Of a DNA stretch of 64,000 nucleotides, positions 1 through 64,000 are shown piece after piece. Source of the stretch: Pseudomonas aeruginosa PAO1 (lineage in GTDB: Bacteria > Pseudomonadota > Gammaproteobacteria > Pseudomonadales > Pseudomonadaceae); assembly GCF_000006765.1 (NCBI RefSeq), contig NC_002516.2. One strand, written 5' to 3'. The position numbers and the translations under genes are program-made. Numbering within the stretch: the stretch's first letter is position 1; each line of letters opens with the position of its first letter. The notes beneath the pieces are model-generated. The model worked only from the letters and a program-made list of their open reading frames with translations. It ran no database searches and was not told where the DNA came from.

Positions 1-1
1 C

Positions 2-1207
2 TTCATCGCCCCGGCCCTGGCCCACGACTGGCAACTGAGCCCGGCGCAACTCAGCCCGATCCTCGGCGCCGCACTGGCCGGCCTGGCCCTCGGCGCCTTC
101 GCCGCCGGCCCGCTGGCCGACCGTTTCGGACGCAAGAGCGTGCTCCTGCTCTCGGTGCTGTTCTTCGGCGGCTGGAGCCTCGCCTCGGCCTACGCCGGTT
201 CGGTGGAAACCCTGGCCCTGCTGCGCTTTTTCACCGGCCTCGGCCTGGGCGGGGCGATGCCCAACGCGATCACCCTGACCTCCGAATACTGCCCGCGCCG
301 GCACCGCGCGCTGATGGTTACCGCGATGTTCTGCGGCTTCACCCTCGGCTCGGCGCTGGGCGGCCTGCTCGCCGCGCGGATGGTCCCGGCGCTGGGCTGG
401 GAAAGCGTGCTGCTGCTCGGCGGCGGCCTGCCCCTGGCGAGCCTGCCGCTGCTCTGGGCATGCCTGCCGGAGTCGGTGCGCTTCCTCGCCCGCCGCGCAC
501 CGGACGCGGCGCGCCTGCGGCGCATCCTCGAACGCCTGGGGCGCCTGCCCGACGGCTGGGCCGGACGCCTCGAACTGCCCGCCGACGAGTCCGACGGCAC
601 CTCGCCCCTGCGGCAGATCCTCGGCGCCGAGCTGCGCGGCGGCACCCTGCTGCTCTGGGCCACCTTTTTCATGGGCCTGCTGATCATCTACCTGCTGACC
701 AACTGGCTGCCGACGCTGATCGGCGGCACCGGCTTCAGTCTCGGCGAGGCGGCGACGATCAGCGCCATGTTCCAGCTCGGCGGCACCCTCGGCGCACTCC
801 TCCTGGGCAGCGCCATGGATCGCTTCGACGCGCACCGGGTGCTGAGCCTGGCCTACGTCGGCGGCGCCCTGTTCATCCTCGGCATCGCCAGCCTCTACCA
901 CAGCTTCGCCCTGCTGGCGCTGTGCGTCGCCGGCGTCGGTTTCTGCATCAGCGGCTCGCAGGTCGGCGCCAACGCCCTGGCCGCCGATTTCTATCCGACC
1001 CGCAGCCGCGCCACCGGGGTCAGCTGGGCCCTCGGCCTGGGCCGCATCGGCTCGATCGTCGGCTCCCTTAGCGGCGGCGCCCTGCTCGGCCTGGGCCTGG
1101 GCTTCAGCGGCATCCTCGCCCTGCTGGTGATCCCGGCGCTGCTCGCCGCCGTGGCCGTGCATCGCCTGGGCCGGCGCCGGGCCAGGCCTTCTCCCACCAC
1201 TCTCTGA
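2..1207 (+). CDS. Aromatic acid:H+ symporter (AAHS/MFS, PcaK/BenK-like), 5'-truncated by the window edge; PA2472, gentisate operon
   Basis: Frame is open from base 2 (FIAPALAHDW...GPLADRFGRKSV = MFS motif A), with multiple TM segments and EFYPT/GxGRxG-type C-terminal motifs (ADFYPTRSRATG, GLGRIGSIVG). Confidence 0.9.
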   Translation, partial: FIAPALAHDWQLSPAQLSPILGAALAGLALGAFAAGPLADRFGRKSVLLLSVLFFGGWSLASAYAGSVETLALLRFFTGLGLGGAMPNAITLTSEYCPRRHRALMVTAMFCGFTLGSALGGLLAARMVPALGWESVLLLGGGLPLASLPLLWACLPESVRFLARRAPDAARLRRILERLGRLPDGWAGRLELPADESDGTSPLRQILGAELRGGTLLLWATFFMGLLIIYLLTNWLPTLIGGTGFSLGEAATISAMFQLGGTLGALLLGSAMDRFDAHRVLSLAYVGGALFILGIASLYHSFALLALCVAGVGFCISGSQVGANALAADFYPTRSRATGVSWALGLGRIGSIVGSLSGGALLGLGLGFSGILALLVIPALLAAVAVHRLGRRRARPSPTTL

Positions 1208-1219
1208 ACAGGACTTTCC

Positions 1220-1864
1220 ATGCAGCTCTACAGCTTCTTCAACAGCTCCACGTCCTATCGGGTGCGTATCGCATTGGCCCTGAAAGGCCTGGATTACCAG
1301 GTAGTGCCGGTCAACCTGCGGCAGGGCGAGCAACTGCGCCCGGCCGACCGCCAGCGCAACCCGATGGGCGCGCTGCCGACCCTGGTCGACGCCGACGGTC
1401 GCCGGTTCAGCCAGTCGCTGGCGATCATCGACTACCTCGACGCCGTGCAGCCCGAACCGCGCCTGATCCCTCTCGACCCACTGCATCGCGCCCAGGCGCT
1501 GGAACTGGCCCTGCTGGTGGCCTGCGACATCCATCCGCTGAACAACGTGCGGGTGCTCAAGTACCTGACCCAGGTCCTCGGCATAGACGCCGAGGACCGC
1601 CAGCGCTGGTACGCGCACTGGGTCGCCGAGGGCCTGGCGGCGGCGGAGACCCTGCTGAACCGACACCGTCGCGGCGCCTTCTTCGCCGGCGCCGCAGCGG
1701 GCATCGTCGAGTGCTGCCTGGTACCGCAACTGGCCAACGCCCGGCGCATGGGCTGTGACCTGGCGCCCTACCCGGCGTTGCTCGAACTGGAGGGGCGCTG
1801 CCTGGCGCTCGAAGCCTTCCAGCGCGCCAGCCCCGAGCGCCAGCCCGACTACCTGCCGGACTGA
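1220..1864 (+). CDS. Maleylpyruvate/maleylacetoacetate isomerase (GST zeta class); PA2473
   Basis: N-terminal YSFFNSSTSYRVRIALALKG and DIHPLNNVRVL motifs typical of zeta GSTs; AGGA RBS; follows an aromatic acid transporter. Confidence 0.9.
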   Translation: MQLYSFFNSSTSYRVRIALALKGLDYQVVPVNLRQGEQLRPADRQRNPMGALPTLVDADGRRFSQSLAIIDYLDAVQPEPRLIPLDPLHRAQALELALLVACDIHPLNNVRVLKYLTQVLGIDAEDRQRWYAHWVAEGLAAAETLLNRHRRGAFFAGAAAGIVECCLVPQLANARRMGCDLAPYPALLELEGRCLALEAFQRASPERQPDYLPD

Positions 1865-1881
1865 CGCGCTGCCCCGTGGAA

Positions 1882-1892
1882 AACAACAACAA
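1882..1892 (+). promoter_or_regulatory. Hfq/Crc catabolite-activity (AAnAAnAA) motif
   Basis: AACAACAACAA directly upstream of the AAGGA RBS and the ATG at 1906. Confidence 0.65.
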
Positions 1893-1905
1893 GAAGGACA
1901 CGCCC

Positions 1906-2817
1906 ATGACCACCCGCATCCGGGCCAGCCTGCTGGCCCTGCCCCTGCTGCTGCCCTCGTTCCAGGCTATCGCCGCGCTGCCGGGGATGAACCTCGGCCA
2001 GACCTCCTTCCTCGACGGCAAGGCCCTGCCCGGCACGCTGTTCCAGCAGTTCGTGAATATCTACGAGGCCGACGACTTCATGGACGCCAACGGTCACCGG
2101 CGCCCGCTCGACAACCGCCTGCGCACCCTGCTCGCCACCAGCCACTTCGCCCACATCAGCCAGCACCAGCTGTTCGGCGCCTACTACGGCGCGGAAATCC
2201 TCGTCCCGGTGCTGCTCGCCGATCCCGACTTCGAACCCCACGCCGGCAGCGCCAACGGCCTCGGCAACCTGATCGTCAGTCCGTTCATCCTGCAATGGCC
2301 GCAGACCGAGCTGTTCGGCCGGCCCTACTGGCAGCGCCTGAACCTCGCCTTCCAGTTACCCACCGGGCGCTACGACAGGCATCGGGCGATCAATCCCGGC
2401 AGCAACCACTGGAGCTTCAACCCGCACTACGCGCTGACCTGGGAATTCGCCGAAGGCTGGGAAGCCAGCGCTCGCCTGCAGTACCTGTTGCCGGGCAAGA
2501 ATCGCGACCCGGCGCCGCCGTTGGCCGACGACTACCTGCAACCGGGCCAGGCGTTCCACGCCAACTACTCGGTATCGCTGGCGCTGGATGCGCATTGGCG
2601 GCTCGGGTTGTCCGGCTACAGCCTGCGACAGATCACCGACGAGCGGGTCGACGGCCACGACCGCCCGGACTCCCGCGAGCGGGTCGATGCCATCGGCCCG
2701 GCGCTGATGTTCGGCTGGGGCAAGTCGCGGCTGTTCCTCAACGCCTATCACGAATACGGCGCACGCAACCGCAGCGAGGGCAGCCGGCTGATCCTGCGCT
2801 ACTCGCAGGTCTTCTGA
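1906..2817 (+). CDS. Putative outer-membrane beta-barrel uptake channel (SphA / phenol MetA-pathway family); PA2474
   Basis: Signal peptide (MTTRIRASLLALPLLLPSFQAIA), GxTSFLDG N-terminal motif, amphipathic strands, C-terminal Phe (RYSQVF). ATG 1906 has an RBS; the GTG at 1876 does not. Confidence 0.75.
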   Translation: MTTRIRASLLALPLLLPSFQAIAALPGMNLGQTSFLDGKALPGTLFQQFVNIYEADDFMDANGHRRPLDNRLRTLLATSHFAHISQHQLFGAYYGAEILVPVLLADPDFEPHAGSANGLGNLIVSPFILQWPQTELFGRPYWQRLNLAFQLPTGRYDRHRAINPGSNHWSFNPHYALTWEFAEGWEASARLQYLLPGKNRDPAPPLADDYLQPGQAFHANYSVSLALDAHWRLGLSGYSLRQITDERVDGHDRPDSRERVDAIGPALMFGWGKSRLFLNAYHEYGARNRSEGSRLILRYSQVF

Positions 2818-4133
2818 GCGTCGCCTTCCGGGACGATCGGCAAGCGCTCCAGGGTGCGGAACACCGAGCTGCGCCGCCAGCGCAGGTCCGTCGGTTCCGA
2901 GGCCAGGGCGAAACGGCGACGCACCAGGCCGCGCAATGCGCATTGCAATTCGAGCCGGGCCAGGTACGCGCCCAGGCAGTAGTGCGGACCATGGGCGAAC
3001 GCCACGTGCTGCTTGGCGTTCGCTCGCTGCAACTGCAGGCGGTCGGGGGCGGCGAACATCTCCGGGTCGCGGTTCGCCGCGAGGAAGCTCAGCCAGACCT
3101 TCTCTCCAGGCGGAATCCGCTGGCCGCCGATCTCCACCTCCTCCAGGGTGCAACGCACGCCGCCGCGCACCGCGCCATCGAAGCGCAGCAGTTCCTCCAC
3201 CGCGTTCGCCGCCAGCTCCGGGCACCGCCGCAGCAGGTCGAGCTGGTCGGGATGGGTGAGCAGCGCCAGCGTAGCGTTGCCGACCATGCTGATGGTGGTT
3301 TCGAAGGCGGCCATGAACACCATGGCATAGGCCGCTACCAGGTCCTCGAGGCCCAGTCCGGCCTCCAGCATCGCGGCGCCGTCGAGGATGCTCGGCGCCG
3401 CGCCGGACGGCGGGCGCGAAGAGCCATCGCTCCAGCCGCGCGCCTGGCGTTGCAGGTAGTCGCTGAAGGCGACCGCGCTGCGGTTGATCTGCCCGGCATC
3501 GCCGTGGCTGGCGGCGAGATCGAGCCCGGCGGCCAGATCGCGGCCCCAGGGCAGCAGTTGCCCGGTATCTTCGCGGGGAAAGCCGAACAGCTCGGCGGCC
3601 ACCCGGATCGTCAGCGGTTCGGCGAAATCCCTGAGCAGATCGGGCTCGCGGCGCTCCAGCAAGCTGTCGAGGAGTTCTTCCACCAGCACCTCGATGCGCG
3701 CTTCCCAGCGGCGCACGGCGTCGGGGCCGAAGGCCGGAGCGAACAGCCTGCGCAGGCGGGTGTGCCGCGGCGCGTCGTTGAACAGCATGAAGTTGTCGTA
3801 GAAGCGCGCCAGCGGTTGCAATTGCTGGTGGCCGAACCAGCTGGCGCCGCCCTGGCGGACGCCGGCGGCGCCAAGGCGAGCGGGGTCGGCGGAGAAACGG
3901 CGGTCGCGCAGGCACGCCGAAACATCGGCATAGCGACTGATCCACCAGATCGAGGCCTGGTCGCGGCAGACCGGCGCACGGGAGCGGATCAGCCGCAACA
4001 GCGGATAGGGATCGGCGACGAAGTCGGGATGGTAGGTGTGGATGTCGAAACCGTCGCTCCGCGGGGCGAGCGCCGGACGCTGAGCGTCATGGCGCGGCTG
4101 CGCGCTGCCTTCCTCGCTGAATGCGTCGTCCAT
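2799..4133 (-). CDS. Cytochrome P450 (CYP168A1-type); PA2475
   Basis: Heme signature FAHGPHYCLG, K-helix EELLR, I-helix AAFETT, ANRDPEMF meander; GGAG RBS. Confidence 0.95.
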   Translation of the reverse strand: MDDAFSEEGSAQPRHDAQRPALAPRSDGFDIHTYHPDFVADPYPLLRLIRSRAPVCRDQASIWWISRYADVSACLRDRRFSADPARLGAAGVRQGGASWFGHQQLQPLARFYDNFMLFNDAPRHTRLRRLFAPAFGPDAVRRWEARIEVLVEELLDSLLERREPDLLRDFAEPLTIRVAAELFGFPREDTGQLLPWGRDLAAGLDLAASHGDAGQINRSAVAFSDYLQRQARGWSDGSSRPPSGAAPSILDGAAMLEAGLGLEDLVAAYAMVFMAAFETTISMVGNATLALLTHPDQLDLLRRCPELAANAVEELLRFDGAVRGGVRCTLEEVEIGGQRIPPGEKVWLSFLAANRDPEMFAAPDRLQLQRANAKQHVAFAHGPHYCLGAYLARLELQCALRGLVRRRFALASEPTDLRWRRSSVFRTLERLPIVPEGDAQKTCE

Positions 4134-4205
4134 GGCCCTTGCTCCGCTGGGTTGGCGTAACGCAGGGAGTATAGATGGCCGGCGGCTCGGCGCCGGCCCG
4201 GAGGA

Positions 4206-4976
4206 TCAGCGCGGACCGAGGATCTCCGCCAACTGGTCCGGCTGCGGCGCGCCCTGTTGCTGCTGCATGCGCCCCTCGGCATTGAGATAGAAGATCGCCG
4301 GGGTCGCCGCGGCGCCCATCGACTCCATCAGTTCCATGTTGCCGGCGAGCTGCTTGCGCACCGCCGCCGGGATCTTCGCCAGCGGCTTCAGGGTGCTGGC
4401 CTTGCCCGCCTGCTCATGGTCGTGCAGGGCCTTCTGCGGGTCCTTGCTGGCCAGCAGCGCGGCGGACTTGGCTTCGCTGTCCTCGCGGATGATGCCGACC
4501 ATGATATGCCGCAACTGCACCTTGCCGGCATCCACCCAGGGTCGCGCCTGCTCCCAGAACATGGTGCAGTACGGGCAGTTCGGGTCGCTGAACAGGTAGA
4601 CCACGCGCGGCGCGTCGGCACGGCCATCGGCGATCCAGGCGCTCTGCTCCATCTTCTGCCACATTTCCTTGGCCAGCGGCGCATACACCAGGCGCTCCAG
4701 CGGTTCGCGGCTGAGGTCCTTGCCCTGGGCGTCGAACAGGTGGCCGGTGAGTACGTGCTTGCCGTCGGGCGTCAGGTACAGCGCCATGCCCTGGTTCTGG
4801 TATTCGGCGGCGTAGCCGCGCAGGCCATCCGGGGCGTCGAAGCTGCCGAGGATGCGGGCGCCCTTCTCCTGGACCATGCGGATCGGCGCCGGCAGCTCCT
4901 CCGCCGCCGTGGCCAGGCCGGCGTTGAGGAGGGTCAGGCCCAGGCCAAGGGTGATCAGGTTGCGCGGCAGTCTCAT
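4206..4976 (-). CDS. dsbG: Thiol:disulfide interchange protein DsbG
   Basis: Signal peptide, FSDPNCPYC active site, ATPAI cis-Pro loop. ATG at 4976 overlaps the upstream stop (ATGA). Confidence 0.92.
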   Translation of the reverse strand: MRLPRNLITLGLGLTLLNAGLATAAEELPAPIRMVQEKGARILGSFDAPDGLRGYAAEYQNQGMALYLTPDGKHVLTGHLFDAQGKDLSREPLERLVYAPLAKEMWQKMEQSAWIADGRADAPRVVYLFSDPNCPYCTMFWEQARPWVDAGKVQLRHIMVGIIREDSEAKSAALLASKDPQKALHDHEQAGKASTLKPLAKIPAAVRKQLAGNMELMESMGAAATPAIFYLNAEGRMQQQQGAPQPDQLAEILGPR

Positions 4977-5809
4977 TCGGAACTCCTGGTTGCGGGGGCG
5001 GCAGCGGCCGGCTCGAAGGCTTCGAGGTAGCGCGCCAGGCTGCCGCGGGACAGTTCGCCGAGATGGCTGCCCAGCAGGCGGCCCTCGGCGGTGTAGAAAA
5101 CGGTGGTGGGCAAGGCGACCGAGCCGACCTGCTGGCCAAGCTGCCCGCCGTTGTCGAACAGCAGGTTGTCCAGGCGCAGGTTCTCGCCCTGGAGGAAATG
5201 GCGCACGGTCTCGGCGCTCTCGCCCTGGTTGGCGAAGAGGAACACTACGTCGGGATTCTCCGCCTGCGCCTGTTGCAGCACCGGCATCTCGCGCCGACAC
5301 GGCGGGCACCAGCTGGCCCAGAGGTTGATCACCAGCGGGCGGCCCCGGAAATCGGCCAGTTGCACCGACTCGCCGGCGGCGTTGCGCAGGCTCAGTTCGG
5401 GCAGGCGCGTACCGCGCTCGTAGATGCCCAGGCCCAGGCTGCCAAGCAGCCAGAACGCCAGTCCGAGGCTGGCGCCGACACCCAGCGAGCGACGTAGCGC
5501 CGGTCGCCGCCAGGCCCAGAACAGCGCGCCGAGTACAGCGGCGAGCAGGCCTGGCCAGGCGAGGAAACCGCCATCGCGGATATCCAGCATCTGTGCGAAG
5601 TCGCCGCGGTACTGCGGCCAGTAGCGCACCACGAAGGCCAGGCGCGCCACCAGCAGGCCGAGCAACAACAGGTTGAACAGCACCGGCTCGGCGTTGCGCC
5701 CGCCGCCGCGCGCCGCCAGCCAACCACCGAGCAGCGCGGCGCCGAGGGCGAGGAACAGCAGCAGGTGTTGCAGCGAGACCACCAGCGGCCCCAGGGAAAA
5801 ACTCAGCAT
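4973..5809 (-). CDS. dsbE: Membrane-anchored TlpA/DsbE-type thioredoxin with an Lgt-like N-terminal membrane domain; PA2477
   Basis: INLWASWCPPCRREMP and ALPTT motifs; N-terminal ~130 aa hydrophobic; start coupled to the dsbD stop (TGATG). Confidence 0.85.
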   Translation of the reverse strand: MLSFSLGPLVVSLQHLLLFLALGAALLGGWLAARGGGRNAEPVLFNLLLLGLLVARLAFVVRYWPQYRGDFAQMLDIRDGGFLAWPGLLAAVLGALFWAWRRPALRRSLGVGASLGLAFWLLGSLGLGIYERGTRLPELSLRNAAGESVQLADFRGRPLVINLWASWCPPCRREMPVLQQAQAENPDVVFLFANQGESAETVRHFLQGENLRLDNLLFDNGGQLGQQVGSVALPTTVFYTAEGRLLGSHLGELSRGSLARYLEAFEPAAAAPATRSSE

Positions 5810-7572
5810 CAGCCGCGCTCCCGGGTCGCCTGCCAATGGGCGAGGAAGCCGCCGGCGTCGACTTCGCCGGTCAACCGGCGCGCGCGGCGCTCCTCGCCTT
5901 CCGGGCCGATCCAGATCAGGCTCGGCGGGCCGGGTACCTGGTAGCGGTGCAGCAGCTCGCGGCTGGCGGCGTTATCCGCGGTCACGTCGAGCCGCAGCAG
6001 GCGCACGCCCTGCAGGGCGGCGAGCACATCGGGCTTGGCGAACACCTGTTTCTCCATGATCCGGCAGGACACGCACCAGTCAGCGTAGTAGTCGAGCAGC
6101 ACCCATTGTCCCTCGGCCTTGGCCGCAGCCAACTGACGGTCCAGCTCGGCCGGCTGGCTCACCGTGAGGAACGCCTCGTGGGCGCTGGCCGTCGGCGTAG
6201 CGCCCCGGTTCGCCGCCGCATACACCTGTAGCGGACGCCAGGGGTCGTCGGCCCCGGCCGCGGCGCCCAGCAACATCGCCGCGCCCCAGAGACCGAAGAT
6301 GCAGCCCGCCGCGCCGAACAGCACCGCGTGCCGCGCCAGGCCTCGCGCCGTATGCAGCGCGGCGTAGGCCAGGACCAGCAGCAACGCGCCGCCAAGGCCG
6401 ATCCACAGCGCCTCGCCGAGCAGCGGACGCAGGAGTATCCAGGCGGTGCCGAGGAAAAGGAAGCCGAACACGCCCTTGACCAGGTTCATCCAGGGACCGG
6501 GCTTGGGCAGGAAGCGGCTGCCGACCGTCACCAGCAGCAACAGCGGCATGCCGATGCCGAGGCCCAGGCTGAACAGCACCAGGCCGCCATGCAGGGCATT
6601 GCCGGTCTGCGCGATATAGAGCAAGGCGCCGGCCAGCGGCGCGGTCATGCACGGCCCCACCAGCAGCCCGGACAACGCGCCGAGCGCGGCCGCGCCGGCC
6701 AGGCTGCCGCCCTTGCGGCCGCGACTGAGACCGTCGAGGCGGTCGCGCAGGGCAGCCGGCAGTTGCAGTTCGAAGAAGCCGAACATCGGCAGCGCGAGGA
6801 ACACGAACAGCGCGGCGAAGCTGCCCAGCAGCCACGGCTGTTGCAGCCAGGCCTGCAGGTTGCCGCCAAGCAGCGCCGCGACCACCCCGAGTCCGGCGTA
6901 GACCAGCGCCATGCTCAGCACGTAGCTACCGGCCAGCAGCAGGCCGCGACGAGGGCCGGCGCCGCTGCCGACCACCAGCCCGGCGAGGATCGGCAGCATC
7001 GGCAGCGAACAGGGAGCGAACGCCAGCAGCAGGCCGAGGCCGAAGAACAGCAACAGGCTCCAGGCCAGGTTGCCGGCCTGCAGGCTGCCGGCCAGGCCCT
7101 GGTCCTCGGCGACTTCGCCGCTCGTCCCGGCGGCGGCAGGGCCGGTACCGCCCAGGTCGAGCGCCTGGCTCTGCGGCGGATAGCACAGGCCGGCATCGGC
7201 GCAGCCCTGCCAGCCCAGGCGCAGTTGTCCGGCGGCGGCCGCCGGCAGGGTCAGTTCCAGGCTCTGGCGATAGACCTGCGACTCGCCGAAGAACTCGTCG
7301 CTGTGGCTTTCGCCGGGCGGCAGCTGCGGCTGCAAGGCCGGGTCGAGTCCGTCGAAGCGCAGGCGCTTCTGGTACAGGTAGTAGCCCGGCGCGATCTGCC
7401 AGCGCAGTTGCACCTGGCCGTCGTCGAGGCGCTCCCAGGTGAAGCGGAAGGCTTTCTCCACCGGCAGGAAATCCGTCTGCGTCGCGCCGCGCGGCGCGAA
7501 CAGGTCGTCGCCCGGTTGCGCCTGGGACAGGCCCGGCAGCAGGAGCATCAGGAGCAGGATCAACACACGCAT
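5809..7572 (-). CDS. dsbD: Thiol:disulfide interchange protein DsbD (DipZ2); PA2478
   Basis: N-domain GCADAGLCYPP, TM-domain APCSLPM and GPCMTAPL cysteines, C-terminal thioredoxin ADWCVSC. Confidence 0.93.
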   Translation of the reverse strand: MRVLILLLMLLLPGLSQAQPGDDLFAPRGATQTDFLPVEKAFRFTWERLDDGQVQLRWQIAPGYYLYQKRLRFDGLDPALQPQLPPGESHSDEFFGESQVYRQSLELTLPAAAAGQLRLGWQGCADAGLCYPPQSQALDLGGTGPAAAGTSGEVAEDQGLAGSLQAGNLAWSLLLFFGLGLLLAFAPCSLPMLPILAGLVVGSGAGPRRGLLLAGSYVLSMALVYAGLGVVAALLGGNLQAWLQQPWLLGSFAALFVFLALPMFGFFELQLPAALRDRLDGLSRGRKGGSLAGAAALGALSGLLVGPCMTAPLAGALLYIAQTGNALHGGLVLFSLGLGIGMPLLLLVTVGSRFLPKPGPWMNLVKGVFGFLFLGTAWILLRPLLGEALWIGLGGALLLVLAYAALHTARGLARHAVLFGAAGCIFGLWGAAMLLGAAAGADDPWRPLQVYAAANRGATPTASAHEAFLTVSQPAELDRQLAAAKAEGQWVLLDYYADWCVSCRIMEKQVFAKPDVLAALQGVRLLRLDVTADNAASRELLHRYQVPGPPSLIWIGPEGEERRARRLTGEVDAGGFLAHWQATRERG

Positions 7573-7603
7573 GGATAACGCCTTCTACGATGAACTCGGC
7601 GGC

Positions 7604-7635
7604 AGCATGGCCAGCGACGATTAACAGGCCGTTAA
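7604..7635 (-). promoter_or_regulatory. DsbR (QseB-type) direct-repeat box and -10 of the dsbDEG promoter
   Basis: TTAA-N7-TTAA (7621-7635), then on the minus strand N11 and CATGCT (7609-7604); fits the TTA-N8-TTAA site I recall for DsbR. Confidence 0.7.
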
Positions 7636-7675
7636 CGCGGCCACGGGAAAACCCCGGCGACGCGCCGGGCGGGGC

Positions 7676-7710
7676 ATAATCCTGGCTTAATTCGCCCGCT
7701 TCAGACTCCT
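7676..7710 (+). promoter_or_regulatory. Second DsbR-like box and -10, probable autoregulatory dsbRS promoter
   Basis: ATAA-N7-TTAA (7676-7690), N11, CAGACT (7702-7707): same spacing as the dsbD side. Confidence 0.55.
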
Positions 7711-7734
7711 ATCCCTTTAACCAGCGATACCGCC

Positions 7735-8415
7735 ATGCATGTACTGCTCACCGAAGACGACGACCTGATCGCCAGCGGCATCGTCGCCGGCCTCAACGCC
7801 CAGGGCCTGACCGTGGACCGGGTGGCCAGCGCCGCCGATACCCAGGCGCTGCTCCAGGTGGCGCGCTTCGACGTGCTGGTCCTCGATCTCGGCCTGCCCG
7901 ACGAGGACGGCCTGCGCCTGCTGCAGCGCCTGCGCCAGCAGGGCGTCGACCTGCCGGTGCTGGTGCTGACCGCGCGCGACGCGGTGACCGACCGGGTCGC
8001 CGGGCTGCAGGCCGGCGCCGACGACTACCTGCTCAAGCCCTTCGACCTGCGCGAACTCGGCGCCCGCCTGCATACCTTGCAGCGGCGCTCCGCCGGGCGT
8101 TGCGTCAACGTCATCGAACACGGCCGCCTCAGCTACGATCCGAGCACCCGCGAAACCTGGCTCGACGGCCGCCCCGTGGAACTGTCGCGACGCGAACAGG
8201 CGCTGTTGCAGGCATTGCTCAACAACCGCGGGCGGATCCTCAGCGGCGAGCAGCTCAAGGACAGCGTCTATGGCTTCGGCGACGAGGTCGAGAGCAACGC
8301 CCTCAACGTCCACATCCATCACCTGCGGCGCAAGCTCGGCAACGCCATCGTGCAGACCGTGCGCGGCCTCGGCTACCGCCTCGGGCCGGCGCGCGGCGAC
8401 GGAGACGACGCATGA
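7735..8415 (+). CDS. dsbR: OmpR/QseB-family response regulator DsbR; PA2479
   Basis: EDD, DLGLPD, LTARD, KPF receiver motifs; winged-helix NALNVHIHHLRRKL and TVRGLGY. Confidence 0.9.
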   Translation: MHVLLTEDDDLIASGIVAGLNAQGLTVDRVASAADTQALLQVARFDVLVLDLGLPDEDGLRLLQRLRQQGVDLPVLVLTARDAVTDRVAGLQAGADDYLLKPFDLRELGARLHTLQRRSAGRCVNVIEHGRLSYDPSTRETWLDGRPVELSRREQALLQALLNNRGRILSGEQLKDSVYGFGDEVESNALNVHIHHLRRKLGNAIVQTVRGLGYRLGPARGDGDDA

Positions 8416-9734
8416 GCCTGCGCCTGCGCCTGACCCTGATCCTCGGCTCGGCCTTCATCCTGCTCTGGTCGCTGGCCGCGGCCTGGATGCTCTGCGACCT
8501 GCGCGGGCAGATGATGCGCTCCTTCGACCAACGCCTGGCGGCCTCGGCGCGGATGGTTGCCGGCCTGCTCCAGCAGTTGCCGCAGCCGCAGCCGGCGGAC
8601 GGCCAGACCACGCGCCTGAGCGCGGAGCAACTGGGAATTCCCAACGGCATGGCCTGCCAGGTCAGCTCACTGCGCGGCGAAGTCCTGGCGCAGAGCCATG
8701 CCACCCCGGAGCGGGCGCTGGACAGCACCGCCAGCGGCTTCCGCGACCAGGAAATCAACGGCGTGCTGTGGCGCAGCTTCACCGTGCAGGCCGGCGATCT
8801 GCGGGTCAGCACCGCCGACCGCCTGGAAGAGCGCGACGTGCTGCAACGCTCGGTGGTGGTGGCCGCCGCGGTGCCGGTGACGGTCGCCCTGCTCGGCAGC
8901 CTGGCCCTGCTCTGGCTCGGCGCCGGCCAGGGTCTGGCGCCGCTCAAGCGGATTCGCGACGCCCTCACCCGGCGCGGCGCCGACTCGCTGGAGCCACTGG
9001 AGCTGGCGGCCCTGCCGAGCGAACTGAAGCCGCTGGTGGAAACCCAGAACCAGTTGTTCCAGCGCATCGCCCAGGCCATCGAACGCGAGCGACGCCTGAC
9101 CGGCGATGCCGCCCACGAGCTGCGCAGCCCGCTGACCGCGATCAAGACCCACCTGCAGGTCGCGCGCATGACCGAGGGCGCCGCCGCCGAGCAGGCCCTG
9201 GCCCACGCCGAGGAAGGCGCCGACCGTCTGCACCGGACGCTGGACCAGCTGTTGCTGCTGGCGCGGGTGGAAGGCAGCCTGTCGTTCGACGACGGCGTGC
9301 AATGCAGCGCCGAGGACGCCGCCCGGGTAGCCATGCACGACGCCGGCCACGGCGACGTGCGGATGTTCGAGCTGAAGCTGGCCGACGGCTTGTCCGAGGC
9401 GCCGCTGGAAGTCCCCTCGGTGCTGGCCATCGCCGCGCTGCGCAACCTGCTGGACAACGCCCTGCGCCACACCGCCGCCGGCACCCGGGTGGAGCTGGCG
9501 GTGGAAACCGCGCAAGGCTGCGCGCGCTTCCACGTCCGCGACCACGGTCCGGGCATCGCCGAAACCGACCTGCCGCACCTCACCCGGCGTTTCTGGCGCC
9601 ACGGCAAGAGCGGCGGCAGCGGGCTCGGCCTGGCCATCGTCCAGGCTATCGTGCAACGCTGCCAATGCCGGCTGGACTTCGACAGCCGCGCGGACGGCCT
9701 GCGGGTGACGCTGGAAATGCCGCTGCGCGAGTGA
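8412..9734 (+). CDS. dsbS: Sensor histidine kinase DsbS; PA2480
   Basis: ATGA overlap with dsbR; two TMs; H-box AAHELRSPL; NLLDNA, DHGPG and GLGLAIV boxes; periplasmic Cys82 (GMAC), recalled as the copper-sensing residue. Confidence 0.9.
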   Translation: MSLRLRLTLILGSAFILLWSLAAAWMLCDLRGQMMRSFDQRLAASARMVAGLLQQLPQPQPADGQTTRLSAEQLGIPNGMACQVSSLRGEVLAQSHATPERALDSTASGFRDQEINGVLWRSFTVQAGDLRVSTADRLEERDVLQRSVVVAAAVPVTVALLGSLALLWLGAGQGLAPLKRIRDALTRRGADSLEPLELAALPSELKPLVETQNQLFQRIAQAIERERRLTGDAAHELRSPLTAIKTHLQVARMTEGAAAEQALAHAEEGADRLHRTLDQLLLLARVEGSLSFDDGVQCSAEDAARVAMHDAGHGDVRMFELKLADGLSEAPLEVPSVLAIAALRNLLDNALRHTAAGTRVELAVETAQGCARFHVRDHGPGIAETDLPHLTRRFWRHGKSGGSGLGLAIVQAIVQRCQCRLDFDSRADGLRVTLEMPLRE

Positions 9735-9763
9735 TGCGCGGGCCCACCCGCCAACCGACTCCC

Positions 9764-9847
9764 GTAGGGCGAATAGCCGCCCGCGGCTATCCGCCGGACC
9801 GAGGCCCAGGCATCGGCGGATAACGCCGTTGGCGTTATCCGCCCTAC
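9764..9847. repeat. Inverted REP doublet (REPIN-like)
   Basis: GTAGGGCGAATAGCCG-ccc-g-CGGCTATCCGCC (9764-9795) and the inverted copy GGCGGATAACGCC-gtt-GGCGTTATCCGCCCTAC (9815-9847), between convergent genes; GTAG-type REP. Confidence 0.8.
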
Positions 9848-9909
9848 CCCCGCGCCGACCTGCTTCCGCCGGACCGGGTCTCCGTCCTGCGGACGCCAGG
9901 CCACGAGGG

Positions 9910-10785
9910 TCAGATTCCCTGTCCCAGCAGCACGCCGTTGACCTTCTGTCCGTACAGGTTGACGCCGTCGTTGGCATGGAACTTCTGCCGCGTCTTCTCC
10001 ACCGAACCGTCCACCAGGCGCGGGTCCTGCGGGCGCTCGTGGCTGTTCATGAAGGCGGCGACGTCCCAGGCGTCGCGGTCGCTGAGGGTACCGGGCTTGC
10101 CCAGCGGCATGTTGTACTTGATGAAGGAGGCCGCGGTGTTGATGCGGTGCATGCCCGCGCCCCAGTTGAACGACTGCGCGCCCCACAGCGGTGGGAACAC
10201 CGTCTGCCCCAGAGCCATCTGGCCCTGGCCGTCGGCGCCGTGGCAGATCGCGCACTGCGCGGCATAGACCTTGGCGCCGCGCTCGATGCTGTAGCCGCCT
10301 TCCGGCGGGGCCACGTCCGGATAGCCGCGTCCGGGCAGGCTGACCCCGGTCGGCGCCTGGCTCGCCAGCCAATAGGCGTAGACGGTCAGGGCCTTGATCT
10401 CCGGGCTGTCGGCCGCCGGCACCTTGCCGTTCATGCTGAACTGGAAGCAGCCCTGCAGGCGCTCGGCGAACGTATTGACCTTGTTGTTCTTGGCACGGAA
10501 CGCCGGATAGACCGGGTAGGCCGCCCACTGCGGCGCGGAGTTGGCCCGGCGGCCCTGGTCGAGATGGCAGTTGACGCAGTTGAGCTGGTTACCGACCAGA
10601 TGCGGCGCGTTCTTCCGGGTTTCCACGAACAGCGCCTGGCCCTGGCGGACCATTTCGCCGAAGGCGTTGTCCGGGAGGCTGCTTTCCGCCGGCGGCTGGA
10701 ACGGCTCCGAGGGCGCCGTTGCCGCGTGGACGGGAGCGACCAGCAGGCCGGCGACGGCCAGGGAAAGGATCGACGGCATGTTCAT
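9910..10785 (-). CDS. tsdA: Diheme cytochrome c, thiosulfate dehydrogenase TsdA-like; PA2481
   Basis: Signal peptide; CVNCH and CAICH heme motifs; AERLQGCFQFSMNG with the candidate catalytic Cys; PPLWG-x2-SFNWGAGMHR and YNMPLG segments characteristic of TsdA. Confidence 0.75.
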   Translation of the reverse strand: MNMPSILSLAVAGLLVAPVHAATAPSEPFQPPAESSLPDNAFGEMVRQGQALFVETRKNAPHLVGNQLNCVNCHLDQGRRANSAPQWAAYPVYPAFRAKNNKVNTFAERLQGCFQFSMNGKVPAADSPEIKALTVYAYWLASQAPTGVSLPGRGYPDVAPPEGGYSIERGAKVYAAQCAICHGADGQGQMALGQTVFPPLWGAQSFNWGAGMHRINTAASFIKYNMPLGKPGTLSDRDAWDVAAFMNSHERPQDPRLVDGSVEKTRQKFHANDGVNLYGQKVNGVLLGQGI

Positions 10786-11435
10786 GGCTGGCCTCCTGCC
10801 TGACCGAGGGTGGCGAAGAACTGGCTGACGCTGCGGATCTCCTCTTCGCTGAGGGATTTGGCGATATGTCCCATCAGATCGTTCGGGTCGTTGCGGCGAG
10901 TGCCAAGCTGCCAGGCGCGCAACTGGTTGCTCAGGTACATCTCGCCCTGCCCCTGCAACGGCGGGAAGGCCTCCCCCACGCCGCTGCCGGCCGGACCGTG
11001 ACAGGTCACGCACTCGGGAATGTTGCGCTCCCAGGCGCCACGCACCGCCAGGGTCTCGCCGGGGCTGCGCGGGGTGGCCACGCGCGACAGCTCCACCGGC
11101 TTGGGCGCCGGCATTGCCGCGAGGGTATTGGCGAGCGCCTGGATCTCGTCGTCGCCGAGAGCATCGGCTATGCCCTTCATCACCGGGTGCTCGCGACTGC
11201 CGCCCTGCTTGAGGTCGTGCAGCTGCTTGCTCAGGTAGGCGGCGGGAAGGCCCGCCAGGCGCGGAAAGCCGGCGGCGGCCAGGCCCATGCCATCGGCGCC
11301 GTGGCAGGTGACGCAGGCCGCGGCGGCCGGGTTGGCGCCGCCCTGGGTGTAGAGTTTCTGGCCGTCGACGGCGGCCTGGGCCGTCGCCGCCAGCAAGGCG
11401 GTCAATGAAAACAGCAGTCGGTGTGCAACCGGCAT
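10782..11435 (-). CDS. tsdB: Diheme cytochrome c4, TsdB-like electron acceptor; PA2482
   Basis: Signal peptide, two CVTCH motifs, FPRLAG/FPPLQG, YLSKQL/YLSNQL, distal Met (HPVM, NDLM); stop overlaps the tsdA start. Confidence 0.72.
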   Translation of the reverse strand: MPVAHRLLFSLTALLAATAQAAVDGQKLYTQGGANPAAAACVTCHGADGMGLAAAGFPRLAGLPAAYLSKQLHDLKQGGSREHPVMKGIADALGDDEIQALANTLAAMPAPKPVELSRVATPRSPGETLAVRGAWERNIPECVTCHGPAGSGVGEAFPPLQGQGEMYLSNQLRAWQLGTRRNDPNDLMGHIAKSLSEEEIRSVSQFFATLGQAGGQP

Positions 11436-11460
11436 GGCAGGGTTCCTCTCTGGCTTATTG

Positions 11461-11488
11461 TTTTTAGTTCTAAGTTTAGAACCAAAAA
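11461..11488. promoter_or_regulatory. AT-rich palindromic operator candidate upstream of tsdB
   Basis: TTTTT-A-GTTCTAA-GT-TTAGAAC-C-AAAAA; 12 of 13 arm pairs complementary. Confidence 0.5.
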
Positions 11489-11549
11489 ACCTATCACCGA
11501 AAGACCCTACCGCACGCAGGTCTACATCATTTTCCCTACAGGCCCCGGA

Positions 11550-12551
11550 TCACGCCCCTTTCAGCTCCGCGACGATTTCGCAAGAGCGCAGCCGATGGGC
11601 GTGCTCGTAGAAGTCGCTGGTGAAGATAAGCTCGTCGGCGCCGGTCTGCTCCAGGAGGATCTCCAGACGCGCGCGAACCTTCTCCGGACCGCCGATCACC
11701 GCCAGGCCGAAGAAGCTGCCGACCGCATCCTGCTCGTGGGGCAGCCACAACGGCGCCATACTTTCCACCGGCGGCTTCTGTTTCAGGCTCTCGCCGCGGA
11801 TCAGCGCCAGCACGCGCTGGAAGGCGGTAGTGGCGAGGAACTCGGCCTCTTCGTCGGTAGGTGCGGCGATCAGCGGCACGCCGATCATCGCGTAGGGTTT
11901 GTCGAGTACCGCCGAGGGCTGGAAGTTGCTGCGGTAGATGCGCAGCGCCTCGTGCAGGTAACGCGGTGCAAAATGCGAAGCGAAGGCATAGGGCAAGCCT
12001 TTCTGCGCCGCCAGGTGGGCGCTGAACAGGCTCGAACCGAGTAGCCAGATCGGCACCTGGGTACCCTCGCCCGGCACCGCCAGCAGGCTCTGCTGGGAAC
12101 GGCGCGGGCCGAGCAGCATTTCCAGCTCGGCGACCTGCTCGGGGAAGTCGTCGCCGTTGCCCAGGCGGTCGCGACGCAAGGCGCGCATGGTCGCCTGGTC
12201 GGCGCCGGGGGCGCGGCCAAGGCCGAGGTCGATGCGGCCCGGGTAGAGCGTCTCCAGGGTGCCGAAGTTTTCCGCCACCACCAGCGGCGCATGGTTCGGC
12301 AGCATCACCCCACCCGAGCCGACGCGGATCCGCGAGGTGCCGCCGGCGATATGGCCGATCAGCAGCGCGGTGGCGGAGCTGGCGATGCCATCCATGTTGT
12401 GGTGCTCGGCCAGCCAGAAACGGTTGAAGCCCAGGCGCTCCACATGGCGCGCCAGGTCCAGGGAGTTGTGCAGGGCTTCGGCCACGCTGCCGCCGGTGCG
12501 CACCGGCACCAGGTCGAGCATGGACAGGGGAATATCAGCAAGCGTTGTCAT
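11550..12551 (-). CDS. Luciferase-like (LLM class, YhbW-type) flavin-dependent monooxygenase; PA2483
   Basis: [56 protein letters not shown] motifs. Confidence 0.9.
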
Positions 12552-12630
12552 GAAAGCTCCAATCGGCAGCGGGCGATGGCCGGGGCGCGAGACACGCGCG
12601 GAAGGACCTCGCCCGGGGTTTGGATCAATT

Positions 12631-12648
12631 CTATATCACGCGTTATAG
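12631..12648. promoter_or_regulatory. Candidate TetR operator upstream of the LLM gene
   Basis: CTATA-TCACGCGT-TATAG inverted repeat in an AT-rich patch 80 bp upstream of the PA2483 start. Confidence 0.45.
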
Positions 12649-12701
12649 TTTTTGCCCACGGAGAATCCATGGGCTTTTTCCAGTCAAGGCGCGCTGTGGC
12701 G

Positions 12702-13316
12702 TCAGGCGGCCTCGACCGCCAGCAGGGAATCCCAGGCCGCCATCGCGCAGCGGCCGATGGCCAGCAACTGCTGGCGGCTGGCGCCGTCGCGGGCCTGGAT
12801 CGACAGGCCCTGGAGCACGCTGCTGTAGAAACTGGTGAGCGCGTCGAGATCGGCTCCGGCCGGCACGTCGCCGTCGGCCACGCCTCGTGCGAAACGCTCG
12901 CGCAGCAGGCGCGCGGCGCGCCGCCGGTGATCGCGCAGGTAGTCTTCGACGCCTTTGTTGGCCGGCGAGAAATTGGTCGTGCTGAGGTCGACCAGGCAAC
13001 CGCGCGGCTTGCCTTCGGTGGTGTAGCTGACGGCGGCGCTTTCCAGCAGCGCGGCGATCGACTCGCGCGCCGTCGGCAGGGCGAAGGCGCCCTTGGAAAG
13101 CTGGCACTCCTGGCTCAGGTAGAGTTCCACCGCCGAACGGAACAGCGCCTCCTTGGAACCATAGGCGGCATACATGCTCGGCGCGCAGATGCCACCCATG
13201 GCCTCCTTCAGCGCGGCCATGGTCACGCCTTCGTAGCCGGCCTCCCAGAACACGTCGAGCGCCCGGCGCAATGCCTGTTCACGATCGAAGCCGCAGGGGC
13301 GTCCACGCTTGGCCAT
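12702..13316 (-). CDS. TetR-family regulator (ComR/NemR-like); PA2484
   Basis: RGRP-x2-FDREQAL N-terminus, HTH PSMYAAYGSKEALF, PRGCLV, LQGLSIQARDG. Confidence 0.9.
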   Translation of the reverse strand: MAKRGRPCGFDREQALRRALDVFWEAGYEGVTMAALKEAMGGICAPSMYAAYGSKEALFRSAVELYLSQECQLSKGAFALPTARESIAALLESAAVSYTTEGKPRGCLVDLSTTNFSPANKGVEDYLRDHRRRAARLLRERFARGVADGDVPAGADLDALTSFYSSVLQGLSIQARDGASRQQLLAIGRCAMAAWDSLLAVEAA

Positions 13317-13393
13317 GGGAATTCCTGAGAAAAAAACACGTCATATGGTAACACCGGCGAACAGTCGCAAGGCTGGAGGGGGTCGCTTGATCC

Positions 13394-13417
13394 ATCACCG
13401 CGCTCGATATACACCAT
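13394..13417 (+). promoter_or_regulatory. MexT (nod-box-like) binding site
   Basis: ATCA-CCGCG-CTCGAT-ATAC-ACCAT, one mismatch from the recalled MexT consensus ATCA-N5-GTCGAT-N4-ACYAT; contains ATC-N9-GAT. Confidence 0.75.
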
Positions 13418-13503
13418 GCAGGCTTTTTACTTCTGCCGGTTCTCCCGCTGGGCAAACATGCTCTCCAAGGGCAGACGCCCACCCTTCCCCAGGAGAACCG
13501 ATC

Positions 13504-13623
13504 ATGTCCAGCTTCAGCGCCCTCGCCAGCTACTTCGCCGCTTCCGCGTTCTACAGCAATGCAGTGACCCCTACTCGCCCGGTTCAGGCCAGCGCGCCCG
13601 CGCCGACCAGCGAGAAGAAATGA
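13504..13623 (+). CDS. Putative 39-aa small protein, first gene of the ptrC operon
   Basis: AGGAGA RBS at 13491-13496; MSSFSALASYFAASAFYSNAVTPTRPVQASAPAPTSEKK; stop 16 bp before the ptrC ATG. Confidence 0.55.
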   Translation: MSSFSALASYFAASAFYSNAVTPTRPVQASAPAPTSEKK

Positions 13624-13639
13624 GCCCAAGGAGGCATCC

Positions 13640-13834
13640 ATGCTCTCAGCCCGCTCCCGCAAGGCCCCGACCTATGGCGTCACCTATGTGAGCCTCGAGG
13701 ATTGCACCCTGCACTTCGAGACCGAGTACATCATCGAGCGCCGCGACGGCAGCCTCGCGCACATGCCGATGCGCACGCCGGTCAGTGAGCGCGAAGCCCT
13801 GCAACGCCTGATCGAAAGCTGCATCGACGACTGA
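13640..13834 (+). CDS. ptrC: PtrC, MexT-induced small repressor of type III secretion; PA2486
   Basis: 64 aa, strong AAGGAGG RBS, position upstream of mexS-mexT; name from recall of the locus. Confidence 0.75.
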   Translation: MLSARSRKAPTYGVTYVSLEDCTLHFETEYIIERRDGSLAHMPMRTPVSEREALQRLIESCIDD

Positions 13835-13859
13835 TACCTCCAGTGCCCGTGTGCCGCTC

Positions 13860-14132
13860 TCAGGAGCGGCCAGCGGCGTTTTCCCAATCCGCCACCAGCG
13901 TCCGCAGTCGCGCGTCGCGCAGTTCGAAGAGTTCCAGCAGCCCCAGTGCCCGGATCGCCGGCAGCAGGGCGCGCAGGTCTTCTTCAGCCTGCCGCCGTTG
14001 CGCCGCGGGCAGTTCCTCCTCAAGCAGCAGCCGGGCGTTGGCGATGAACGCGCCGACGCTGCCCTTGCGTATCTCCACGCCGCCCAGGCGGATGCGGTCC
14101 TGTCGGTCGGGAAGGATGTCTTCGGCTTTCAT
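13860..14132 (-). CDS. Hypothetical 90-aa helical protein; PA2487
   Basis: MKAEDILPD...GVEIRKGSVGAFIANARLL; GGAG RBS before ATG 14132; divergent from an AraC gene. Confidence 0.7.
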   Translation of the reverse strand: MKAEDILPDRQDRIRLGGVEIRKGSVGAFIANARLLLEEELPAAQRRQAEEDLRALLPAIRALGLLELFELRDARLRTLVADWENAAGRS

Positions 14133-14229
14133 GGCGTGCTCCAGGCAAGAATGATGAGCCGCCAGGCTACATCCGCAGTCGAATGGCCTATTATCCATCC
14201 CGAGCCAATCATCGTCGCTTTTCCGCCAA

Positions 14230-14994
14230 ATGCTTCCGGACCCCCTGCCCGTCCCGCTCTTCGCCCTGCGCATCGACCGCGCAGCCAGCCGCACGGCCTC
14301 CCACCGCCATGCCTGCGGCCAGCTCTACTGCCTGGAGCGCGGCCTTCTGGTGGTCGAGGACGAGCATGGCCGCCAGGCCCTGCCTCCGCGCCAGATCGCC
14401 TGGATCCCACCGGGTCACCCACACTCGGCGCACTCCCACGGCAGCCTGGCGGGCTGGAGCGCCTACCTCGCCGCCGAACACTGCCGCGACCTGCCCCGGC
14501 ACCCCGGCGTGCTCGCCTGCTCGGCTTTCGTGGCGCTGATCGTCGAACGCGCCACCCGCTGGCCGACCGGCTCCGCCTGGAGCACCGAACGCGAGAACCT
14601 GCTGCGCGTGCTGCTGGACGAACTGCGCCACGCCGTGCCCCAGCGGACCCGCCTGCCCTATCCGGGGGATTCGCGCCTGCGCAGGATCGCCGAGGCATTG
14701 CTGGCCAACCCCGGCGATCCGCGGCCGGCGGCCGAATGGGCACGCTGGGCGGGCCTCAGCAGCCGTAGCCTGAGCCGGCTGTTCGGCGCCGAGACCGGTA
14801 TGAGCTTCGCGCAATGGCGGCAACTGGCGCGACTGCACGCGGCCGTCGAACGGCTGGCAGCGGGCCAGGCGGTCGGCGAGGTCGCCTGGTCGCTCGGCTA
14901 CGAAAGCCCGAGCAGCTTCGCCAGTGCCTTCCGCACAGTATTCGGCGAGACGCCGTCCGGCTATTCCAGTCGCGCCAACGAAGCGCTAGCCTGA
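14230..14994 (+). CDS. AraC-family regulator with cupin sensor (NimR-like); PA2488
   Basis: HRHACGQL / IAWIPPGHPH cupin; SRSLSRLFGAETGMSFAQWRQ and LGYESPSSFASAFR HTH motifs. Confidence 0.9.
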   Translation: MLPDPLPVPLFALRIDRAASRTASHRHACGQLYCLERGLLVVEDEHGRQALPPRQIAWIPPGHPHSAHSHGSLAGWSAYLAAEHCRDLPRHPGVLACSAFVALIVERATRWPTGSAWSTERENLLRVLLDELRHAVPQRTRLPYPGDSRLRRIAEALLANPGDPRPAAEWARWAGLSSRSLSRLFGAETGMSFAQWRQLARLHAAVERLAAGQAVGEVAWSLGYESPSSFASAFRTVFGETPSGYSSRANEALA

Positions 14995-15020
14995 ACCTTC
15001 CGCGCCACGAGCCTTTCCCC

Positions 15021-15836
15021 ATGAGCCACGCCAATACGCCCCGCGACTGGGTTCGACGCGCCCCGCAACACGGTGCGGTGGAACGCATCGAGGCTTACTT
15101 CGCCGGCCACGGCTACGATCCGCATCGCCACGACACCTATGCCATCGGCCAGACCCTGGCCGGGGTGCAGAGCTTCCGCTATCGCCGCAGCCAGCGCCAC
15201 AGCCTGCCGGGCGGCTGCCTGGTGCTGCATCCCGACGAGCTGCACGACGGCGAGGCCGGCAGCCAGGAAGGGTTCCGCTACCGGATGCTCTACGTCGAGC
15301 CGGCGCTGATCCAGCAGGCCCTCGGCGGCCGGCCGCTGCCGTTCGTGCGCGGGGGCTTGTCCGACGACCCGCGCCTGATCGCCGCCAGCCGGGCCCTGCT
15401 ACAGGCCATGGATACCCCGCTGGAGCCGCTGGAAGAACAGGACGCCCTGTTCGAACTGGCCCACGCCCTCGACGCCGTGGCCGGCAACCGGGCGCGCGGC
15501 AGGCGCCACTTCGACTTCGTCGCCGCCGAGCGCGCCCGGCAGTACATCCACGCGCACCTGGAGCGCCCGCTGGGCCTCGACGAACTGGCGCAGGTCGCCC
15601 AGCGCGAACGCTGGAGCCTGTCGCGCGATTTCCGCGCGCTGTTCGGCACCAGCCCCTACCGCTACCTGATCCAGCGCCGGCTGGACATCGCCCGCCGGCT
15701 GATGCTCGGCGGCCAGACGCTGGCCGAAGCCGCGCTTGCCGCCGGTTTCGCCGACCAGAGCCACATGACCCGCCATTTCGGCCAGAGCTACGGCCTGCCG
15801 CCGGCACGCTGGCTGCGTATGCTCGGCCGCGCCTAG
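15021..15836 (+). CDS. AraC-family regulator; PA2489
   Basis: YDPHRHDTYAIG, LHPDELHDG ligand domain; FRALFGTSPYRY and GFADQSHMTRHF HTH motifs. Confidence 0.9.
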   Translation: MSHANTPRDWVRRAPQHGAVERIEAYFAGHGYDPHRHDTYAIGQTLAGVQSFRYRRSQRHSLPGGCLVLHPDELHDGEAGSQEGFRYRMLYVEPALIQQALGGRPLPFVRGGLSDDPRLIAASRALLQAMDTPLEPLEEQDALFELAHALDAVAGNRARGRRHFDFVAAERARQYIHAHLERPLGLDELAQVAQRERWSLSRDFRALFGTSPYRYLIQRRLDIARRLMLGGQTLAEAALAAGFADQSHMTRHFGQSYGLPPARWLRMLGRA

Positions 15837-15916
15837 CCAGGTTGCACGATCATCCAAGACCGCCCGCTCCGTAGCCGCCTACCCTGGCGCCAGAGACCAA
15901 CCACCGGAGCGCACCG

Positions 15917-16291
15917 ATGTCCACCAGCACAACCCAAGCGATCAACTTCGCCGCCAAGCTCGCCCTGTTCGACGACCGCTGGCAACCCAGGGTGATCGCC
16001 CAGATGAACGACTACCAGTTCAAGCTGGTGAAGATCGAAGGCGACTTCGTCTGGCACACCCACGCCGACACCGACGAGACCTTCATCGTCCTCGCCGGTC
16101 GCCTGCGCATCGATTTCCGCGACGGCGCGGTGCACCTGGGCCCCGGCGAGATGTATGTGGTGCCGCGCGGCGTGGAGCACAAGCCGTTCGCCGAGGGCGA
16201 GGTGCGCATGCTCCTGGTGGAGCCCCGCGGCGTGCGCAATACCGGCGACCAGGGCGGCGAGCGGACGGCGGTCAACGATCTGTGGATCTGA
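15917..16291 (+). CDS. Cupin-domain protein; PA2490
   Basis: [13 protein letters not shown] and [10 protein letters not shown] metal-binding cupin motifs; GGAG RBS. Confidence 0.9.
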
Positions 16292-16303
16292 AACCGCGCC
16301 CAC

Positions 16304-16335
16304 GAAAAAGCCCGGCTCGATGGCCGGGCTCTTTC
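16304..16335. terminator. Bidirectional intrinsic terminator between the cupin gene and mexS
   Basis: AAAA-AGCCCGGC-tcgatg-GCCGGGCT-CTTT. Confidence 0.8.
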
Positions 16336-16349
16336 GCTGCGGGTCGTCC

Positions 16350-17369
16350 TCAATCGGCGACGTGGATCACCACCCGGCCACGCTTCGGACAGGTTTCCAT
16401 GTAGCGGTGCGCCTCGACCACCTGGTCGAACTCGAATACCCGGTCGACCACCGGCTTGAGCAGGCGATCGCGGGTCAGTTGCTCGATGTGCGCGAGGGCC
16501 TTGCTCACCGACTCGTCGTTGCGTTCCAGGCCCATCTCCGGATGACCGGTGAAATCCATCAGGCAGTGGCGGTAGAACTGCAGGTGCTTCTTGAACGCGG
16601 CGCAGGCCGGGAACGCCGACTCGTCGCCGCCGTTGCAGCCATACAGCACCAGCTTGCCGCGGGTGGCGGAGACATCGCCGAGCAGGGTCATCTGCGGGCC
16701 GCCCAATTCGTCGAGGATGACATTGACGCCCTTGCCCTCGGTGAAGCGCTCGACTTCCAGGACCAGGTCCTGCTCGTCGGTCACCACCACCTTGTCGGCG
16801 CCCTGCTCGCGGAGGAACTCGCGCTCCTCGGCGGACTTGGTGGAAGCGATCACCCGCGCGCCGAGAGCCTTGGCCAACTGGATCGAGACCGGCCCGTACA
16901 TGCGCGCCGCCTCGGTGATCAGCACGGTCTGCCCGGCCTTCAACCCGGCCAGGTCGACCAGGCCGAAATAGGCCACCAGCAGGCCGGTGTAGTAGACGCT
17001 GGCCTCCACCGGGGTGAGTACCTCGGGGTAGACCGCCAGGGCCGCGCGCGGCATCAGCACCACGTCGCCATAGGCCGGATAATGATCGGGGGTATGGGCG
17101 GGGAAACTGGCCACGCGGGAACCCAGCGGCAGGTCGCCGACGCCGGCGCCGACCGCCAGCACCTCGCCGGCCAGTTCGAAGCCGAGACCGGACGGCAGCG
17201 CAGCCTGCTCCGGGGCCAGGTTCTGACGCCAGAGCACATCCTTCCAGCTCACGCCGATCGCCTGGACACGCACCAGGACTTCCCCTGCGGCCGGCGCCGG
17301 GGTCGGCAGCTCTTCGCATTTGAGGACCTCTGGCGGGCCAAACTGATGAAAACGGATCACTCGGGACAT
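16350..17369 (-). CDS. mexS: MexS, zinc-independent quinone oxidoreductase family; PA2491
   Basis: MSRVIRFHQFGPPEVL, GFELAGEV, MDR fold; divergent from mexT; residue 249 is Asp (NGGDE). Confidence 0.95.
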   Translation of the reverse strand: MSRVIRFHQFGPPEVLKCEELPTPAPAAGEVLVRVQAIGVSWKDVLWRQNLAPEQAALPSGLGFELAGEVLAVGAGVGDLPLGSRVASFPAHTPDHYPAYGDVVLMPRAALAVYPEVLTPVEASVYYTGLLVAYFGLVDLAGLKAGQTVLITEAARMYGPVSIQLAKALGARVIASTKSAEEREFLREQGADKVVVTDEQDLVLEVERFTEGKGVNVILDELGGPQMTLLGDVSATRGKLVLYGCNGGDESAFPACAAFKKHLQFYRHCLMDFTGHPEMGLERNDESVSKALAHIEQLTRDRLLKPVVDRVFEFDQVVEAHRYMETCPKRGRVVIHVAD

Positions 17370-17589
17370 CGCAAACCTCTGCAGTGCATCACGGGGTGAA
17401 TAACCTCATGGGTTGTGACTGTATCCGCCCATGCCTGACAAAACCACCCGTCGTTATTGATAATGGCTATGCCTGTCAGTGATCCTATGCCCCTCCGGCA
17501 CCTCGCCAGGCCCCGCCCCGTCTCGCACGCAAGGCTTGACGGCGAGCCCCCGCGGTTGCAGCCTCTAGCCCCTGGAAACGAGGAACGCC

Positions 17590-18512
17590 ATGAACCGAAA
17601 CGACCTGCGCCGCGTCGATCTGAACCTGCTGATCGTGTTCGAGACCCTGATGCACGAACGCAGCGTGACCCGCGCCGCAGAGAAACTGTTCCTCGGCCAG
17701 CCGGCCAGCCGGCCATCAGCGCCGCGCTGTCGCGCCTGCGCACGCTGTTCGACGACCCGCTGTTCGTCCGTACCGGACGCAGCATGGAGCCCACCGCGCG
17801 AGCCCAGGAAATCTTCGCCCACCTGTCGCCGGCGCTGGATTCCATCTCCACCGCCATGAGTCGCGCCAGCGAGTTCGATCCGGCGACCAGCACCGCGGTG
17901 TTCCGCATCGGCCTTTCCGACGACGTCGAGTTCGGCCTGTTGCCGCCCCTGCTCCGCCGCCTGCGCGCGGAGGCGCCGGGGTTCGTCCTCGTCGTGCGCC
18001 GCGCCAACTATCTATTGATGCCGAACCTGCTGGCCTCGGGGGAGATCTCGGTGGGCGTCAGCTACACCGACGAACTGCCGGCCAACGCCAAGCGCAAGAC
18101 CGTGCGCCGCAGCAAGCCGAAGATCCTCCGCGCCGACTCCGCGCCCGGCCAGCTGACCCTCGACGACTATTGCGCGCGACCGCACGCGCTGGTGTCCTTC
18201 GCCGGCGACCTCAGCGGCTTCGTCGACGAGGAGCTGGAAAAATTCGGCCGCAAGCGCAAGGTGGTCCTGGCGGTGCCGCAGTTCAACGGCCTCGGCACCC
18301 TCCTGGCCGGCACCGACATCATCGCCACCGTGCCCGACTACGCCGCCCAGGCGCTGATCGCCGCCGGCGGCCTACGCGCCGAGGACCCACCGTTCGAGAC
18401 CCGGGCCTTCGAACTGTCGATGGCTTGGCGCGGCGCCCAGGACAACGATCCGGCCGAACGCTGGCTGCGCTCGCGGATCAGCATGTTCATCGGCGATCCG
18501 GACAGTCTCTGA
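17590..18512 (+). pseudogene. mexT: mexT LysR activator, frameshifted by an 8-bp duplication
   Basis: LysR HTH (MNRNDLRRVDLNLLIVFETLMHERSVTRAAEKLFLGQP) is in one frame and the continuation (QPAISAALSRLR...) in another. 923 bp = 915 + 8; removing one repeat unit gives 304 aa. GAGGA RBS before 17590. Confidence 0.95.
17694..17715 (+). repeat. Tandem 8-bp repeat CGGCCAGC x2 + CGGCCA
   Basis: Read directly at 17694-17701, 17702-17709 and 17710-17715. Confidence 0.95.
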
Positions 18513-18640
18513 GCCCTCCGGCAGCTACCCGCACGAGGCGTCGCAACGGGAAAATCGATCGCGCGCCGCGGGTGTGCGGCTTATTCCATCGAAAGCACTG
18601 TCCATAACCATCGACTGTTACAGAAAACGAAAAACCATGT

Positions 18641-18677
18641 ATCACTGTTCGTGATAATCAAAATCTCGTCGTTCGAT
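18641..18677 (+). promoter_or_regulatory. MexT nod-box upstream of mexE
   Basis: ATC-N9-GAT (18641-18655), N7, ATC-N9-GAT (18663-18677): canonical NodD-type arrangement. Confidence 0.75.
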
Positions 18678-18742
18678 TAGTTCCCTGCCGGAGCAGCCCG
18701 CAGACTTCGCCAATCCCGAAAAACCGACTGGCGGAGTCAAGC

Positions 18743-19987
18743 ATGGAACAGTCATCCCACTTCTCCTGGCGCTACCCCCTCGCACTCGCGGCCGTACTGG
18801 TCCTGAGCGCCTGCGGCAAGGCCCCGGAAACCACCCAAGGCATGGCGGCGCCCAAGGTCAGCGTCGCCGAAGTCATCGAACAACCGCTGAACGAGTGGGA
18901 CGAATTCACCGGCCGCCTGGAGGCCCCGGAGTCGGTGGAGCTGCGCCCGCGGGTGTCGGGCTACATCGACCGCGTGGCCTTCCATGAAGGCGCACTGGTG
19001 AAGAAAGGCGACCTGCTGTTCCAGATCGACCCGCGCCCGTTCGAGGCCGAGGTCAAGCGCCTCGAAGCCCAGCTGCAACAGGCCCGCGCGGCCCAGGCGC
19101 GGAGCGTCAACGAAGCCCAGCGCGGCGAACGCCTGCGCGCCAGCAACGCGATCTCCGCGGAACTCGCCGACGCCCGCACCACCGCCGCCCAGGAAGCCAA
19201 GGCGGCGGTCGCCGCGACCCAGGCGCAACTGGACGCGGCGCGCCTGAACCTGAGCTTCACCCGGATCACCGCGCCGATCGACGGTCGCGTCAGCCGCGCC
19301 GAGGTCACCGCCGGCAACCTGGTCAACTCCGGGGAGACCCTGCTCACCACCCTGGTCAGCACCGACAAGGTCTACGCCTACTTCGACGCCGACGAGCGCG
19401 TGTTCCTCAAGTACGTCGAGCTGGCCCGCCAGGCCGGTCGCGACACGCGCAGCGAGAGCCCGGTGTACCTCGGCCTGAGCAGCGAGGACGGCAACCCGCA
19501 CCTGGGCCGGCTGGACTTCCTCGACAACCAGGTCAACCCGCGTACCGGCACCATCCGCGGCCGCGCCGTGTTCGACAACGCCAAGGGCGAGTTCACCCCG
19601 GGCCTCTACGTGCGCCTGAAGCTGGTCGGCAGCAAGACCTACGCCGCCACCCTGATCAAGGACGAAGCGGTCGGCACCGACCTGGGCAAGAAGTTCGTGC
19701 TGGTCCTGGATGGCGACAACAAGACCGTCTACCGCACCGTCGAGATGGGACCGAAGCTGGAGGGCCTGCGCATCGTCCGCAGCGGCCTGAGCAAGGGCGA
19801 CCGGATCGTCGTGAATGGCCTGCAGCGGGTCCGCCCGGGCATGCAGGTGGATCCGCAGAAGGTCGAGATGGCCAGCGCCGACACCCTGGCCACCCTCGCG
19901 CGCCTGCGGCAGTCGGTCGGCGACAGCGAACCACCGAAGGTGGCGGCGTCCAAGGACAACGCCACTCGCAACGAGCCGCGCGGCTGA
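18743..19987 (+). CDS. mexE: RND membrane fusion lipoprotein MexE
   Basis: Lipobox VLSAC; VELRPRVSGYI, APIDGRV, NPRTGTI motifs; 414 aa. Confidence 0.97.
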   Translation: MEQSSHFSWRYPLALAAVLVLSACGKAPETTQGMAAPKVSVAEVIEQPLNEWDEFTGRLEAPESVELRPRVSGYIDRVAFHEGALVKKGDLLFQIDPRPFEAEVKRLEAQLQQARAAQARSVNEAQRGERLRASNAISAELADARTTAAQEAKAAVAATQAQLDAARLNLSFTRITAPIDGRVSRAEVTAGNLVNSGETLLTTLVSTDKVYAYFDADERVFLKYVELARQAGRDTRSESPVYLGLSSEDGNPHLGRLDFLDNQVNPRTGTIRGRAVFDNAKGEFTPGLYVRLKLVGSKTYAATLIKDEAVGTDLGKKFVLVLDGDNKTVYRTVEMGPKLEGLRIVRSGLSKGDRIVVNGLQRVRPGMQVDPQKVEMASADTLATLARLRQSVGDSEPPKVAASKDNATRNEPRG

Positions 19988-20008
19988 GCGCGGCGATAGG
20001 AAGAACCG

Positions 20009-23000
20009 ATGAATTTCTCCCAATTCTTCATCCAGCGGCCGATCTTCGCCGCGGTGCTGTCGCTGCTGATCCTGATTGGCGGCGCCATCTCCCTGTTCCA
20101 GCTACCCATCAGCGAATACCCGGAAGTGGTGCCGCCGACCGTCGTGGTCCGCGCCAACTTCCCCGGCGCCAACCCGAAAGTCATCGGCGAGACCGTCGCC
20201 TCTCCCCTTGAACAGGCGATCACCGGGGTGGAGAACATGCTCTACATGTCCTCCCAGTCGACCTCCGACGGCAAGCTGACCCTGACCATCACCTTCGCCC
20301 TCGGCACCGACCTGGACAACGCCCAGGTGCAGGTGCAGAACCGCGTCACCCGGACCGAGCCGAAGCTCCCGGAAGAAGTGACCCGGCTCGGCATCACCGT
20401 CGACAAGGCCTCGCCCGACCTGACCATGGTCGTGCACCTGACCTCGCCGGATAACCGCTACGACATGCTCTACCTGTCGAACTACGCGGTGCTCAACGTG
20501 AAGGACGAACTGGCCCGCCTCGACGGCGTCGGCGACGTCCAGTTGTTCGGCCTCGGCGACTATTCGCTGCGCGTCTGGCTGGACCCGAACAAGGTCGCCT
20601 CGCGCAACCTCACCGCCACCGACGTGGTCAACGCCATCCGCGAGCAGAACCGCCAGGTCGCCGCCGGCACCCTGGGCGCGCCGCCGGCGCCGAGCGATAC
20701 CAGCTTCCAGTTGTCGATCAACACCCAGGGTCGCCTGGTCACCGAGGAAGAGTTCGAGAACATCATCATCCGCGCCGGCGCCAACGGCGAGATCACCCGT
20801 CTGCGCGACATCGCCCGGGTCGAGCTGGGCTCCAACCAGTACGCCCTGCGTTCGCTGCTGAACAACAAGCCGGCGGTGGCGATCCCGATCTTCCAGCGTC
20901 CCGGCTCGAACGCCATCGAGATCTCCAACCTGGTGCGGGAGAAGATGGCCGAGCTGAAGCACAGCTTCCCGCAAGGCATGGACTACTCCATCGTCTACGA
21001 CCCGACCATCTTCGTCCGCGGCTCCATCGAGGCGGTGGTGCACACCCTGTTCGAAGCCCTGGTGCTGGTGGTGCTGGTGGTGATCCTGTTCCTGCAGACC
21101 TGGCGCGCCTCGATCATCCCGCTGGCCGCGGTGCCGGTGTCGCTGATCGGCACCTTCGCGGTGATGCACATGCTCGGCTTCTCGCTCAACGCGCTGTCGC
21201 TGTTCGGCCTGGTGCTGGCCATCGGCATCGTGGTGGACGACGCCATCGTGGTGGTGGAGAACGTCGAGCGCAACATCGGCCTCGGCCTCAAGCCGGTGGA
21301 AGCCACCAAGCGTGCCATGCGCGAGGTGACCGGGCCGATCATCGCCACGGCGCTGGTGCTCTGCGCGGTGTTCATCCCGACCGCGTTCATCTCCGGCCTC
21401 ACCGGGCAGTTCTACCGCCAGTTCGCCCTGACCATCGCGATCTCCACGGTGATCTCGGCGTTCAACTCGCTGACCCTGTCGCCAGCGCTGGCGGCGGTCC
21501 TGCTCAAGGGCCACCACGAGCCGAAGGACCGCTTCTCGGTGTTCCTCGACAAGCTCCTCGGCAGTTGGCTGTTCCGTCCGTTCAACCGTTTCTTCGACCG
21601 CGCCAGCCATGGCTACGTCGGCACGGTGAACCGGGTCCTGCGCGGCAGCTCGATCGCCCTGCTGGTCTACGGCGGACTGATGGTGCTGACCTACTTCGGC
21701 TTCTCCAGCACGCCGACCGGTTTCGTCCCGCAGCAGGACAAGCAGTACCTGGTGGCCTTCGCCCAGTTGCCCGACGCGGCCAGCCTGGACCGTACCGAGG
21801 CGGTGATCAAGCAGATGTCCGAGATCGCCCTGGCGCAGCCCGGCGTGGCGGACTCGGTGGCCTTCCCCGGCCTGTCGATCAACGGCTTCACCAACAGCCC
21901 GAACAGCGGCATCGTGTTCACCCCGCTGAAGCCGTTCGACGAGCGCAAGGACCCGAGCCAGTCGGCCGGGGCCATCGCCGCCGCGCTGAACGCCAAGTAC
22001 GCCGACATTCAGGACGCCTACATCGCGATCTTCCCGCCGCCGCCGGTACAGGGGCTGGGGACCATCGGCGGCTTCCGCCTGCAGATCGAGGACCGTGGCA
22101 ACCAGGGCTACGAGGAGCTGTTCAAGCAGACCCAGAACATCATCACCAAGGCCCGTGCGCTGCCTGAGCTGGAACCCAGCTCGGTGTTCTCCAGCTACCA
22201 GGTCAACGTGCCGCAGATCGACGCCGACATCGACCGCGAGAAGGCCAAGACCCACGGCGTGGCGATCAGCGACATCTTCGACACCCTGCAGGTCTACCTC
22301 GGCTCGCTGTACGCGAACGACTTCAACCGCTTCGGCCGTACCTATCAGGTCAACGTCCAGGCCGAGCAGCAGTTCCGCCTCGAACCCGAGCAGATCGGCC
22401 AGCTGAAGGTGCGCAACAACCTCGGCGAGATGGTCCCGCTGGCGTCCTTCATCAAGGTCAGCGACACCTCCGGTCCGGACCGTGTGATGCACTACAACGG
22501 CTTCATCACCGCCGAACTCAACGGCGCCCCGGCCGCGGGCTACAGCTCCGGCCAGGCGCAGGCGGCGATCGAGAAGCTGCTGAAGGAGGAACTGCCCAAC
22601 GGCATGACCTACGAGTGGACCGAGCTGACCTACCAGCAGATCCTCGCCGGCAATACCGCGCTGTTCGTCTTCCCGCTCTGCGTGCTGCTGGCCTTCCTCG
22701 TGCTGGCCGCCCAGTACGAGAGCTGGAGCCTACCGCTGGCGGTGATCCTGATCGTGCCGATGACCCTGCTGTCGGCGATCACCGGGGTGATCCTGGCCGG
22801 CAGCGACAACAACATCTTTACCCAGATCGGCCTGATCGTTCTGGTGGGGCTGGCGTGCAAGAACGCGATCCTGATCGTCGAGTTCGCCAAGGACAAGCAG
22901 GAGGAAGGCATGGACCGCGTCGCCGCGGTGCTGGAAGCCTGCCGCCTGCGCCTGCGGCCGATCCTGATGACGTCCATCGCCTTCATCATGGGTGTGGTGC

Positions 23001-23197
23001 CGCTGGTGATCTCCACCGGCGCCGGCGCCGAGATGCGCCATGCGATGGGCGTGGCGGTGTTCTCCGGGATGATCGGGGTGACCTTCTTCGGCCTGCTGCT
23101 GACGCCGGTGTTCTACGTCCTCATCCGCCGCTTCGTGGAGAACCGCGAAGCGCGCCGCGCCGCCAACGACAAAGGCCTGCCAGAGGTGCATGCATGA
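20009..23197 (+). CDS. mexF: RND transporter MexF
   Basis: HAE1 motifs [42 protein letters not shown]; 1062 aa. Confidence 0.97.
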   Translation: MNFSQFFIQRPIFAAVLSLLILIGGAISLFQLPISEYPEVVPPTVVVRANFPGANPKVIGETVASPLEQAITGVENMLYMSSQSTSDGKLTLTITFALGTDLDNAQVQVQNRVTRTEPKLPEEVTRLGITVDKASPDLTMVVHLTSPDNRYDMLYLSNYAVLNVKDELARLDGVGDVQLFGLGDYSLRVWLDPNKVASRNLTATDVVNAIREQNRQVAAGTLGAPPAPSDTSFQLSINTQGRLVTEEEFENIIIRAGANGEITRLRDIARVELGSNQYALRSLLNNKPAVAIPIFQRPGSNAIEISNLVREKMAELKHSFPQGMDYSIVYDPTIFVRGSIEAVVHTLFEALVLVVLVVILFLQTWRASIIPLAAVPVSLIGTFAVMHMLGFSLNALSLFGLVLAIGIVVDDAIVVVENVERNIGLGLKPVEATKRAMREVTGPIIATALVLCAVFIPTAFISGLTGQFYRQFALTIAISTVISAFNSLTLSPALAAVLLKGHHEPKDRFSVFLDKLLGSWLFRPFNRFFDRASHGYVGTVNRVLRGSSIALLVYGGLMVLTYFGFSSTPTGFVPQQDKQYLVAFAQLPDAASLDRTEAVIKQMSEIALAQPGVADSVAFPGLSINGFTNSPNSGIVFTPLKPFDERKDPSQSAGAIAAALNAKYADIQDAYIAIFPPPPVQGLGTIGGFRLQIEDRGNQGYEELFKQTQNIITKARALPELEPSSVFSSYQVNVPQIDADIDREKAKTHGVAISDIFDTLQVYLGSLYANDFNRFGRTYQVNVQAEQQFRLEPEQIGQLKVRNNLGEMVPLASFIKVSDTSGPDRVMHYNGFITAELNGAPAAGYSSGQAQAAIEKLLKEELPNGMTYEWTELTYQQILAGNTALFVFPLCVLLAFLVLAAQYESWSLPLAVILIVPMTLLSAITGVILAGSDNNIFTQIGLIVLVGLACKNAILIVEFAKDKQEEGMDRVAAVLEACRLRLRPILMTSIAFIMGVVPLVISTGAGAEMRHAMGVAVFSGMIGVTFFGLLLTPVFYVLIRRFVENREARRAANDKGLPEVHA

Positions 23198-24612
23198 TTC
23201 ACGCGCAGTCGATCCGGAGCGGGCTCGCGTCCGCCCTGGGTCTGTTCAGTCTGCTGGCGCTCAGCGCCTGCACGGTGGGTCCGGACTACCGGACCCCCGA
23301 CACCGCGGCGGCGAAGATCGACGCCACGGCGAGCAAGCCCTACGACCGCAGCCGCTTCGAAAGCCTGTGGTGGAAACAGTTCGACGATCCGACCCTGAAC
23401 CAGTTGGTCGAACAGTCGCTGAGCGGCAACCGCGACCTGCGCGTGGCCTTCGCCCGCCTGCGCGCCGCCCGCGCCCTGCGCGACGACGTGGCCAACGATC
23501 GCTTCCCGGTGGTCACCAGCCGCGCCAGCGCCGACATCGGCAAGGGCCAGCAACCGGGAGTGACCGAGGACCGGGTCAACAGCGAGCGCTACGACCTTGG
23601 CCTGGATAGCGCCTGGGAGCTTGACCTGTTCGGGCGCATCCGCCGTCAGCTGGAGTCCAGCGACGCCCTCAGCGAAGCGGCCGAGGCCGACCTGCAGCAA
23701 CTGCAGGTCAGCCTGATCGCCGAGCTGGTGGACGCCTACGGCCAACTGCGCGGCGCGCAACTGCGCGAGAAGATTGCCCTGAGCAACCTGGAGAACCAGA
23801 AGGAGTCGCGCCAGCTCACCGAGCAACTGCGCGACGCCGGGGTCGGTGCCGAACTCGACGTACTGCGCGCCGATGCGCGCCTGGCGGCCACCGCCGCCAG
23901 CGTGCCGCAACTGCAGGCGGAAGCCGAGCGCGCCAGGCACCGTATCGCCACCCTCCTCGGCCAACGGCCGGAAGAGTTGACAGTGGACCTTTCGCCGCGC
24001 GACCTGCCGGCGATCACCAAGGCCCTGCCGATCGGCGATCCCGGCGAACTGCTGCGCCGCCGGCCGGACATCCGCGCCGCCGAACGGCGCCTGGCCGCCA
24101 GCACCGCCGACGTCGGCGTGGCCACCGCCGACCTGTTCCCGCGGGTCAGCCTCAGCGGCTTCCTCGGCTTCACCGCCGGGCGGGGCTCGCAGATCGGCTC
24201 AAGCGCCGCCCGCGCCTGGAGCGTCGGCCCGAGCATCAGTTGGGCCGCCTTCGACCTCGGCAGCGTGCGTGCCCGCCTGCGCGGCGCCAAGGCCGACGCC
24301 GACGCCGCGCTGGCCAGCTACGAACAGCAGGTGCTGCTGGCCCTGGAAGAATCGGCGAATGCCTTCAGCGACTATGGCAAGCGCCAGGAGCGCCTGGTCT
24401 CGCTGGTCCGCCAGTCGGAAGCCAGCCGCGCCGCCGCGCAACAGGCGGCGATCCGCTACCGCGAAGGCACCACCGATTTCCTGGTGCTGCTGGACGCCGA
24501 ACGCGAGCAACTCTCCGCCGAAGATGCCCAGGCCCAGGCCGAGGTCGAGCTGTACCGCGGCATCGTGGCGATCTACCGCTCCCTCGGCGGTGGCTGGCAA
24601 CCCAGCGCCTGA
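23194..24612 (+). CDS. oprN: Outer-membrane factor OprN
   Basis: ATGA overlap with mexF; lipobox LSACTVGPDY; WELDLFG, RRPDIRAAE; 472 aa. Confidence 0.97.
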   Translation: MIHAQSIRSGLASALGLFSLLALSACTVGPDYRTPDTAAAKIDATASKPYDRSRFESLWWKQFDDPTLNQLVEQSLSGNRDLRVAFARLRAARALRDDVANDRFPVVTSRASADIGKGQQPGVTEDRVNSERYDLGLDSAWELDLFGRIRRQLESSDALSEAAEADLQQLQVSLIAELVDAYGQLRGAQLREKIALSNLENQKESRQLTEQLRDAGVGAELDVLRADARLAATAASVPQLQAEAERARHRIATLLGQRPEELTVDLSPRDLPAITKALPIGDPGELLRRRPDIRAAERRLAASTADVGVATADLFPRVSLSGFLGFTAGRGSQIGSSAARAWSVGPSISWAAFDLGSVRARLRGAKADADAALASYEQQVLLALEESANAFSDYGKRQERLVSLVRQSEASRAAAQQAAIRYREGTTDFLVLLDAEREQLSAEDAQAQAEVELYRGIVAIYRSLGGGWQPSA

Positions 24613-24649
24613 ACCGGCTATCCCCCGGCCGATGGAAATCGGCCACTCC

Positions 24650-24688
24650 AGCCCCGCGATTGCAGCTCCTGGTCGCGGGGCTTTTTTA
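24650..24688 (+). terminator. Intrinsic terminator of mexEF-oprN
   Basis: AGCCCCGCGA ... TCGCGGGGCT stem followed by a T-tract. Confidence 0.85.
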
Positions 24689-24766
24689 TGCGCAGCGCGG
24701 GGGCTCGGTCGAGCCCCACGTCGTTTCTCGGCGATGGCGTAGAGGCTCGGCGGCCATTGCCGCGGG

Positions 24767-25282
24767 CTATTCCCGCCGCTCCGGCTGCGCGGAGTGGATA
24801 TACAGGGTGTAGGTATCCGCCGGCCGGGGCGCGCCCGCCAGGTCGAGGGCATGACCGATGGCGCCGCGATGGTAGGTGCCATGGTTGACGATATGGAAGA
24901 GGATCTCCTGGCGCGTCATGCCGCCGTCGCGGCCATCGGCGAAGCGGAAGCGCAGCCATTCGCCGCGACGCTCCAGCGGCAGCTCGGCGACATAGCCGGC
25001 GAACCAGGCGGCCGAATCCTCCAGCCGGCGACGCAGGACGTCGTAGCCAGGCACCACCTCGCTGTTGGTCTGTTGGTGGGGCGCCGGCTCGCCCAGCAGG
25101 CGCGCCCTGAACAGTTCCTCGACGATCGCCATGTGATTGAGCTGTTGCAAGGCGAAGGCCAGCGAGGCCGGGAACGCCTCGGCGTCGATCCGGGCGATGG
25201 CATCGAGGGTGCGGCGGTCGGACCAGGCCTTGTAGTTGAAGGACTCGACCAGCAGGTCGACTTGCAGGGTGGGTCGGGACAT
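24767..25282 (-). CDS. DinB/YfiT-family metalloprotein; PA2496
   Basis: LNHMAIVE and FHIVNHGTYHRG His triad of the DinB superfamily; start chosen at MSRPTLQ. Confidence 0.85.
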   Translation of the reverse strand: MSRPTLQVDLLVESFNYKAWSDRRTLDAIARIDAEAFPASLAFALQQLNHMAIVEELFRARLLGEPAPHQQTNSEVVPGYDVLRRRLEDSAAWFAGYVAELPLERRGEWLRFRFADGRDGGMTRQEILFHIVNHGTYHRGAIGHALDLAGAPRPADTYTLYIHSAQPERRE

Positions 25283-25340
25283 GTGGCGGGCTTCCGTGTC
25301 CATTCGCTGAGGGAGCCGGATCATAGCCCGGAGACAGCGC

Positions 25341-26219
25341 TCAGCGCTCGCCCTGCAACCCTTCCAGGCGTGCATCGCAGAGGTCGCGCAGGCGGTCGCG
25401 GAGGGTGCGCCCGGCGCTGTCCAGCTCGGGCCGCGCGTAGAGCGCCAGCTCCAGGCCAGCGATGGGCGGGAAGCCGGCCTGCGCGCCAAGCAGGCGATGC
25501 TCGGGCCCGACGCAGCCCAGCGGCAGCAGGCTGACCCCCAGTCCGGCGCCGACCGCGGCCACCAGGCTGGCCAGGCTGGCGCTGGAATAGCCGATGCGCC
25601 AGCGACGCCCGATGCTCTCCAGGGCATGGATCATCTCCTGGCGATACAGCGCGCCGACCGGGAACACCACCAGCGGCACCGGCTCCTCCGGCGAACCCTC
25701 GCCGAACGGCCGCGCGGCGCTGCCGAACCAGCCCAGCGGCTCGGCCCAGCGTGCATGGCAGTCGCTGTCGGCCCCCCACTGCTTGACCAGCAGCAGGTCC
25801 AGCTCGCCGCTGCGATAGAGGCGCAGCAGGTGATGGCTGAGACCGCTCTCGACCTCCAGGCGCAGTCGCGGACGCTCTTCGGTGAAGCGCGTCAGCACCG
25901 GCATCAGCACTTCGCCGGCGAGGTCTTCCGGCACGCCGAGGCGCAGCACGCCGTCGCCATGGGCCGGGCTGAGGGCCTCGCTGGCCTCGTCCGAGAGCCG
26001 CAGCAGGCGCCGCGCGTAGCCAAGCAGACGCTCGCCTTCCTCGGTCGGCAAAACCTGCCGCTGGCTGCGGTCGAGCAGGCGGCAACCGAGGTTCTGTTCG
26101 AGGCGGATGACCTGCTGGCTGACGGTGGACTGGGTCAGGTGCAGGTGTTCGCCGGCGCGGGTGAAGTTGCCGGTGTCGACAACGCTGACGAAGGTACGGA
26201 GCAGGACCAGATCGAGCAT
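25341..26219 (-). CDS. LysR-family regulator; PA2497
   Basis: LLRTFVSVVDTGNFTRAGEHLHLTQSTVSQQVIRLEQ HTH; GGGAG RBS. Confidence 0.93.
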   Translation of the reverse strand: MLDLVLLRTFVSVVDTGNFTRAGEHLHLTQSTVSQQVIRLEQNLGCRLLDRSQRQVLPTEEGERLLGYARRLLRLSDEASEALSPAHGDGVLRLGVPEDLAGEVLMPVLTRFTEERPRLRLEVESGLSHHLLRLYRSGELDLLLVKQWGADSDCHARWAEPLGWFGSAARPFGEGSPEEPVPLVVFPVGALYRQEMIHALESIGRRWRIGYSSASLASLVAAVGAGLGVSLLPLGCVGPEHRLLGAQAGFPPIAGLELALYARPELDSAGRTLRDRLRDLCDARLEGLQGER

Positions 26220-26239
26220 GCACACTCCCACTGAAAGGC

Positions 26240-26254
26240 ATTACATCATTTAAT
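26240..26254. promoter_or_regulatory. LysR recognition site (T-N11-A) between PA2497 and the ankyrin operon
   Basis: ATTA-CATCATT-TAAT dyad in the divergent intergenic region. Confidence 0.55.
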
Positions 26255-26346
26255 TTCAGCATACATGACCTCGACGCCATACTTTTCGCCAACGCCTATC
26301 GGAGCCCATCGACATGTCCCTGGCCAATCTATGCAGGAGCGGAGCC

Positions 26347-26979
26347 ATGCTGGTCTGCGCAGCATTCAGCGGAGGCGCCGGCGCGAGCGACGCCGGAGCA
26401 TTGCTCGAAGCCGCGCGTCGCGGCGATACCGCGCAGGTCGCCAGCCTGCTCGAACGCAAGGTCGAGGTCGACGCGCCCAGCGCCGACGGTAGCACCCCGC
26501 TGCTGCTGGCCACCGCCAACGACCACCTGGCGGTGGCGCGCCAGTTGATCGAGGCCGGCGCCGACGTCAACCGGCAGAACAGCCGGCTCGACAGCCCGTA
26601 TCTGCTGGCCGGCGCCGAGGGCCGCCTGGAAATCCTGCGCCTGACCCTGCTCCACGGCGCCGACCTGAAGAGTACCAACCGCTATGGCGGCACCGCGCTG
26701 ATCCCGGCCTGCGAACGCGGCCATGTGGAAGTGGTGAAGACGCTGCTGCAAGCCGGGGTCGATCCCAACCATGTCAACAAGCTCGGCTGGACCGGGCTGC
26801 TCGAGGCGATCCTGCTGAGTGACGGCGGTCCGCGCCACCAGGAGATCGTGCGCCTGCTGATCGACGCCGGCGCCGACGTCAACCTGGCCGATGCCGACGG
26901 CGTCAGCCCGCTGGCCCACGCCCGCCAGCGCGGCCAGGGCGGGATCGAGCGGCTGCTGCTGGCCGCCGGCGCCCAATGA
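26347..26979 (+). CDS. Ankyrin-repeat protein (YahD-like); PA2498; alternative start at 26314
   Basis: Repeats GSTPLLLA, DSPYLLAGAEG, GGTALIPACERGH, GWTGLLEA, GVSPLAHA; GGAG RBS before 26347. Confidence 0.88.
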   Translation: MLVCAAFSGGAGASDAGALLEAARRGDTAQVASLLERKVEVDAPSADGSTPLLLATANDHLAVARQLIEAGADVNRQNSRLDSPYLLAGAEGRLEILRLTLLHGADLKSTNRYGGTALIPACERGHVEVVKTLLQAGVDPNHVNKLGWTGLLEAILLSDGGPRHQEIVRLLIDAGADVNLADADGVSPLAHARQRGQGGIERLLLAAGAQ

Positions 26980-26996
26980 AAGCGAAGGAGAAAGAC

Positions 26997-27452
26997 ATGT
27001 CCGATGAAACCTTCATGCGCGAGGCCATCGCCCTCGCCCGCGCCAACGTCGAGGCCGGCGGCCGCCCGTTCGGCGCCGTGCTGGTGCGCGACGGGCGGGT
27101 CCTGGCCCGCGGCGTCAACCAGATCCACGAGACCCACGATCCCAGCGCCCACGCCGAACTGCAGGCGATCCGCCAGGCCAGTCAGGCGCTCGGCAGCCCG
27201 CGTCTGGACGGTTGTGTGATCTACGCCAGCGGCCATCCCTGCCCGATGTGTCTGGCCGCCATGCATCTCTGCGGCATCCAGGCGGCCTGGTTCGCCTATT
27301 CCAACGAGGACGGCGAAGCGTTCGGCCTGTCCACGGCCACGCTCTACGCCGAGATGGCGCGCCCGCCACAGCGGCAGAGCCTGCCGCTACGCGCCCTGCG
27401 TCCTGCCGGCGAAGAGGGTCTGTACCGGCAATGGCGGCAACGCCAGGCATGA
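26997..27452 (+). CDS. CDA-superfamily nucleoside/guanine deaminase; PA2499
   Basis: PFGAVLV, HDPSAHAE and HPCPMC zinc motifs; AAGGAG RBS. Confidence 0.88.
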   Translation: MSDETFMREAIALARANVEAGGRPFGAVLVRDGRVLARGVNQIHETHDPSAHAELQAIRQASQALGSPRLDGCVIYASGHPCPMCLAAMHLCGIQAAWFAYSNEDGEAFGLSTATLYAEMARPPQRQSLPLRALRPAGEEGLYRQWRQRQA

Positions 27453-28675
27453 GCGCGCGAATCCCTTCCGGCGGCCAGGCCGCCACCGGCGTCGGCGCGG
27501 CGGAGGTCAGTTGGGTCGGCCTGCTGGTGATCTTCTGCCTCGGCATCAACCTGCGACCGATCCTCACCGGCATCGGCCCGCTGCTCGAGGAAATCACCGC
27601 CGGCACCGGTCTCGGCTTCCAGGGCGCGTCGCTGCTGACGGTGTTGCCGGTGCTCTGCATGGGCCTGGTGGCGCTGTTGCTGCCCTGGCTCGGGCGCTGG
27701 CTGGCCGAGCACCGCGGCATCGTCTGCGGACTGCTGGCCATCGCCGCAGCCTGCCTCTGGCGCCTGGAACTGGATAGCGGGCTGGCGCTGATCGCCAGCG
27801 CCGCGCTGGCCGGCAGCGGCGTGGCGATCATCCAGGCGCTGGTACCGGGCGTGGTCAAGCGCTGGTTCCCGAGGCGGGTCCCGGCGGCGATGGGCCTCTA
27901 CTCGGCCTCGCTGATGGCCGGCGGCGGAACCGCGGCGGTGCTCAGCCCGCGGATCGCCGAACACTTCTCCAACTGGCAGGCCGGCCTCGGCGCCTGGGCC
28001 GTACCGGCCCTGCTGGCGCTGCTGCTGTGGATGTTCGCGCGGCCAAGGGAGGTGCTGCCGAGCGCTGGCGAGGGGCCGGTCCGGCACTTCTTCGGCAATC
28101 GCCGTGGCTGGCTGCTGGCGGTGTATTTCGGGCTGATCAACGGCGGCTACACCAGCATGGTGGCCTGGTTGCCGGTGTACTACCGCCAGCTCGGCTGGAG
28201 CGCCCAGGACAGCGGCGGGCTGGTCGGGATCATGACCATCTTCCAGGTGCTCGCCGCGCTCAGCGTGCCGCTGCTGATTCGCCGCCGCCTCGACCGCCGG
28301 CCCTGGCTGCTGGCCGCGCTGCTGGTCCAGCTCGGCGGCTTCTGCGGCCTGCTGCTGATGCCGCTACAGCACGCGGCACTGTGGGTGGCGTTGATCGGCT
28401 ACGGCCTGGGCGCCTGCTTCGCCCTCAGCCTGACCCTGACCCTCGACCACCTCCACGAGCCGCGTGCGGCGGGAAGCCTGGCGGCCTTCGTGCAAGGCAT
28501 CGGCTTCATCATCACCGGCATCGTGCCCTACCTGACCGGCTGGCTGCGCGACGCCACCGGCAGCTTCCAGGCCTCCTGGCTGCTGCTCGCGGCGAGCGTG
28601 GTGGCGATGTTGCTGGTGACCCTGCGCTTCGCCCCGTCCGGCTATGCCCGGGCCATGGGCGAGACGCGCGACTGA
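27449..28675 (+). CDS. CynX/YeaN-family MFS transporter; PA2500
   Basis: GINLRP, LLTVLPVLCMG, ~12 TMs, FVQGIGF; ATGA overlap with the deaminase. Confidence 0.88.
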   Translation: MSARIPSGGQAATGVGAAEVSWVGLLVIFCLGINLRPILTGIGPLLEEITAGTGLGFQGASLLTVLPVLCMGLVALLLPWLGRWLAEHRGIVCGLLAIAAACLWRLELDSGLALIASAALAGSGVAIIQALVPGVVKRWFPRRVPAAMGLYSASLMAGGGTAAVLSPRIAEHFSNWQAGLGAWAVPALLALLLWMFARPREVLPSAGEGPVRHFFGNRRGWLLAVYFGLINGGYTSMVAWLPVYYRQLGWSAQDSGGLVGIMTIFQVLAALSVPLLIRRRLDRRPWLLAALLVQLGGFCGLLLMPLQHAALWVALIGYGLGACFALSLTLTLDHLHEPRAAGSLAAFVQGIGFIITGIVPYLTGWLRDATGSFQASWLLLAASVVAMLLVTLRFAPSGYARAMGETRD

Positions 28676-28718
28676 GCGGCGGACCTCCGCGCCCGCCATT
28701 GCAGGCGCGGGTGGCGCT

Positions 28719-28886
28719 TCAGTAATGGGTGGCGATATAGATGCGGTAGCTGATGATGGCCAGCATGCAGATCACCCCGACCCACATGAGGAACAGGCCG
28801 AACGGCGTGTCGCGCTTGGTGAAACCCGTGCCGATGAAGAGCATGCCCAGCACGATGATTGCGAAAGTGACGCCGTAGGAATCCAT
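28719..28886 (-). CDS. 55-aa two-helix membrane microprotein; PA2501
   Basis: MDSYGVTFAIIVLGMLFIGTGF-TKRDTP-FGLFLMWVGVICMLAIISY; GAGG RBS; GC-rich third codon positions. Confidence 0.8.
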   Translation of the reverse strand: MDSYGVTFAIIVLGMLFIGTGFTKRDTPFGLFLMWVGVICMLAIISYRIYIATHY

Positions 28887-28923
28887 GTTTACCCTCGTTG
28901 GCCGCGTTCCTGACATACTTGTC

Positions 28924-28966
28924 AGTCTAGCTCCAAGCCCGCTAGAACTACGTTGATATTTATCAG
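28924..28966 (-). promoter_or_regulatory. Anr/Dnr (FNR) box and -10 driving PA2501
   Basis: TTGAT-ATTT-ATCAG (28953-28966), one mismatch from TTGAT-N4-ATCAA; TAGACT -10 at 28929-28924 gives class II (-41.5) geometry. Confidence 0.75.
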
Positions 28967-28989
28967 CCTGCGGTCAATTTCGGACAAAT

Positions 28990-30330
28990 TCATCGAACTT
29001 GAGGAAACGCCTGGCTGCGAGCGGCAAGGTCGCGCAAGATCGCCTGGATCTCGCCGAAGTCCGGCCGCTCGCTCACCCGTGGCAGCGCGCAACGTCGCTG
29101 CAACTCGACCAGCGCCGCACTTAGCGAGGCCTGCCCCGGCGGCGCCTCGCTGCGCTCGAGCAACTCTTCCAGCAGGCAGGCGAAGGCACGTACTTCCAGG
29201 CGCCGCAGGGCGCCGGCGAGCACGGCGTCGTCCGGGAGAAAGGACGCGGCGCCGAAATCGCCCAGCAGGCAGGCGCCATCCTCGCGCCAGAGGATGTTAT
29301 GCGCATAGAAGTCGCCATGGCTGATGCCGCGTCCATGCAGATGGGCCATCAACGCGGCGAGCGAGGCCGCCAGGCGCAGCGCCGTGGCCAGCTCGAAGCG
29401 CAGTCCCGGCGGATAGACGTCGCGGGTACAGGACTCCAGGCTCGGCGGCCCCGCCAGGTTGCGATAGGCGTCGTCGAGCAGCTCCAGCACCAGCCCGTCG
29501 CGCCCTTGCGGATGCCCGGCGAGCTGGCCGAGCACCTCGATCAATTGCGCATGGCGCCCCGCCGCCAGGCAGGCGGCCATCTCGCTGGCGGGGGTGCCAT
29601 CGCTGGTCACTTCGCCCTTGAACAGCTTCAGCGCCACCGTGCGCGTCGAACCGTCCGGCTGGTGCCAGCCGGCGCGATGGATGACCCCGGAGGCTCCTTC
29701 GCCGATCAAACCGTCCAGGCTCAGCTCGCTCCAGTCCAGCGCAGCGATGCCGCTGTCGGCCAGCGCCGGCAGACGGCACAACGGGTTGCCGGCGTAGGCC
29801 AGCCAGGCCAGGCGCGGCAGCGTCGCCAGCCAGGCCGGCAGGCGCTGGAAACGGTTGGCGGCGATCCGCAGCAGTTCCAGGCCTTCGCAAGCGGCCATGC
29901 TCTCGGGCAAGGCCTCCAGGCGGTTGCCGGCCAGCATCAGCTTCTGCAACGGCCGGCGACCCAGTTCCTCGGGCAGCGTGGCAATCCGGTTGTCGGTGAG
30001 GATCAGCCAGCGCAGCGCTGGCGGCAGGGCCGCGGCCGGCACCCGCTCGATGCGGTTGGACTTGAAGCCGACCATGCTCAGCGCCGGACAGTCGCCCACC
30101 GCCGCCGGCAATTCGTCGAAGTCGTTGGCGGAACAGAACAGCACCTTGAGACGATGCAGCCGCCCGAGGTCGTCCGGCAGGCTGTCCAGGGCGTTGCCGC
30201 TGAGGTTGAGCACCTCCAGGGAGTCGGCCAGCTCGAAGATTTCCCGGGGGAACTCGCGCAGGCCGCAGGACAGGTCCAGGCGCGTGGCGCCGGCCAGTTC
30301 GCCGCTGCGCAGTTGCTGCAAGGTGTGCAT
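28990..30330 (-). CDS. Leucine-rich-repeat protein kinase-like protein; PA2502
   Basis: About 7 LxxLxLxxNxLxxLP repeats, then IGEGASGVI, VALKLFK, HGDFYAHNIL and LGDFGAA kinase motifs; start chosen at MHTLQQL. Confidence 0.85.
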   Translation of the reverse strand: MHTLQQLRSGELAGATRLDLSCGLREFPREIFELADSLEVLNLSGNALDSLPDDLGRLHRLKVLFCSANDFDELPAAVGDCPALSMVGFKSNRIERVPAAALPPALRWLILTDNRIATLPEELGRRPLQKLMLAGNRLEALPESMAACEGLELLRIAANRFQRLPAWLATLPRLAWLAYAGNPLCRLPALADSGIAALDWSELSLDGLIGEGASGVIHRAGWHQPDGSTRTVALKLFKGEVTSDGTPASEMAACLAAGRHAQLIEVLGQLAGHPQGRDGLVLELLDDAYRNLAGPPSLESCTRDVYPPGLRFELATALRLAASLAALMAHLHGRGISHGDFYAHNILWREDGACLLGDFGAASFLPDDAVLAGALRRLEVRAFACLLEELLERSEAPPGQASLSAALVELQRRCALPRVSERPDFGEIQAILRDLAARSQAFPQVR

Positions 30331-30447
30331 GGTTCGACGGACTCCGGCCAGGGCGGATGGAAAGCCGCGCATGATAGCCAAGGCGTTGCGGAACGCGCAC
30401 CCTCGCCGTGCTAGAGTGGCCGCCCCGAATCGACAGGACCACAGAGA

Positions 30448-31701
30448 ATGGAACTCTCCCCCGCCGAACGCCAACTCCTGCTGGCCCATCGCCTAGCCGT
30501 GTTCGACGGCTGCGTGGTGTACGACGCCCAACCGCCGGTGTCCGCCGAACACGTCCAGCGTCTTGCCGAAGGCCTGGCCGGACCGATTCCAGAAGACCTG
30601 CTACGCCTCTGGCGCACCTGTTTCGGCGGGCGCCTCGGCTATGACCTGGAAGTCGACTACGACGGCCACCGCCACCCGTTCTCTTTCAGCGAACTGTTCT
30701 ATCCGGACAGCGACGGCTACCACGACCTCTGGGGCTGGATCGAACACGAGCGCGAGCTGGCGGCGGAAGCCGCGGCAGAAGAAGGCCGCGACTGGAACGG
30801 CAAGCTGGCCTACCTGCCGTTCGGTGGCTTCGAGTACCTGGAGCGGCTCTACGTCTGCGTCGAACCCGGCCCCGAGCATGGCGCGGTAATCGCCTGGAGC
30901 CACGGCCTGCCGCCGGCCTGGGCCGGACGCCTGCACCAGGATTCGGTGACGCGCCTGGCCGACGATGTCGGCGGGCTGTTCCGCCTGTTGTCCTTCGAAC
31001 AGGATCCGTTCGATGCCGAGAACGCCTGCGGCGTGGCCGACGAGCTACTGGAAGCGCTGGACGCCCTGGAGGCCGCCGGGGAGCCCGGCAAGGCGCTGAA
31101 GGGCCGCCTGGAAGTCCTGCTGCGCCAGCGCATCCTCGACTGGCGGCCGGCCCTCGCCGACGGCAGCCTGGCCGCCGAGCCAAGGCTGCGTCAACTGGCC
31201 CTGGCCGAAGCTGCGCAAGACGGCGACATCGACCTGCTGCAACGCCTGCGCGATGCCGGCTGCGACTTCGCCGAAACCTTGCGCGGACGCGGCGGTGTGC
31301 TGGAGGCCTGCCTCGCCCGCGGGCGCCTGGAGGCCGCCAGATGGCTGCTCGACCAGGGCGTCGCGGTGCACCAGGACAGCCTGCAGATTGGCGCCGCGCA
31401 CCTCGATGCGGTCCTGGCCGAACGCCTGTTGCGGCTCGGCGCGATCTCCGACCCGAATACGGTGCTCCTCGCCCTGCAATACGGCGACGCCGACGCCGCG
31501 CGGATCATGGCGCGACCGCTGCTGGAGGAGTCGCCGGCGAGGGCCAACGCCCTGCGTCTGGCCCTCGCCAGCCGCGCCGAGCGCGAGCGCAGCGACGCCA
31601 GGCGGGTCAGGTCGGGAAAGATGGGCAGCAACCGCAGTCCCGACGACTACCTGGCCCTGGCCGAGCGCCTGGAGCGCTTCCTCGCCGAGCTGCCAGGCTG
31701 A
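30448..31701 (+). CDS. SMI1/KNR4 (SUKH)-like domain plus ankyrin-like repeats; PA2503
   Basis: N-terminal PVSAEHVQRLAEGLAGPIPEDLLRLW..FGG and LPFGG..LYV..GAVIAW resemble SUKH; C-terminal AAQDGDIDLLQRLRDAG and ARGRLEAARWLLDQGV are ankyrin-like. Domain calls by eye. Confidence 0.7.
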   Translation: MELSPAERQLLLAHRLAVFDGCVVYDAQPPVSAEHVQRLAEGLAGPIPEDLLRLWRTCFGGRLGYDLEVDYDGHRHPFSFSELFYPDSDGYHDLWGWIEHERELAAEAAAEEGRDWNGKLAYLPFGGFEYLERLYVCVEPGPEHGAVIAWSHGLPPAWAGRLHQDSVTRLADDVGGLFRLLSFEQDPFDAENACGVADELLEALDALEAAGEPGKALKGRLEVLLRQRILDWRPALADGSLAAEPRLRQLALAEAAQDGDIDLLQRLRDAGCDFAETLRGRGGVLEACLARGRLEAARWLLDQGVAVHQDSLQIGAAHLDAVLAERLLRLGAISDPNTVLLALQYGDADAARIMARPLLEESPARANALRLALASRAERERSDARRVRSGKMGSNRSPDDYLALAERLERFLAELPG

Positions 31702-31704
31702 GGC

Positions 31705-32322
31705 TCAACCCTCCGGTCCCTGCACCTCGATGAAGGAACCGTCGGCCAGCCGCTCGAACGCCCGTCCCGGCGGCGCGTCGAGCAGCGGCAGGATGCTGTC
31801 GTCGGCGTTCAGCACCGAGCCCAGGCTGACGTAGGCGGTGGTCCCGGCGGTATTCATGTAGTCGTCCGACTCGTCGCCGGCCATCAGTCGCCAGCCGCTG
31901 TCGTTTTCCTCTTCCGGCGCCTCGCGGTAGAGGTAGCCGACCGCCTTCCCCTCGTCTATCACCCGGCGCGTCACGAAGCAGCGCCGGGCATAGCGCGAGA
32001 TCGGCGTTTCCCGCGGGTCGTGCTCGGTGTTGATGATGTGCCGCGCCTCGAAGACGATGCGCTCGCCCAGCGACAGGTCGCGGATGTATTGCGGATAGTT
32101 GTCCAGGCGGCCGCTGAAGGCGCCATCCGCCTCGATGCCCTCGACCGTCACCCAGAGCCGCTCGGCGCGCGGCGCATCGGGGTTGTCGGTATCGAAGGCG
32201 AAGATCAGCTTGACGCTTTCCCCGGCGGCGACCCGGTCGATGGTCTCCGCGTCCGGTTTGTAGAAGGTGTAGGGATGGCGGACAGCGATCGCACTGGCGT
32301 CCACCAAGGTCCACGAGGCCAT
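31705..32322 (-). CDS. Two-domain protein with C-terminal DUF2185/Imm33-like domain; PA2504
   Basis: CFVTRRVI..GYLYREAPEEENDSGWRLMAGDESDDYM..LLDAPPG is typical of DUF2185; N-domain VKLIF..ERLWVTV..FSGRLDN; GGGAG RBS. Confidence 0.75.
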   Translation of the reverse strand: MASWTLVDASAIAVRHPYTFYKPDAETIDRVAAGESVKLIFAFDTDNPDAPRAERLWVTVEGIEADGAFSGRLDNYPQYIRDLSLGERIVFEARHIINTEHDPRETPISRYARRCFVTRRVIDEGKAVGYLYREAPEEENDSGWRLMAGDESDDYMNTAGTTAYVSLGSVLNADDSILPLLDAPPGRAFERLADGSFIEVQGPEG

Positions 32323-32573
32323 GTCGACTCCCGCTTGGCTGGCTACGCGGCGCCCGTAGCCTGGGCTGCCACGGGCACGCCGGTGCCCGGGCGGCATGGG
32401 TGGAATGGCGTGGCCGAGGTTCGGGTCGCGGCGCCCACCGGCAGGTCGAAGCCATGCCCGGCCAGGAACCGCCCTTCGGCCCGCCTACCCAGAGGAAAGT
32501 AGCAGCGCCGCCGCGCAGCCGCCAGCAACGGGCTGTCGCAGAGCGCCGCCCCGGACGGGGCGGCGGCGCGCCT

Positions 32574-33920
32574 TCAGAGGACTTGCAGCGGGTATTCGAC
32601 GATCAGGCGGACTTCGTCGAGGTCCGACTCGAAGCTATCGGAGCGCACGGTGGCCTGGCGCACGCGGAACGCCAGGTCCTTGGCCGCGCCACCCTGCACC
32701 ACGTACTTGACCTCCACGTCGCGTTCCCAGCGGCCCTGGTTGGTCAGCGGGTTGCCGTTGGCGTCGGTGCGCATGTAGACGCTGTTGGCATTCGAATAAT
32801 CGGCGTCCCAGCCCTTGCCATAGCGGGTCATGAAGCTCAGCCCCGGCACGCCGAAGGCGGCCATGTCGAGGTCGTAGCGGAGCATCAGCGAGCGTTCCTT
32901 GGGCGAGTTGAAGTCGCTGTACTGGATCGAGTTGTCCAGGTAGATGGAGTCGGTCTGGCGCAGGTAGTCGAAGTCGTCGTCGCCGTTGTTGCGCTGGTAC
33001 GACAGCAGCACCTGGTGCGGACCGTAGGCGAAGCCGCCGCGCACGCTCCAGATGTCGTTGTCGAGTTCGCCCATCACCTGCCTGCCCTGGTCCTTGACCT
33101 TGTAGTAGTTGGCGCCGCCGAGCAGGGACAGCTTGTCGTCCAGCGGATAGTTGAAGCTGGTGCCGGCGTAGTACTGGTCCCAGGCGTCCTTCTGGCGGCT
33201 GCCGTAGAGGCTGACGCTCCAGTGCTCGGTGGCCTGGTAGTCGCCGCCGGCGTAGGCGACCCACGGCGAGTCGATGCGCCGGCCGGTGTAGAAGCTGTAG
33301 AAGTCGTCGCTGCCGCTGGTGCTGTTCGGCTGGGTCATCGAGTTCAGCTTGCCGGCCTGCAGGGTCAGGCCCTTCGCCAGGCTGTCGTTGACCAGGGTGA
33401 AGCCACGGAAGCTGGAGGGGAACAGCCGGCTGTTGCCGTACTGGATCACCGGGGTTTCCGGGAACACGTCGCCGACCCGCAGCACGGTGCCGTACCAGCG
33501 CAGCTTGACCGCGCCGCCGGCTCGCGAATAGTCGTCCTGCGGCCGCCCCTGGTCGTCATAGGGCAGCAGGTCGACGCTACCGCCGGCGCCGGAACGCCCG
33601 CCGCCGCTGTCCAGGCGCACGCCGAGCTGGGCGAAGGCGTCGATGCCGACGCCCAGCGTGCCCTGGGTGAAGCCCGAGGAAAAGTTGGCCATGAAGCCCT
33701 GCACCCACTCCTCGGTGTAGCCGCCGCCCGCCGGGCTCGATTGGCCCTTGCGGAAGTCGCGGTTGAAGTAGAAGTTGCGCAGCAGCAGGTTGACCTCGCT
33801 GCCCTCGATGAAACCTTCCTTGCTCCGCTCGGCGTTCTCCTCGGCGACGGCCGAGGCCATCAGTCCGGCGCCCAGCAGCAGTGGAAGCGTCCACAGTCGT
33901 TTCTTTCCATCCCCTTGCAT
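32574..33920 (-). CDS. opdT: OprD-family porin OpdT (OccD4); PA2505
   Basis: GFIEGS, RNFYFNRDF, FSSGFTQGTLGVG, SRLFPSSFRG, ERDVEVKYVVQ OprD motifs; GGAG RBS before ATG 33920 (ATG 33944 possible). Confidence 0.92.
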   Translation of the reverse strand: MQGDGKKRLWTLPLLLGAGLMASAVAEENAERSKEGFIEGSEVNLLLRNFYFNRDFRKGQSSPAGGGYTEEWVQGFMANFSSGFTQGTLGVGIDAFAQLGVRLDSGGGRSGAGGSVDLLPYDDQGRPQDDYSRAGGAVKLRWYGTVLRVGDVFPETPVIQYGNSRLFPSSFRGFTLVNDSLAKGLTLQAGKLNSMTQPNSTSGSDDFYSFYTGRRIDSPWVAYAGGDYQATEHWSVSLYGSRQKDAWDQYYAGTSFNYPLDDKLSLLGGANYYKVKDQGRQVMGELDNDIWSVRGGFAYGPHQVLLSYQRNNGDDDFDYLRQTDSIYLDNSIQYSDFNSPKERSLMLRYDLDMAAFGVPGLSFMTRYGKGWDADYSNANSVYMRTDANGNPLTNQGRWERDVEVKYVVQGGAAKDLAFRVRQATVRSDSFESDLDEVRLIVEYPLQVL

Positions 33921-34091
33921 GGCGATTGCTCCAGATCGGTTCATGTCTGTTTTTCTTCTGCGGCCATGCCTTGCGGCGCTGGCTGTGCGTGAACTTCTGG
34001 TCGATCGCGCCCCCGCGCAGTCCTGCCGCAACCGGCATTGACCGTGGGGCTGATTCTGGAACCGGGGAAATGACGCAGACATGAGGCGGGG

Positions 34092-34107
34092 ATTACTTTT
34101 CCGCAAT
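34092..34107. promoter_or_regulatory. CzcR-like box in the opdT/PA2506 intergenic region
   Basis: ATTAC-TTTTCC-GCAAT, one mismatch from ATTAC-N6-GTAAT found perfect at 53470. Confidence 0.55.
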
Positions 34108-34143
34108 CTTAACTCGCACTTAATGCGCTTCGCGCAGACTCCT
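34108..34143 (+). promoter_or_regulatory. DsbR/QseB-type box and -10 oriented toward PA2506
   Basis: CTTAA-N6-CTTAA (34108-34123), N11, CAGACTCCT (34135-34143), same layout as 7676-7710. Confidence 0.55.
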
Positions 34144-34282
34144 CCGCCATGCAACGGAGCATCGCCGAAGTTATCGGAAACGTAATTTTCCACTCACCCT
34201 CGGGTAATCCGCCCGCTCTTACTCTTTGCTCAAACGGGACGAATACCTCGCCCCGGCGACGAGCCAACCCGAGAGGTTTGCC

Positions 34283-34501
34283 ATGAAGATCATCCCGATG
34301 CTGCTGGCCGCCCTGCTGGCGACCGGCGCCGCCACTGCCCAGGCCCAGGACGGCAGCGAACGCTCCTGGCAGTACAACGCCGAATTCCGCGCCGCGCAGA
34401 AAGAACTGCGCGAAAAGCGCCTGCAGAAGCAACAACTGGAAGCGCAAGCGCAGAAGACCGACCGCAGCAAATGCGCCGAGCGCAAGAACGGCAACGGCTG
34501 A
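34283..34501 (+). CDS. 72-aa exported protein; PA2506
   Basis: GAGG RBS; Sec signal MKIIPMLLAALLATGAATAQA; charged helical mature part with a single Cys. Confidence 0.8.
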   Translation: MKIIPMLLAALLATGAATAQAQDGSERSWQYNAEFRAAQKELREKRLQKQQLEAQAQKTDRSKCAERKNGNG

Positions 34502-34561
34502 GCAGCCTTTCACCGAGCAATACACTTGTCCTTTTTGGGTTGCTCCTTTGGACAAGTCCTG

Positions 34562-34588
34562 AGGCGCCAGTCATGGCGCCTTTTTTTA
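34562..34588 (+). terminator. Intrinsic terminator after PA2506
   Basis: AGGCGCCA-gtca-TGGCGCCT then TTTTTT. Confidence 0.85.
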
Positions 34589-34658
34589 TCCGCCGTCGCG
34601 CCTGGCGGAAGAAGGCGGCATGGTCGCCAGCGACCAGCCGCCCTCCCCGCTCCCCGCC

Positions 34659-35591
34659 TTACCCCTGCAATGCCCGCGGCCGCTGGCTGCGGCGCTCGGC
34701 GGCGGGTGCCGGGCTGGCCTGGAGCTGGAAGTCGAAATCCAGTTCGGCGAAGCGTCCGCCCTCCACGCCGCGGTCGCGGGCCGCGGCGGGGTCGTCGTTG
34801 AAGCGCAGGTCGCCGATCAGCCCATCGCGGGTGGCGTAGGCGAAGTCGTCCCACAGGTAGCGGTCGCCCGCCAGGTTGATCTGGGTGGTCAGGTGGCGAT
34901 GGCCGGGCGCCGAGACGAAGAAGTGAATGTGCGCCGGCCGCTGGCCGTGGCGGCCGAGGCGGTCGAGCAGTTCCTGGGTCGGGCCGTCGCTCGGGCAACC
35001 GTAGCCGGACGGCACGATGCTGCGCGCACGGTAGCGGCCGTCGGCGTCGGTGCGGATGCGCCGGCGCAGGTTGTATTCGGACTGGCTGCTGTCGAAGTAG
35101 GAATAGGTGCCTTGGGTATTGGCGTGCCAGACATCGACGATGGCCCCGGCCAGCGGCTGGCCGTCGGGACCGCTGACGCGGCCCTGGAGGAACATCACGG
35201 TGCCGGCGTCGCGGCCGTCGTCCATCCGTGCCTCGCCATCGCTCAGCGGCGCGCCGGCGACGTACAGCGGCCCTTCGATGGTGCGCGGCGTGCCGCCGGT
35301 GAGGCCGGCCTCGGCGTCCTGGGCGTCGAGCAGCAGGTCCAGGTAATGCTCCAGGCCCAGCCCGGCGGCCAGCAGGCCGGCTTCCTGGCGGCTGCCCAGG
35401 CGGTTCAGGTAGTCCACCGCTTTCCAGAATTCGTCGGGCGTGACCTGCATCTCTTCGATCAGCTTCGCCGTGTCGTCGAGGATGCGCCGCACCAGGGCCT
35501 TGGTGCGCGGATCGCCGCGTTCGTTGAGCTGGCCGCTGGCCTCTTCGAAGAAGCGCTGGACATCGGCAGTCTGGGAAATCTTCACGGTCAT
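34659..35591 (-). CDS. catA: Catechol 1,2-dioxygenase
   Basis: GTPRTIEGPLYVAGAP, VWHAN..G.Y, RPAHIHFF, DDFAYATR intradiol motifs; 310 aa from MTVKIS. Confidence 0.97.
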   Translation of the reverse strand: MTVKISQTADVQRFFEEASGQLNERGDPRTKALVRRILDDTAKLIEEMQVTPDEFWKAVDYLNRLGSRQEAGLLAAGLGLEHYLDLLLDAQDAEAGLTGGTPRTIEGPLYVAGAPLSDGEARMDDGRDAGTVMFLQGRVSGPDGQPLAGAIVDVWHANTQGTYSYFDSSQSEYNLRRRIRTDADGRYRARSIVPSGYGCPSDGPTQELLDRLGRHGQRPAHIHFFVSAPGHRHLTTQINLAGDRYLWDDFAYATRDGLIGDLRFNDDPAAARDRGVEGGRFAELDFDFQLQASPAPAAERRSQRPRALQG

Positions 35592-35606
35592 GGCGTTTGC
35601 CTCTGC

Positions 35607-35616
35607 TTGTTGTTGT
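35607..35616 (-). promoter_or_regulatory. Hfq/Crc CA motif upstream of catA
   Basis: ACAACAACAA on the minus strand just 5' of the GAGG RBS. Confidence 0.65.
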
Positions 35617-35635
35617 CGGGCGTGGGAAGGGAATC

Positions 35636-35926
35636 TCAGCGGTCGTCGGCATGGATCGACGAGGGATGCCGGCAAAGCCCGTCGATCTCGATGTCCATGT
35701 AGGGAAACAGCGGCAGCCGGGTCAGGGTGTCGTGCAGCGCCTCGACGCTGGGCAGGTCGAACAGGCTGTAGTTGGCGTAGTGCCCGGCGATCCGCCAGAG
35801 GTGCCGCCAGCTGCCCTCGCGCTGGAGGCGCTGGGCCATTTCCTTCTCCTCGGCCTTGAGCCGCTCGGCCTGTTGCGGGTCCATGTCGACGGGCAACTTC
35901 ACGGTCATCTTCACGTGGAACAGCAT
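35636..35926 (-). CDS. catC: Muconolactone delta-isomerase
   Basis: MLFHVKMTVKLP..HLWRIAGHYANYSLFD..LPLFPYM..RHPSSI, 96 aa. Confidence 0.97.
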   Translation of the reverse strand: MLFHVKMTVKLPVDMDPQQAERLKAEEKEMAQRLQREGSWRHLWRIAGHYANYSLFDLPSVEALHDTLTRLPLFPYMDIEIDGLCRHPSSIHADDR

Positions 35927-35957
35927 CGGTCGTTTCTCCTCTGTCTGCGGGACGGCT

Positions 35958-37079
35958 TCAGCGCCGGCGGAAGCGCGCCAGGCGCTCCTCGTCGAGCGCC
36001 AGGCCGAGACCCGGCGCACGCGGCACGTGCAAGTGGAAATCCTGGTAGCGCGGCGACTCGAGGAGGATGTCCTCGGTCAGCAGCAACGGGCCGAACAGTT
36101 CGCTGTGCCAGGCCAGGCGGTCGAGGGTGACGAAGGCGTGGGCGGCGGCCAGGGTGCCGATGCCGCCCTCGAGCATGGTCCCGCCGTACAGGCCGATCCC
36201 GGCCGCCTCGGCGATCGCCGCGCTGCGCAGCACCGCGCGCGGTCCGCCGTTCTTGGCGATCTTCAGGGCGAACACCGGGGCGGCGCCCTCGCGAGCCAGG
36301 TGGAAGGCATCCTCGACGCTCTCGATGGCCTCGTCGGCCATGATCGGCGCGCCGCCGCGGCTGCTCAGGCGCGCCAGGCCTACGCGGTTGTGGCGGGCGA
36401 TGGGCTGTTCGATCAGGGCGATGCCGTTGTCGCCGAGCGTCGCGCAGGCACGCTGGGCAACGCCTTCGTCCCAGGCCTGGTTGACGTCCACCCGCACGCT
36501 GGCGCGCTCGCCGAGGGCGCGCTTGATGGCGATCGCGTGGGCCACGTCGGCATCCACCTCACCGGCGCCGATCTTCAGCTTGAAGTGCCGGTGGCGGCGC
36601 AGGTCGAGCATCCGCCCGGCTTCCTCGATGTCGCGGCCGGTGTCGCCGCTGGCCAGGGTCCAGGCCACCTCCAGGCTGTCGTGCAGGCGGCCGCCGAGCA
36701 GTTCGCTGACGGCCAGGCCGAGGCGCTTGCCATGGGCGTCGAGCAAGGCGGTCTCGACCGCCGAGCGGGCGAAGGTGTTGCCCCTGATGTGTCGGTCCAG
36801 GCGCTGCATCGCGGCATTCACGTTGTCCGCCGGCTGGCCCAGCAGCAACGGGGCGAAATGCGCGTCGAGATTGCTCTTGATGCTCTCCGGGCTCTCGCTG
36901 CCGTAGGCCAGGCCACCGATGGTGGTGGCTTCGCCGAGGCCCTCGATGCCGTCGCTGCAACGCAGGCGGAGGATCACCAGGGTCTGCCGGTTCATGGTGT
37001 GCATGGCCAGCTTGTGCGGGCGGATGGTCGGCAGGTCGACGATGATCGACTCGAGGCTTTGGATCACGGCTTGGCTCAT
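35958..37079 (-). CDS. catB: Muconate cycloisomerase
   Basis: PTIRPHKLAM, FKLKIG, RVDVNQAW, EQP, IMADE, GGTMLEG enolase-superfamily motifs. Confidence 0.97.
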   Translation of the reverse strand: MSQAVIQSLESIIVDLPTIRPHKLAMHTMNRQTLVILRLRCSDGIEGLGEATTIGGLAYGSESPESIKSNLDAHFAPLLLGQPADNVNAAMQRLDRHIRGNTFARSAVETALLDAHGKRLGLAVSELLGGRLHDSLEVAWTLASGDTGRDIEEAGRMLDLRRHRHFKLKIGAGEVDADVAHAIAIKRALGERASVRVDVNQAWDEGVAQRACATLGDNGIALIEQPIARHNRVGLARLSSRGGAPIMADEAIESVEDAFHLAREGAAPVFALKIAKNGGPRAVLRSAAIAEAAGIGLYGGTMLEGGIGTLAAAHAFVTLDRLAWHSELFGPLLLTEDILLESPRYQDFHLHVPRAPGLGLALDEERLARFRRR

Positions 37080-37224
37080 TCTCGGGGGTCCACCAGGGTT
37101 GCGGTCGGGTTTTCGACGGTTCGCTGCTCAAGGCTCGCTCGATACCGAGCGGGTTTCGCCGTCGTTTCGGCCAAGCATCCATCGCCTTCTTCACTGGGGT
37201 CCAATATCATCTTCCTCTCGAACC

Positions 37225-37239
37225 ATACCCTGGAGGTAT
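37225..37239. promoter_or_regulatory. CatR recognition binding site
   Basis: ATACC-CTGGA-GGTAT dyad immediately before the catR ATG, the known CatR/BenM-type site. Confidence 0.8.
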
Positions 37240-37240
37240 C

Positions 37241-38113
37241 ATGGAGCTTCGTCACCTGCGCTACTTCCAGGCGCTGGCCCGGACCCTCAACTTCACCCGC
37301 GCCGCCGAGCAGTTGCACATCGCCCAGCCACCGCTGAGCCGGCAGATCCAGCAACTCGAGGAAATGCTCGGGGTGGCCCTGCTGGAGCGCGGCCGGCCGC
37401 TGCGCCTGACCGAAGCCGGGCGCTTCTTCCACGAACAGAGCGCGACGCTCCTGGACCAACTGGAAAGCATCTGCGACAGCACCCGGCGGATCGGCCAGGG
37501 CCAGCGCCAGTGGTTCGGCATCGGCTTCGTGCCCTCGGCGCTGTATGGCGTGCTGCCGGAGCTGATCCGCCACCTGCGCGGCGACCCGGAGCTGGAGCTG
37601 GGCCTGCTGGAGATGACCACCCTGCAACAGGTCGAGGCGCTGAAGAGCGGGCGTATCGACATCGGTTTCGGACGCATCCGCATCGACGACCCGGCGATCC
37701 GCCAGAGCGTGCTCAGCGAAGAGCCGCTGGTCGCCGCCCTGCCCGCCGGGCACCCGTTGCTCGGCCAGCCGCTGAGCCTGGAGCGCCTGTCGCGCGAGCC
37801 GTTCGTGCTCTACCCCGGCCAGCCGCGGCCGAGCTACGCCGACCACGTGCTGGCGCTGTTCGCCACCCACGGCCTGAGCCTGCGCGTGACGCAATGGGCC
37901 AACGAGATGCAGACCGCCATCGGCCTGGTCGCCGCCGGACTCGGCGCGACCCTGGTGCCGGCCTCGGTGCAGTTGCAGCACCGCGACGACGTCGCCTACC
38001 AGGCCCTGGCCGACGCCTCCCTGACCTCGCCGATCATCGTCAGCCGGCGCCAGGGCGACGGCTCCCCGCACCTGCGGCGCTGCCTGGCGCTGATCGGCCG
38101 CGAGGACGCCTGA
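37241..38113 (+). CDS. catR: LysR regulator CatR
   Basis: MELRHLRYF..NFTRAAEQLHIAQPPLSRQI; divergent from catBCA. Confidence 0.96.
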   Translation: MELRHLRYFQALARTLNFTRAAEQLHIAQPPLSRQIQQLEEMLGVALLERGRPLRLTEAGRFFHEQSATLLDQLESICDSTRRIGQGQRQWFGIGFVPSALYGVLPELIRHLRGDPELELGLLEMTTLQQVEALKSGRIDIGFGRIRIDDPAIRQSVLSEEPLVAALPAGHPLLGQPLSLERLSREPFVLYPGQPRPSYADHVLALFATHGLSLRVTQWANEMQTAIGLVAAGLGATLVPASVQLQHRDDVAYQALADASLTSPIIVSRRQGDGSPHLRRCLALIGREDA

Positions 38114-38121
38114 ACGCCCTC

Positions 38122-39123
38122 TCAGGAGCGCCGCGCAGCGCGGCGCTGGGTCATGCTCGGGGTTTCCTCGAAGCGCTTGCGGTAGTCCACGGAGAAGCGT
38201 CCGAGGTGGCTGAAGCCCCAGCCCAGGGCGATCGTCGAGATGCTGCGGGCGCCGCCGCTGGCGAGGATTTCCTCGCGCACCGCGGCGAGCCGGTAGTGCT
38301 TCAGGTAGCTCATCGGCGACACCCCGAAGTAGCGACGGAAGCCCTCGAACAGCTTGAACCGCGAGACCCCGGCGGCGCGTTCCACGTCCTCCAGGCTCAG
38401 GGTCTCGCGGGCGTTGGCCTGGAGAAACTCGCGGGCGCGCAGCAGGTAGTGCGGCGGGCGCCCGCCAAGGCCCTGCTGCAGGGCCTCGCTGTAGTTGTTC
38501 GGCTGGGCCAGGATCAGTCCCTTGATCAGCGCGCGTTCCAGGTCGCTGCTGAAAAACGCCTGGGCGTAGAGTTCGCTGCGCGCCATCTCCTCGCTGATGT
38601 GCCGCACGGTGCGCCACCAGGACGCGGAGGCGCCGTCCAGGGCATCCATCTCCGGATCGAAGCGCAAGGGCGTATCGATCGGCCGCTGCAACATCTCCTC
38701 CAGGACCTTGCGCATCGCCGTGCGGCCGATCACCACCTGCAGCTTGCGGCAGTCCCCGGCGATGCTCAGCTCCTGGCGCTCGTTGGGCGCGATGATCACC
38801 CCGCGGCGGACGTCGGAGAGCAGGCGCAGCCCGCCCCGGCACAGCTCCTGCTCGCCGCTGAGTGGCAGGCTCAGGCTGTAGGCGTTGAACGCCGCGGCAT
38901 CCTCGACGGTGATGGTGACGTCGGTACCGTAGCCGATGTAGCCGAGGGTGGTGCACATCGACTTCAGCACGTTGCCGTGGTGCTGGAACTGCACCAGTCC
39001 CGGGCTCGCCGCTTCGAGCCGGTGCGGCCCGCAGACCTTCGACATCCAGGAACGGGCGGCGGCCAGGTCCAGGTGGTCGGCATGGAGATCGCCACGATCG
39101 GCGACGGGATGGGTCCTCATCAT
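38122..39123 (-). CDS. antR: AraC/XylS regulator AntR; PA2511
   Basis: XylS-type N-domain; FRRYFGVSPMSY and WGFSHLGRFSVDYRKRFEETPS HTH; divergent from antABC. Confidence 0.92.
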   Translation of the reverse strand: MMRTHPVADRGDLHADHLDLAAARSWMSKVCGPHRLEAASPGLVQFQHHGNVLKSMCTTLGYIGYGTDVTITVEDAAAFNAYSLSLPLSGEQELCRGGLRLLSDVRRGVIIAPNERQELSIAGDCRKLQVVIGRTAMRKVLEEMLQRPIDTPLRFDPEMDALDGASASWWRTVRHISEEMARSELYAQAFFSSDLERALIKGLILAQPNNYSEALQQGLGGRPPHYLLRAREFLQANARETLSLEDVERAAGVSRFKLFEGFRRYFGVSPMSYLKHYRLAAVREEILASGGARSISTIALGWGFSHLGRFSVDYRKRFEETPSMTQRRAARRS

Positions 39124-39226
39124 GGTTCGGCACTCGACACGGCAAGGCTGGGGGTGCGCTCTGCTGGCGCTCTGTTTTCAGCAAAATGCAAGGCATATGC
39201 CGGCGCAAGGCCGGCTCCCCGCATCC

Positions 39227-39263
39227 TCCACTATCCGGATAGCGTTCGCCGACTTTCCGGACA
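39227..39263. promoter_or_regulatory. Tandem XylS-type sites, candidate AntR-responsive element
   Basis: TCCA-CTATCC-GGATA and CCGA-CTTTCC-GGACA at 22-bp period; includes the palindrome CTATCCGGATAG (39231-39242). Confidence 0.45.
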
Positions 39264-39439
39264 AAGCGTCCGCCGCAAGCGCCGCTCGAACCTCGGCCGA
39301 GCCCTCCGCGAGCCCCCCGGCCGCTCCTCGGCGGCTGCGGATTTTCGGGATGCGCATCGTCGACTAAGCGGATAGCCCGCCCCCGCTCGCGGCCGTTGAA
39401 TGGGTCACCCATAACGACAACGCACAAGGGTGAGAACGC

Positions 39440-40834
39440 ATGAACGCTACCCGCAGAAGCCTCGAACAGTGGCGCGACTATGTCGGCGGCTGCCTCGACT
39501 TCCGTCCCGAGGAAGGCATCTTCCGCATCGCCCGGGACATGTTCACCGAACCGGAGCTGTTCGACCTGGAGATGGAGCTGATCTTCGAAAAGAACTGGAT
39601 CTACGCCTGCCACGAAAGCGAACTGGCCAGGCCCCACGACTTCGTCACCCTGCGCGCCGGACGCCAGCCGCTGATCGTCACCCGCGACGGCAACGGCCAG
39701 TTGCACGCGCTGGTCAACGCCTGCCAGCATCGCGGCGCGACCCTGGTGCGGGTCGGCAAGGGCAACCAGTCGACCTTCACCTGTCCGTTCCATGCCTGGT
39801 GCTACAAGAACGACGGCCGGCTGGTGAAGGTCAAGGCGCCGGGCGAATACCCGGAAGGCTTCGACAAGGCCACCCGTGGCCTGAAGAAAGCGCGCATCCA
39901 GAGCTACAGGGGCTTCGTCTTCGTCAGCCTGGACGTCGCCGGCGAGGACGACCTGGTGGACTTCCTCGGCGACGCCCGGGTGTTCCTCGACATGCTGGTG
40001 GCGCAGTCTCCCAGCGGCGAGCTGGAAGTGTTGCCCGGCACCTCCACCTACACCTACGAAGGCAACTGGAAGCTGCAGAACGAGAATGGCCTGGACGGCT
40101 ATCACGTCAGCACAGTGCACTACAACTACGTAGCCACCGTGCAGCACCGCCAGCAGGTCGAGGCCGAGCGCGGCGGCGTGGCCGCCACCCTCGACTACAG
40201 CAAGCTCGGCGCCGGCGACGCGGCCACCGACGACGGCTGGTTCTCCTTCGCCAACGGCCACAGCGTGCTCTTCAGCGAGATGCCCAACCCCGCCGTACGC
40301 CCCGGCTACGCCAGCGTGATGCCGCGGCTGGTGGCGGAATACGGCCAGGCCCGCGCCGAGTGGATGATGCATCGCCTGCGCAACCTCAATCTCTACCCCA
40401 GCCTGTTCGTCATCGACCAGATCAGCTCGCAGCTGCGCATCGTCCGCCCGCTGGCCTGGAACCGTACCGAGATCGTCAGCCAGTGCATCGGCGTCAAGGG
40501 CGAGTCGGACGCCGACCGGGAGAACCGGATCCGCCAGTTCGAGGACTTCTTCAACGTCTCCGGGATGGGCACGCCCGACGACCTGGTGGAGTTCCGCGAA
40601 GCCCAGCGTGGCTTCCAGGCCCGCCTGGAGCGCTGGAGCGACATCTCCCGCGGCCACGGCAAGTGGCTCGAAGGCGCGACGCCGAACAGCCAGGCGCTGG
40701 GTATCGCGCCGCTGCTGACCGGCACCGAGATCACCCACGAAGGCCTCTACGTCAACCAGCACGCGCATTGGCGGCGCTTCCTCCTCGACGGCCTGGAGCG
40801 CCTGGCCCTGCGCGCGAAGGAGGTGACCCCATGA
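39440..40834 (+). CDS. antA: Anthranilate 1,2-dioxygenase large subunit
   Basis: Rieske CQH...CPFH; mononuclear iron DGYHVSTVH; [14 protein letters not shown]. Confidence 0.95.
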   Translation: MNATRRSLEQWRDYVGGCLDFRPEEGIFRIARDMFTEPELFDLEMELIFEKNWIYACHESELARPHDFVTLRAGRQPLIVTRDGNGQLHALVNACQHRGATLVRVGKGNQSTFTCPFHAWCYKNDGRLVKVKAPGEYPEGFDKATRGLKKARIQSYRGFVFVSLDVAGEDDLVDFLGDARVFLDMLVAQSPSGELEVLPGTSTYTYEGNWKLQNENGLDGYHVSTVHYNYVATVQHRQQVEAERGGVAATLDYSKLGAGDAATDDGWFSFANGHSVLFSEMPNPAVRPGYASVMPRLVAEYGQARAEWMMHRLRNLNLYPSLFVIDQISSQLRIVRPLAWNRTEIVSQCIGVKGESDADRENRIRQFEDFFNVSGMGTPDDLVEFREAQRGFQARLERWSDISRGHGKWLEGATPNSQALGIAPLLTGTEITHEGLYVNQHAHWRRFLLDGLERLALRAKEVTP

Positions 40835-41322
40835 ACGCCGGACTGCAGTACCGCGTCGAACAGTTCCTCTACCGCCACGCCGAACTCTGCGATGCCCAGG
40901 ACTGGGACGGCTACCTCGCGCAGTTCGACGAACAGTGCGAGTTCCACCTGCCGCAGTGGGAGTCCGAGCAGCGCTACACCCGCGATCCGAAGCGCGAGAC
41001 GTCGCTGATCTACTACCCCAGCCGTGCCGGCCTGGAAGACCGGGTGTTCCGTATCCGCACCGGCAAGGCCGCGTCCACCGTGCCGATGCCGCGCACCCTG
41101 CACCAGATCGGCAACGTGCGCATCGCCGAGGAAGGCGACGGCCTGCTGCGAGTGCGGGTCAACTGGCAGACCCTGTTCCAGCGCCTGGACCAGACCGGCA
41201 GCTTCTTCGGCCATGCCACCTACCGCCTGAAACCCCATGGAGAGGCCTGGCTGATCGCGCGCAAGCACATCGTCCTGCTCAACGACCGGATCGACTCGGT
41301 CCTCGACTTCTACCACCTCTGA
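40831..41322 (+). CDS. antB: Anthranilate dioxygenase small subunit
   Basis: ATGA overlap with antA; [22 protein letters not shown]; 163 aa. Confidence 0.95.
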   Translation: MNAGLQYRVEQFLYRHAELCDAQDWDGYLAQFDEQCEFHLPQWESEQRYTRDPKRETSLIYYPSRAGLEDRVFRIRTGKAASTVPMPRTLHQIGNVRIAEEGDGLLRVRVNWQTLFQRLDQTGSFFGHATYRLKPHGEAWLIARKHIVLLNDRIDSVLDFYHL

Positions 41323-41340
41323 ACGGCGGGACCCGTCACG

Positions 41341-42363
41341 ATGAATCACAAAGTCGCCCTCAGCTTCGCCGACGGCAAGACCCTGTTCCTGCCCGTCGGC
41401 CACGACGACCTGCTCCTCGACGCCGCCCTGCGCCACGGCATCAACCTGCCGCTGGACTGCCGCGAAGGGGTCTGCGGCACCTGCATGGGCCGCTGCGAGG
41501 CGGGCAGCTACAGCCTGGACTACGCCGACGAGGACACCCTCTCCGCCGCCGACCTGGAGCAGCGCAAGGTGCTCGCCTGCCAGACCCGGGTGCGCTCCGA
41601 CGCGGCCTTCTACTTCGACTTCGCCTCGACCCTCTGCCATGCCGCCGCGGCCCAGGCGCACAGCGGCTTGGTGCGCGAACTGCGCCTGCTCTCCGAGGAC
41701 ACCGCGCTGCTCCGCCTCGACGCCGGCGCCGCGGGCCGCCAGCTGGACTTCCTGCCCGGCCAGTACGCGCGCCTGCAAGTACCCGGCAGCGACTGCCGGC
41801 GCGCCTACTCCTTCGCCAACCGGCCGAATCCGCAGAACCACCTGCAGTTCCTTATCCGCCTGCTCCCTGGCGGCGCCATGAGCGACTACCTGCGCCAAGG
41901 GTGCAGGGTCGGCGACGAGATCCGCTTCGAGGCGCCGCTGGGCACCTTCTACCTGCGCCAGGTGGAACGTCCGTTGCTGCTGGTGGCCGGCGGCACCGGC
42001 CTGTCGGCGTTCCTCGGCATGCTCGACGAACTGGCCGAGCGCGGCTGCGAGTGGCCGGTGCATCTCTACTATGGAGTACGCCGCGCCGCCGATCTCTGCG
42101 AATTGCAGCGGATCGCCGGCTACGCCGAGCGGCTTCCCGGCTTCCGCTTCGTCCCGGTGCTCAGCGAGGCGGACGCCGACTGGGACGGCCGGCGCGGCTA
42201 CCTGCACGAGCATTTCGACGCCGCCCGCCTGCGCGACGAAGCTTTCGACCTCTACCTGTGCGGGCCGCCGCCGATGGTCGAGGCGGTCCGCCAGTGGCTG
42301 CGCGAGCGCTCCCTGGAGCATCTGCGGCTGTACCTGGAGAAGTTCACCGAAAGCGGCGACTGA
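41341..42363 (+). CDS. antC: Anthranilate dioxygenase reductase
   Basis: 2Fe-2S DCREGVCGTC...C; RAYSFA; AGGTGLS; YLCGPPPMV. Confidence 0.95.
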   Translation: MNHKVALSFADGKTLFLPVGHDDLLLDAALRHGINLPLDCREGVCGTCMGRCEAGSYSLDYADEDTLSAADLEQRKVLACQTRVRSDAAFYFDFASTLCHAAAAQAHSGLVRELRLLSEDTALLRLDAGAAGRQLDFLPGQYARLQVPGSDCRRAYSFANRPNPQNHLQFLIRLLPGGAMSDYLRQGCRVGDEIRFEAPLGTFYLRQVERPLLLVAGGTGLSAFLGMLDELAERGCEWPVHLYYGVRRAADLCELQRIAGYAERLPGFRFVPVLSEADADWDGRRGYLHEHFDAARLRDEAFDLYLCGPPPMVEAVRQWLRERSLEHLRLYLEKFTESGD

Positions 42364-42368
42364 TGCGC

Positions 42369-43130
42369 TCAGCCGAGGTCGCCGCCAGCTACCGGCAGGG
42401 TCACGCCGGTGATGTAGGACGCCTCGTCGGAGGCGAGGAAAAGGATCGCCGCGACCTGCTCGTCGATGCTGCCGTAGCGCTTCATCAGGCTGCTGTCGAG
42501 GGTCTGCTCGACGATCTGTCGATACCAGCGCCGCTCCTCCTCGCTCTGCGCCGCGGCGTTGCGCGGAATCCTTCGCGGCGGCGCGTCGGTGCCGCCCGGC
42601 GCCACCGCGTTGACGCGGATGCCCTGGTCGGCGGTCTCGAACGCCAGGCAGGCGGTCAGCGCGTTCACCCCGCCCTTGGCGGCGCCATAGGGCACCCGGT
42701 TGACCCCGCGGGTGGCAACCGACGAGACGTTGACGATCGCCCCGCTACCCTGCCCCAGCATCGCCGGCAGCGCCGCGCGGCAACACCACAAGGTGGGCAG
42801 CAGCGAACGCCGCAGCTCGGCCTCGATCTCGTCCTCGGCGTAGTGCTGGTAGGGCTTCGCCCAGAGGGTGCCGCCGACGTTGTTGACCAGGATGTCCAGC
42901 CGGCCGAAACGCTCCAGGGTCCGCTCCAGTACCCGCTGGCATTCGGCGTAGCGCTCCAGGTCGGCGGTCAGGCACAGGCAGGCGTCGCCGGCCAGTTCGT
43001 GGACCAGCTCGGAGCGGTCCACCGCCACCACCCGCGCGCCTTCCTCCAGCAGGCGCCGGGCCACCCCCAGGCCGATGCCCTGGGCGGCGCCGCTGACCAG
43101 GGCGACCTTGTCGCGGAATCTGTCGTTCAT
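42369..43130 (-). CDS. xylL: Benzoate/toluate cis-dihydrodiol dehydrogenase (BenD homolog)
   Basis: SDR GAAQGIG, NNVGG, YGAAK; RGVNRVPY. Confidence 0.95.
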   Translation of the reverse strand: MNDRFRDKVALVSGAAQGIGLGVARRLLEEGARVVAVDRSELVHELAGDACLCLTADLERYAECQRVLERTLERFGRLDILVNNVGGTLWAKPYQHYAEDEIEAELRRSLLPTLWCCRAALPAMLGQGSGAIVNVSSVATRGVNRVPYGAAKGGVNALTACLAFETADQGIRVNAVAPGGTDAPPRRIPRNAAAQSEEERRWYRQIVEQTLDSSLMKRYGSIDEQVAAILFLASDEASYITGVTLPVAGGDLG

Positions 43131-43154
43131 GGGAATCTCCTTGGCTGCTCGGGT

Positions 43155-44168
43155 TCAGGCCGCGCTGGCAGCGAACTTTTCGTAGTAGAAATTCGCCGGG
43201 CGCACGCCCTGCTCGCGCAGGTAGCGCTCGACCGCCTCGACCATCGGCGGCGGCCCGCACAGGTAGATGTCGACGTCGCCCTCGTGCAGGTGCTGCGCGG
43301 CGATGTGCTCGGTCACGTAGCCCTTGCGCGGATAGTCGCTGTCGGCGCTGGCCACGCAGGCGCTCCAGGTGAAGCCGGGAATCCGTTCGGCGAACGCCTC
43401 CAGGCGCTCGAGCCCGACCAGGTCGACGTCGTGGGTCACCCCGTAGACCAGGTGCAGCGGGTGCGCGCTGCCCTGCTCGGCGATCCGTTCGAGCATCGCG
43501 GTGAACGGCGCCAGGCCGGTGCCGCCGGCCAGCATCAGCAGTGGCCGGTGAATCTCGCGCAGGTAGAAACTGCCCAGCGGGCCATCCATCGCCAGGCTGT
43601 CGCCGGCCCTGGCCGTGCCACTGAGGAAGCCGCTCATCAGCCCGCCGGGGACGTTGCGGATCAGGAAGCTGACCTCGCCGTCCTTCGCCAGCGAGCTGAA
43701 GGAGTAGGCGCGGCGCTGCTCGCTGCCGGGTACCTGGAGGTTGACGTACTGCCCGGGCAGGAACGCCAGGCTGGCCAGCGCCTCGCCGCGCAGCGACAGG
43801 CCGATGGTGCTCGGCGACAGTTGCCGGACTTCGCTGATGCGCGCCTCGTAGCGCGCCTGGCCGGTCCTGCACAGGGTCGAGGACGCCGGCACGCGCAGCA
43901 CGCAGTCGCTTTCGGCGCGCATCTGGCAGGTCAGCACGTAGCCGCGGGCGGCTTCCTCGGCGCTGAGGGCATCGTCGATGTAGTCCTGGCCCAGCGCATA
44001 GCGCCCGGCCTCGGCCAGGCACTTGCAGGTGCCGCAGGCGCCGTCGCGGCAGTCCAGGGGGATGTTGATGCCCTGGCGGTAGGCCGCGTCGGCCACGGTC
44101 TCGCCGGGCGCGGCATGGATGAAGCGGGTCACCCCGTCTTCGAAGTTGAGTGCGATCCGATGGTTCAT
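43155..44168 (-). CDS. xylZ: Benzoate/toluate dioxygenase reductase (BenC homolog)
   Basis: DCRDGACGTC, RAYSFSS, AGGTGLAP, YLCGPPPMV. Confidence 0.95.
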   Translation of the reverse strand: MNHRIALNFEDGVTRFIHAAPGETVADAAYRQGINIPLDCRDGACGTCKCLAEAGRYALGQDYIDDALSAEEAARGYVLTCQMRAESDCVLRVPASSTLCRTGQARYEARISEVRQLSPSTIGLSLRGEALASLAFLPGQYVNLQVPGSEQRRAYSFSSLAKDGEVSFLIRNVPGGLMSGFLSGTARAGDSLAMDGPLGSFYLREIHRPLLMLAGGTGLAPFTAMLERIAEQGSAHPLHLVYGVTHDVDLVGLERLEAFAERIPGFTWSACVASADSDYPRKGYVTEHIAAQHLHEGDVDIYLCGPPPMVEAVERYLREQGVRPANFYYEKFAASAA

Positions 44169-44201
44169 GGCATGTCCCTCGACAGCCCGCCGGCGCGGGC
44201 G

Positions 44202-44690
44202 TCAGACGTGGTAGACGTCGATCAGCTGGCGAACGTAGTCGTTCTTCAGGATCACTTTCTTGGCCTTGATCAGCGGACTCTCGCCGCGTACGTCGAGGTC
44301 GTAGAAGGTGGTGCCGAAGTAGCTGTCCACGGTCTTGTAGCGATAGCTCAGGGTGTGCCAGTTGCAGCGCACGCGGCAGATGCCGTCGTCCTCGCCGAGC
44401 AGTTCGATGTTGCTCAGGTTGTGCGAGGTGCGGGTGTCCGGCAGGGTCGCGCTGGAGCGCTCGGTGCGGATGCGGAATACCCGGTCCTCCAGGCCGCCGC
44501 GGTTGCCGTACCAGATCAGCGAGATTTCCCGCTGCGGGTCCTCGGTGAGCTGGTCGCGGTCGTCCCAGGACGGCATCCAGAAACTGGCGTCCGCGGCGTA
44601 CAACGCCAGCCAGGCGTCCCAATCCTTGTCGTCGAGATAGCGCGCCTCGCGGTAGAGGAAATCGCGCAGGGCGTCGTAGCCCAGGCTCAT
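44202..44690 (-). CDS. xylY: Benzoate/toluate dioxygenase beta subunit (BenB homolog)
   Basis: [37 protein letters not shown]. Confidence 0.95.
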
Positions 44691-46054
44691 GACGCCACCT
44701 CCCGCAGCGCCACGCGCTGCGTCCGTTCGCGCTCCAGGGCGGCGAGCAGCGCCTCCTGCCAGTAGCGATGCTGCAATACGAACAGCCCTTCGTCCTCGGT
44801 GCGCACGCCGCTCAGGCGCGGCCGCAGGTCGATGGCCGCGGCCGCCGCGTCGGCGCCCTCTATCCAGTGTTCGGCGCCGCGCGACAGGTCGTTCCAGCCG
44901 ACCACGCTGCCCTGGTAGCCCTGCTGGCAGGAACGGAACTCCTCCAGGTCGTCCGGGGTGGCCATGCCGCTGACGTTGAAGAAGTCCTCGTACTGGCGGA
45001 TGCGCCGGGCGCGCGCCTCGGCGCTCTCGCCTTTCGGCGCGATGCAGTAGATGGTGATTTCCGTGCGGTCCACCGACAGCGGCCGGGCGATGCGGATCTG
45101 CGAGCTGAACTGGTCCATCAGGTACACGTTGGGGTACAGGCAGAGGTTGCGCGAGTTCTCGATCATCCAGTCGGCGCGGGCCTCGCCGAAGTCGCGGGCA
45201 AGCTCGGCGCGGCGCTCGAAGGCCGGCCGGTCCTCGGGGTTGGCCCAGCGACTCCAGAGCAGCATGTGGCCATGCTCGAACGAGTAGAAGCCGCCGCCCT
45301 GCCGGGCCCAGCCCGCGGCGCTCATGGTCCGCAGCGGGTCCGCGGCGTCGCGCTGCTGGCGCTGGCTCTGGGTCGCCGCGTAGTTCCAGTGCACCGAACT
45401 GACGTGATAGCCGTCGGCGCCGTTCTCGGCGGTGAGCTTCCAGTTGCCTTCGTAGACATAGCTGGAAGAGCCGCGCAGCACCTCGAGGCCTTCCGGCGAC
45501 TGGTCGACGATCATGTCGATGATCTTCGCCGACTCGCCCAGGTGCTCGGCCAGCGGCCTGACATCGGGGTTGAGGCTGCCGAACAGGAAGCCACGGTAGG
45601 ACTCGAAGCGCGCCACCCGGGTCAGGTCGTGCGAGCCCTCGCAGTTGAAGCCCTGCGGGTAGCCGGCCTCGGCCGGGTCCTTGACCTTGAGCAGCTTGCC
45701 GGAGTTGTTGAAGGTCCAGCCGTGGAACGGACAGGTATAGCTGCTGCGATTGCCGCTCTTGTGCCGGCAGAGCATCGCGCCACGGTGGCTGCAGGCGTTG
45801 ATGAAGGCGTTGAGCTGGCCGTCGCGGTTGCGCGCGATGACGATCGACTGGCGGCCGATCTGGGTGGTCAGGTAGTCGTTGACTCCGGCAACCTGGCTTT
45901 CGTGGGCGAGATAGACCCAGTTGCCCTCGAAGATGTGCTTCATCTCCAGTTCGAACAGGCGTGGATCGGTGAACATCTCCCGCTTGCAGCGGTAGACGCC
46001 GCGCTCGGGGTCTTCCTCGAGCAGAGAACGCAAGTAATCGCTACCCAGGGACAT
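44687..46054 (-). CDS. xylX: Benzoate/toluate dioxygenase alpha subunit (BenA homolog)
   Basis: Rieske CSH...CPFH; [10 protein letters not shown]; [14 protein letters not shown]. Confidence 0.95.
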
Positions 46055-46068
46055 GGCCGGGGCCTCCG

Positions 46069-46079
46069 TTGTTATTGTT
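46069..46079 (-). promoter_or_regulatory. Hfq/Crc CA motif upstream of xylX
   Basis: AACAATAACAA adjacent to the GGAGG RBS. Confidence 0.65.
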
Positions 46080-46117
46080 CAGGCCCGGTCAGGTTAGGTA
46101 GCGCGTGCTGCTGGGGA

Positions 46118-46153
46118 TATCCGTTGCCTGCGGATCGCTGGCCGATTCCTGCA
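46118..46153 (-). promoter_or_regulatory. XylS/BenR tandem binding site (Pm-type)
   Basis: TGCA-N6-GGCCA, N6, CGCA-N6-GGATA at 21-bp period; fits TGCA-N6-GGNTA. Confidence 0.8.
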
Positions 46154-46170
46154 CGCCGTGGCGGTCGGCG

Positions 46171-47127
46171 CTAGGCGCGCCGGCGCAGGGTTTCCGAAGG
46201 CAGCTCGCCGAACTGCCGGCGATATTGCTCGGCGAAGCGGCCGAGGTGGGCGAAACCGAAGTCCAGGGCCAGTTCGGTGAGGTTGCGTACCCGGCAGCCG
46301 GGGTCTTCCAGGCAGGCGCGGATGCGCTCCAGGCGCAGCCGGCGAATGTATTGCCGAGGGCTCTCGCCAAGCTGGCGCTCGAACAGCGCGTACAGCGAAC
46401 GGGTGCTCATGTGCGCCTGCTCGGCCAGCGCCGCGACCTCGATCTCGCTCTGCAGATGGCGGCGGATGTAGGCATCGAGGCGGGCGAAGACGACCTGCGC
46501 ATCGCCGGGGTCCTCGCGGCTGACGTTGGTCTTCAGCAGGGTCAGCAGCTTGCTGCCGAGGATCTGCTCGAAGTGGCTGTCGACCCGCGCCAGCCGCTCG
46601 CCGGACTCGGCCTCGCGGCAGACCAGGGCGAGCAGGCCGACGAAGCCTTCCAGCTGGTCCAGGCGATAGCGATGTTCGAGGAAACGCACGCCGCGCGCCG
46701 GATGGCTCCAGCGCTGCTCGGCGCAGATCGCTTCGAGCAGCGCGCAGGGCAGCTTGACGATGAATTTCTCGCAGTCCGCCGAATAGGTCAGGTCGACCGG
46801 ATCGTCCGGGTTGATCAGCAACAGCTCGCCCGGCGCCAGGGCGTGTTCCTGCCCGCCGCCGCGCCACAGGCAGTGGCCGCGCAGGAGGATCTGCAGGTGG
46901 AAGATGCTCTCCAGCGCCGGCGAGGTGACCCGTACCGCCGCGCCGTAGCTGATCCGGCACAGGTCGAGGCTGGCGAAGGTGCGGTGGTCGAGGCTGGCTT
47001 GCGGCCTGCCGGCGGCCGGCAGGCGTATGCAGTGCGTACCGACGTGCCGGTTGACATAGCCGGACACCGCATAGGGGTCGGCACGTTCGAACACCCGGCT
47101 GCGCTCGCTGAGCAAGGAGGCATTCAT
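46171..47127 (-). CDS. xylS: XylS/BenR activator; PA2519
   Basis: MNASLLSERSRVF..DPYAVSGYVN; MSTRSLYALFER and GFAHLGRFAEQYRRQFGELPS; 318 aa. Confidence 0.93.
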   Translation of the reverse strand: MNASLLSERSRVFERADPYAVSGYVNRHVGTHCIRLPAAGRPQASLDHRTFASLDLCRISYGAAVRVTSPALESIFHLQILLRGHCLWRGGGQEHALAPGELLLINPDDPVDLTYSADCEKFIVKLPCALLEAICAEQRWSHPARGVRFLEHRYRLDQLEGFVGLLALVCREAESGERLARVDSHFEQILGSKLLTLLKTNVSREDPGDAQVVFARLDAYIRRHLQSEIEVAALAEQAHMSTRSLYALFERQLGESPRQYIRRLRLERIRACLEDPGCRVRNLTELALDFGFAHLGRFAEQYRRQFGELPSETLRRRA

Positions 47128-47152
47128 GGGCAGGACACTCAGGCTGCTATCG

Positions 47153-47162
47153 TTGTTGTTAT
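47153..47162 (-). promoter_or_regulatory. Hfq/Crc CA motif upstream of xylS
   Basis: ATAACAACAA on the minus strand ~25 nt before the start codon. Confidence 0.6.
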
Positions 47163-47285
47163 CGCCGCGCGGCACCAAGCGCCGGGCGCGGAACGTCCAC
47201 CCACACTACGCAAGCCCTCCGCCGGCGACAATCCGGGCCGGCAATCGCGTGCGGTAATCGAACGGAATCCGTCCAACGGCCAACG

Positions 47286-47318
47286 AAAAAGGGCCGCCAG
47301 GGTTTCCCCTGCCGGCCC
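47286..47318 (-). terminator. Intrinsic terminator of czcCBA
   Basis: Minus strand GGGCCG-g-CAGGG-gaaa-CCCTG-g-CGGCCC-TTTTT. Confidence 0.8.
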
Positions 47319-47333
47319 GCTTGCGCGCCCGCT

Positions 47334-51966
<4,633 letters not shown>

Positions 51967-52018
51967 TCTGTTCTCCCGAACCGTTCGGGGGGCGCGCCGG
52001 CGGCCCGCCCCGGAAATC

Positions 52019-53305
52019 TCACTGGCCGAGGTGGCCGATGTCTTCGCCGAGCAGGCGCTCCATGCTCACCCGCGCCTGTGCCGCGGCGTCCAGCGCGCGC
52101 ACGTACTGGGCACGGACGCCGACCAGGGTGCGCTGGGCATCGAGCACGTCGAGGAAGTTGAACTTGCCCATCTCGAAGCCGCGGGTCATCGAGTCCAGCG
52201 CGCTCTGTGCGCCGGGCAGCAGGTCGCGACGGACCAGCGCCAGCTCCTGTTCCGAGGTGCGCAACTGGTCGTAGGCCTGTACCGCTTCGCTGCGCAGGCG
52301 CAGCAGGGTCGCGCGCTGCAGGTCGCGGGCCTGGTCGGCGCGGCTCTGGGCGGCGTAGATGTTGCCCTGGTTGCGGTCGAACAGCGGCAGCGGCATCGAC
52401 AGGCCGATCAGGTTGACCCGTTCGCCACGTCCGTCGCGGGCGGTCTGGTCGTACTTGCTGCCGATGCTGACCGTCAGGTTGGGGATGCGCTGGCGCTTCT
52501 CCAGGTCGACCTGGGCCTCGCCGCGCGCTACCTCCTGGGCCGCCAGGCGCAGGGTCGGCGACTCGTCGAGATGGCGCAGCAAGGCGCCACGGGTGATGCT
52601 CGCCGGCACCGCGTCGAGCGCGCCGCCGACCCTGGCGAAGCCTGGCTGCGGCTCGTCCCAGGTGCTCGACAGCTGCACATAGGTGCGCTGCTGCTCCAGC
52701 TCCGCCTGGCTCAGGTCGAGCTGGGCGTTGTCCGCCAGGACCTGGGCGCGAACCCGTTCCACCGAGGAGATGCTGCCGGCCTTGACCCGTCGGTCGGCGG
52801 CCTGCAGCGCGCGCCTGGCCAGGTCCAGGGAGGTCTTCGCCAGGCGCACCCGCTCCTGCGCGGTCAGCGCCGCGTAGTAGGCGCCGCGGACCTGGGCGCG
52901 CAGTTCGGCGCGACGGACTTCCAGTTGGGTCCAGGCGATCTCGCTGCCGCGTTTCGCCACCTCCACCCGCGCACCGCGCTTGCCGCCCAGCTCCAGCGGC
53001 TGGGCGATGCTGACGCTGGTCTGGCGATTGCCTTGGCGGGTGTCCTCGACGCTCCAGGACAGATCCGGGTTGGGGATCAGCCCGGCCTGCTGCCGCGCGC
53101 CGCTGGCGATCTCGGTCTCGCGCCCCACCGCCGCCAGCTCGGGGTTGCTCCGCAGGGCCCGCTCCAACGCCTGCTCGAGGCTGATCGAAGTGCCGTTGAA
53201 ACTCACCGGCGCCTCGTTCGCCAGGGCCGGCAGGCCCAGGCAGAGTCCCATCAGTAGCCAGCAGGCGCGTTTCCCCGCGCTGGCCAGTGGCCGAAGTATC
53301 GGCAT
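52019..53305 (-). CDS. czcC: Outer-membrane factor CzcC
   Basis: QAGLIPNP, QPLELGGKRGAR, PLPLFDRNQG, GKFNFLDVLDAQR; 428 aa from MPILRP. Confidence 0.95.
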   Translation of the reverse strand: MPILRPLASAGKRACWLLMGLCLGLPALANEAPVSFNGTSISLEQALERALRSNPELAAVGRETEIASGARQQAGLIPNPDLSWSVEDTRQGNRQTSVSIAQPLELGGKRGARVEVAKRGSEIAWTQLEVRRAELRAQVRGAYYAALTAQERVRLAKTSLDLARRALQAADRRVKAGSISSVERVRAQVLADNAQLDLSQAELEQQRTYVQLSSTWDEPQPGFARVGGALDAVPASITRGALLRHLDESPTLRLAAQEVARGEAQVDLEKRQRIPNLTVSIGSKYDQTARDGRGERVNLIGLSMPLPLFDRNQGNIYAAQSRADQARDLQRATLLRLRSEAVQAYDQLRTSEQELALVRRDLLPGAQSALDSMTRGFEMGKFNFLDVLDAQRTLVGVRAQYVRALDAAAQARVSMERLLGEDIGHLGQ

Positions 53306-53469
53306 GTTCCGCTCCTCGTCTGCTGATCGTCGTCGGCGACGGCGATCCATTACCGGCCCGGAACCACGCAACCGTTCATCGGCGATATCTCGCCGGCGAT
53401 ATTCGAAGTTGCACTTCCGGGATGCGGCAGATGTTAGGTAGCGGGGCTTATCGGCAAGGTGACGGAAGA

Positions 53470-53526
53470 ATTACAAGTCGGTAATGAATATTCTCCACGG
53501 ACAATTAGCGGTTACACTTCGGCAAC
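53470..53526. promoter_or_regulatory. Two CzcR-type boxes upstream of czcC
   Basis: ATTAC-AAGTCG-GTAAT (53470-53485, perfect) and GTTAC-ACTTCG-GCAAC (53511-53526). Confidence 0.7.
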
Positions 53527-53698
53527 CTTCGAAGAGACTGGCAATAGTTGGATGAAACATAGGGACAAAAGCAACATGCGCTTACAAAAGGCATTGCCCC
53601 TCACGCCCAGCGGTGCTTGCGCCGCGGACATTTCCAAAGTTCTCAGGCGGTCTCCCGGGAGAACTACCCGGTCATTCGATAATTATCATCGAAGCAGC

Positions 53699-53768
53699 GC
53701 AACGATATGAAATTACATTTCCAGGATTCTATCCAGGCAACGCCCGAAATGTAACTTTATAGCAATGC
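53699..53768. promoter_or_regulatory. Two inverted 23-bp Zur-like boxes upstream of czcR
   Basis: GAAATGTAACTTTATAGCAATGC (+, 53746-53768) and GAAATGTAATTTCATATCGTTGC (-, 53721-53699); 18/23 identical to each other, each 16/22 to the recalled gammaproteobacterial Zur consensus. Confidence 0.55.
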
Positions 53769-53817
53769 ACTTAAACATTTACTTGCAAATGAATCCATAC
53801 TTTATATAGGGGCGAAC

Positions 53818-54492
53818 ATGCGCATCCTTATTATCGAAGATGAAGTCAAGACTGCCGACTACCTGCACCAGGGCCTGACCGAAAGCGGCTACATCGTCGA
53901 CCGCGCCAACGATGGCATCGACGGCCTGCACATGGCCTTGCAACACCCTTACGAACTGGTGATCCTCGACGTCAACCTGCCCGGCATCGACGGCTGGGAC
54001 CTGCTCCGCCGCCTGCGCGAACGCAGCAGCGCGCGGGTGATGATGCTCACCGGGCATGGCAGGCTGACCGACAAGGTGCGCGGCCTCGATCTCGGCGCCG
54101 ACGACTTCATGGTCAAGCCGTTCCAGTTCCCCGAACTGCTGGCGCGGGTCCGCTCGCTGCTGCGCCGCCACGACCAGGCACCGATGCAGGACGTCCTGCG
54201 GGTCGCCGACCTGGAGCTGGACGCCAGCCGCCACCGGGCCTTCCGCGGCCGGGTGCGGATCAACCTGACGACCAAGGAGTTCGCCCTGCTGCACCTGCTG
54301 ATGCGGCGCAACGGCGACGTCATCACCCGGACGCAGATCATCTCGCTGATCTGGGACATGAACTTCGACAACGACTCCAACGTGGTGGAAGTCGCCATCT
54401 GCCGCCTGCGGGCGAAGATCGACGACGGCTTCGACCTCAAGCTGATCCATACCATTCGCGGCGTCGGCTACGTCCTGGAAGCGCGCCGATGA
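53818..54492 (+). CDS. czcR: Response regulator CzcR
   Basis: CusR/CopR-type: IEDE, DVNLP, KPF, WDMNFDNDSNVVEVAI, TIRGVGY. Confidence 0.95.
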   Translation: MRILIIEDEVKTADYLHQGLTESGYIVDRANDGIDGLHMALQHPYELVILDVNLPGIDGWDLLRRLRERSSARVMMLTGHGRLTDKVRGLDLGADDFMVKPFQFPELLARVRSLLRRHDQAPMQDVLRVADLELDASRHRAFRGRVRINLTTKEFALLHLLMRRNGDVITRTQIISLIWDMNFDNDSNVVEVAICRLRAKIDDGFDLKLIHTIRGVGYVLEARR

Positions 54493-55907
54493 CGCCACCA
54501 GGCCGACTGTCGCTGCGCCTGGCCCTGCTGGTCGGCGCCCTCGGCGCGCTGCTGGCCCTGGCGCTCGGCGCGATGGCGCACTGGAACCTCGGCCGCGAGC
54601 TGGAAGCCCGCGAGCGGGAAAACCTGCAATTGAAGCTGGAGCAGATCCGCCACAGCCTGGAAGACGATCTCGACCTGCGCAGCGACCCGGCCGTACAGGC
54701 GCATGCCCTGCAGGACCAACTGGTGGCGCACAGCGGCCTGCACCTGAGCATTCTCGACAGCCGCAGCGGCCAGCCGCTAATGAGCTTCGGCGACCAGGCT
54801 GCGGCCAGCGTCGCGGCCAACCGCGCGCTTCTCGCCCGCTTGCAGGCGGACGCCCGCCAGCCGGTGTTCCAGAGCTGGAGCACCGGCAACGACCAGCGCC
54901 TGCTGAGCATCGGCGCTTCCATGCGCATGAAGAACGGCACCCCGGTACAGGTGTTGCTGAGCAGCGAGCGCAACGCCGACGAGCGCCTGCTCGACGGTTT
55001 CCTCCGCGCCACCCTGCTGGCCCTGCCCTTCCTCCTGCCATTGATCGCCCTGGCCGCCTGGTGGGTGGTGCGTGCCGGCCTCGAACCGTTGAACCGCTTC
55101 CGCCGGGTGGCCGCCCAGGTCAGCCCGCAGGATCTCTCCTACCGCATCCCCGAGCAGAACCTGCCGCGCGAGCTGGACAGCCTGGCCCGCAGCTTCAACC
55201 ACATGCTCGGCCGCCTCGAGGATGGCGTACGCCAGCTCTCGCAGTTCTCCGACGACCTGGCCCACGAACTGCGCGCGCCGATCTGCAACCTGCTGGTGCG
55301 CAACCAGGTGCTGCTCAGCCAGCATCGCGACGGCGCGGCATACCGCGAAGCCCTGGAGTCCAATGCCGAGGAACTGGAGCGGCTGTCGCGGATCGTCACC
55401 GACATGCTGTTCCTGGTGCAGGTGGACAACCCGGCGATCCAGGCCCAGTTCGGCTGCGTCGCCCTGCACGAGCAGGCGGCCAAGGTCATCGACCTGTACG
55501 AGATGGTCGCCGAGGACAAGGGCGTCGAACTGCGCCTGTCCGGCAACGGCTTCGCCCACGGCGACAACCTGATGATCCAGCGCGCCATTTCCAACCTGGT
55601 GTCCAACGCCGTGCGCCACACCCCGCAAGGCGGGCGCATCGACGTGCGGATCGGGGAACGCGCGGGGCACACCGAGGTGAGGGTCAGCAACGACGGTCCG
55701 GGCATCCCGCCGGAGTACCTGCCGCACCTGTTCGAGCGCTTCTACCGCCGCGCCGGACGCCAGACTGGAGCCCAGGCCGGCACCGGCCTGGGACTGGCCA
55801 TCGTGCAATCGATCATGGCCTACCACGGCGGCCGCGCCGAAGCGGAAAGCGTACCGCAGCAGAAGACCCACCTGCGCCTGCTGTTCCCTTCGACGGGCGC
55901 TGCCTGA
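54489..55907 (+). CDS. czcS: Zn-sensing histidine kinase CzcS
   Basis: ATGA overlap; two TMs; FSDDLAHELRAP, NLVSNA, NDGPG, GLGLAIV; His55/Asp60 in the sensor helix. Confidence 0.95.
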   Translation: MTPPGRLSLRLALLVGALGALLALALGAMAHWNLGRELEARERENLQLKLEQIRHSLEDDLDLRSDPAVQAHALQDQLVAHSGLHLSILDSRSGQPLMSFGDQAAASVAANRALLARLQADARQPVFQSWSTGNDQRLLSIGASMRMKNGTPVQVLLSSERNADERLLDGFLRATLLALPFLLPLIALAAWWVVRAGLEPLNRFRRVAAQVSPQDLSYRIPEQNLPRELDSLARSFNHMLGRLEDGVRQLSQFSDDLAHELRAPICNLLVRNQVLLSQHRDGAAYREALESNAEELERLSRIVTDMLFLVQVDNPAIQAQFGCVALHEQAAKVIDLYEMVAEDKGVELRLSGNGFAHGDNLMIQRAISNLVSNAVRHTPQGGRIDVRIGERAGHTEVRVSNDGPGIPPEYLPHLFERFYRRAGRQTGAQAGTGLGLAIVQSIMAYHGGRAEAESVPQQKTHLRLLFPSTGAA

Positions 55908-55915
55908 CGCCGGTT

Positions 55916-56170
55916 TCAGCAACCGGCGCGGCGCCGCCACAGCCGGTACTCGCCGCAGAAACCGGCGAGGAACAGCGCCAGGCCGAGCGCCAGCAGGGTC
56001 CAGGGCGTCCGCAGCGGGGCGCGCTGGAGCGGCGGTTCACCGTGCAGCAGGACGAAGCATTGCAGCAGCGCCCAGAACATCGCAGCGACGCCGCCAAGCA
56101 TGGCCAGGCGGCACAACCAGCCGAGCCAGTAGCCTCGGCGCGAGGGCATTTCCGGAAACTTCCCCGACAC
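55916..56170 (-). CDS. Putative 84-aa two-TM membrane protein downstream of opmB
   Basis: GGAGGTG RBS 5 nt before GTG 56170; two hydrophobic helices; basic RRG and RLWRRR flanks. Confidence 0.55.
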   Translation of the reverse strand: MSGKFPEMPSRRGYWLGWLCRLAMLGGVAAMFWALLQCFVLLHGEPPLQRAPLRTPWTLLALGLALFLAGFCGEYRLWRRRAGC

Positions 56171-56282
56171 GTATTCACCTCCACATCCGCCGCCGTACTC
56201 TAGCCGAGACGCGGACGGCGGTGTGTCATGCAAGCGCAATAGCGGGGAAAGGCATTCGTCAGGAACAGGCAGCGAGAAGAAC

Positions 56283-57779
56283 TCAGGGCGAAGGCGGCAG
56301 GCCCTCTTCGACCCGGCCGAGCCGCTCGTCGGTCCGCTCGATGTCGGCGCTGTCCCAGCCGCCGCCCATTGCCGCGATCAACTGGACGCTGGCGGTCAGG
56401 CGGCTGCCGAGCAGGGTCAGCACGGTGCGTTCGTTGCTCAGCGCGGTGGCCTGGTTGGTGACCACGTCGGTGTAGTCGACGGTGCCGGCCTTGTACTGGT
56501 TCTCGGCCAGGCGCAGTGCCTCGCGGGCCGACTCCAGGGCTTCGCGCTGCACCCCGCTCTCCTCGTCGAGGACGCTCAATTGCACCAGGTAGTCCTCCAC
56601 CTCGCGGAAACCGTCGAGCACGGTCTGCCGGTAGGTCGCCACGGTCTGGTCGTAGGTAGCCTCGGCCTGGTCCACCTGGGAGCCGATCAGGCCGCCGTCA
56701 AACAGGGTCATGGCGAACTGCGGGCCGATCGACCAGAAGCGGTTCGGCGTGCTGATCCAGTTGCTCAGGCTGCCGCTGCGGTAGCCGCCGGCGGCGCTCA
56801 GGGTGAGGTCGGGGAAATAGGCGGCCTTGGCCACGCCGATCTGGGCGTTGGCGGAAATCACCTTGCGTTCCGCCGAGGCGATGTCCGGCCGTCGTTCGAG
56901 CAATTGCGACGGCACCACTGCCGGCAGGTCCGGCAGCTTCGGCACGCTCGCCACCGGCGGCAGGTTGAATTGCGCCGGCGGCAGGCCGACCAGCACGGCG
57001 ATGGCGTGCTCCAGCTGGGCACGCTGGTACTTCAGGTCGATGGCCTGGGCCTGGGTGCTTTTCAACTGGGTGCGGGCCTGGGCCACGTCGGCCCTGGTGA
57101 CGATGCCGGCGCGGTATTTGTTCTCGGCCACCTTCAGCGAACGCTCGTAGGCCGTCACCGTGTCGTTGAGCAGGCGGATCTGTTCGTCCATCACCCGCAG
57201 TTGCAGGTAGTTCTGCGCCAGTTGCGACTGCTGGCTGAGGCGCACCGCGGCGAGGTCGGCGGCGCTGGCATGCAGGCTCGCCTGGTTGGCCTCCAGTTGC
57301 CGGCGCAGCTTGCCCCAGAGGTCGACCTCCCAGCTGACACTGAGGTTGGTCGAGTAGCTGGTGCTGATCGCGCCAGAGCCGCCGCTGCTCACCGTCGAGC
57401 CTCCCGGCAGCAACACGGTGCTGTCGCCGCCGCCCTGGCCGCTGCGGGTCTTGCCCACGTTGCCGGTGATCGACGGGAAGAACGCCGCCCGCGCGCCGCG
57501 CACCAGCGCCTCGGCCTGGCGGAACTGCGCCACCGACTGGGCCAGGGTCTGGTTGGAACGTTCCAGGTGCATCTGCAGGTCGTTCAGGGTCTGGTCGCCG
57601 TACAGCTCCCACCAGGCGCCGCGCTGGAACACGTCGCGCGGCTCGGCGCGGCGCCAGCCTTCGGCTTCCTTGAATTCGGCGGGCACCGCCAGGTCCGGTC
57701 GCTGGTAGTCGGGGCCGATGGCGCAGCCGCCGAGGGCGGCGACCAGGGCCAGGGCGAGCAACGAGGGGGTGTGTTTCAT
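56283..57779 (-). CDS. opmB: Outer-membrane factor OpmB; PA2525
   Basis: Lipobox [11 protein letters not shown]; WEVDLWGK; [10 protein letters not shown]; 498 aa; ATGA overlap with muxC. Confidence 0.95.
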
Positions 57780-60700
57780 AGGGGTGTCTCCAGCGCACCG
57801 TCCGTGCGTACGCCGCGTTTCTGGTTGACCCAGTGGCGCAGGCGGTCGAGATAGAGGTAGACCACCGGGGTGGTGTACAGGGTCAGCAACTGGCTGCCGA
57901 TCAGCCCGCCGACGATGGTGATGCCCAGCGGCCGGCGCAGCGCGGCGTCGCCGCCGATGCCGAAGATCAGCGGCAAGGCGCCGAGCAAGGCGGCCAGGGT
58001 GGTCATCATGATCGGCCGGAAGCGCATCATGCAGGCCTCGAGGATCGCCTCGCGCGGGCTCAGGCCGTGGTTGCGCTCGGCCTCCAGGGCGAAGTCGATC
58101 ATCATGATCGCGTTCTTCTTGACGATGCCGATCAGCAGGATGATGCCGATCAGCGCGATCAGGCTCAGCTCGCTGCGGCAGAGGATCAGCGCGAGCAGCG
58201 CGCCGACCCCGGCCGAAGGCAGGGTCGAGAGGATGGTCAGCGGGTGCACGTAGCTCTCGTAGAGGATGCCGAGGACGATGTACACCGCCAGCAGCGCCAG
58301 GAGGATCAGCCAGGGCATCTGGTTCTGCGTGTCCTGCACCGCGCCGGCGTTGCCCTCGAAGCTGGTCTGCACGTCCACCGGGATGTGCAGCGGCTCCAGG
58401 GCCTGCATGATGGCCTCGCGGGTCGGGCCGATCTGCGCGCCCGGTGCCAGGTTGAAGGACAGCGTGGTGGCGGCGAACTGGCCCTGGTGGTTGACCTCCA
58501 GCGGTGCCCGGCTCGGTTCGTAGTGGCTGAACGCGGACAGCGGCACGCGCTGGCCGTCGTTGCCGATCACCTGGACCTGGCGGAGGATCTCCGGGCTCTG
58601 CTGGTACTGCTGGTCGACCTCCATCACCACCCGGTACTGGTTCAGCGGGTTGAAGATGGTCGACACCTGGCGCTGGCCGAAAGAGTCGTTGAGCACCGCG
58701 TCGACCATTTCCACGTTGATCCCCAGGGTCGCCGCGCGGTCGCGGTCGATCACCAGGCGGGTCTGCACGCCCTTGTCCTGGGAGTCGCTGTTGACGTCCA
58801 CCAGCTGCGGCAGCTTGCGCATCGCCGCCTCGACCTTCGGCGCCCATTCGCGGAGCAGGGTCAGGTCGTCGCTGCGCAGGGTGAATTCGTACTGCGCGTT
58901 GCTGTCGCGGCCGCCCAGGCGCACGTCCTGGCCGGCGTTGAGATAGAGCGCCGCGCCGGGCACCTTGGCGATCCGCTCGCGCAGCCGGGTGAGGACCTTC
59001 TCCACCGGGTCGCGCTCGCCGATCGGCTTGAGAGTGACGAAGAACGAACCGGTGTTGCTCGACTGCCAACGGCCGCCACCGATGAAGCCGACCACGTTTT
59101 CCACCGCCGGATCGGAAGAGAGGATCTTGCGGTACTCGCCCATCTTCGCGCTCAGGGACTGGAACGAGATGCTCTGGTCGGCCACCGCGTAGCCGCGCAG
59201 GCGCCCGGAGTCCTGCTGCGGGAGGAAGCCCTTGGGCACCACCACGAACAACCAGAGGTTCATGGCGATGCAGGCCAGCATGATCACCACCATCAGCCGC
59301 GAGTGCTCCAGCGCCCAGCCCAGGCTGGCGCGGTAGCGCAGCATGAAGGCGGCGAAGAAGCGATCGCTGCGCCGCGCCAGGGAAGCGCCTTCGGGCCGTT
59401 TCAGCGGACGCAGCAGACGCGCGCAGAGCATCGGCGTGAGGGTCAGGGATACCACCAGGGACACCAGGATCGCCGCCGAGAGAGTCACCGCGAACTCGCG
59501 GAACAGCCGTCCGGTGAGGCCACCCATGAGCAGCAGCGGGATGAACACCGCGACCAGCGAGAGCGTCATCGACAGCACGGTGAAACCGACCTGGCGGGCG
59601 CCGGTGATCGCCGCCTGGATCGGCGGATCGCCCTCCTCGATGCGTCGGGCGATGTTCTCCACCACCACTATGGCGTCATCCACCACGAAGCCGGTGGCGA
59701 TGATCAGCGCCATCAGCGACAGGTTGTTCAGGCTGAAGTCGCACAGGTACATGACCGCGAAGGTGCCGATCAGCGAGACCGGCACCGCCAGGCTGGGGAT
59801 CAGCGTGGCGCGGCCGTTGCGCAGGAACAGGAAGACCACCAGGATCACCAGCGCCACCGAGATCAGCAGGGTCAGCTCGGCCTCTTCCAGCGACGCACGG
59901 ATCGACGGGCTGCGATCGTCCATCACGTTCAGCTTGACCTGCGGCCCGAGCAGTTCCTGCAACACCGGCAGTTGCGCGTGGATGGCGTCGGTGGCCTCGA
60001 TGATGTTGGCGCCGGGCTGGCGGGTGACGATTAGCAGCACAGCCGGCAGGTCGTCGGAAAAGCCGGCGTTGCGCACGTCCTCCACCGAGTCGCTGACCTT
60101 GGCCACGTCGCCGAGGCGCACCGCGGCGCCGTTGTCGGCGTTGTAGTGGATCACCAGCGGCTCGTACTCGCGGGCCTTGCGCAACTGGTCGTTGGCGTCC
60201 ACCTGCCAGTGCTTGTCGTCCTTCTCGACGGCGCCCTTGGGGCCGTTGCTGTTGGCCGCGGCGATGGCCGTGCGCACGCTGTCCAGGGACAGCCCGTACT
60301 GGCTCATGGCATCCGGGTTGAGGTCGACCCGCACCGCCGGCAGCGAGCTGCCGCCGATGCTCACCTGCCCTACCCCCTGCACCTGCGACAGCTTGGGCGC
60401 CAGCACGGTCGAGGCGAGGTCGTACATCTCGCCGCGACTCTGGGTCTCCGAGGTCAGGGTGAGGACCATGATCGGCATGTCCGAGGGGTTGGCCTTGCGG
60501 TAGCTGGGATTGTTCGGCATACCGCTGGGCAGCAGGCTCATCGCGCCGTTGATCGCCGCCTGCACCTCGCGGGCGGCGCCGTCGATGTCCTTCTCCAGGT
60601 CGAACACGAGCACCACGGTGGTCGAGCCCAGCGAACTGCTGGAGGTCATCTCGCTGATCCCGGCGATCCGTCCCAGCGAGCGCTCCAGCGGCGTGGCCAC

Positions 60701-60886
60701 CGACGAGGCCATGGTTTCCGGGCTGGCGCCCGGCAGGCTGGCGCTGACCACGATGGCCGGAAAATCGACGTTGGGCAGCGGCGCCACCGGCAGCAGGCCG
60801 AACGACAGGGTGCCGGCCAGCAGCAACGCCAGGGTCAGCAGCGTGGTGGCGACCGGGCGGCGGATGAAGGGCGTGGACAGACTCAT
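57776..60886 (-). CDS. muxC: RND transporter MuxC (MdtC-like); PA2526
   Basis: [44 protein letters not shown]. Confidence 0.95.
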
Positions 60887-63800
60887 CGCCCGGCGTCCCC
60901 GTCGAACCCGGCCTCGGTGTTCAGGTCCAGCCCGCGCTGCTTGCGCCAGGCCGCCCAGCGACGGGCCAGGCGGTCGAAGTAGAGATAGATCACCGGGGTG
61001 GTGAACAGGGTCAGGACCTGGCTCAGCAGCAGGCCACCGACCATGGTGATGCCCAGCGGCTGGCGCAGCTCGGCGCCGGCGCCGCCGGCGAGCATCAGCG
61101 GCAGCGCGCCGAGCAGCGCGGCCATGGTGGTCATCAGGATCGGCCGGAAGCGCAGCAGGCAGGCCTGGTAGATCGCCTCATGGGGCGGCTTGCCTTCGTT
61201 GCGCTCGGCGTCGAGGGCGAAATCGATCATCATGATCGCGTTCTTCTTGACGATGCCGATCAGCAGGATGATGCCGATGATCGCCACGATGCCGATCTCC
61301 TGCCCCGCCAGCATCAGCGCCAGCAGCGCGCCGACCCCGGCCGAGGGCAGGGTCGAGAGGATGGTCACCGGATGGATGAAGCTCTCGTAGAGGATGCCCA
61401 GGACGATGTACATGGTCACCACCGAGGCGAGGATCAGCAGCAGCGTGTTCGACAGCGAGGCCTCGAAGGCCAGCGCCGCGCCGCGGAAGCTGCCCTGCAT
61501 GCTCAGCGGCAGCTCCAGGCTGGCCTCGACGCCACGGATCGCCTCGACCGCCTCGCCCAGGGAGTAACCCTTGGCCAGGTTGAACGACAGGGTCGCCGAG
61601 GGGAACTGGGCGATATGGTTGATCGCCAGCAGGGTATGCCGCTCCTCCACCTTCGCCAGGCTCGACAGGCGCACCTGGGTGCCGTCGCTGGACGGCACGT
61701 AGAGCTGCTCCAGGGCCTGCGGGCCGAGCTGGAACTGCGGCGCCACCTCCAGCACCACGCGGTACTGGGTGGCCTGGGTGAAGATGGTCGAGATCAGCCG
61801 CTGGCCGAAGGCGTTGTAGAGCACGCTGTCGATGTCGGAGAGCTTCACGCCGAGGCGCGAGGCGGTGTCGCGGTCGATGTTCAGGTAGGCCTGCAAGCCC
61901 TTGTCCTGCCAGTCGCTGGCGACGTCGGCGAGCTGCGGCAACTCCTGCAGCCGCGCCACCAGCTTCGGCACCCACTCGGCGAGCACGTCCGGGTCGGCGT
62001 CCTGCAAGGTGAACTGGTACTGGGTGCGGGCGACCCGGTCCTCGATGGTCAGGTCCTGCACCGGCTGCATGTACAGCTTGATCCCGGGCAGGTGGTCGAG
62101 TTCGGGCTGCAGGCGCTGGATCACTTCGCTGGCGGTGACGTCGCGCTCGCTGTGCGGCTTGAGGTTGATCAGCAGGCGGCCGGTGTTGAGGGTCGGGTTG
62201 CTGCCGTCGACGCCGATGTAGGAGGACAGGCTGGCCACCGCCGGGTCCTTCAGCACCACCTCGGCAAGGGCGCGCTGGCGCTCGGACATGGCCTGGAAGG
62301 AGATCGACTGCGGCGCTTCGGCGACGCCCTGGATCACCCCGGTGTCCTGCACCGGGAAGAAGCCCTTGGGCATGGCCAGGTAGAGTAGCGCGGTCAGCGC
62401 CAGGGTGGCGATGGCCACCAGCAGGGTCAGCGGCTGGTGCCGCAGGACCACCCGCAGGGCCTTGGCGTACTGTGCGATCAGGCCATCGATGACCCGCCCC
62501 GCGGCGCGCGCGAAGCGGCCCTGCTGGTCCTCGTCGATGTGGCGCAGCAGCTTGGCGCTGAGCATCGGCGTAAGGGTCAGGGAGACGAAGCCGGAAATCA
62601 GGATCGCCACCGCCAGGGTGATGGCGAACTCGCGGAACAGCCGCCCGGCGACGTCGCCCATGAACAGCAGCGGGATCAGCACGGCGATCAGCGAGAAAGT
62701 CAGCGAGATGATGGTGAAGCCGATCTGCTTCGAGCCCTTGAGCGCCGCTTCCAGCGGCGAGTCGCCCTGCTCCAGGTAGCGGGCGATGTTCTCCACCATG
62801 ACGATCGCGTCGTCGACCACGAAGCCGGTGGCGATGGTCAGCGCCATCAGGGTCAGGTTGTTGATCGAGAAGCCGGACAGGTACATCACGCCGAAGGTAC
62901 CGATCAGCGACAGCGGCACGGCGAAGCTGGGAATCAGGGTGGCGTAGACGTTGCGCAGGAACAGGAAGGTGACCATCACCACCAGCGCCACCGCCAGCGC
63001 CAGCTCGAACTGCACGTCCTTGACCGAGGCGCGGATGGTGGTGGTGCGGTCGGTCAGCACCTGCACGTCGAGATTGCCCGGCAGGGTCGATTGCAGCTGC
63101 GGCAGCAGCGCCTTGATCCGGTCGACCACCTCGATCACGTTGGCCCCCGGCTGGCGCTGGATGTTCAGCACCACCGCCGGCAGGTTGTTGGCCCAGGCGG
63201 CCAGGCGCACGTTCTCGGCGTCGTCCTCGACGCTGGCGACGTCGCGGATGCGCAGCGGCGAGCCGTTCTTGTAGGCGATGATCAGGTCGCGGTAGGCGTC
63301 GGCCGAGCGCAACTGGTCGTTGGCGTCCAGGGTCGAGGCACGGGTCGGGCCGTCGAAGCTGCCCTTGGGGCCGTTGAGGTTGTTGCTGGTCACCGTGCTG
63401 CGCAGGTCCTCCAGGCTCAGCCCCGCCGCCGCCAGCGCCGTCGGGTTGGCGCGCACCCGCACCGCCGGGCGCTGGCCGCCGCTGATGCTGACCAGGCCGA
63501 CCCCGGAGATCTGCGAGATCTTCTGTGCCAGGCGGGTATCCACCAGGTCCTGGATCTGCGGCAGCGGCATGCCGTCGGACATCACCGCCAGGGTCAGGAT
63601 CGGTGCGTCCGCCGGATTCACCTTGCTGAACACCGGCTGGTTCGGCAGGTCGTTGGGCAGCAGGCTCTGCGCGGCGTTGATCGCCGCCTGGACTTCCTGC
63701 TCGGCGACATCGAGGTTGCTCTGCAGGCTGAATTGCAGGGTGATCACCGAGGCGCCGCCGGAACTGCTGGAAGACATCTCGTTGAGCCCCGGAATCTGCC

Positions 63801-64000
63801 CGAGCTGGTTCTCCAGCGGCGCGGTGATCGACGAGGTCATGATCTCCGGGCTGGCGCCGGGGTACAGGGTGACCACCTGGATGGTCGGGTAGTCCACTTC
63901 CGGCAACGCCGAGATCGGCAGGAAGCGGTAGGCGATCAGGCCCGAGAGCAGGATCGCCACCATCAGCAGGGTGGTCGCGACCGGCCGCAGGATGAACGGG
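60883..64000 (-). CDS. muxB: RND transporter MuxB (MdtB-like), start lies just beyond the window; PA2527
   Basis: Frame open to the edge ([18 protein letters not shown]); [36 protein letters not shown]. Confidence 0.95.

What the first reader, a model, noticed from the sequence alone, without database searches (positions are those of the whole stretch)
34108..34588. A dsb-type promoter repeated 26 kb away in front of a 72-aa secreted single-Cys protein
Seen: ATCTTAACTCGCACTTAATGCGCTTCGCGCAGACTCCT aligns without gaps to the dsbR promoter GGCATAATCCTGGCTTAATTCGCCCGCTTCAGACTCCT: same WTAA-N7-TTAA repeat, same 11-bp spacer, identical CAGACTCCT. It points at a stand-alone gene with RBS, Sec signal, one Cys (SKCAERK) and its own terminator, and abuts the CzcR-like box. 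Knowledge: QseB-type systems often induce small periplasmic proteins that tune the sensor or bind metal. Inference: PA2506 is an unrecognised member of the copper-responsive DsbR regulon, making this intergenic region a Cu/Zn integration point. Caveat: CTTAA-N6-CTTAA also fits PmrA and other QseB-like regulators.
Basis: partly seen in the sequence, partly recalled or inferred. Interest (0 to 1): 0.7.

Follow-up and report, generated by a model that had tools for sequence, protein, structure and literature searches.

The report
Known DsbR promoter of PA2506
The repeated sequence is a real copper-responsive (DsbR) promoter in front of the small secreted protein PA2506 of Pseudomonas aeruginosa, but this was already shown experimentally in 2020; what looks new is that PA2506 resembles the porin-blocking protein PtrA and is encoded next to the porin OpdT in several lineages.

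Summary
The window is P. aeruginosa PAO1 (window + 2,790,000). The 38-mers at 7673-7710 (dsbR) and 34106-34143 (PA2506) align ungapped. The published DsbR consensus TAA-N7-TTAAT occurs three times in 64 kb (0.03 expected): the dsbD and dsbR sites and this one. All three are followed 10 nt later by CAnnCT.

Yu et al. (bioRxiv 2020.08.17.255257) reported a top-four DsbR ChIP-seq peak at opdT-pa2506, an EMSA shift and DsbR-dependent pa2506-lux.

Added here:
- P. paraeruginosa keeps every motif position while the spacers diverge.
- Two CopR/CzcR-type promoter templates (GTAAT-N6-MTCAY) flank the DsbR box, one facing opdT and one facing PA2506. They recur upstream of homologues elsewhere and lie near a published CzcR ChIP summit.
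- PA2506 belongs to a small family (GSERS...FR..Q). Its other members hit only the NCBIfam PtrA (PA2808) model, and in three further lineages they sit directly downstream of an opdT-like porin gene.
- The 3'UTR carries a hairpin with covarying stems and an invariant anti-Shine-Dalgarno-like loop.

The single Cys is lineage-specific. Core finding: already known. Leads: moderately interesting.

The parts
34108..34124 (+). DsbR box: direct repeat CTTAAC-TCGCA-CTTAAT (contains TAA-N7-TTAAT), oriented toward PA2506
   Evidence: Matches the published footprint consensus. It is one of three matches in the window, with 0.03 expected. Both half-sites are invariant in P. paraeruginosa while the 5-nt spacer has two substitutions. 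DsbR ChIP-seq and EMSA on this region are published.
34135..34140 (+). -10-like hexamer CAGACT of the DsbR-dependent promoter P1; predicted TSS about 34147 (inferred)
   Evidence: It lies exactly 10 nt after TTAAT, as at dsbR (CAGACT, 7702-7707) and dsbD (CATGCT, 7604-7609, - strand). All three DsbR boxes fit TAA-N7-TTAAT-N10-CAnnCT. It is invariant in P. paraeruginosa while both flanks change. No TSS has been mapped.
34171..34209 (+). Proximal CopR/CzcR-type promoter template P2 for PA2506: box TTATCGGAAACGTAAT (34171-34186), CTCAC (34193-34197), -10-like GTAATC (34204-34209); predicted TSS about 34214-34220 (inferred)
   Evidence: GTAAT-N6-MTCAY occurs only twice in the window, with 0.03 expected. 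The same template sits 72-91 nt upstream of the ATG of every PA2506 homologue examined. It is invariant in P. paraeruginosa apart from spacer changes. The published CzcR ChIP-seq summit is at 34220.
34069..34107 (-). opdT-directed CopR/CzcR-type promoter template: box ATTGCGGAAAAGTAAT (34092-34107), CTCAT (34081-34085), -10-like GTCATT (34069-34074).
   Evidence: It is the second of the two GTAAT-N6-MTCAY sites in the window. The same template lies upstream of the opdT-like genes in L013 and L014. Its motif positions are invariant in P. paraeruginosa.
34271..34276 (+). Shine-Dalgarno GAGAGG of PA2506
   Evidence: Read directly from the sequence. A 1-nt indel upstream in P. paraeruginosa breaks the longer TTG-initiated ORF, which supports the ATG at 34283 as the start.
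34283..34501 (+). PA2506 CDS: 72 aa with a predicted Sec signal peptide (residues 1-21), the invariant GSERS motif at the mature N-terminus, F35-R36-x2-Q39, one long helix, and a variable C-terminal tail carrying Cys64
   Evidence: The ORF is. The family alignment is. hhalign against the remote homologues gives 98% probability, E 3e-13. The AF2 model has helices at 4-22 and 26-69 with pLDDT 67.
34524..34557 (+). 3'UTR hairpin (ACTTGTCC...GGACAAGT) with the loop motif CTCCTTTGG (34543-34551), which resembles an anti-Shine-Dalgarno sequence
   Evidence: The stretch 34512-34587 is 100% identical to P. paraeruginosa, whereas the CDS differs at 21 of 219 positions. P. duriflava, L013 and L014 have a hairpin at the same place with different stem sequences and the same loop motif. 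The motif occurs once in the window.
34561..34589 (+). Intrinsic terminator of PA2506
   Evidence: Nine-pair stem with six G-C pairs, followed by T7.
7677..7707 (+). Reference DsbR-dependent dsbR promoter: TAATCCTGGCTTAAT-N10-CAGACT
   Evidence: The DNase I footprint is published. The gene at 7735-8415 encodes an OmpR-family response regulator.
7604..7634 (-). Reference DsbR-dependent dsbD promoter: TAACGGCCTGTTAAT-N10-CATGCT
   Evidence: It is the second footprinted region. The gene at 5809-7572 (-) encodes DsbD.
32574..33920 (-). opdT (PA2505), an OprD-family porin and the divergent neighbour of PA2506
   Evidence: OpdT protein rises 18- to 25-fold under copper.

Best explanation
Positions 34108-34140 form a DsbR (PA2479)-activated promoter of PA2506.

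**Promoter P1.** Phosphorylated DsbR binds the direct repeat CTTAAC-N5-CTTAAT. The promoter-proximal half-site ends 10 nt upstream of a weak -10 (CAGACT). This is the geometry of a Pho box (recalled from memory), so DsbR would stand in for a -35 element and recruit RNA polymerase, with transcription starting near 34147. DsbR binding and DsbR-dependent expression are shown in the literature. The promoter geometry and the TSS are inferred.

**Flanking promoters.** Two CopR/CzcR-class promoters flank this site, sharing the template xTxxC-N6-GTAAT-N6-MTCAY-N5/6-(-10). One drives opdT on the minus strand and directly abuts the DsbR box. The other (P2) lies 35 nt downstream of P1's -10 and also drives PA2506. 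On this reading PA2506 responds to copper or silver through DsbRS, and to zinc or copper through CzcRS and probably CopRS. The template and its conservation are shown here. Which regulator acts at which site is inferred.

**Protein.** PA2506 is a 51-residue mature periplasmic helix belonging to a small family related to PtrA (PA2808). The most likely role, inferred and held at roughly one chance in three, is that it docks on the periplasmic face of the neighbouring OprD-family porin OpdT and modulates its permeability during metal stress. PtrA has been reported to do this to OprD.
For: **DsbR promoter**
- The published consensus matches at 3 sites against 0.03 expected.
- All three sites share the N10-CAnnCT geometry and point at their genes.
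- ChIP-seq (top four peaks), EMSA and pa2506-lux are published, as is copper induction.
- No sigma-70 consensus promoter exists in the region.
- No TSS was detected in uninduced PA14, which is consistent with activator dependence.

**Phylogenetic footprint**
- PAO1 and P. paraeruginosa differ at 19 positions within 34060-34215. None falls in the 72 motif positions (P = 2.7e-6).

**CopR/CzcR-type templates**
- The two GTAAT-N6-MTCAY sites are the only ones in the window.
- The same template lies upstream of ptrA-like and opdT-like genes in four other lineages, at similar distances from the ATG.
- The CzcR ChIP summit is at 34220.

**Protein family**
- Mature-region BLASTP to P0014 gives 49% identity over 35 residues, E 3e-10.
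- hhalign between the PA2506 clade and the remote group gives 98% probability.
- All six remote members hit only NF041599 (PtrA N-terminal domain). The L012 protein scores 31.9 bits against a cut-off of 31.

**Link to the porin**
- An opdT-like gene lies immediately upstream in P. duriflava, L013 and L014, and is the divergent neighbour in P. aeruginosa and P. paraeruginosa.
- L014 is arranged czcR-like, czcS-like, opdT-like, ptrA-like.
- PtrA associates with OprD and reduces imipenem entry (bioRxiv 10.64898/2026.08.14.744805).
Against: - No TSS is mapped, and CAGACT is a poor -10 (3 of 6 matches to TATAAT).
- P1 would give a 136-nt leader with no special structure (fold z = 0).
- The published lux and EMSA fragments contain all three sites, so they do not prove that the 34108-34124 box is the one used.
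- The motif positions in the footprint test were chosen after I had seen the alignment.
- PA2506 itself gives no NF041599 hit.
- The homologues' NF041599 hits disappear when the signal peptide is removed. I could not obtain a true PtrA sequence for direct comparison.
- P. resinovorans and L012 carry the small gene with no opdT-like gene within 4-6 kb.
- The first half-sites of the two PAO1 GTAAT boxes are poor: 3 and 4 mismatches to GAAAC.
- The CzcR ChIP enrichment is only 3.9-fold, with a weak FIMO motif (p = 0.006).
- No PA2506-OpdT interaction has been tested by anyone.
Confidence: 0.8

Rival explanations
1. The TTAA repeat is mainly the target of another PmrA/QseB-type response regulator of P. 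aeruginosa (PmrA, BqsR/CarR or similar), and DsbR binding is secondary cross-talk.
For: CTTAAC-N5-CTTAAT is close to the YTTAAK-N5-YTTAAK and TTAAG-N6-TTAAG boxes recalled from memory for PmrA and BqsR. The DsbR EMSA used micromolar SUMO-tagged protein on a 478-bp fragment.
Against: In-vivo ChIP-seq places this site among DsbR's four strongest peaks, and pa2506-lux follows the dsbS/dsbRS genotype. All three boxes in the window have C or T, not G, at the fifth half-site position, and they share the same distance to CAnnCT with the two footprinted dsb sites.
Confidence: 0.07
2. The DsbR site chiefly serves the divergent porin gene opdT, either helping or hindering the CopR/CzcR-class regulator bound to the abutting box. 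The effect on PA2506 would then be a by-product.
For: The DsbR box touches the opdT-directed GTAAT box (34092-34107 against 34108-34124). OpdT is among the proteins most strongly induced by copper. Yu et al. list opdT as a candidate target.
Against: The repeat is directional and points away from opdT. Its distance to a -10-like hexamer reproduces the dsbR and dsbD promoters only on the + strand. pa2506-lux, in the PA2506 orientation, is DsbR-dependent. No opdT reporter has been tested. The two roles are not mutually exclusive.
Confidence: 0.15
3. PA2506 is not porin-directed. It could be an accessory that tunes the DsbS sensor, or a thiol/copper-binding periplasmic peptide acting through Cys64 and serviced by DsbG or DsbE.
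For: PA2506 is co-regulated with dsbDEG by DsbR. Cys64 is conserved between P. aeruginosa and P. paraeruginosa. Homologues in L012 and L014 lie near DsbA-like and DsbB-like genes. From memory, small periplasmic proteins that feed back on sensor kinases are common (for example CpxP), and DsbG protects single-Cys periplasmic proteins.
Against: No homologue outside the aeruginosa group has any Cys. The conserved part is the N-terminal GSERS...FR..Q segment, not the tail. There is no His- or Met-rich metal site. The linkage to opdT-like genes in four lineages points elsewhere.
Confidence: 0.2
4. The resemblance between the two 38-mers is chance.
For: The 9-mer CAGACTCCT alone is not significant.
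Against: The composite patterns never occur in shuffles. The motifs are conserved in a sister species. Binding data are published.
Confidence: 0.01

Closest known systems
DsbR (PA2479) regulon promoters of P. aeruginosa (dsbDEG, dsbRS, dsbB, pa2506/opdT, pa4803), Yu et al. 2020 preprint (journal version recalled as 2022)
   Same: It has the same box (TAA-N7-TTAAT), the same orientation toward the gene, and the same 10-nt distance to a CAnnCT hexamer as the two footprinted dsb sites. This very locus is listed and tested in that paper.
   Different: Nothing essential differs. The paper does not, in the text I could read, pinpoint the box at 34108-34124, describe the box-to-(-10) geometry, or test opdT.
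PhoB/Pho-box class of OmpR-family activated promoters (from memory)
   Same: A direct repeat with about 11-bp periodicity ends 10 bp upstream of a weak -10 and replaces the -35.
   Different: The regulator, half-site sequence and signal differ. The analogy is one of architecture only.
PtrA (PA2808), the CopR/CzcR-induced small periplasmic protein reported to bind OprD and block carbapenem entry
   Same: PA2506 is also a small Sec-exported helical protein, induced by metals through OmpR-family two-component systems. Its homologues hit only the PtrA NCBIfam model. It is genomically linked to an OprD-family porin, and its conserved part is N-terminal while the C-terminal tail is free.
   Different: PA2506 itself is below detection by NF041599. 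It has an added DsbR promoter and a Cys-containing tail. Its neighbour is OpdT, not OprD. No functional data exist.
CopR/CusR/CzcR boxes (CTGACA-N5-GTAAT, ATTACAT-N2-ATGTAAT, GAAAC-N6-GTAAT)
   Same: The GTAAT promoter-proximal half-site is shared. The homologous promoters in L014 match the palindrome at 12-13 of 14 positions. A CzcR ChIP peak lies on the region.
   Different: The two PAO1 boxes have degenerate distal half-sites (8 and 10 of 14 matches to the palindrome).
CpxQ, an sRNA cut from the 3'UTR of cpxP mRNA in enterobacteria (from memory)
   Same: The mRNA encodes a small periplasmic protein induced by an envelope-stress two-component system. It carries a 3'UTR with a hairpin and a terminator that is more conserved than the coding region.
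   Different: No evidence exists for processing, Hfq binding or targets. There is no sequence relationship, and the only Rfam match is a sub-threshold hit to mmgR (21 bits against 41).

Membership tests
DsbR-dependent promoter (DsbR regulon) | Match to the footprint-derived consensus TAA-N7-TTAAT / TTAA-N7-TTAA | tested here: met
   34110-34124 is one of 3 matches in 64 kb (0.03 expected) and one of 2 TTAA-N7-TTAA matches.
DsbR-dependent promoter (DsbR regulon) | Same orientation and spacing to a -10-like element as the validated dsbD and dsbR promoters | tested here: met
   All three sites fit TAA-N7-TTAAT-N10-CAnnCT and point at the downstream gene.
DsbR-dependent promoter (DsbR regulon) | DsbR binds the site in vivo and in vitro | not testable with these tools
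   Published: a top-four ChIP-seq peak and an EMSA on the -376 to +102 fragment. The fragment is larger than the box.
DsbR-dependent promoter (DsbR regulon) | Expression depends on DsbR/DsbS and responds to copper | not testable with these tools
   Published: pa2506-lux is positively regulated by DsbR, and PA2506 is copper-induced.
DsbR-dependent promoter (DsbR regulon) | Motif conserved in orthologous loci | tested here: met
   In P. paraeruginosa the half-sites and CAGACT are invariant while the spacers are substituted.
PtrA family (NCBIfam NF041599, PtrA N-terminal domain) | Score at or above the curated cut-off (31 bits) against NF041599 | tested here: not met
   PA2506 and its P. paraeruginosa orthologue give no hit at E <= 10.
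PtrA family (NCBIfam NF041599, PtrA N-terminal domain) | Demonstrable homologues that belong to the family (transitive homology) | tested here: inconclusive
   Six homologues (hhalign 98% to the PA2506 clade) hit only NF041599 at 20-32 bits, one above the cut-off. The hits vanish or fall to 13 bits without the signal peptide. No authentic PtrA sequence could be fetched.
PtrA family (NCBIfam NF041599, PtrA N-terminal domain) | Small Sec-exported protein induced by a metal-sensing two-component system | tested here: met
   72 aa with a signal-like N-terminus. DsbR control is published, and a CopR/CzcR-type template is present.
PtrA family (NCBIfam NF041599, PtrA N-terminal domain) | Physical association with an OprD-family porin | not testable with these tools
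   Only genomic linkage to opdT or opdT-like genes is shown, in 4 of 6 lineages. The structure tool takes single chains only.
CopR/CzcR-type binding site | Match to GAAAC-N6-GTAAT with two or fewer mismatches | tested here: not met
   No such site exists in 33921-34282. The boxes at 34092-34107 (-) and 34171-34186 (+) have an intact GTAAT but 4 and 3 mismatches in the first half.
CopR/CzcR-type binding site | Regulator occupancy | not testable with these tools
   Published CzcR ChIP-seq peak_46: summit at window 34220, 3.9-fold enrichment. CopR occupancy is unknown.
PmrA/BqsR-type box | Half-sites CTTAAG / TTAAG (consensus recalled from memory) | tested here: not met
   The half-sites read CTTAAC and CTTAAT. 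Cross-binding is not excluded.
3'UTR-derived sRNA / known Rfam family | Rfam gathering score reached | tested here: not met
   The only match is RF00519 (mmgR) at 21.1 bits against 41, E = 0.09.
3'UTR-derived sRNA / known Rfam family | Conserved structure with covarying stem and conserved single-stranded motif | tested here: met
   Four lineages have four different stems and the same (G)CUCCUUUGG loop. Only four sequences were available and no formal covariation statistic was computed.

The most novel reading that the evidence does not exclude
PA2506 is a second PtrA-type periplasmic porin regulator of P. aeruginosa, dedicated to its neighbour OpdT. The porin gene and the small gene would form an ancestral metal-responsive pair, to which P. 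aeruginosa added a DsbR promoter. The PA2506 mRNA may also release a 3'UTR-derived sRNA with an anti-Shine-Dalgarno loop. That would give a combined protein and RNA output for outer-membrane permeability control under Cu and Zn stress.
Probability: 0.3. Interest if true: 0.6.

Novelty: already known. Interest (0 to 1): 0.3.

Why it matters
The core claim needs no new work, because DsbR control of PA2506 is published.

The value of this re-examination is a base-pair-level map of three adjacent response-regulator-dependent promoters in one 150-bp region. That map explains how Cu (DsbRS, probably CopRS) and Zn (CzcRS) signals could converge on a porin gene and its small neighbour.

It also gives a function hypothesis for an orphan protein. 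If PA2506 acts on OpdT as PtrA is reported to act on OprD, then post-translational control of porins by small periplasmic proteins would be a family trait rather than a single case. That bears on metal-induced changes in outer-membrane permeability in an important opportunistic pathogen.

Tried and rejected
- **Protein annotation.** Pfam and NCBIfam on PA2506 gave no meaningful hit. A PDB profile search returned only noise. The AF2 monomer is a single long helix (pLDDT 67), so I did not run a fold search.
- **Homologue searches.** The word-indexed search found only P. aeruginosa sequences. The exhaustive phmmer search and the metagenome scan were needed to find remote relatives. A tblastn of a homologue against plasmids found nothing.
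- **Getting a true PtrA sequence.** This failed.
- **RNA checks.** The Rfam scan of 33800-34750 gave only a sub-threshold mmgR hit. The P1 leader folds no better than shuffles (z = 0), so I rejected a riboswitch or attenuator.
- **Promoter checks.** No sigma-70 consensus promoter lies in the region. No canonical CzcR box (two or fewer mismatches) lies in the intergenic region.
- **TSS data.** Wurtzel 2012 gives 'NA' for both genes in uninduced PA14.
- **DAP-seq.** The supplements of Trouillon 2021 and the 2024 PLoS Genetics paper were not held or had no entry.
- **Discarded sequence.** P0013 looks like a fusion or chimera on a 1.3-kb contig and was not used as a family member.
Full report
**1. 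Where we are.**
The window is P. aeruginosa PAO1. A supplementary table of a CzcR ChIP-seq paper gives PA2506 at 2824283-2824501 and opdT at 2822574-2823920. These equal window 34283-34501 and 32574-33920, so the offset is 2,790,000.

The gene at 7735-8415 encodes an OmpR-family response regulator. It is followed by a histidine kinase and preceded divergently by a DsbD gene. This is the dsbDEG / dsbRS locus (PA2478-PA2480). PA2506 lies between opdT (divergent) and catA (convergent).

**2.
Both 38-mers are at the stated places, 7673-7710 and 34106-34143. They align without gaps at 23 of 38 positions.
- WTAA-N7-TTAA-N11-CAGACT occurs only at these two places and never in shuffles.
- The 9-mer CAGACTCCT on its own is not significant.
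- The ORF, RBS, signal-like N-terminus, single Cys and terminator are all present.

**3. It is a DsbR promoter, and that is published.**
Yu et al. (bioRxiv 10.1101/2020.08.17.255257) footprinted two DsbR-protected regions between dsbD and dsbR. Both contain TAA-N7-TTAAT. The paper reports the following for this locus:
- The opdT-pa2506 intergenic region is among the top four DsbR ChIP-seq peaks.
- SUMO-DsbR shifts a pa2506 promoter fragment.
- pa2506-lux is positively regulated by DsbR.
- PA2506 and opdT are strongly copper-induced.

In the window, TAA-N7-TTAAT occurs exactly three times against 0.03 expected. The sites are 7620-7634 (-, facing dsbD), 7677-7691 (+, facing dsbR) and 34110-34124 (+, facing PA2506).

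**4. Promoter anatomy (new detail, inferred).**
Aligned on the box, all three sites read (T/A)TAA(C/T)-N6-TTAAT-N10-CA(G/T)(A/G)CT. Each points at its downstream gene. A direct repeat ending 10 nt upstream of a weak -10, with no -35, is the Pho-box arrangement (from memory). On that analogy DsbR would replace the -35 contact.
- No sigma-70 consensus promoter is found in the region.
- Neither PA2506 nor opdT had a detectable TSS in uninduced PA14, as expected for activator-dependent promoters.
- The predicted P1 start is about 34147, giving a 136-nt leader with no unusual fold.

**5. Phylogenetic footprint.**
The orthologous locus of P. paraeruginosa ATCC 9027 (L006) is 95% identical over 700 nt. 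Within 34060-34215 there are 19 differences, and none falls in the 72 positions I assign to motifs. Those motifs are the two DsbR half-sites, CAGACT, and the two GTAAT templates described below. The hypergeometric P is 2.7e-6. The caveat is that I fixed the elements after having seen the alignment, although I derived them from the literature consensus and from distant loci. The CCT after CAGACT changes to GTT, so the functional unit is the hexamer.

**6. Two more promoters in the same 150 bp.**
Upstream of every remote PA2506 homologue, and of the opdT-like genes next to them, I found one template. It reads xTxxC-N6-GTAAT-N6-(C/A)TCA(C/T)-N5/6-(-10-like hexamer), with the hexamer ending 72-91 nt before the ATG of the small gene.

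In the window, GTAAT-N6-MTCAY occurs exactly twice against 0.03 expected:
- At 34182-34197 (+), 35 nt downstream of P1's -10 and facing PA2506.
- At 34081-34096 (-), facing opdT.

GTAAT is the half-site shared by CopR (CTGACA-N5-GTAAT), CusR (ATTACAT-N2-ATGTAAT) and CzcR (GAAAC-N6-GTAAT). The L014 versions match the palindrome at 12-13 of 14 positions. The PAO1 versions match only 8-10 of 14, and none is within two mismatches of the CzcR consensus.

A 2026 CzcR ChIP-seq study reports a 3.9-fold peak with its summit at window 34220. That is 63 bp from the PA2506 ATG and 300 bp from opdT. The authors filtered out hypothetical proteins and credited opdT. The summit is closer to the PA2506-proximal box (centre 34178) than to the opdT box (centre 34100).

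So 'Cu/Zn integration point' is a fair description. Which of CopR and CzcR acts at which box is inferred, not shown.

**7. What PA2506 is.**
Close homologues exist only in P. aeruginosa and P. paraeruginosa. An exhaustive phmmer search and a metagenome scan added six remote relatives: P. duriflava P0014, P. resinovorans P0016/P0017, and loci L012-L014.

All have a signal peptide, then A-(E/Q)-(D/G)-GSERS, then F-R-x2-Q, and then a variable tail.
- Similarity lies in the mature part: 49% over 35 residues, pairwise E 3e-10.
- hhalign between the two groups gives 98% probability, E 3e-13.
- The AF2 model is one long helix.
- None of the remote members has a Cys, so Cys64 is a lineage-specific feature of the tail.

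All six remote members hit one NCBIfam model only, NF041599 'co-regulatory protein PtrA (PA2808) N-terminal domain', at 20-32 bits. The L012 protein exceeds the 31-bit cut-off. PA2506 itself gives no hit. With signal peptides removed, the hits fall to 13 bits or vanish. I therefore rate PtrA-family membership as likely but unproven, and I could not fetch an authentic PtrA sequence.

**8. Linkage to the porin.**
- In P. duriflava an opdT-like gene (frameshifted) ends 190 nt upstream of the small gene. The same order holds in L013 and L014, where the porin is 62% identical to OpdT.
- L014 reads czcR-like (71% identical to CzcR), czcS-like, opdT-like, ptrA-like, then a DsbB-family gene.
- L012 has a CzcA-like RND pump, the small gene, a MerR regulator and a DsbA-like gene.
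- P. resinovorans has it among Zur-type zinc genes.

A 2026 preprint (10.64898/2026.08.14.744805) reports several things about PtrA:
- It raises imipenem resistance without lowering OprD levels.
- It co-purifies with OprD and is membrane-associated only when OprD is present.
- It is modelled at OprD's periplasmic vestibule with its C-terminus free.

The paper alludes to genomic proximity of PtrA homologues to OprD in other pseudomonads. It mentions neither PA2506 nor OpdT.

By analogy, PA2506 may gate OpdT, whose protein rises 18- to 25-fold under copper. This is my preferred functional hypothesis, at about 0.3. Alternatives are sensor tuning and thiol chemistry through Cys64.

**9. The 3'UTR.**
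Positions 34512-34587 are identical in P. paraeruginosa, although the CDS differs at 21 of 219 positions. P. duriflava, L013 and L014 each have a hairpin at the same place. The stems are unrelated in sequence, and the loop carries an invariant (G)CUCCUUUGG, which resembles the anti-Shine-Dalgarno end of 16S rRNA. The motif occurs once in the window. The only Rfam match is a sub-threshold hit to mmgR, an sRNA with anti-SD loops. A 3'UTR-derived sRNA, as with CpxQ from cpxP, is a reasonable lead. I did not pursue targets.

**10. Verdict.**
The emphasis on the Cys and on the 9-mer is misplaced.

The new leads are the three-promoter map, the PtrA-like family with opdT linkage, and the conserved 3'UTR hairpin. 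They are testable with ordinary experiments. Overall interest is modest.

Noticed in passing
window 34512-34589; L001 6199-6290; L013 2243-2304; L014 4205-4300: The 3'UTR of PA2506 is more conserved than its CDS. It carries a hairpin whose stem sequence differs in each lineage while the loop motif (G)CUCCUUUGG is invariant. This could be a 3'UTR-derived sRNA or a protein-binding element.
   Followed up: partly
L001/L007 (P. duriflava), L001 4907-5810: The opdT-like gene directly upstream of the PA2506 homologue is split over at least four reading frames, so it looks like a pseudogene. The small gene and its promoter template remain intact.
   Followed up: partly
L014 12-6309; L012 488-5850: PA2506/PtrA-like genes sit among metal and Dsb genes in other lineages. 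L014 reads czcR-like, czcS-like, opdT-like, small gene, beta-helix protein, DsbB-family. L012 reads CzcA-like RND pump, small gene, MerR regulator, DsbA-like thioredoxin.
   Followed up: partly
window 34220 (PAO1 2824220): The published CzcR ChIP-seq peak_46 is credited to opdT, but its summit is 63 bp upstream of PA2506 and 300 bp from opdT. Hypothetical proteins were filtered out of that paper's main tables.
   Followed up: yes
window 53751-53766: GTAACTTTATAGCAAT lies in the czcC-czcR intergenic region, 52 nt upstream of the czcR ATG. It is the only hit within two mismatches of GAAAC-N6-GTAAT that sits next to a czc gene, and is presumably the CzcR autoregulatory site.
   Followed up: no
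proteins P0002, P0013, P0007: Three PA2506 variants in public data. One has a 9-residue tandem duplication (QQLEAQAQK). One has a frameshifted signal-peptide end. One is a 95-aa ORF on a 1.3-kb contig that fuses an unrelated N-terminus to the PA2506 C-terminal half, probably a chimera or rearrangement.
   Followed up: no
window 34226-34282 vs L006: A 1-nt indel in P. paraeruginosa at window 34255 breaks the longer TTG-initiated ORF. This supports the annotated ATG at 34283 as the true start.
   Followed up: yes
window 33921-34282: Wurtzel 2012 lists no TSS for PA14_32250 (PA2506) or PA14_32270 (opdT) in LB at 28 or 37 C, so both genes appear silent without metal inducers.
   Followed up: yes
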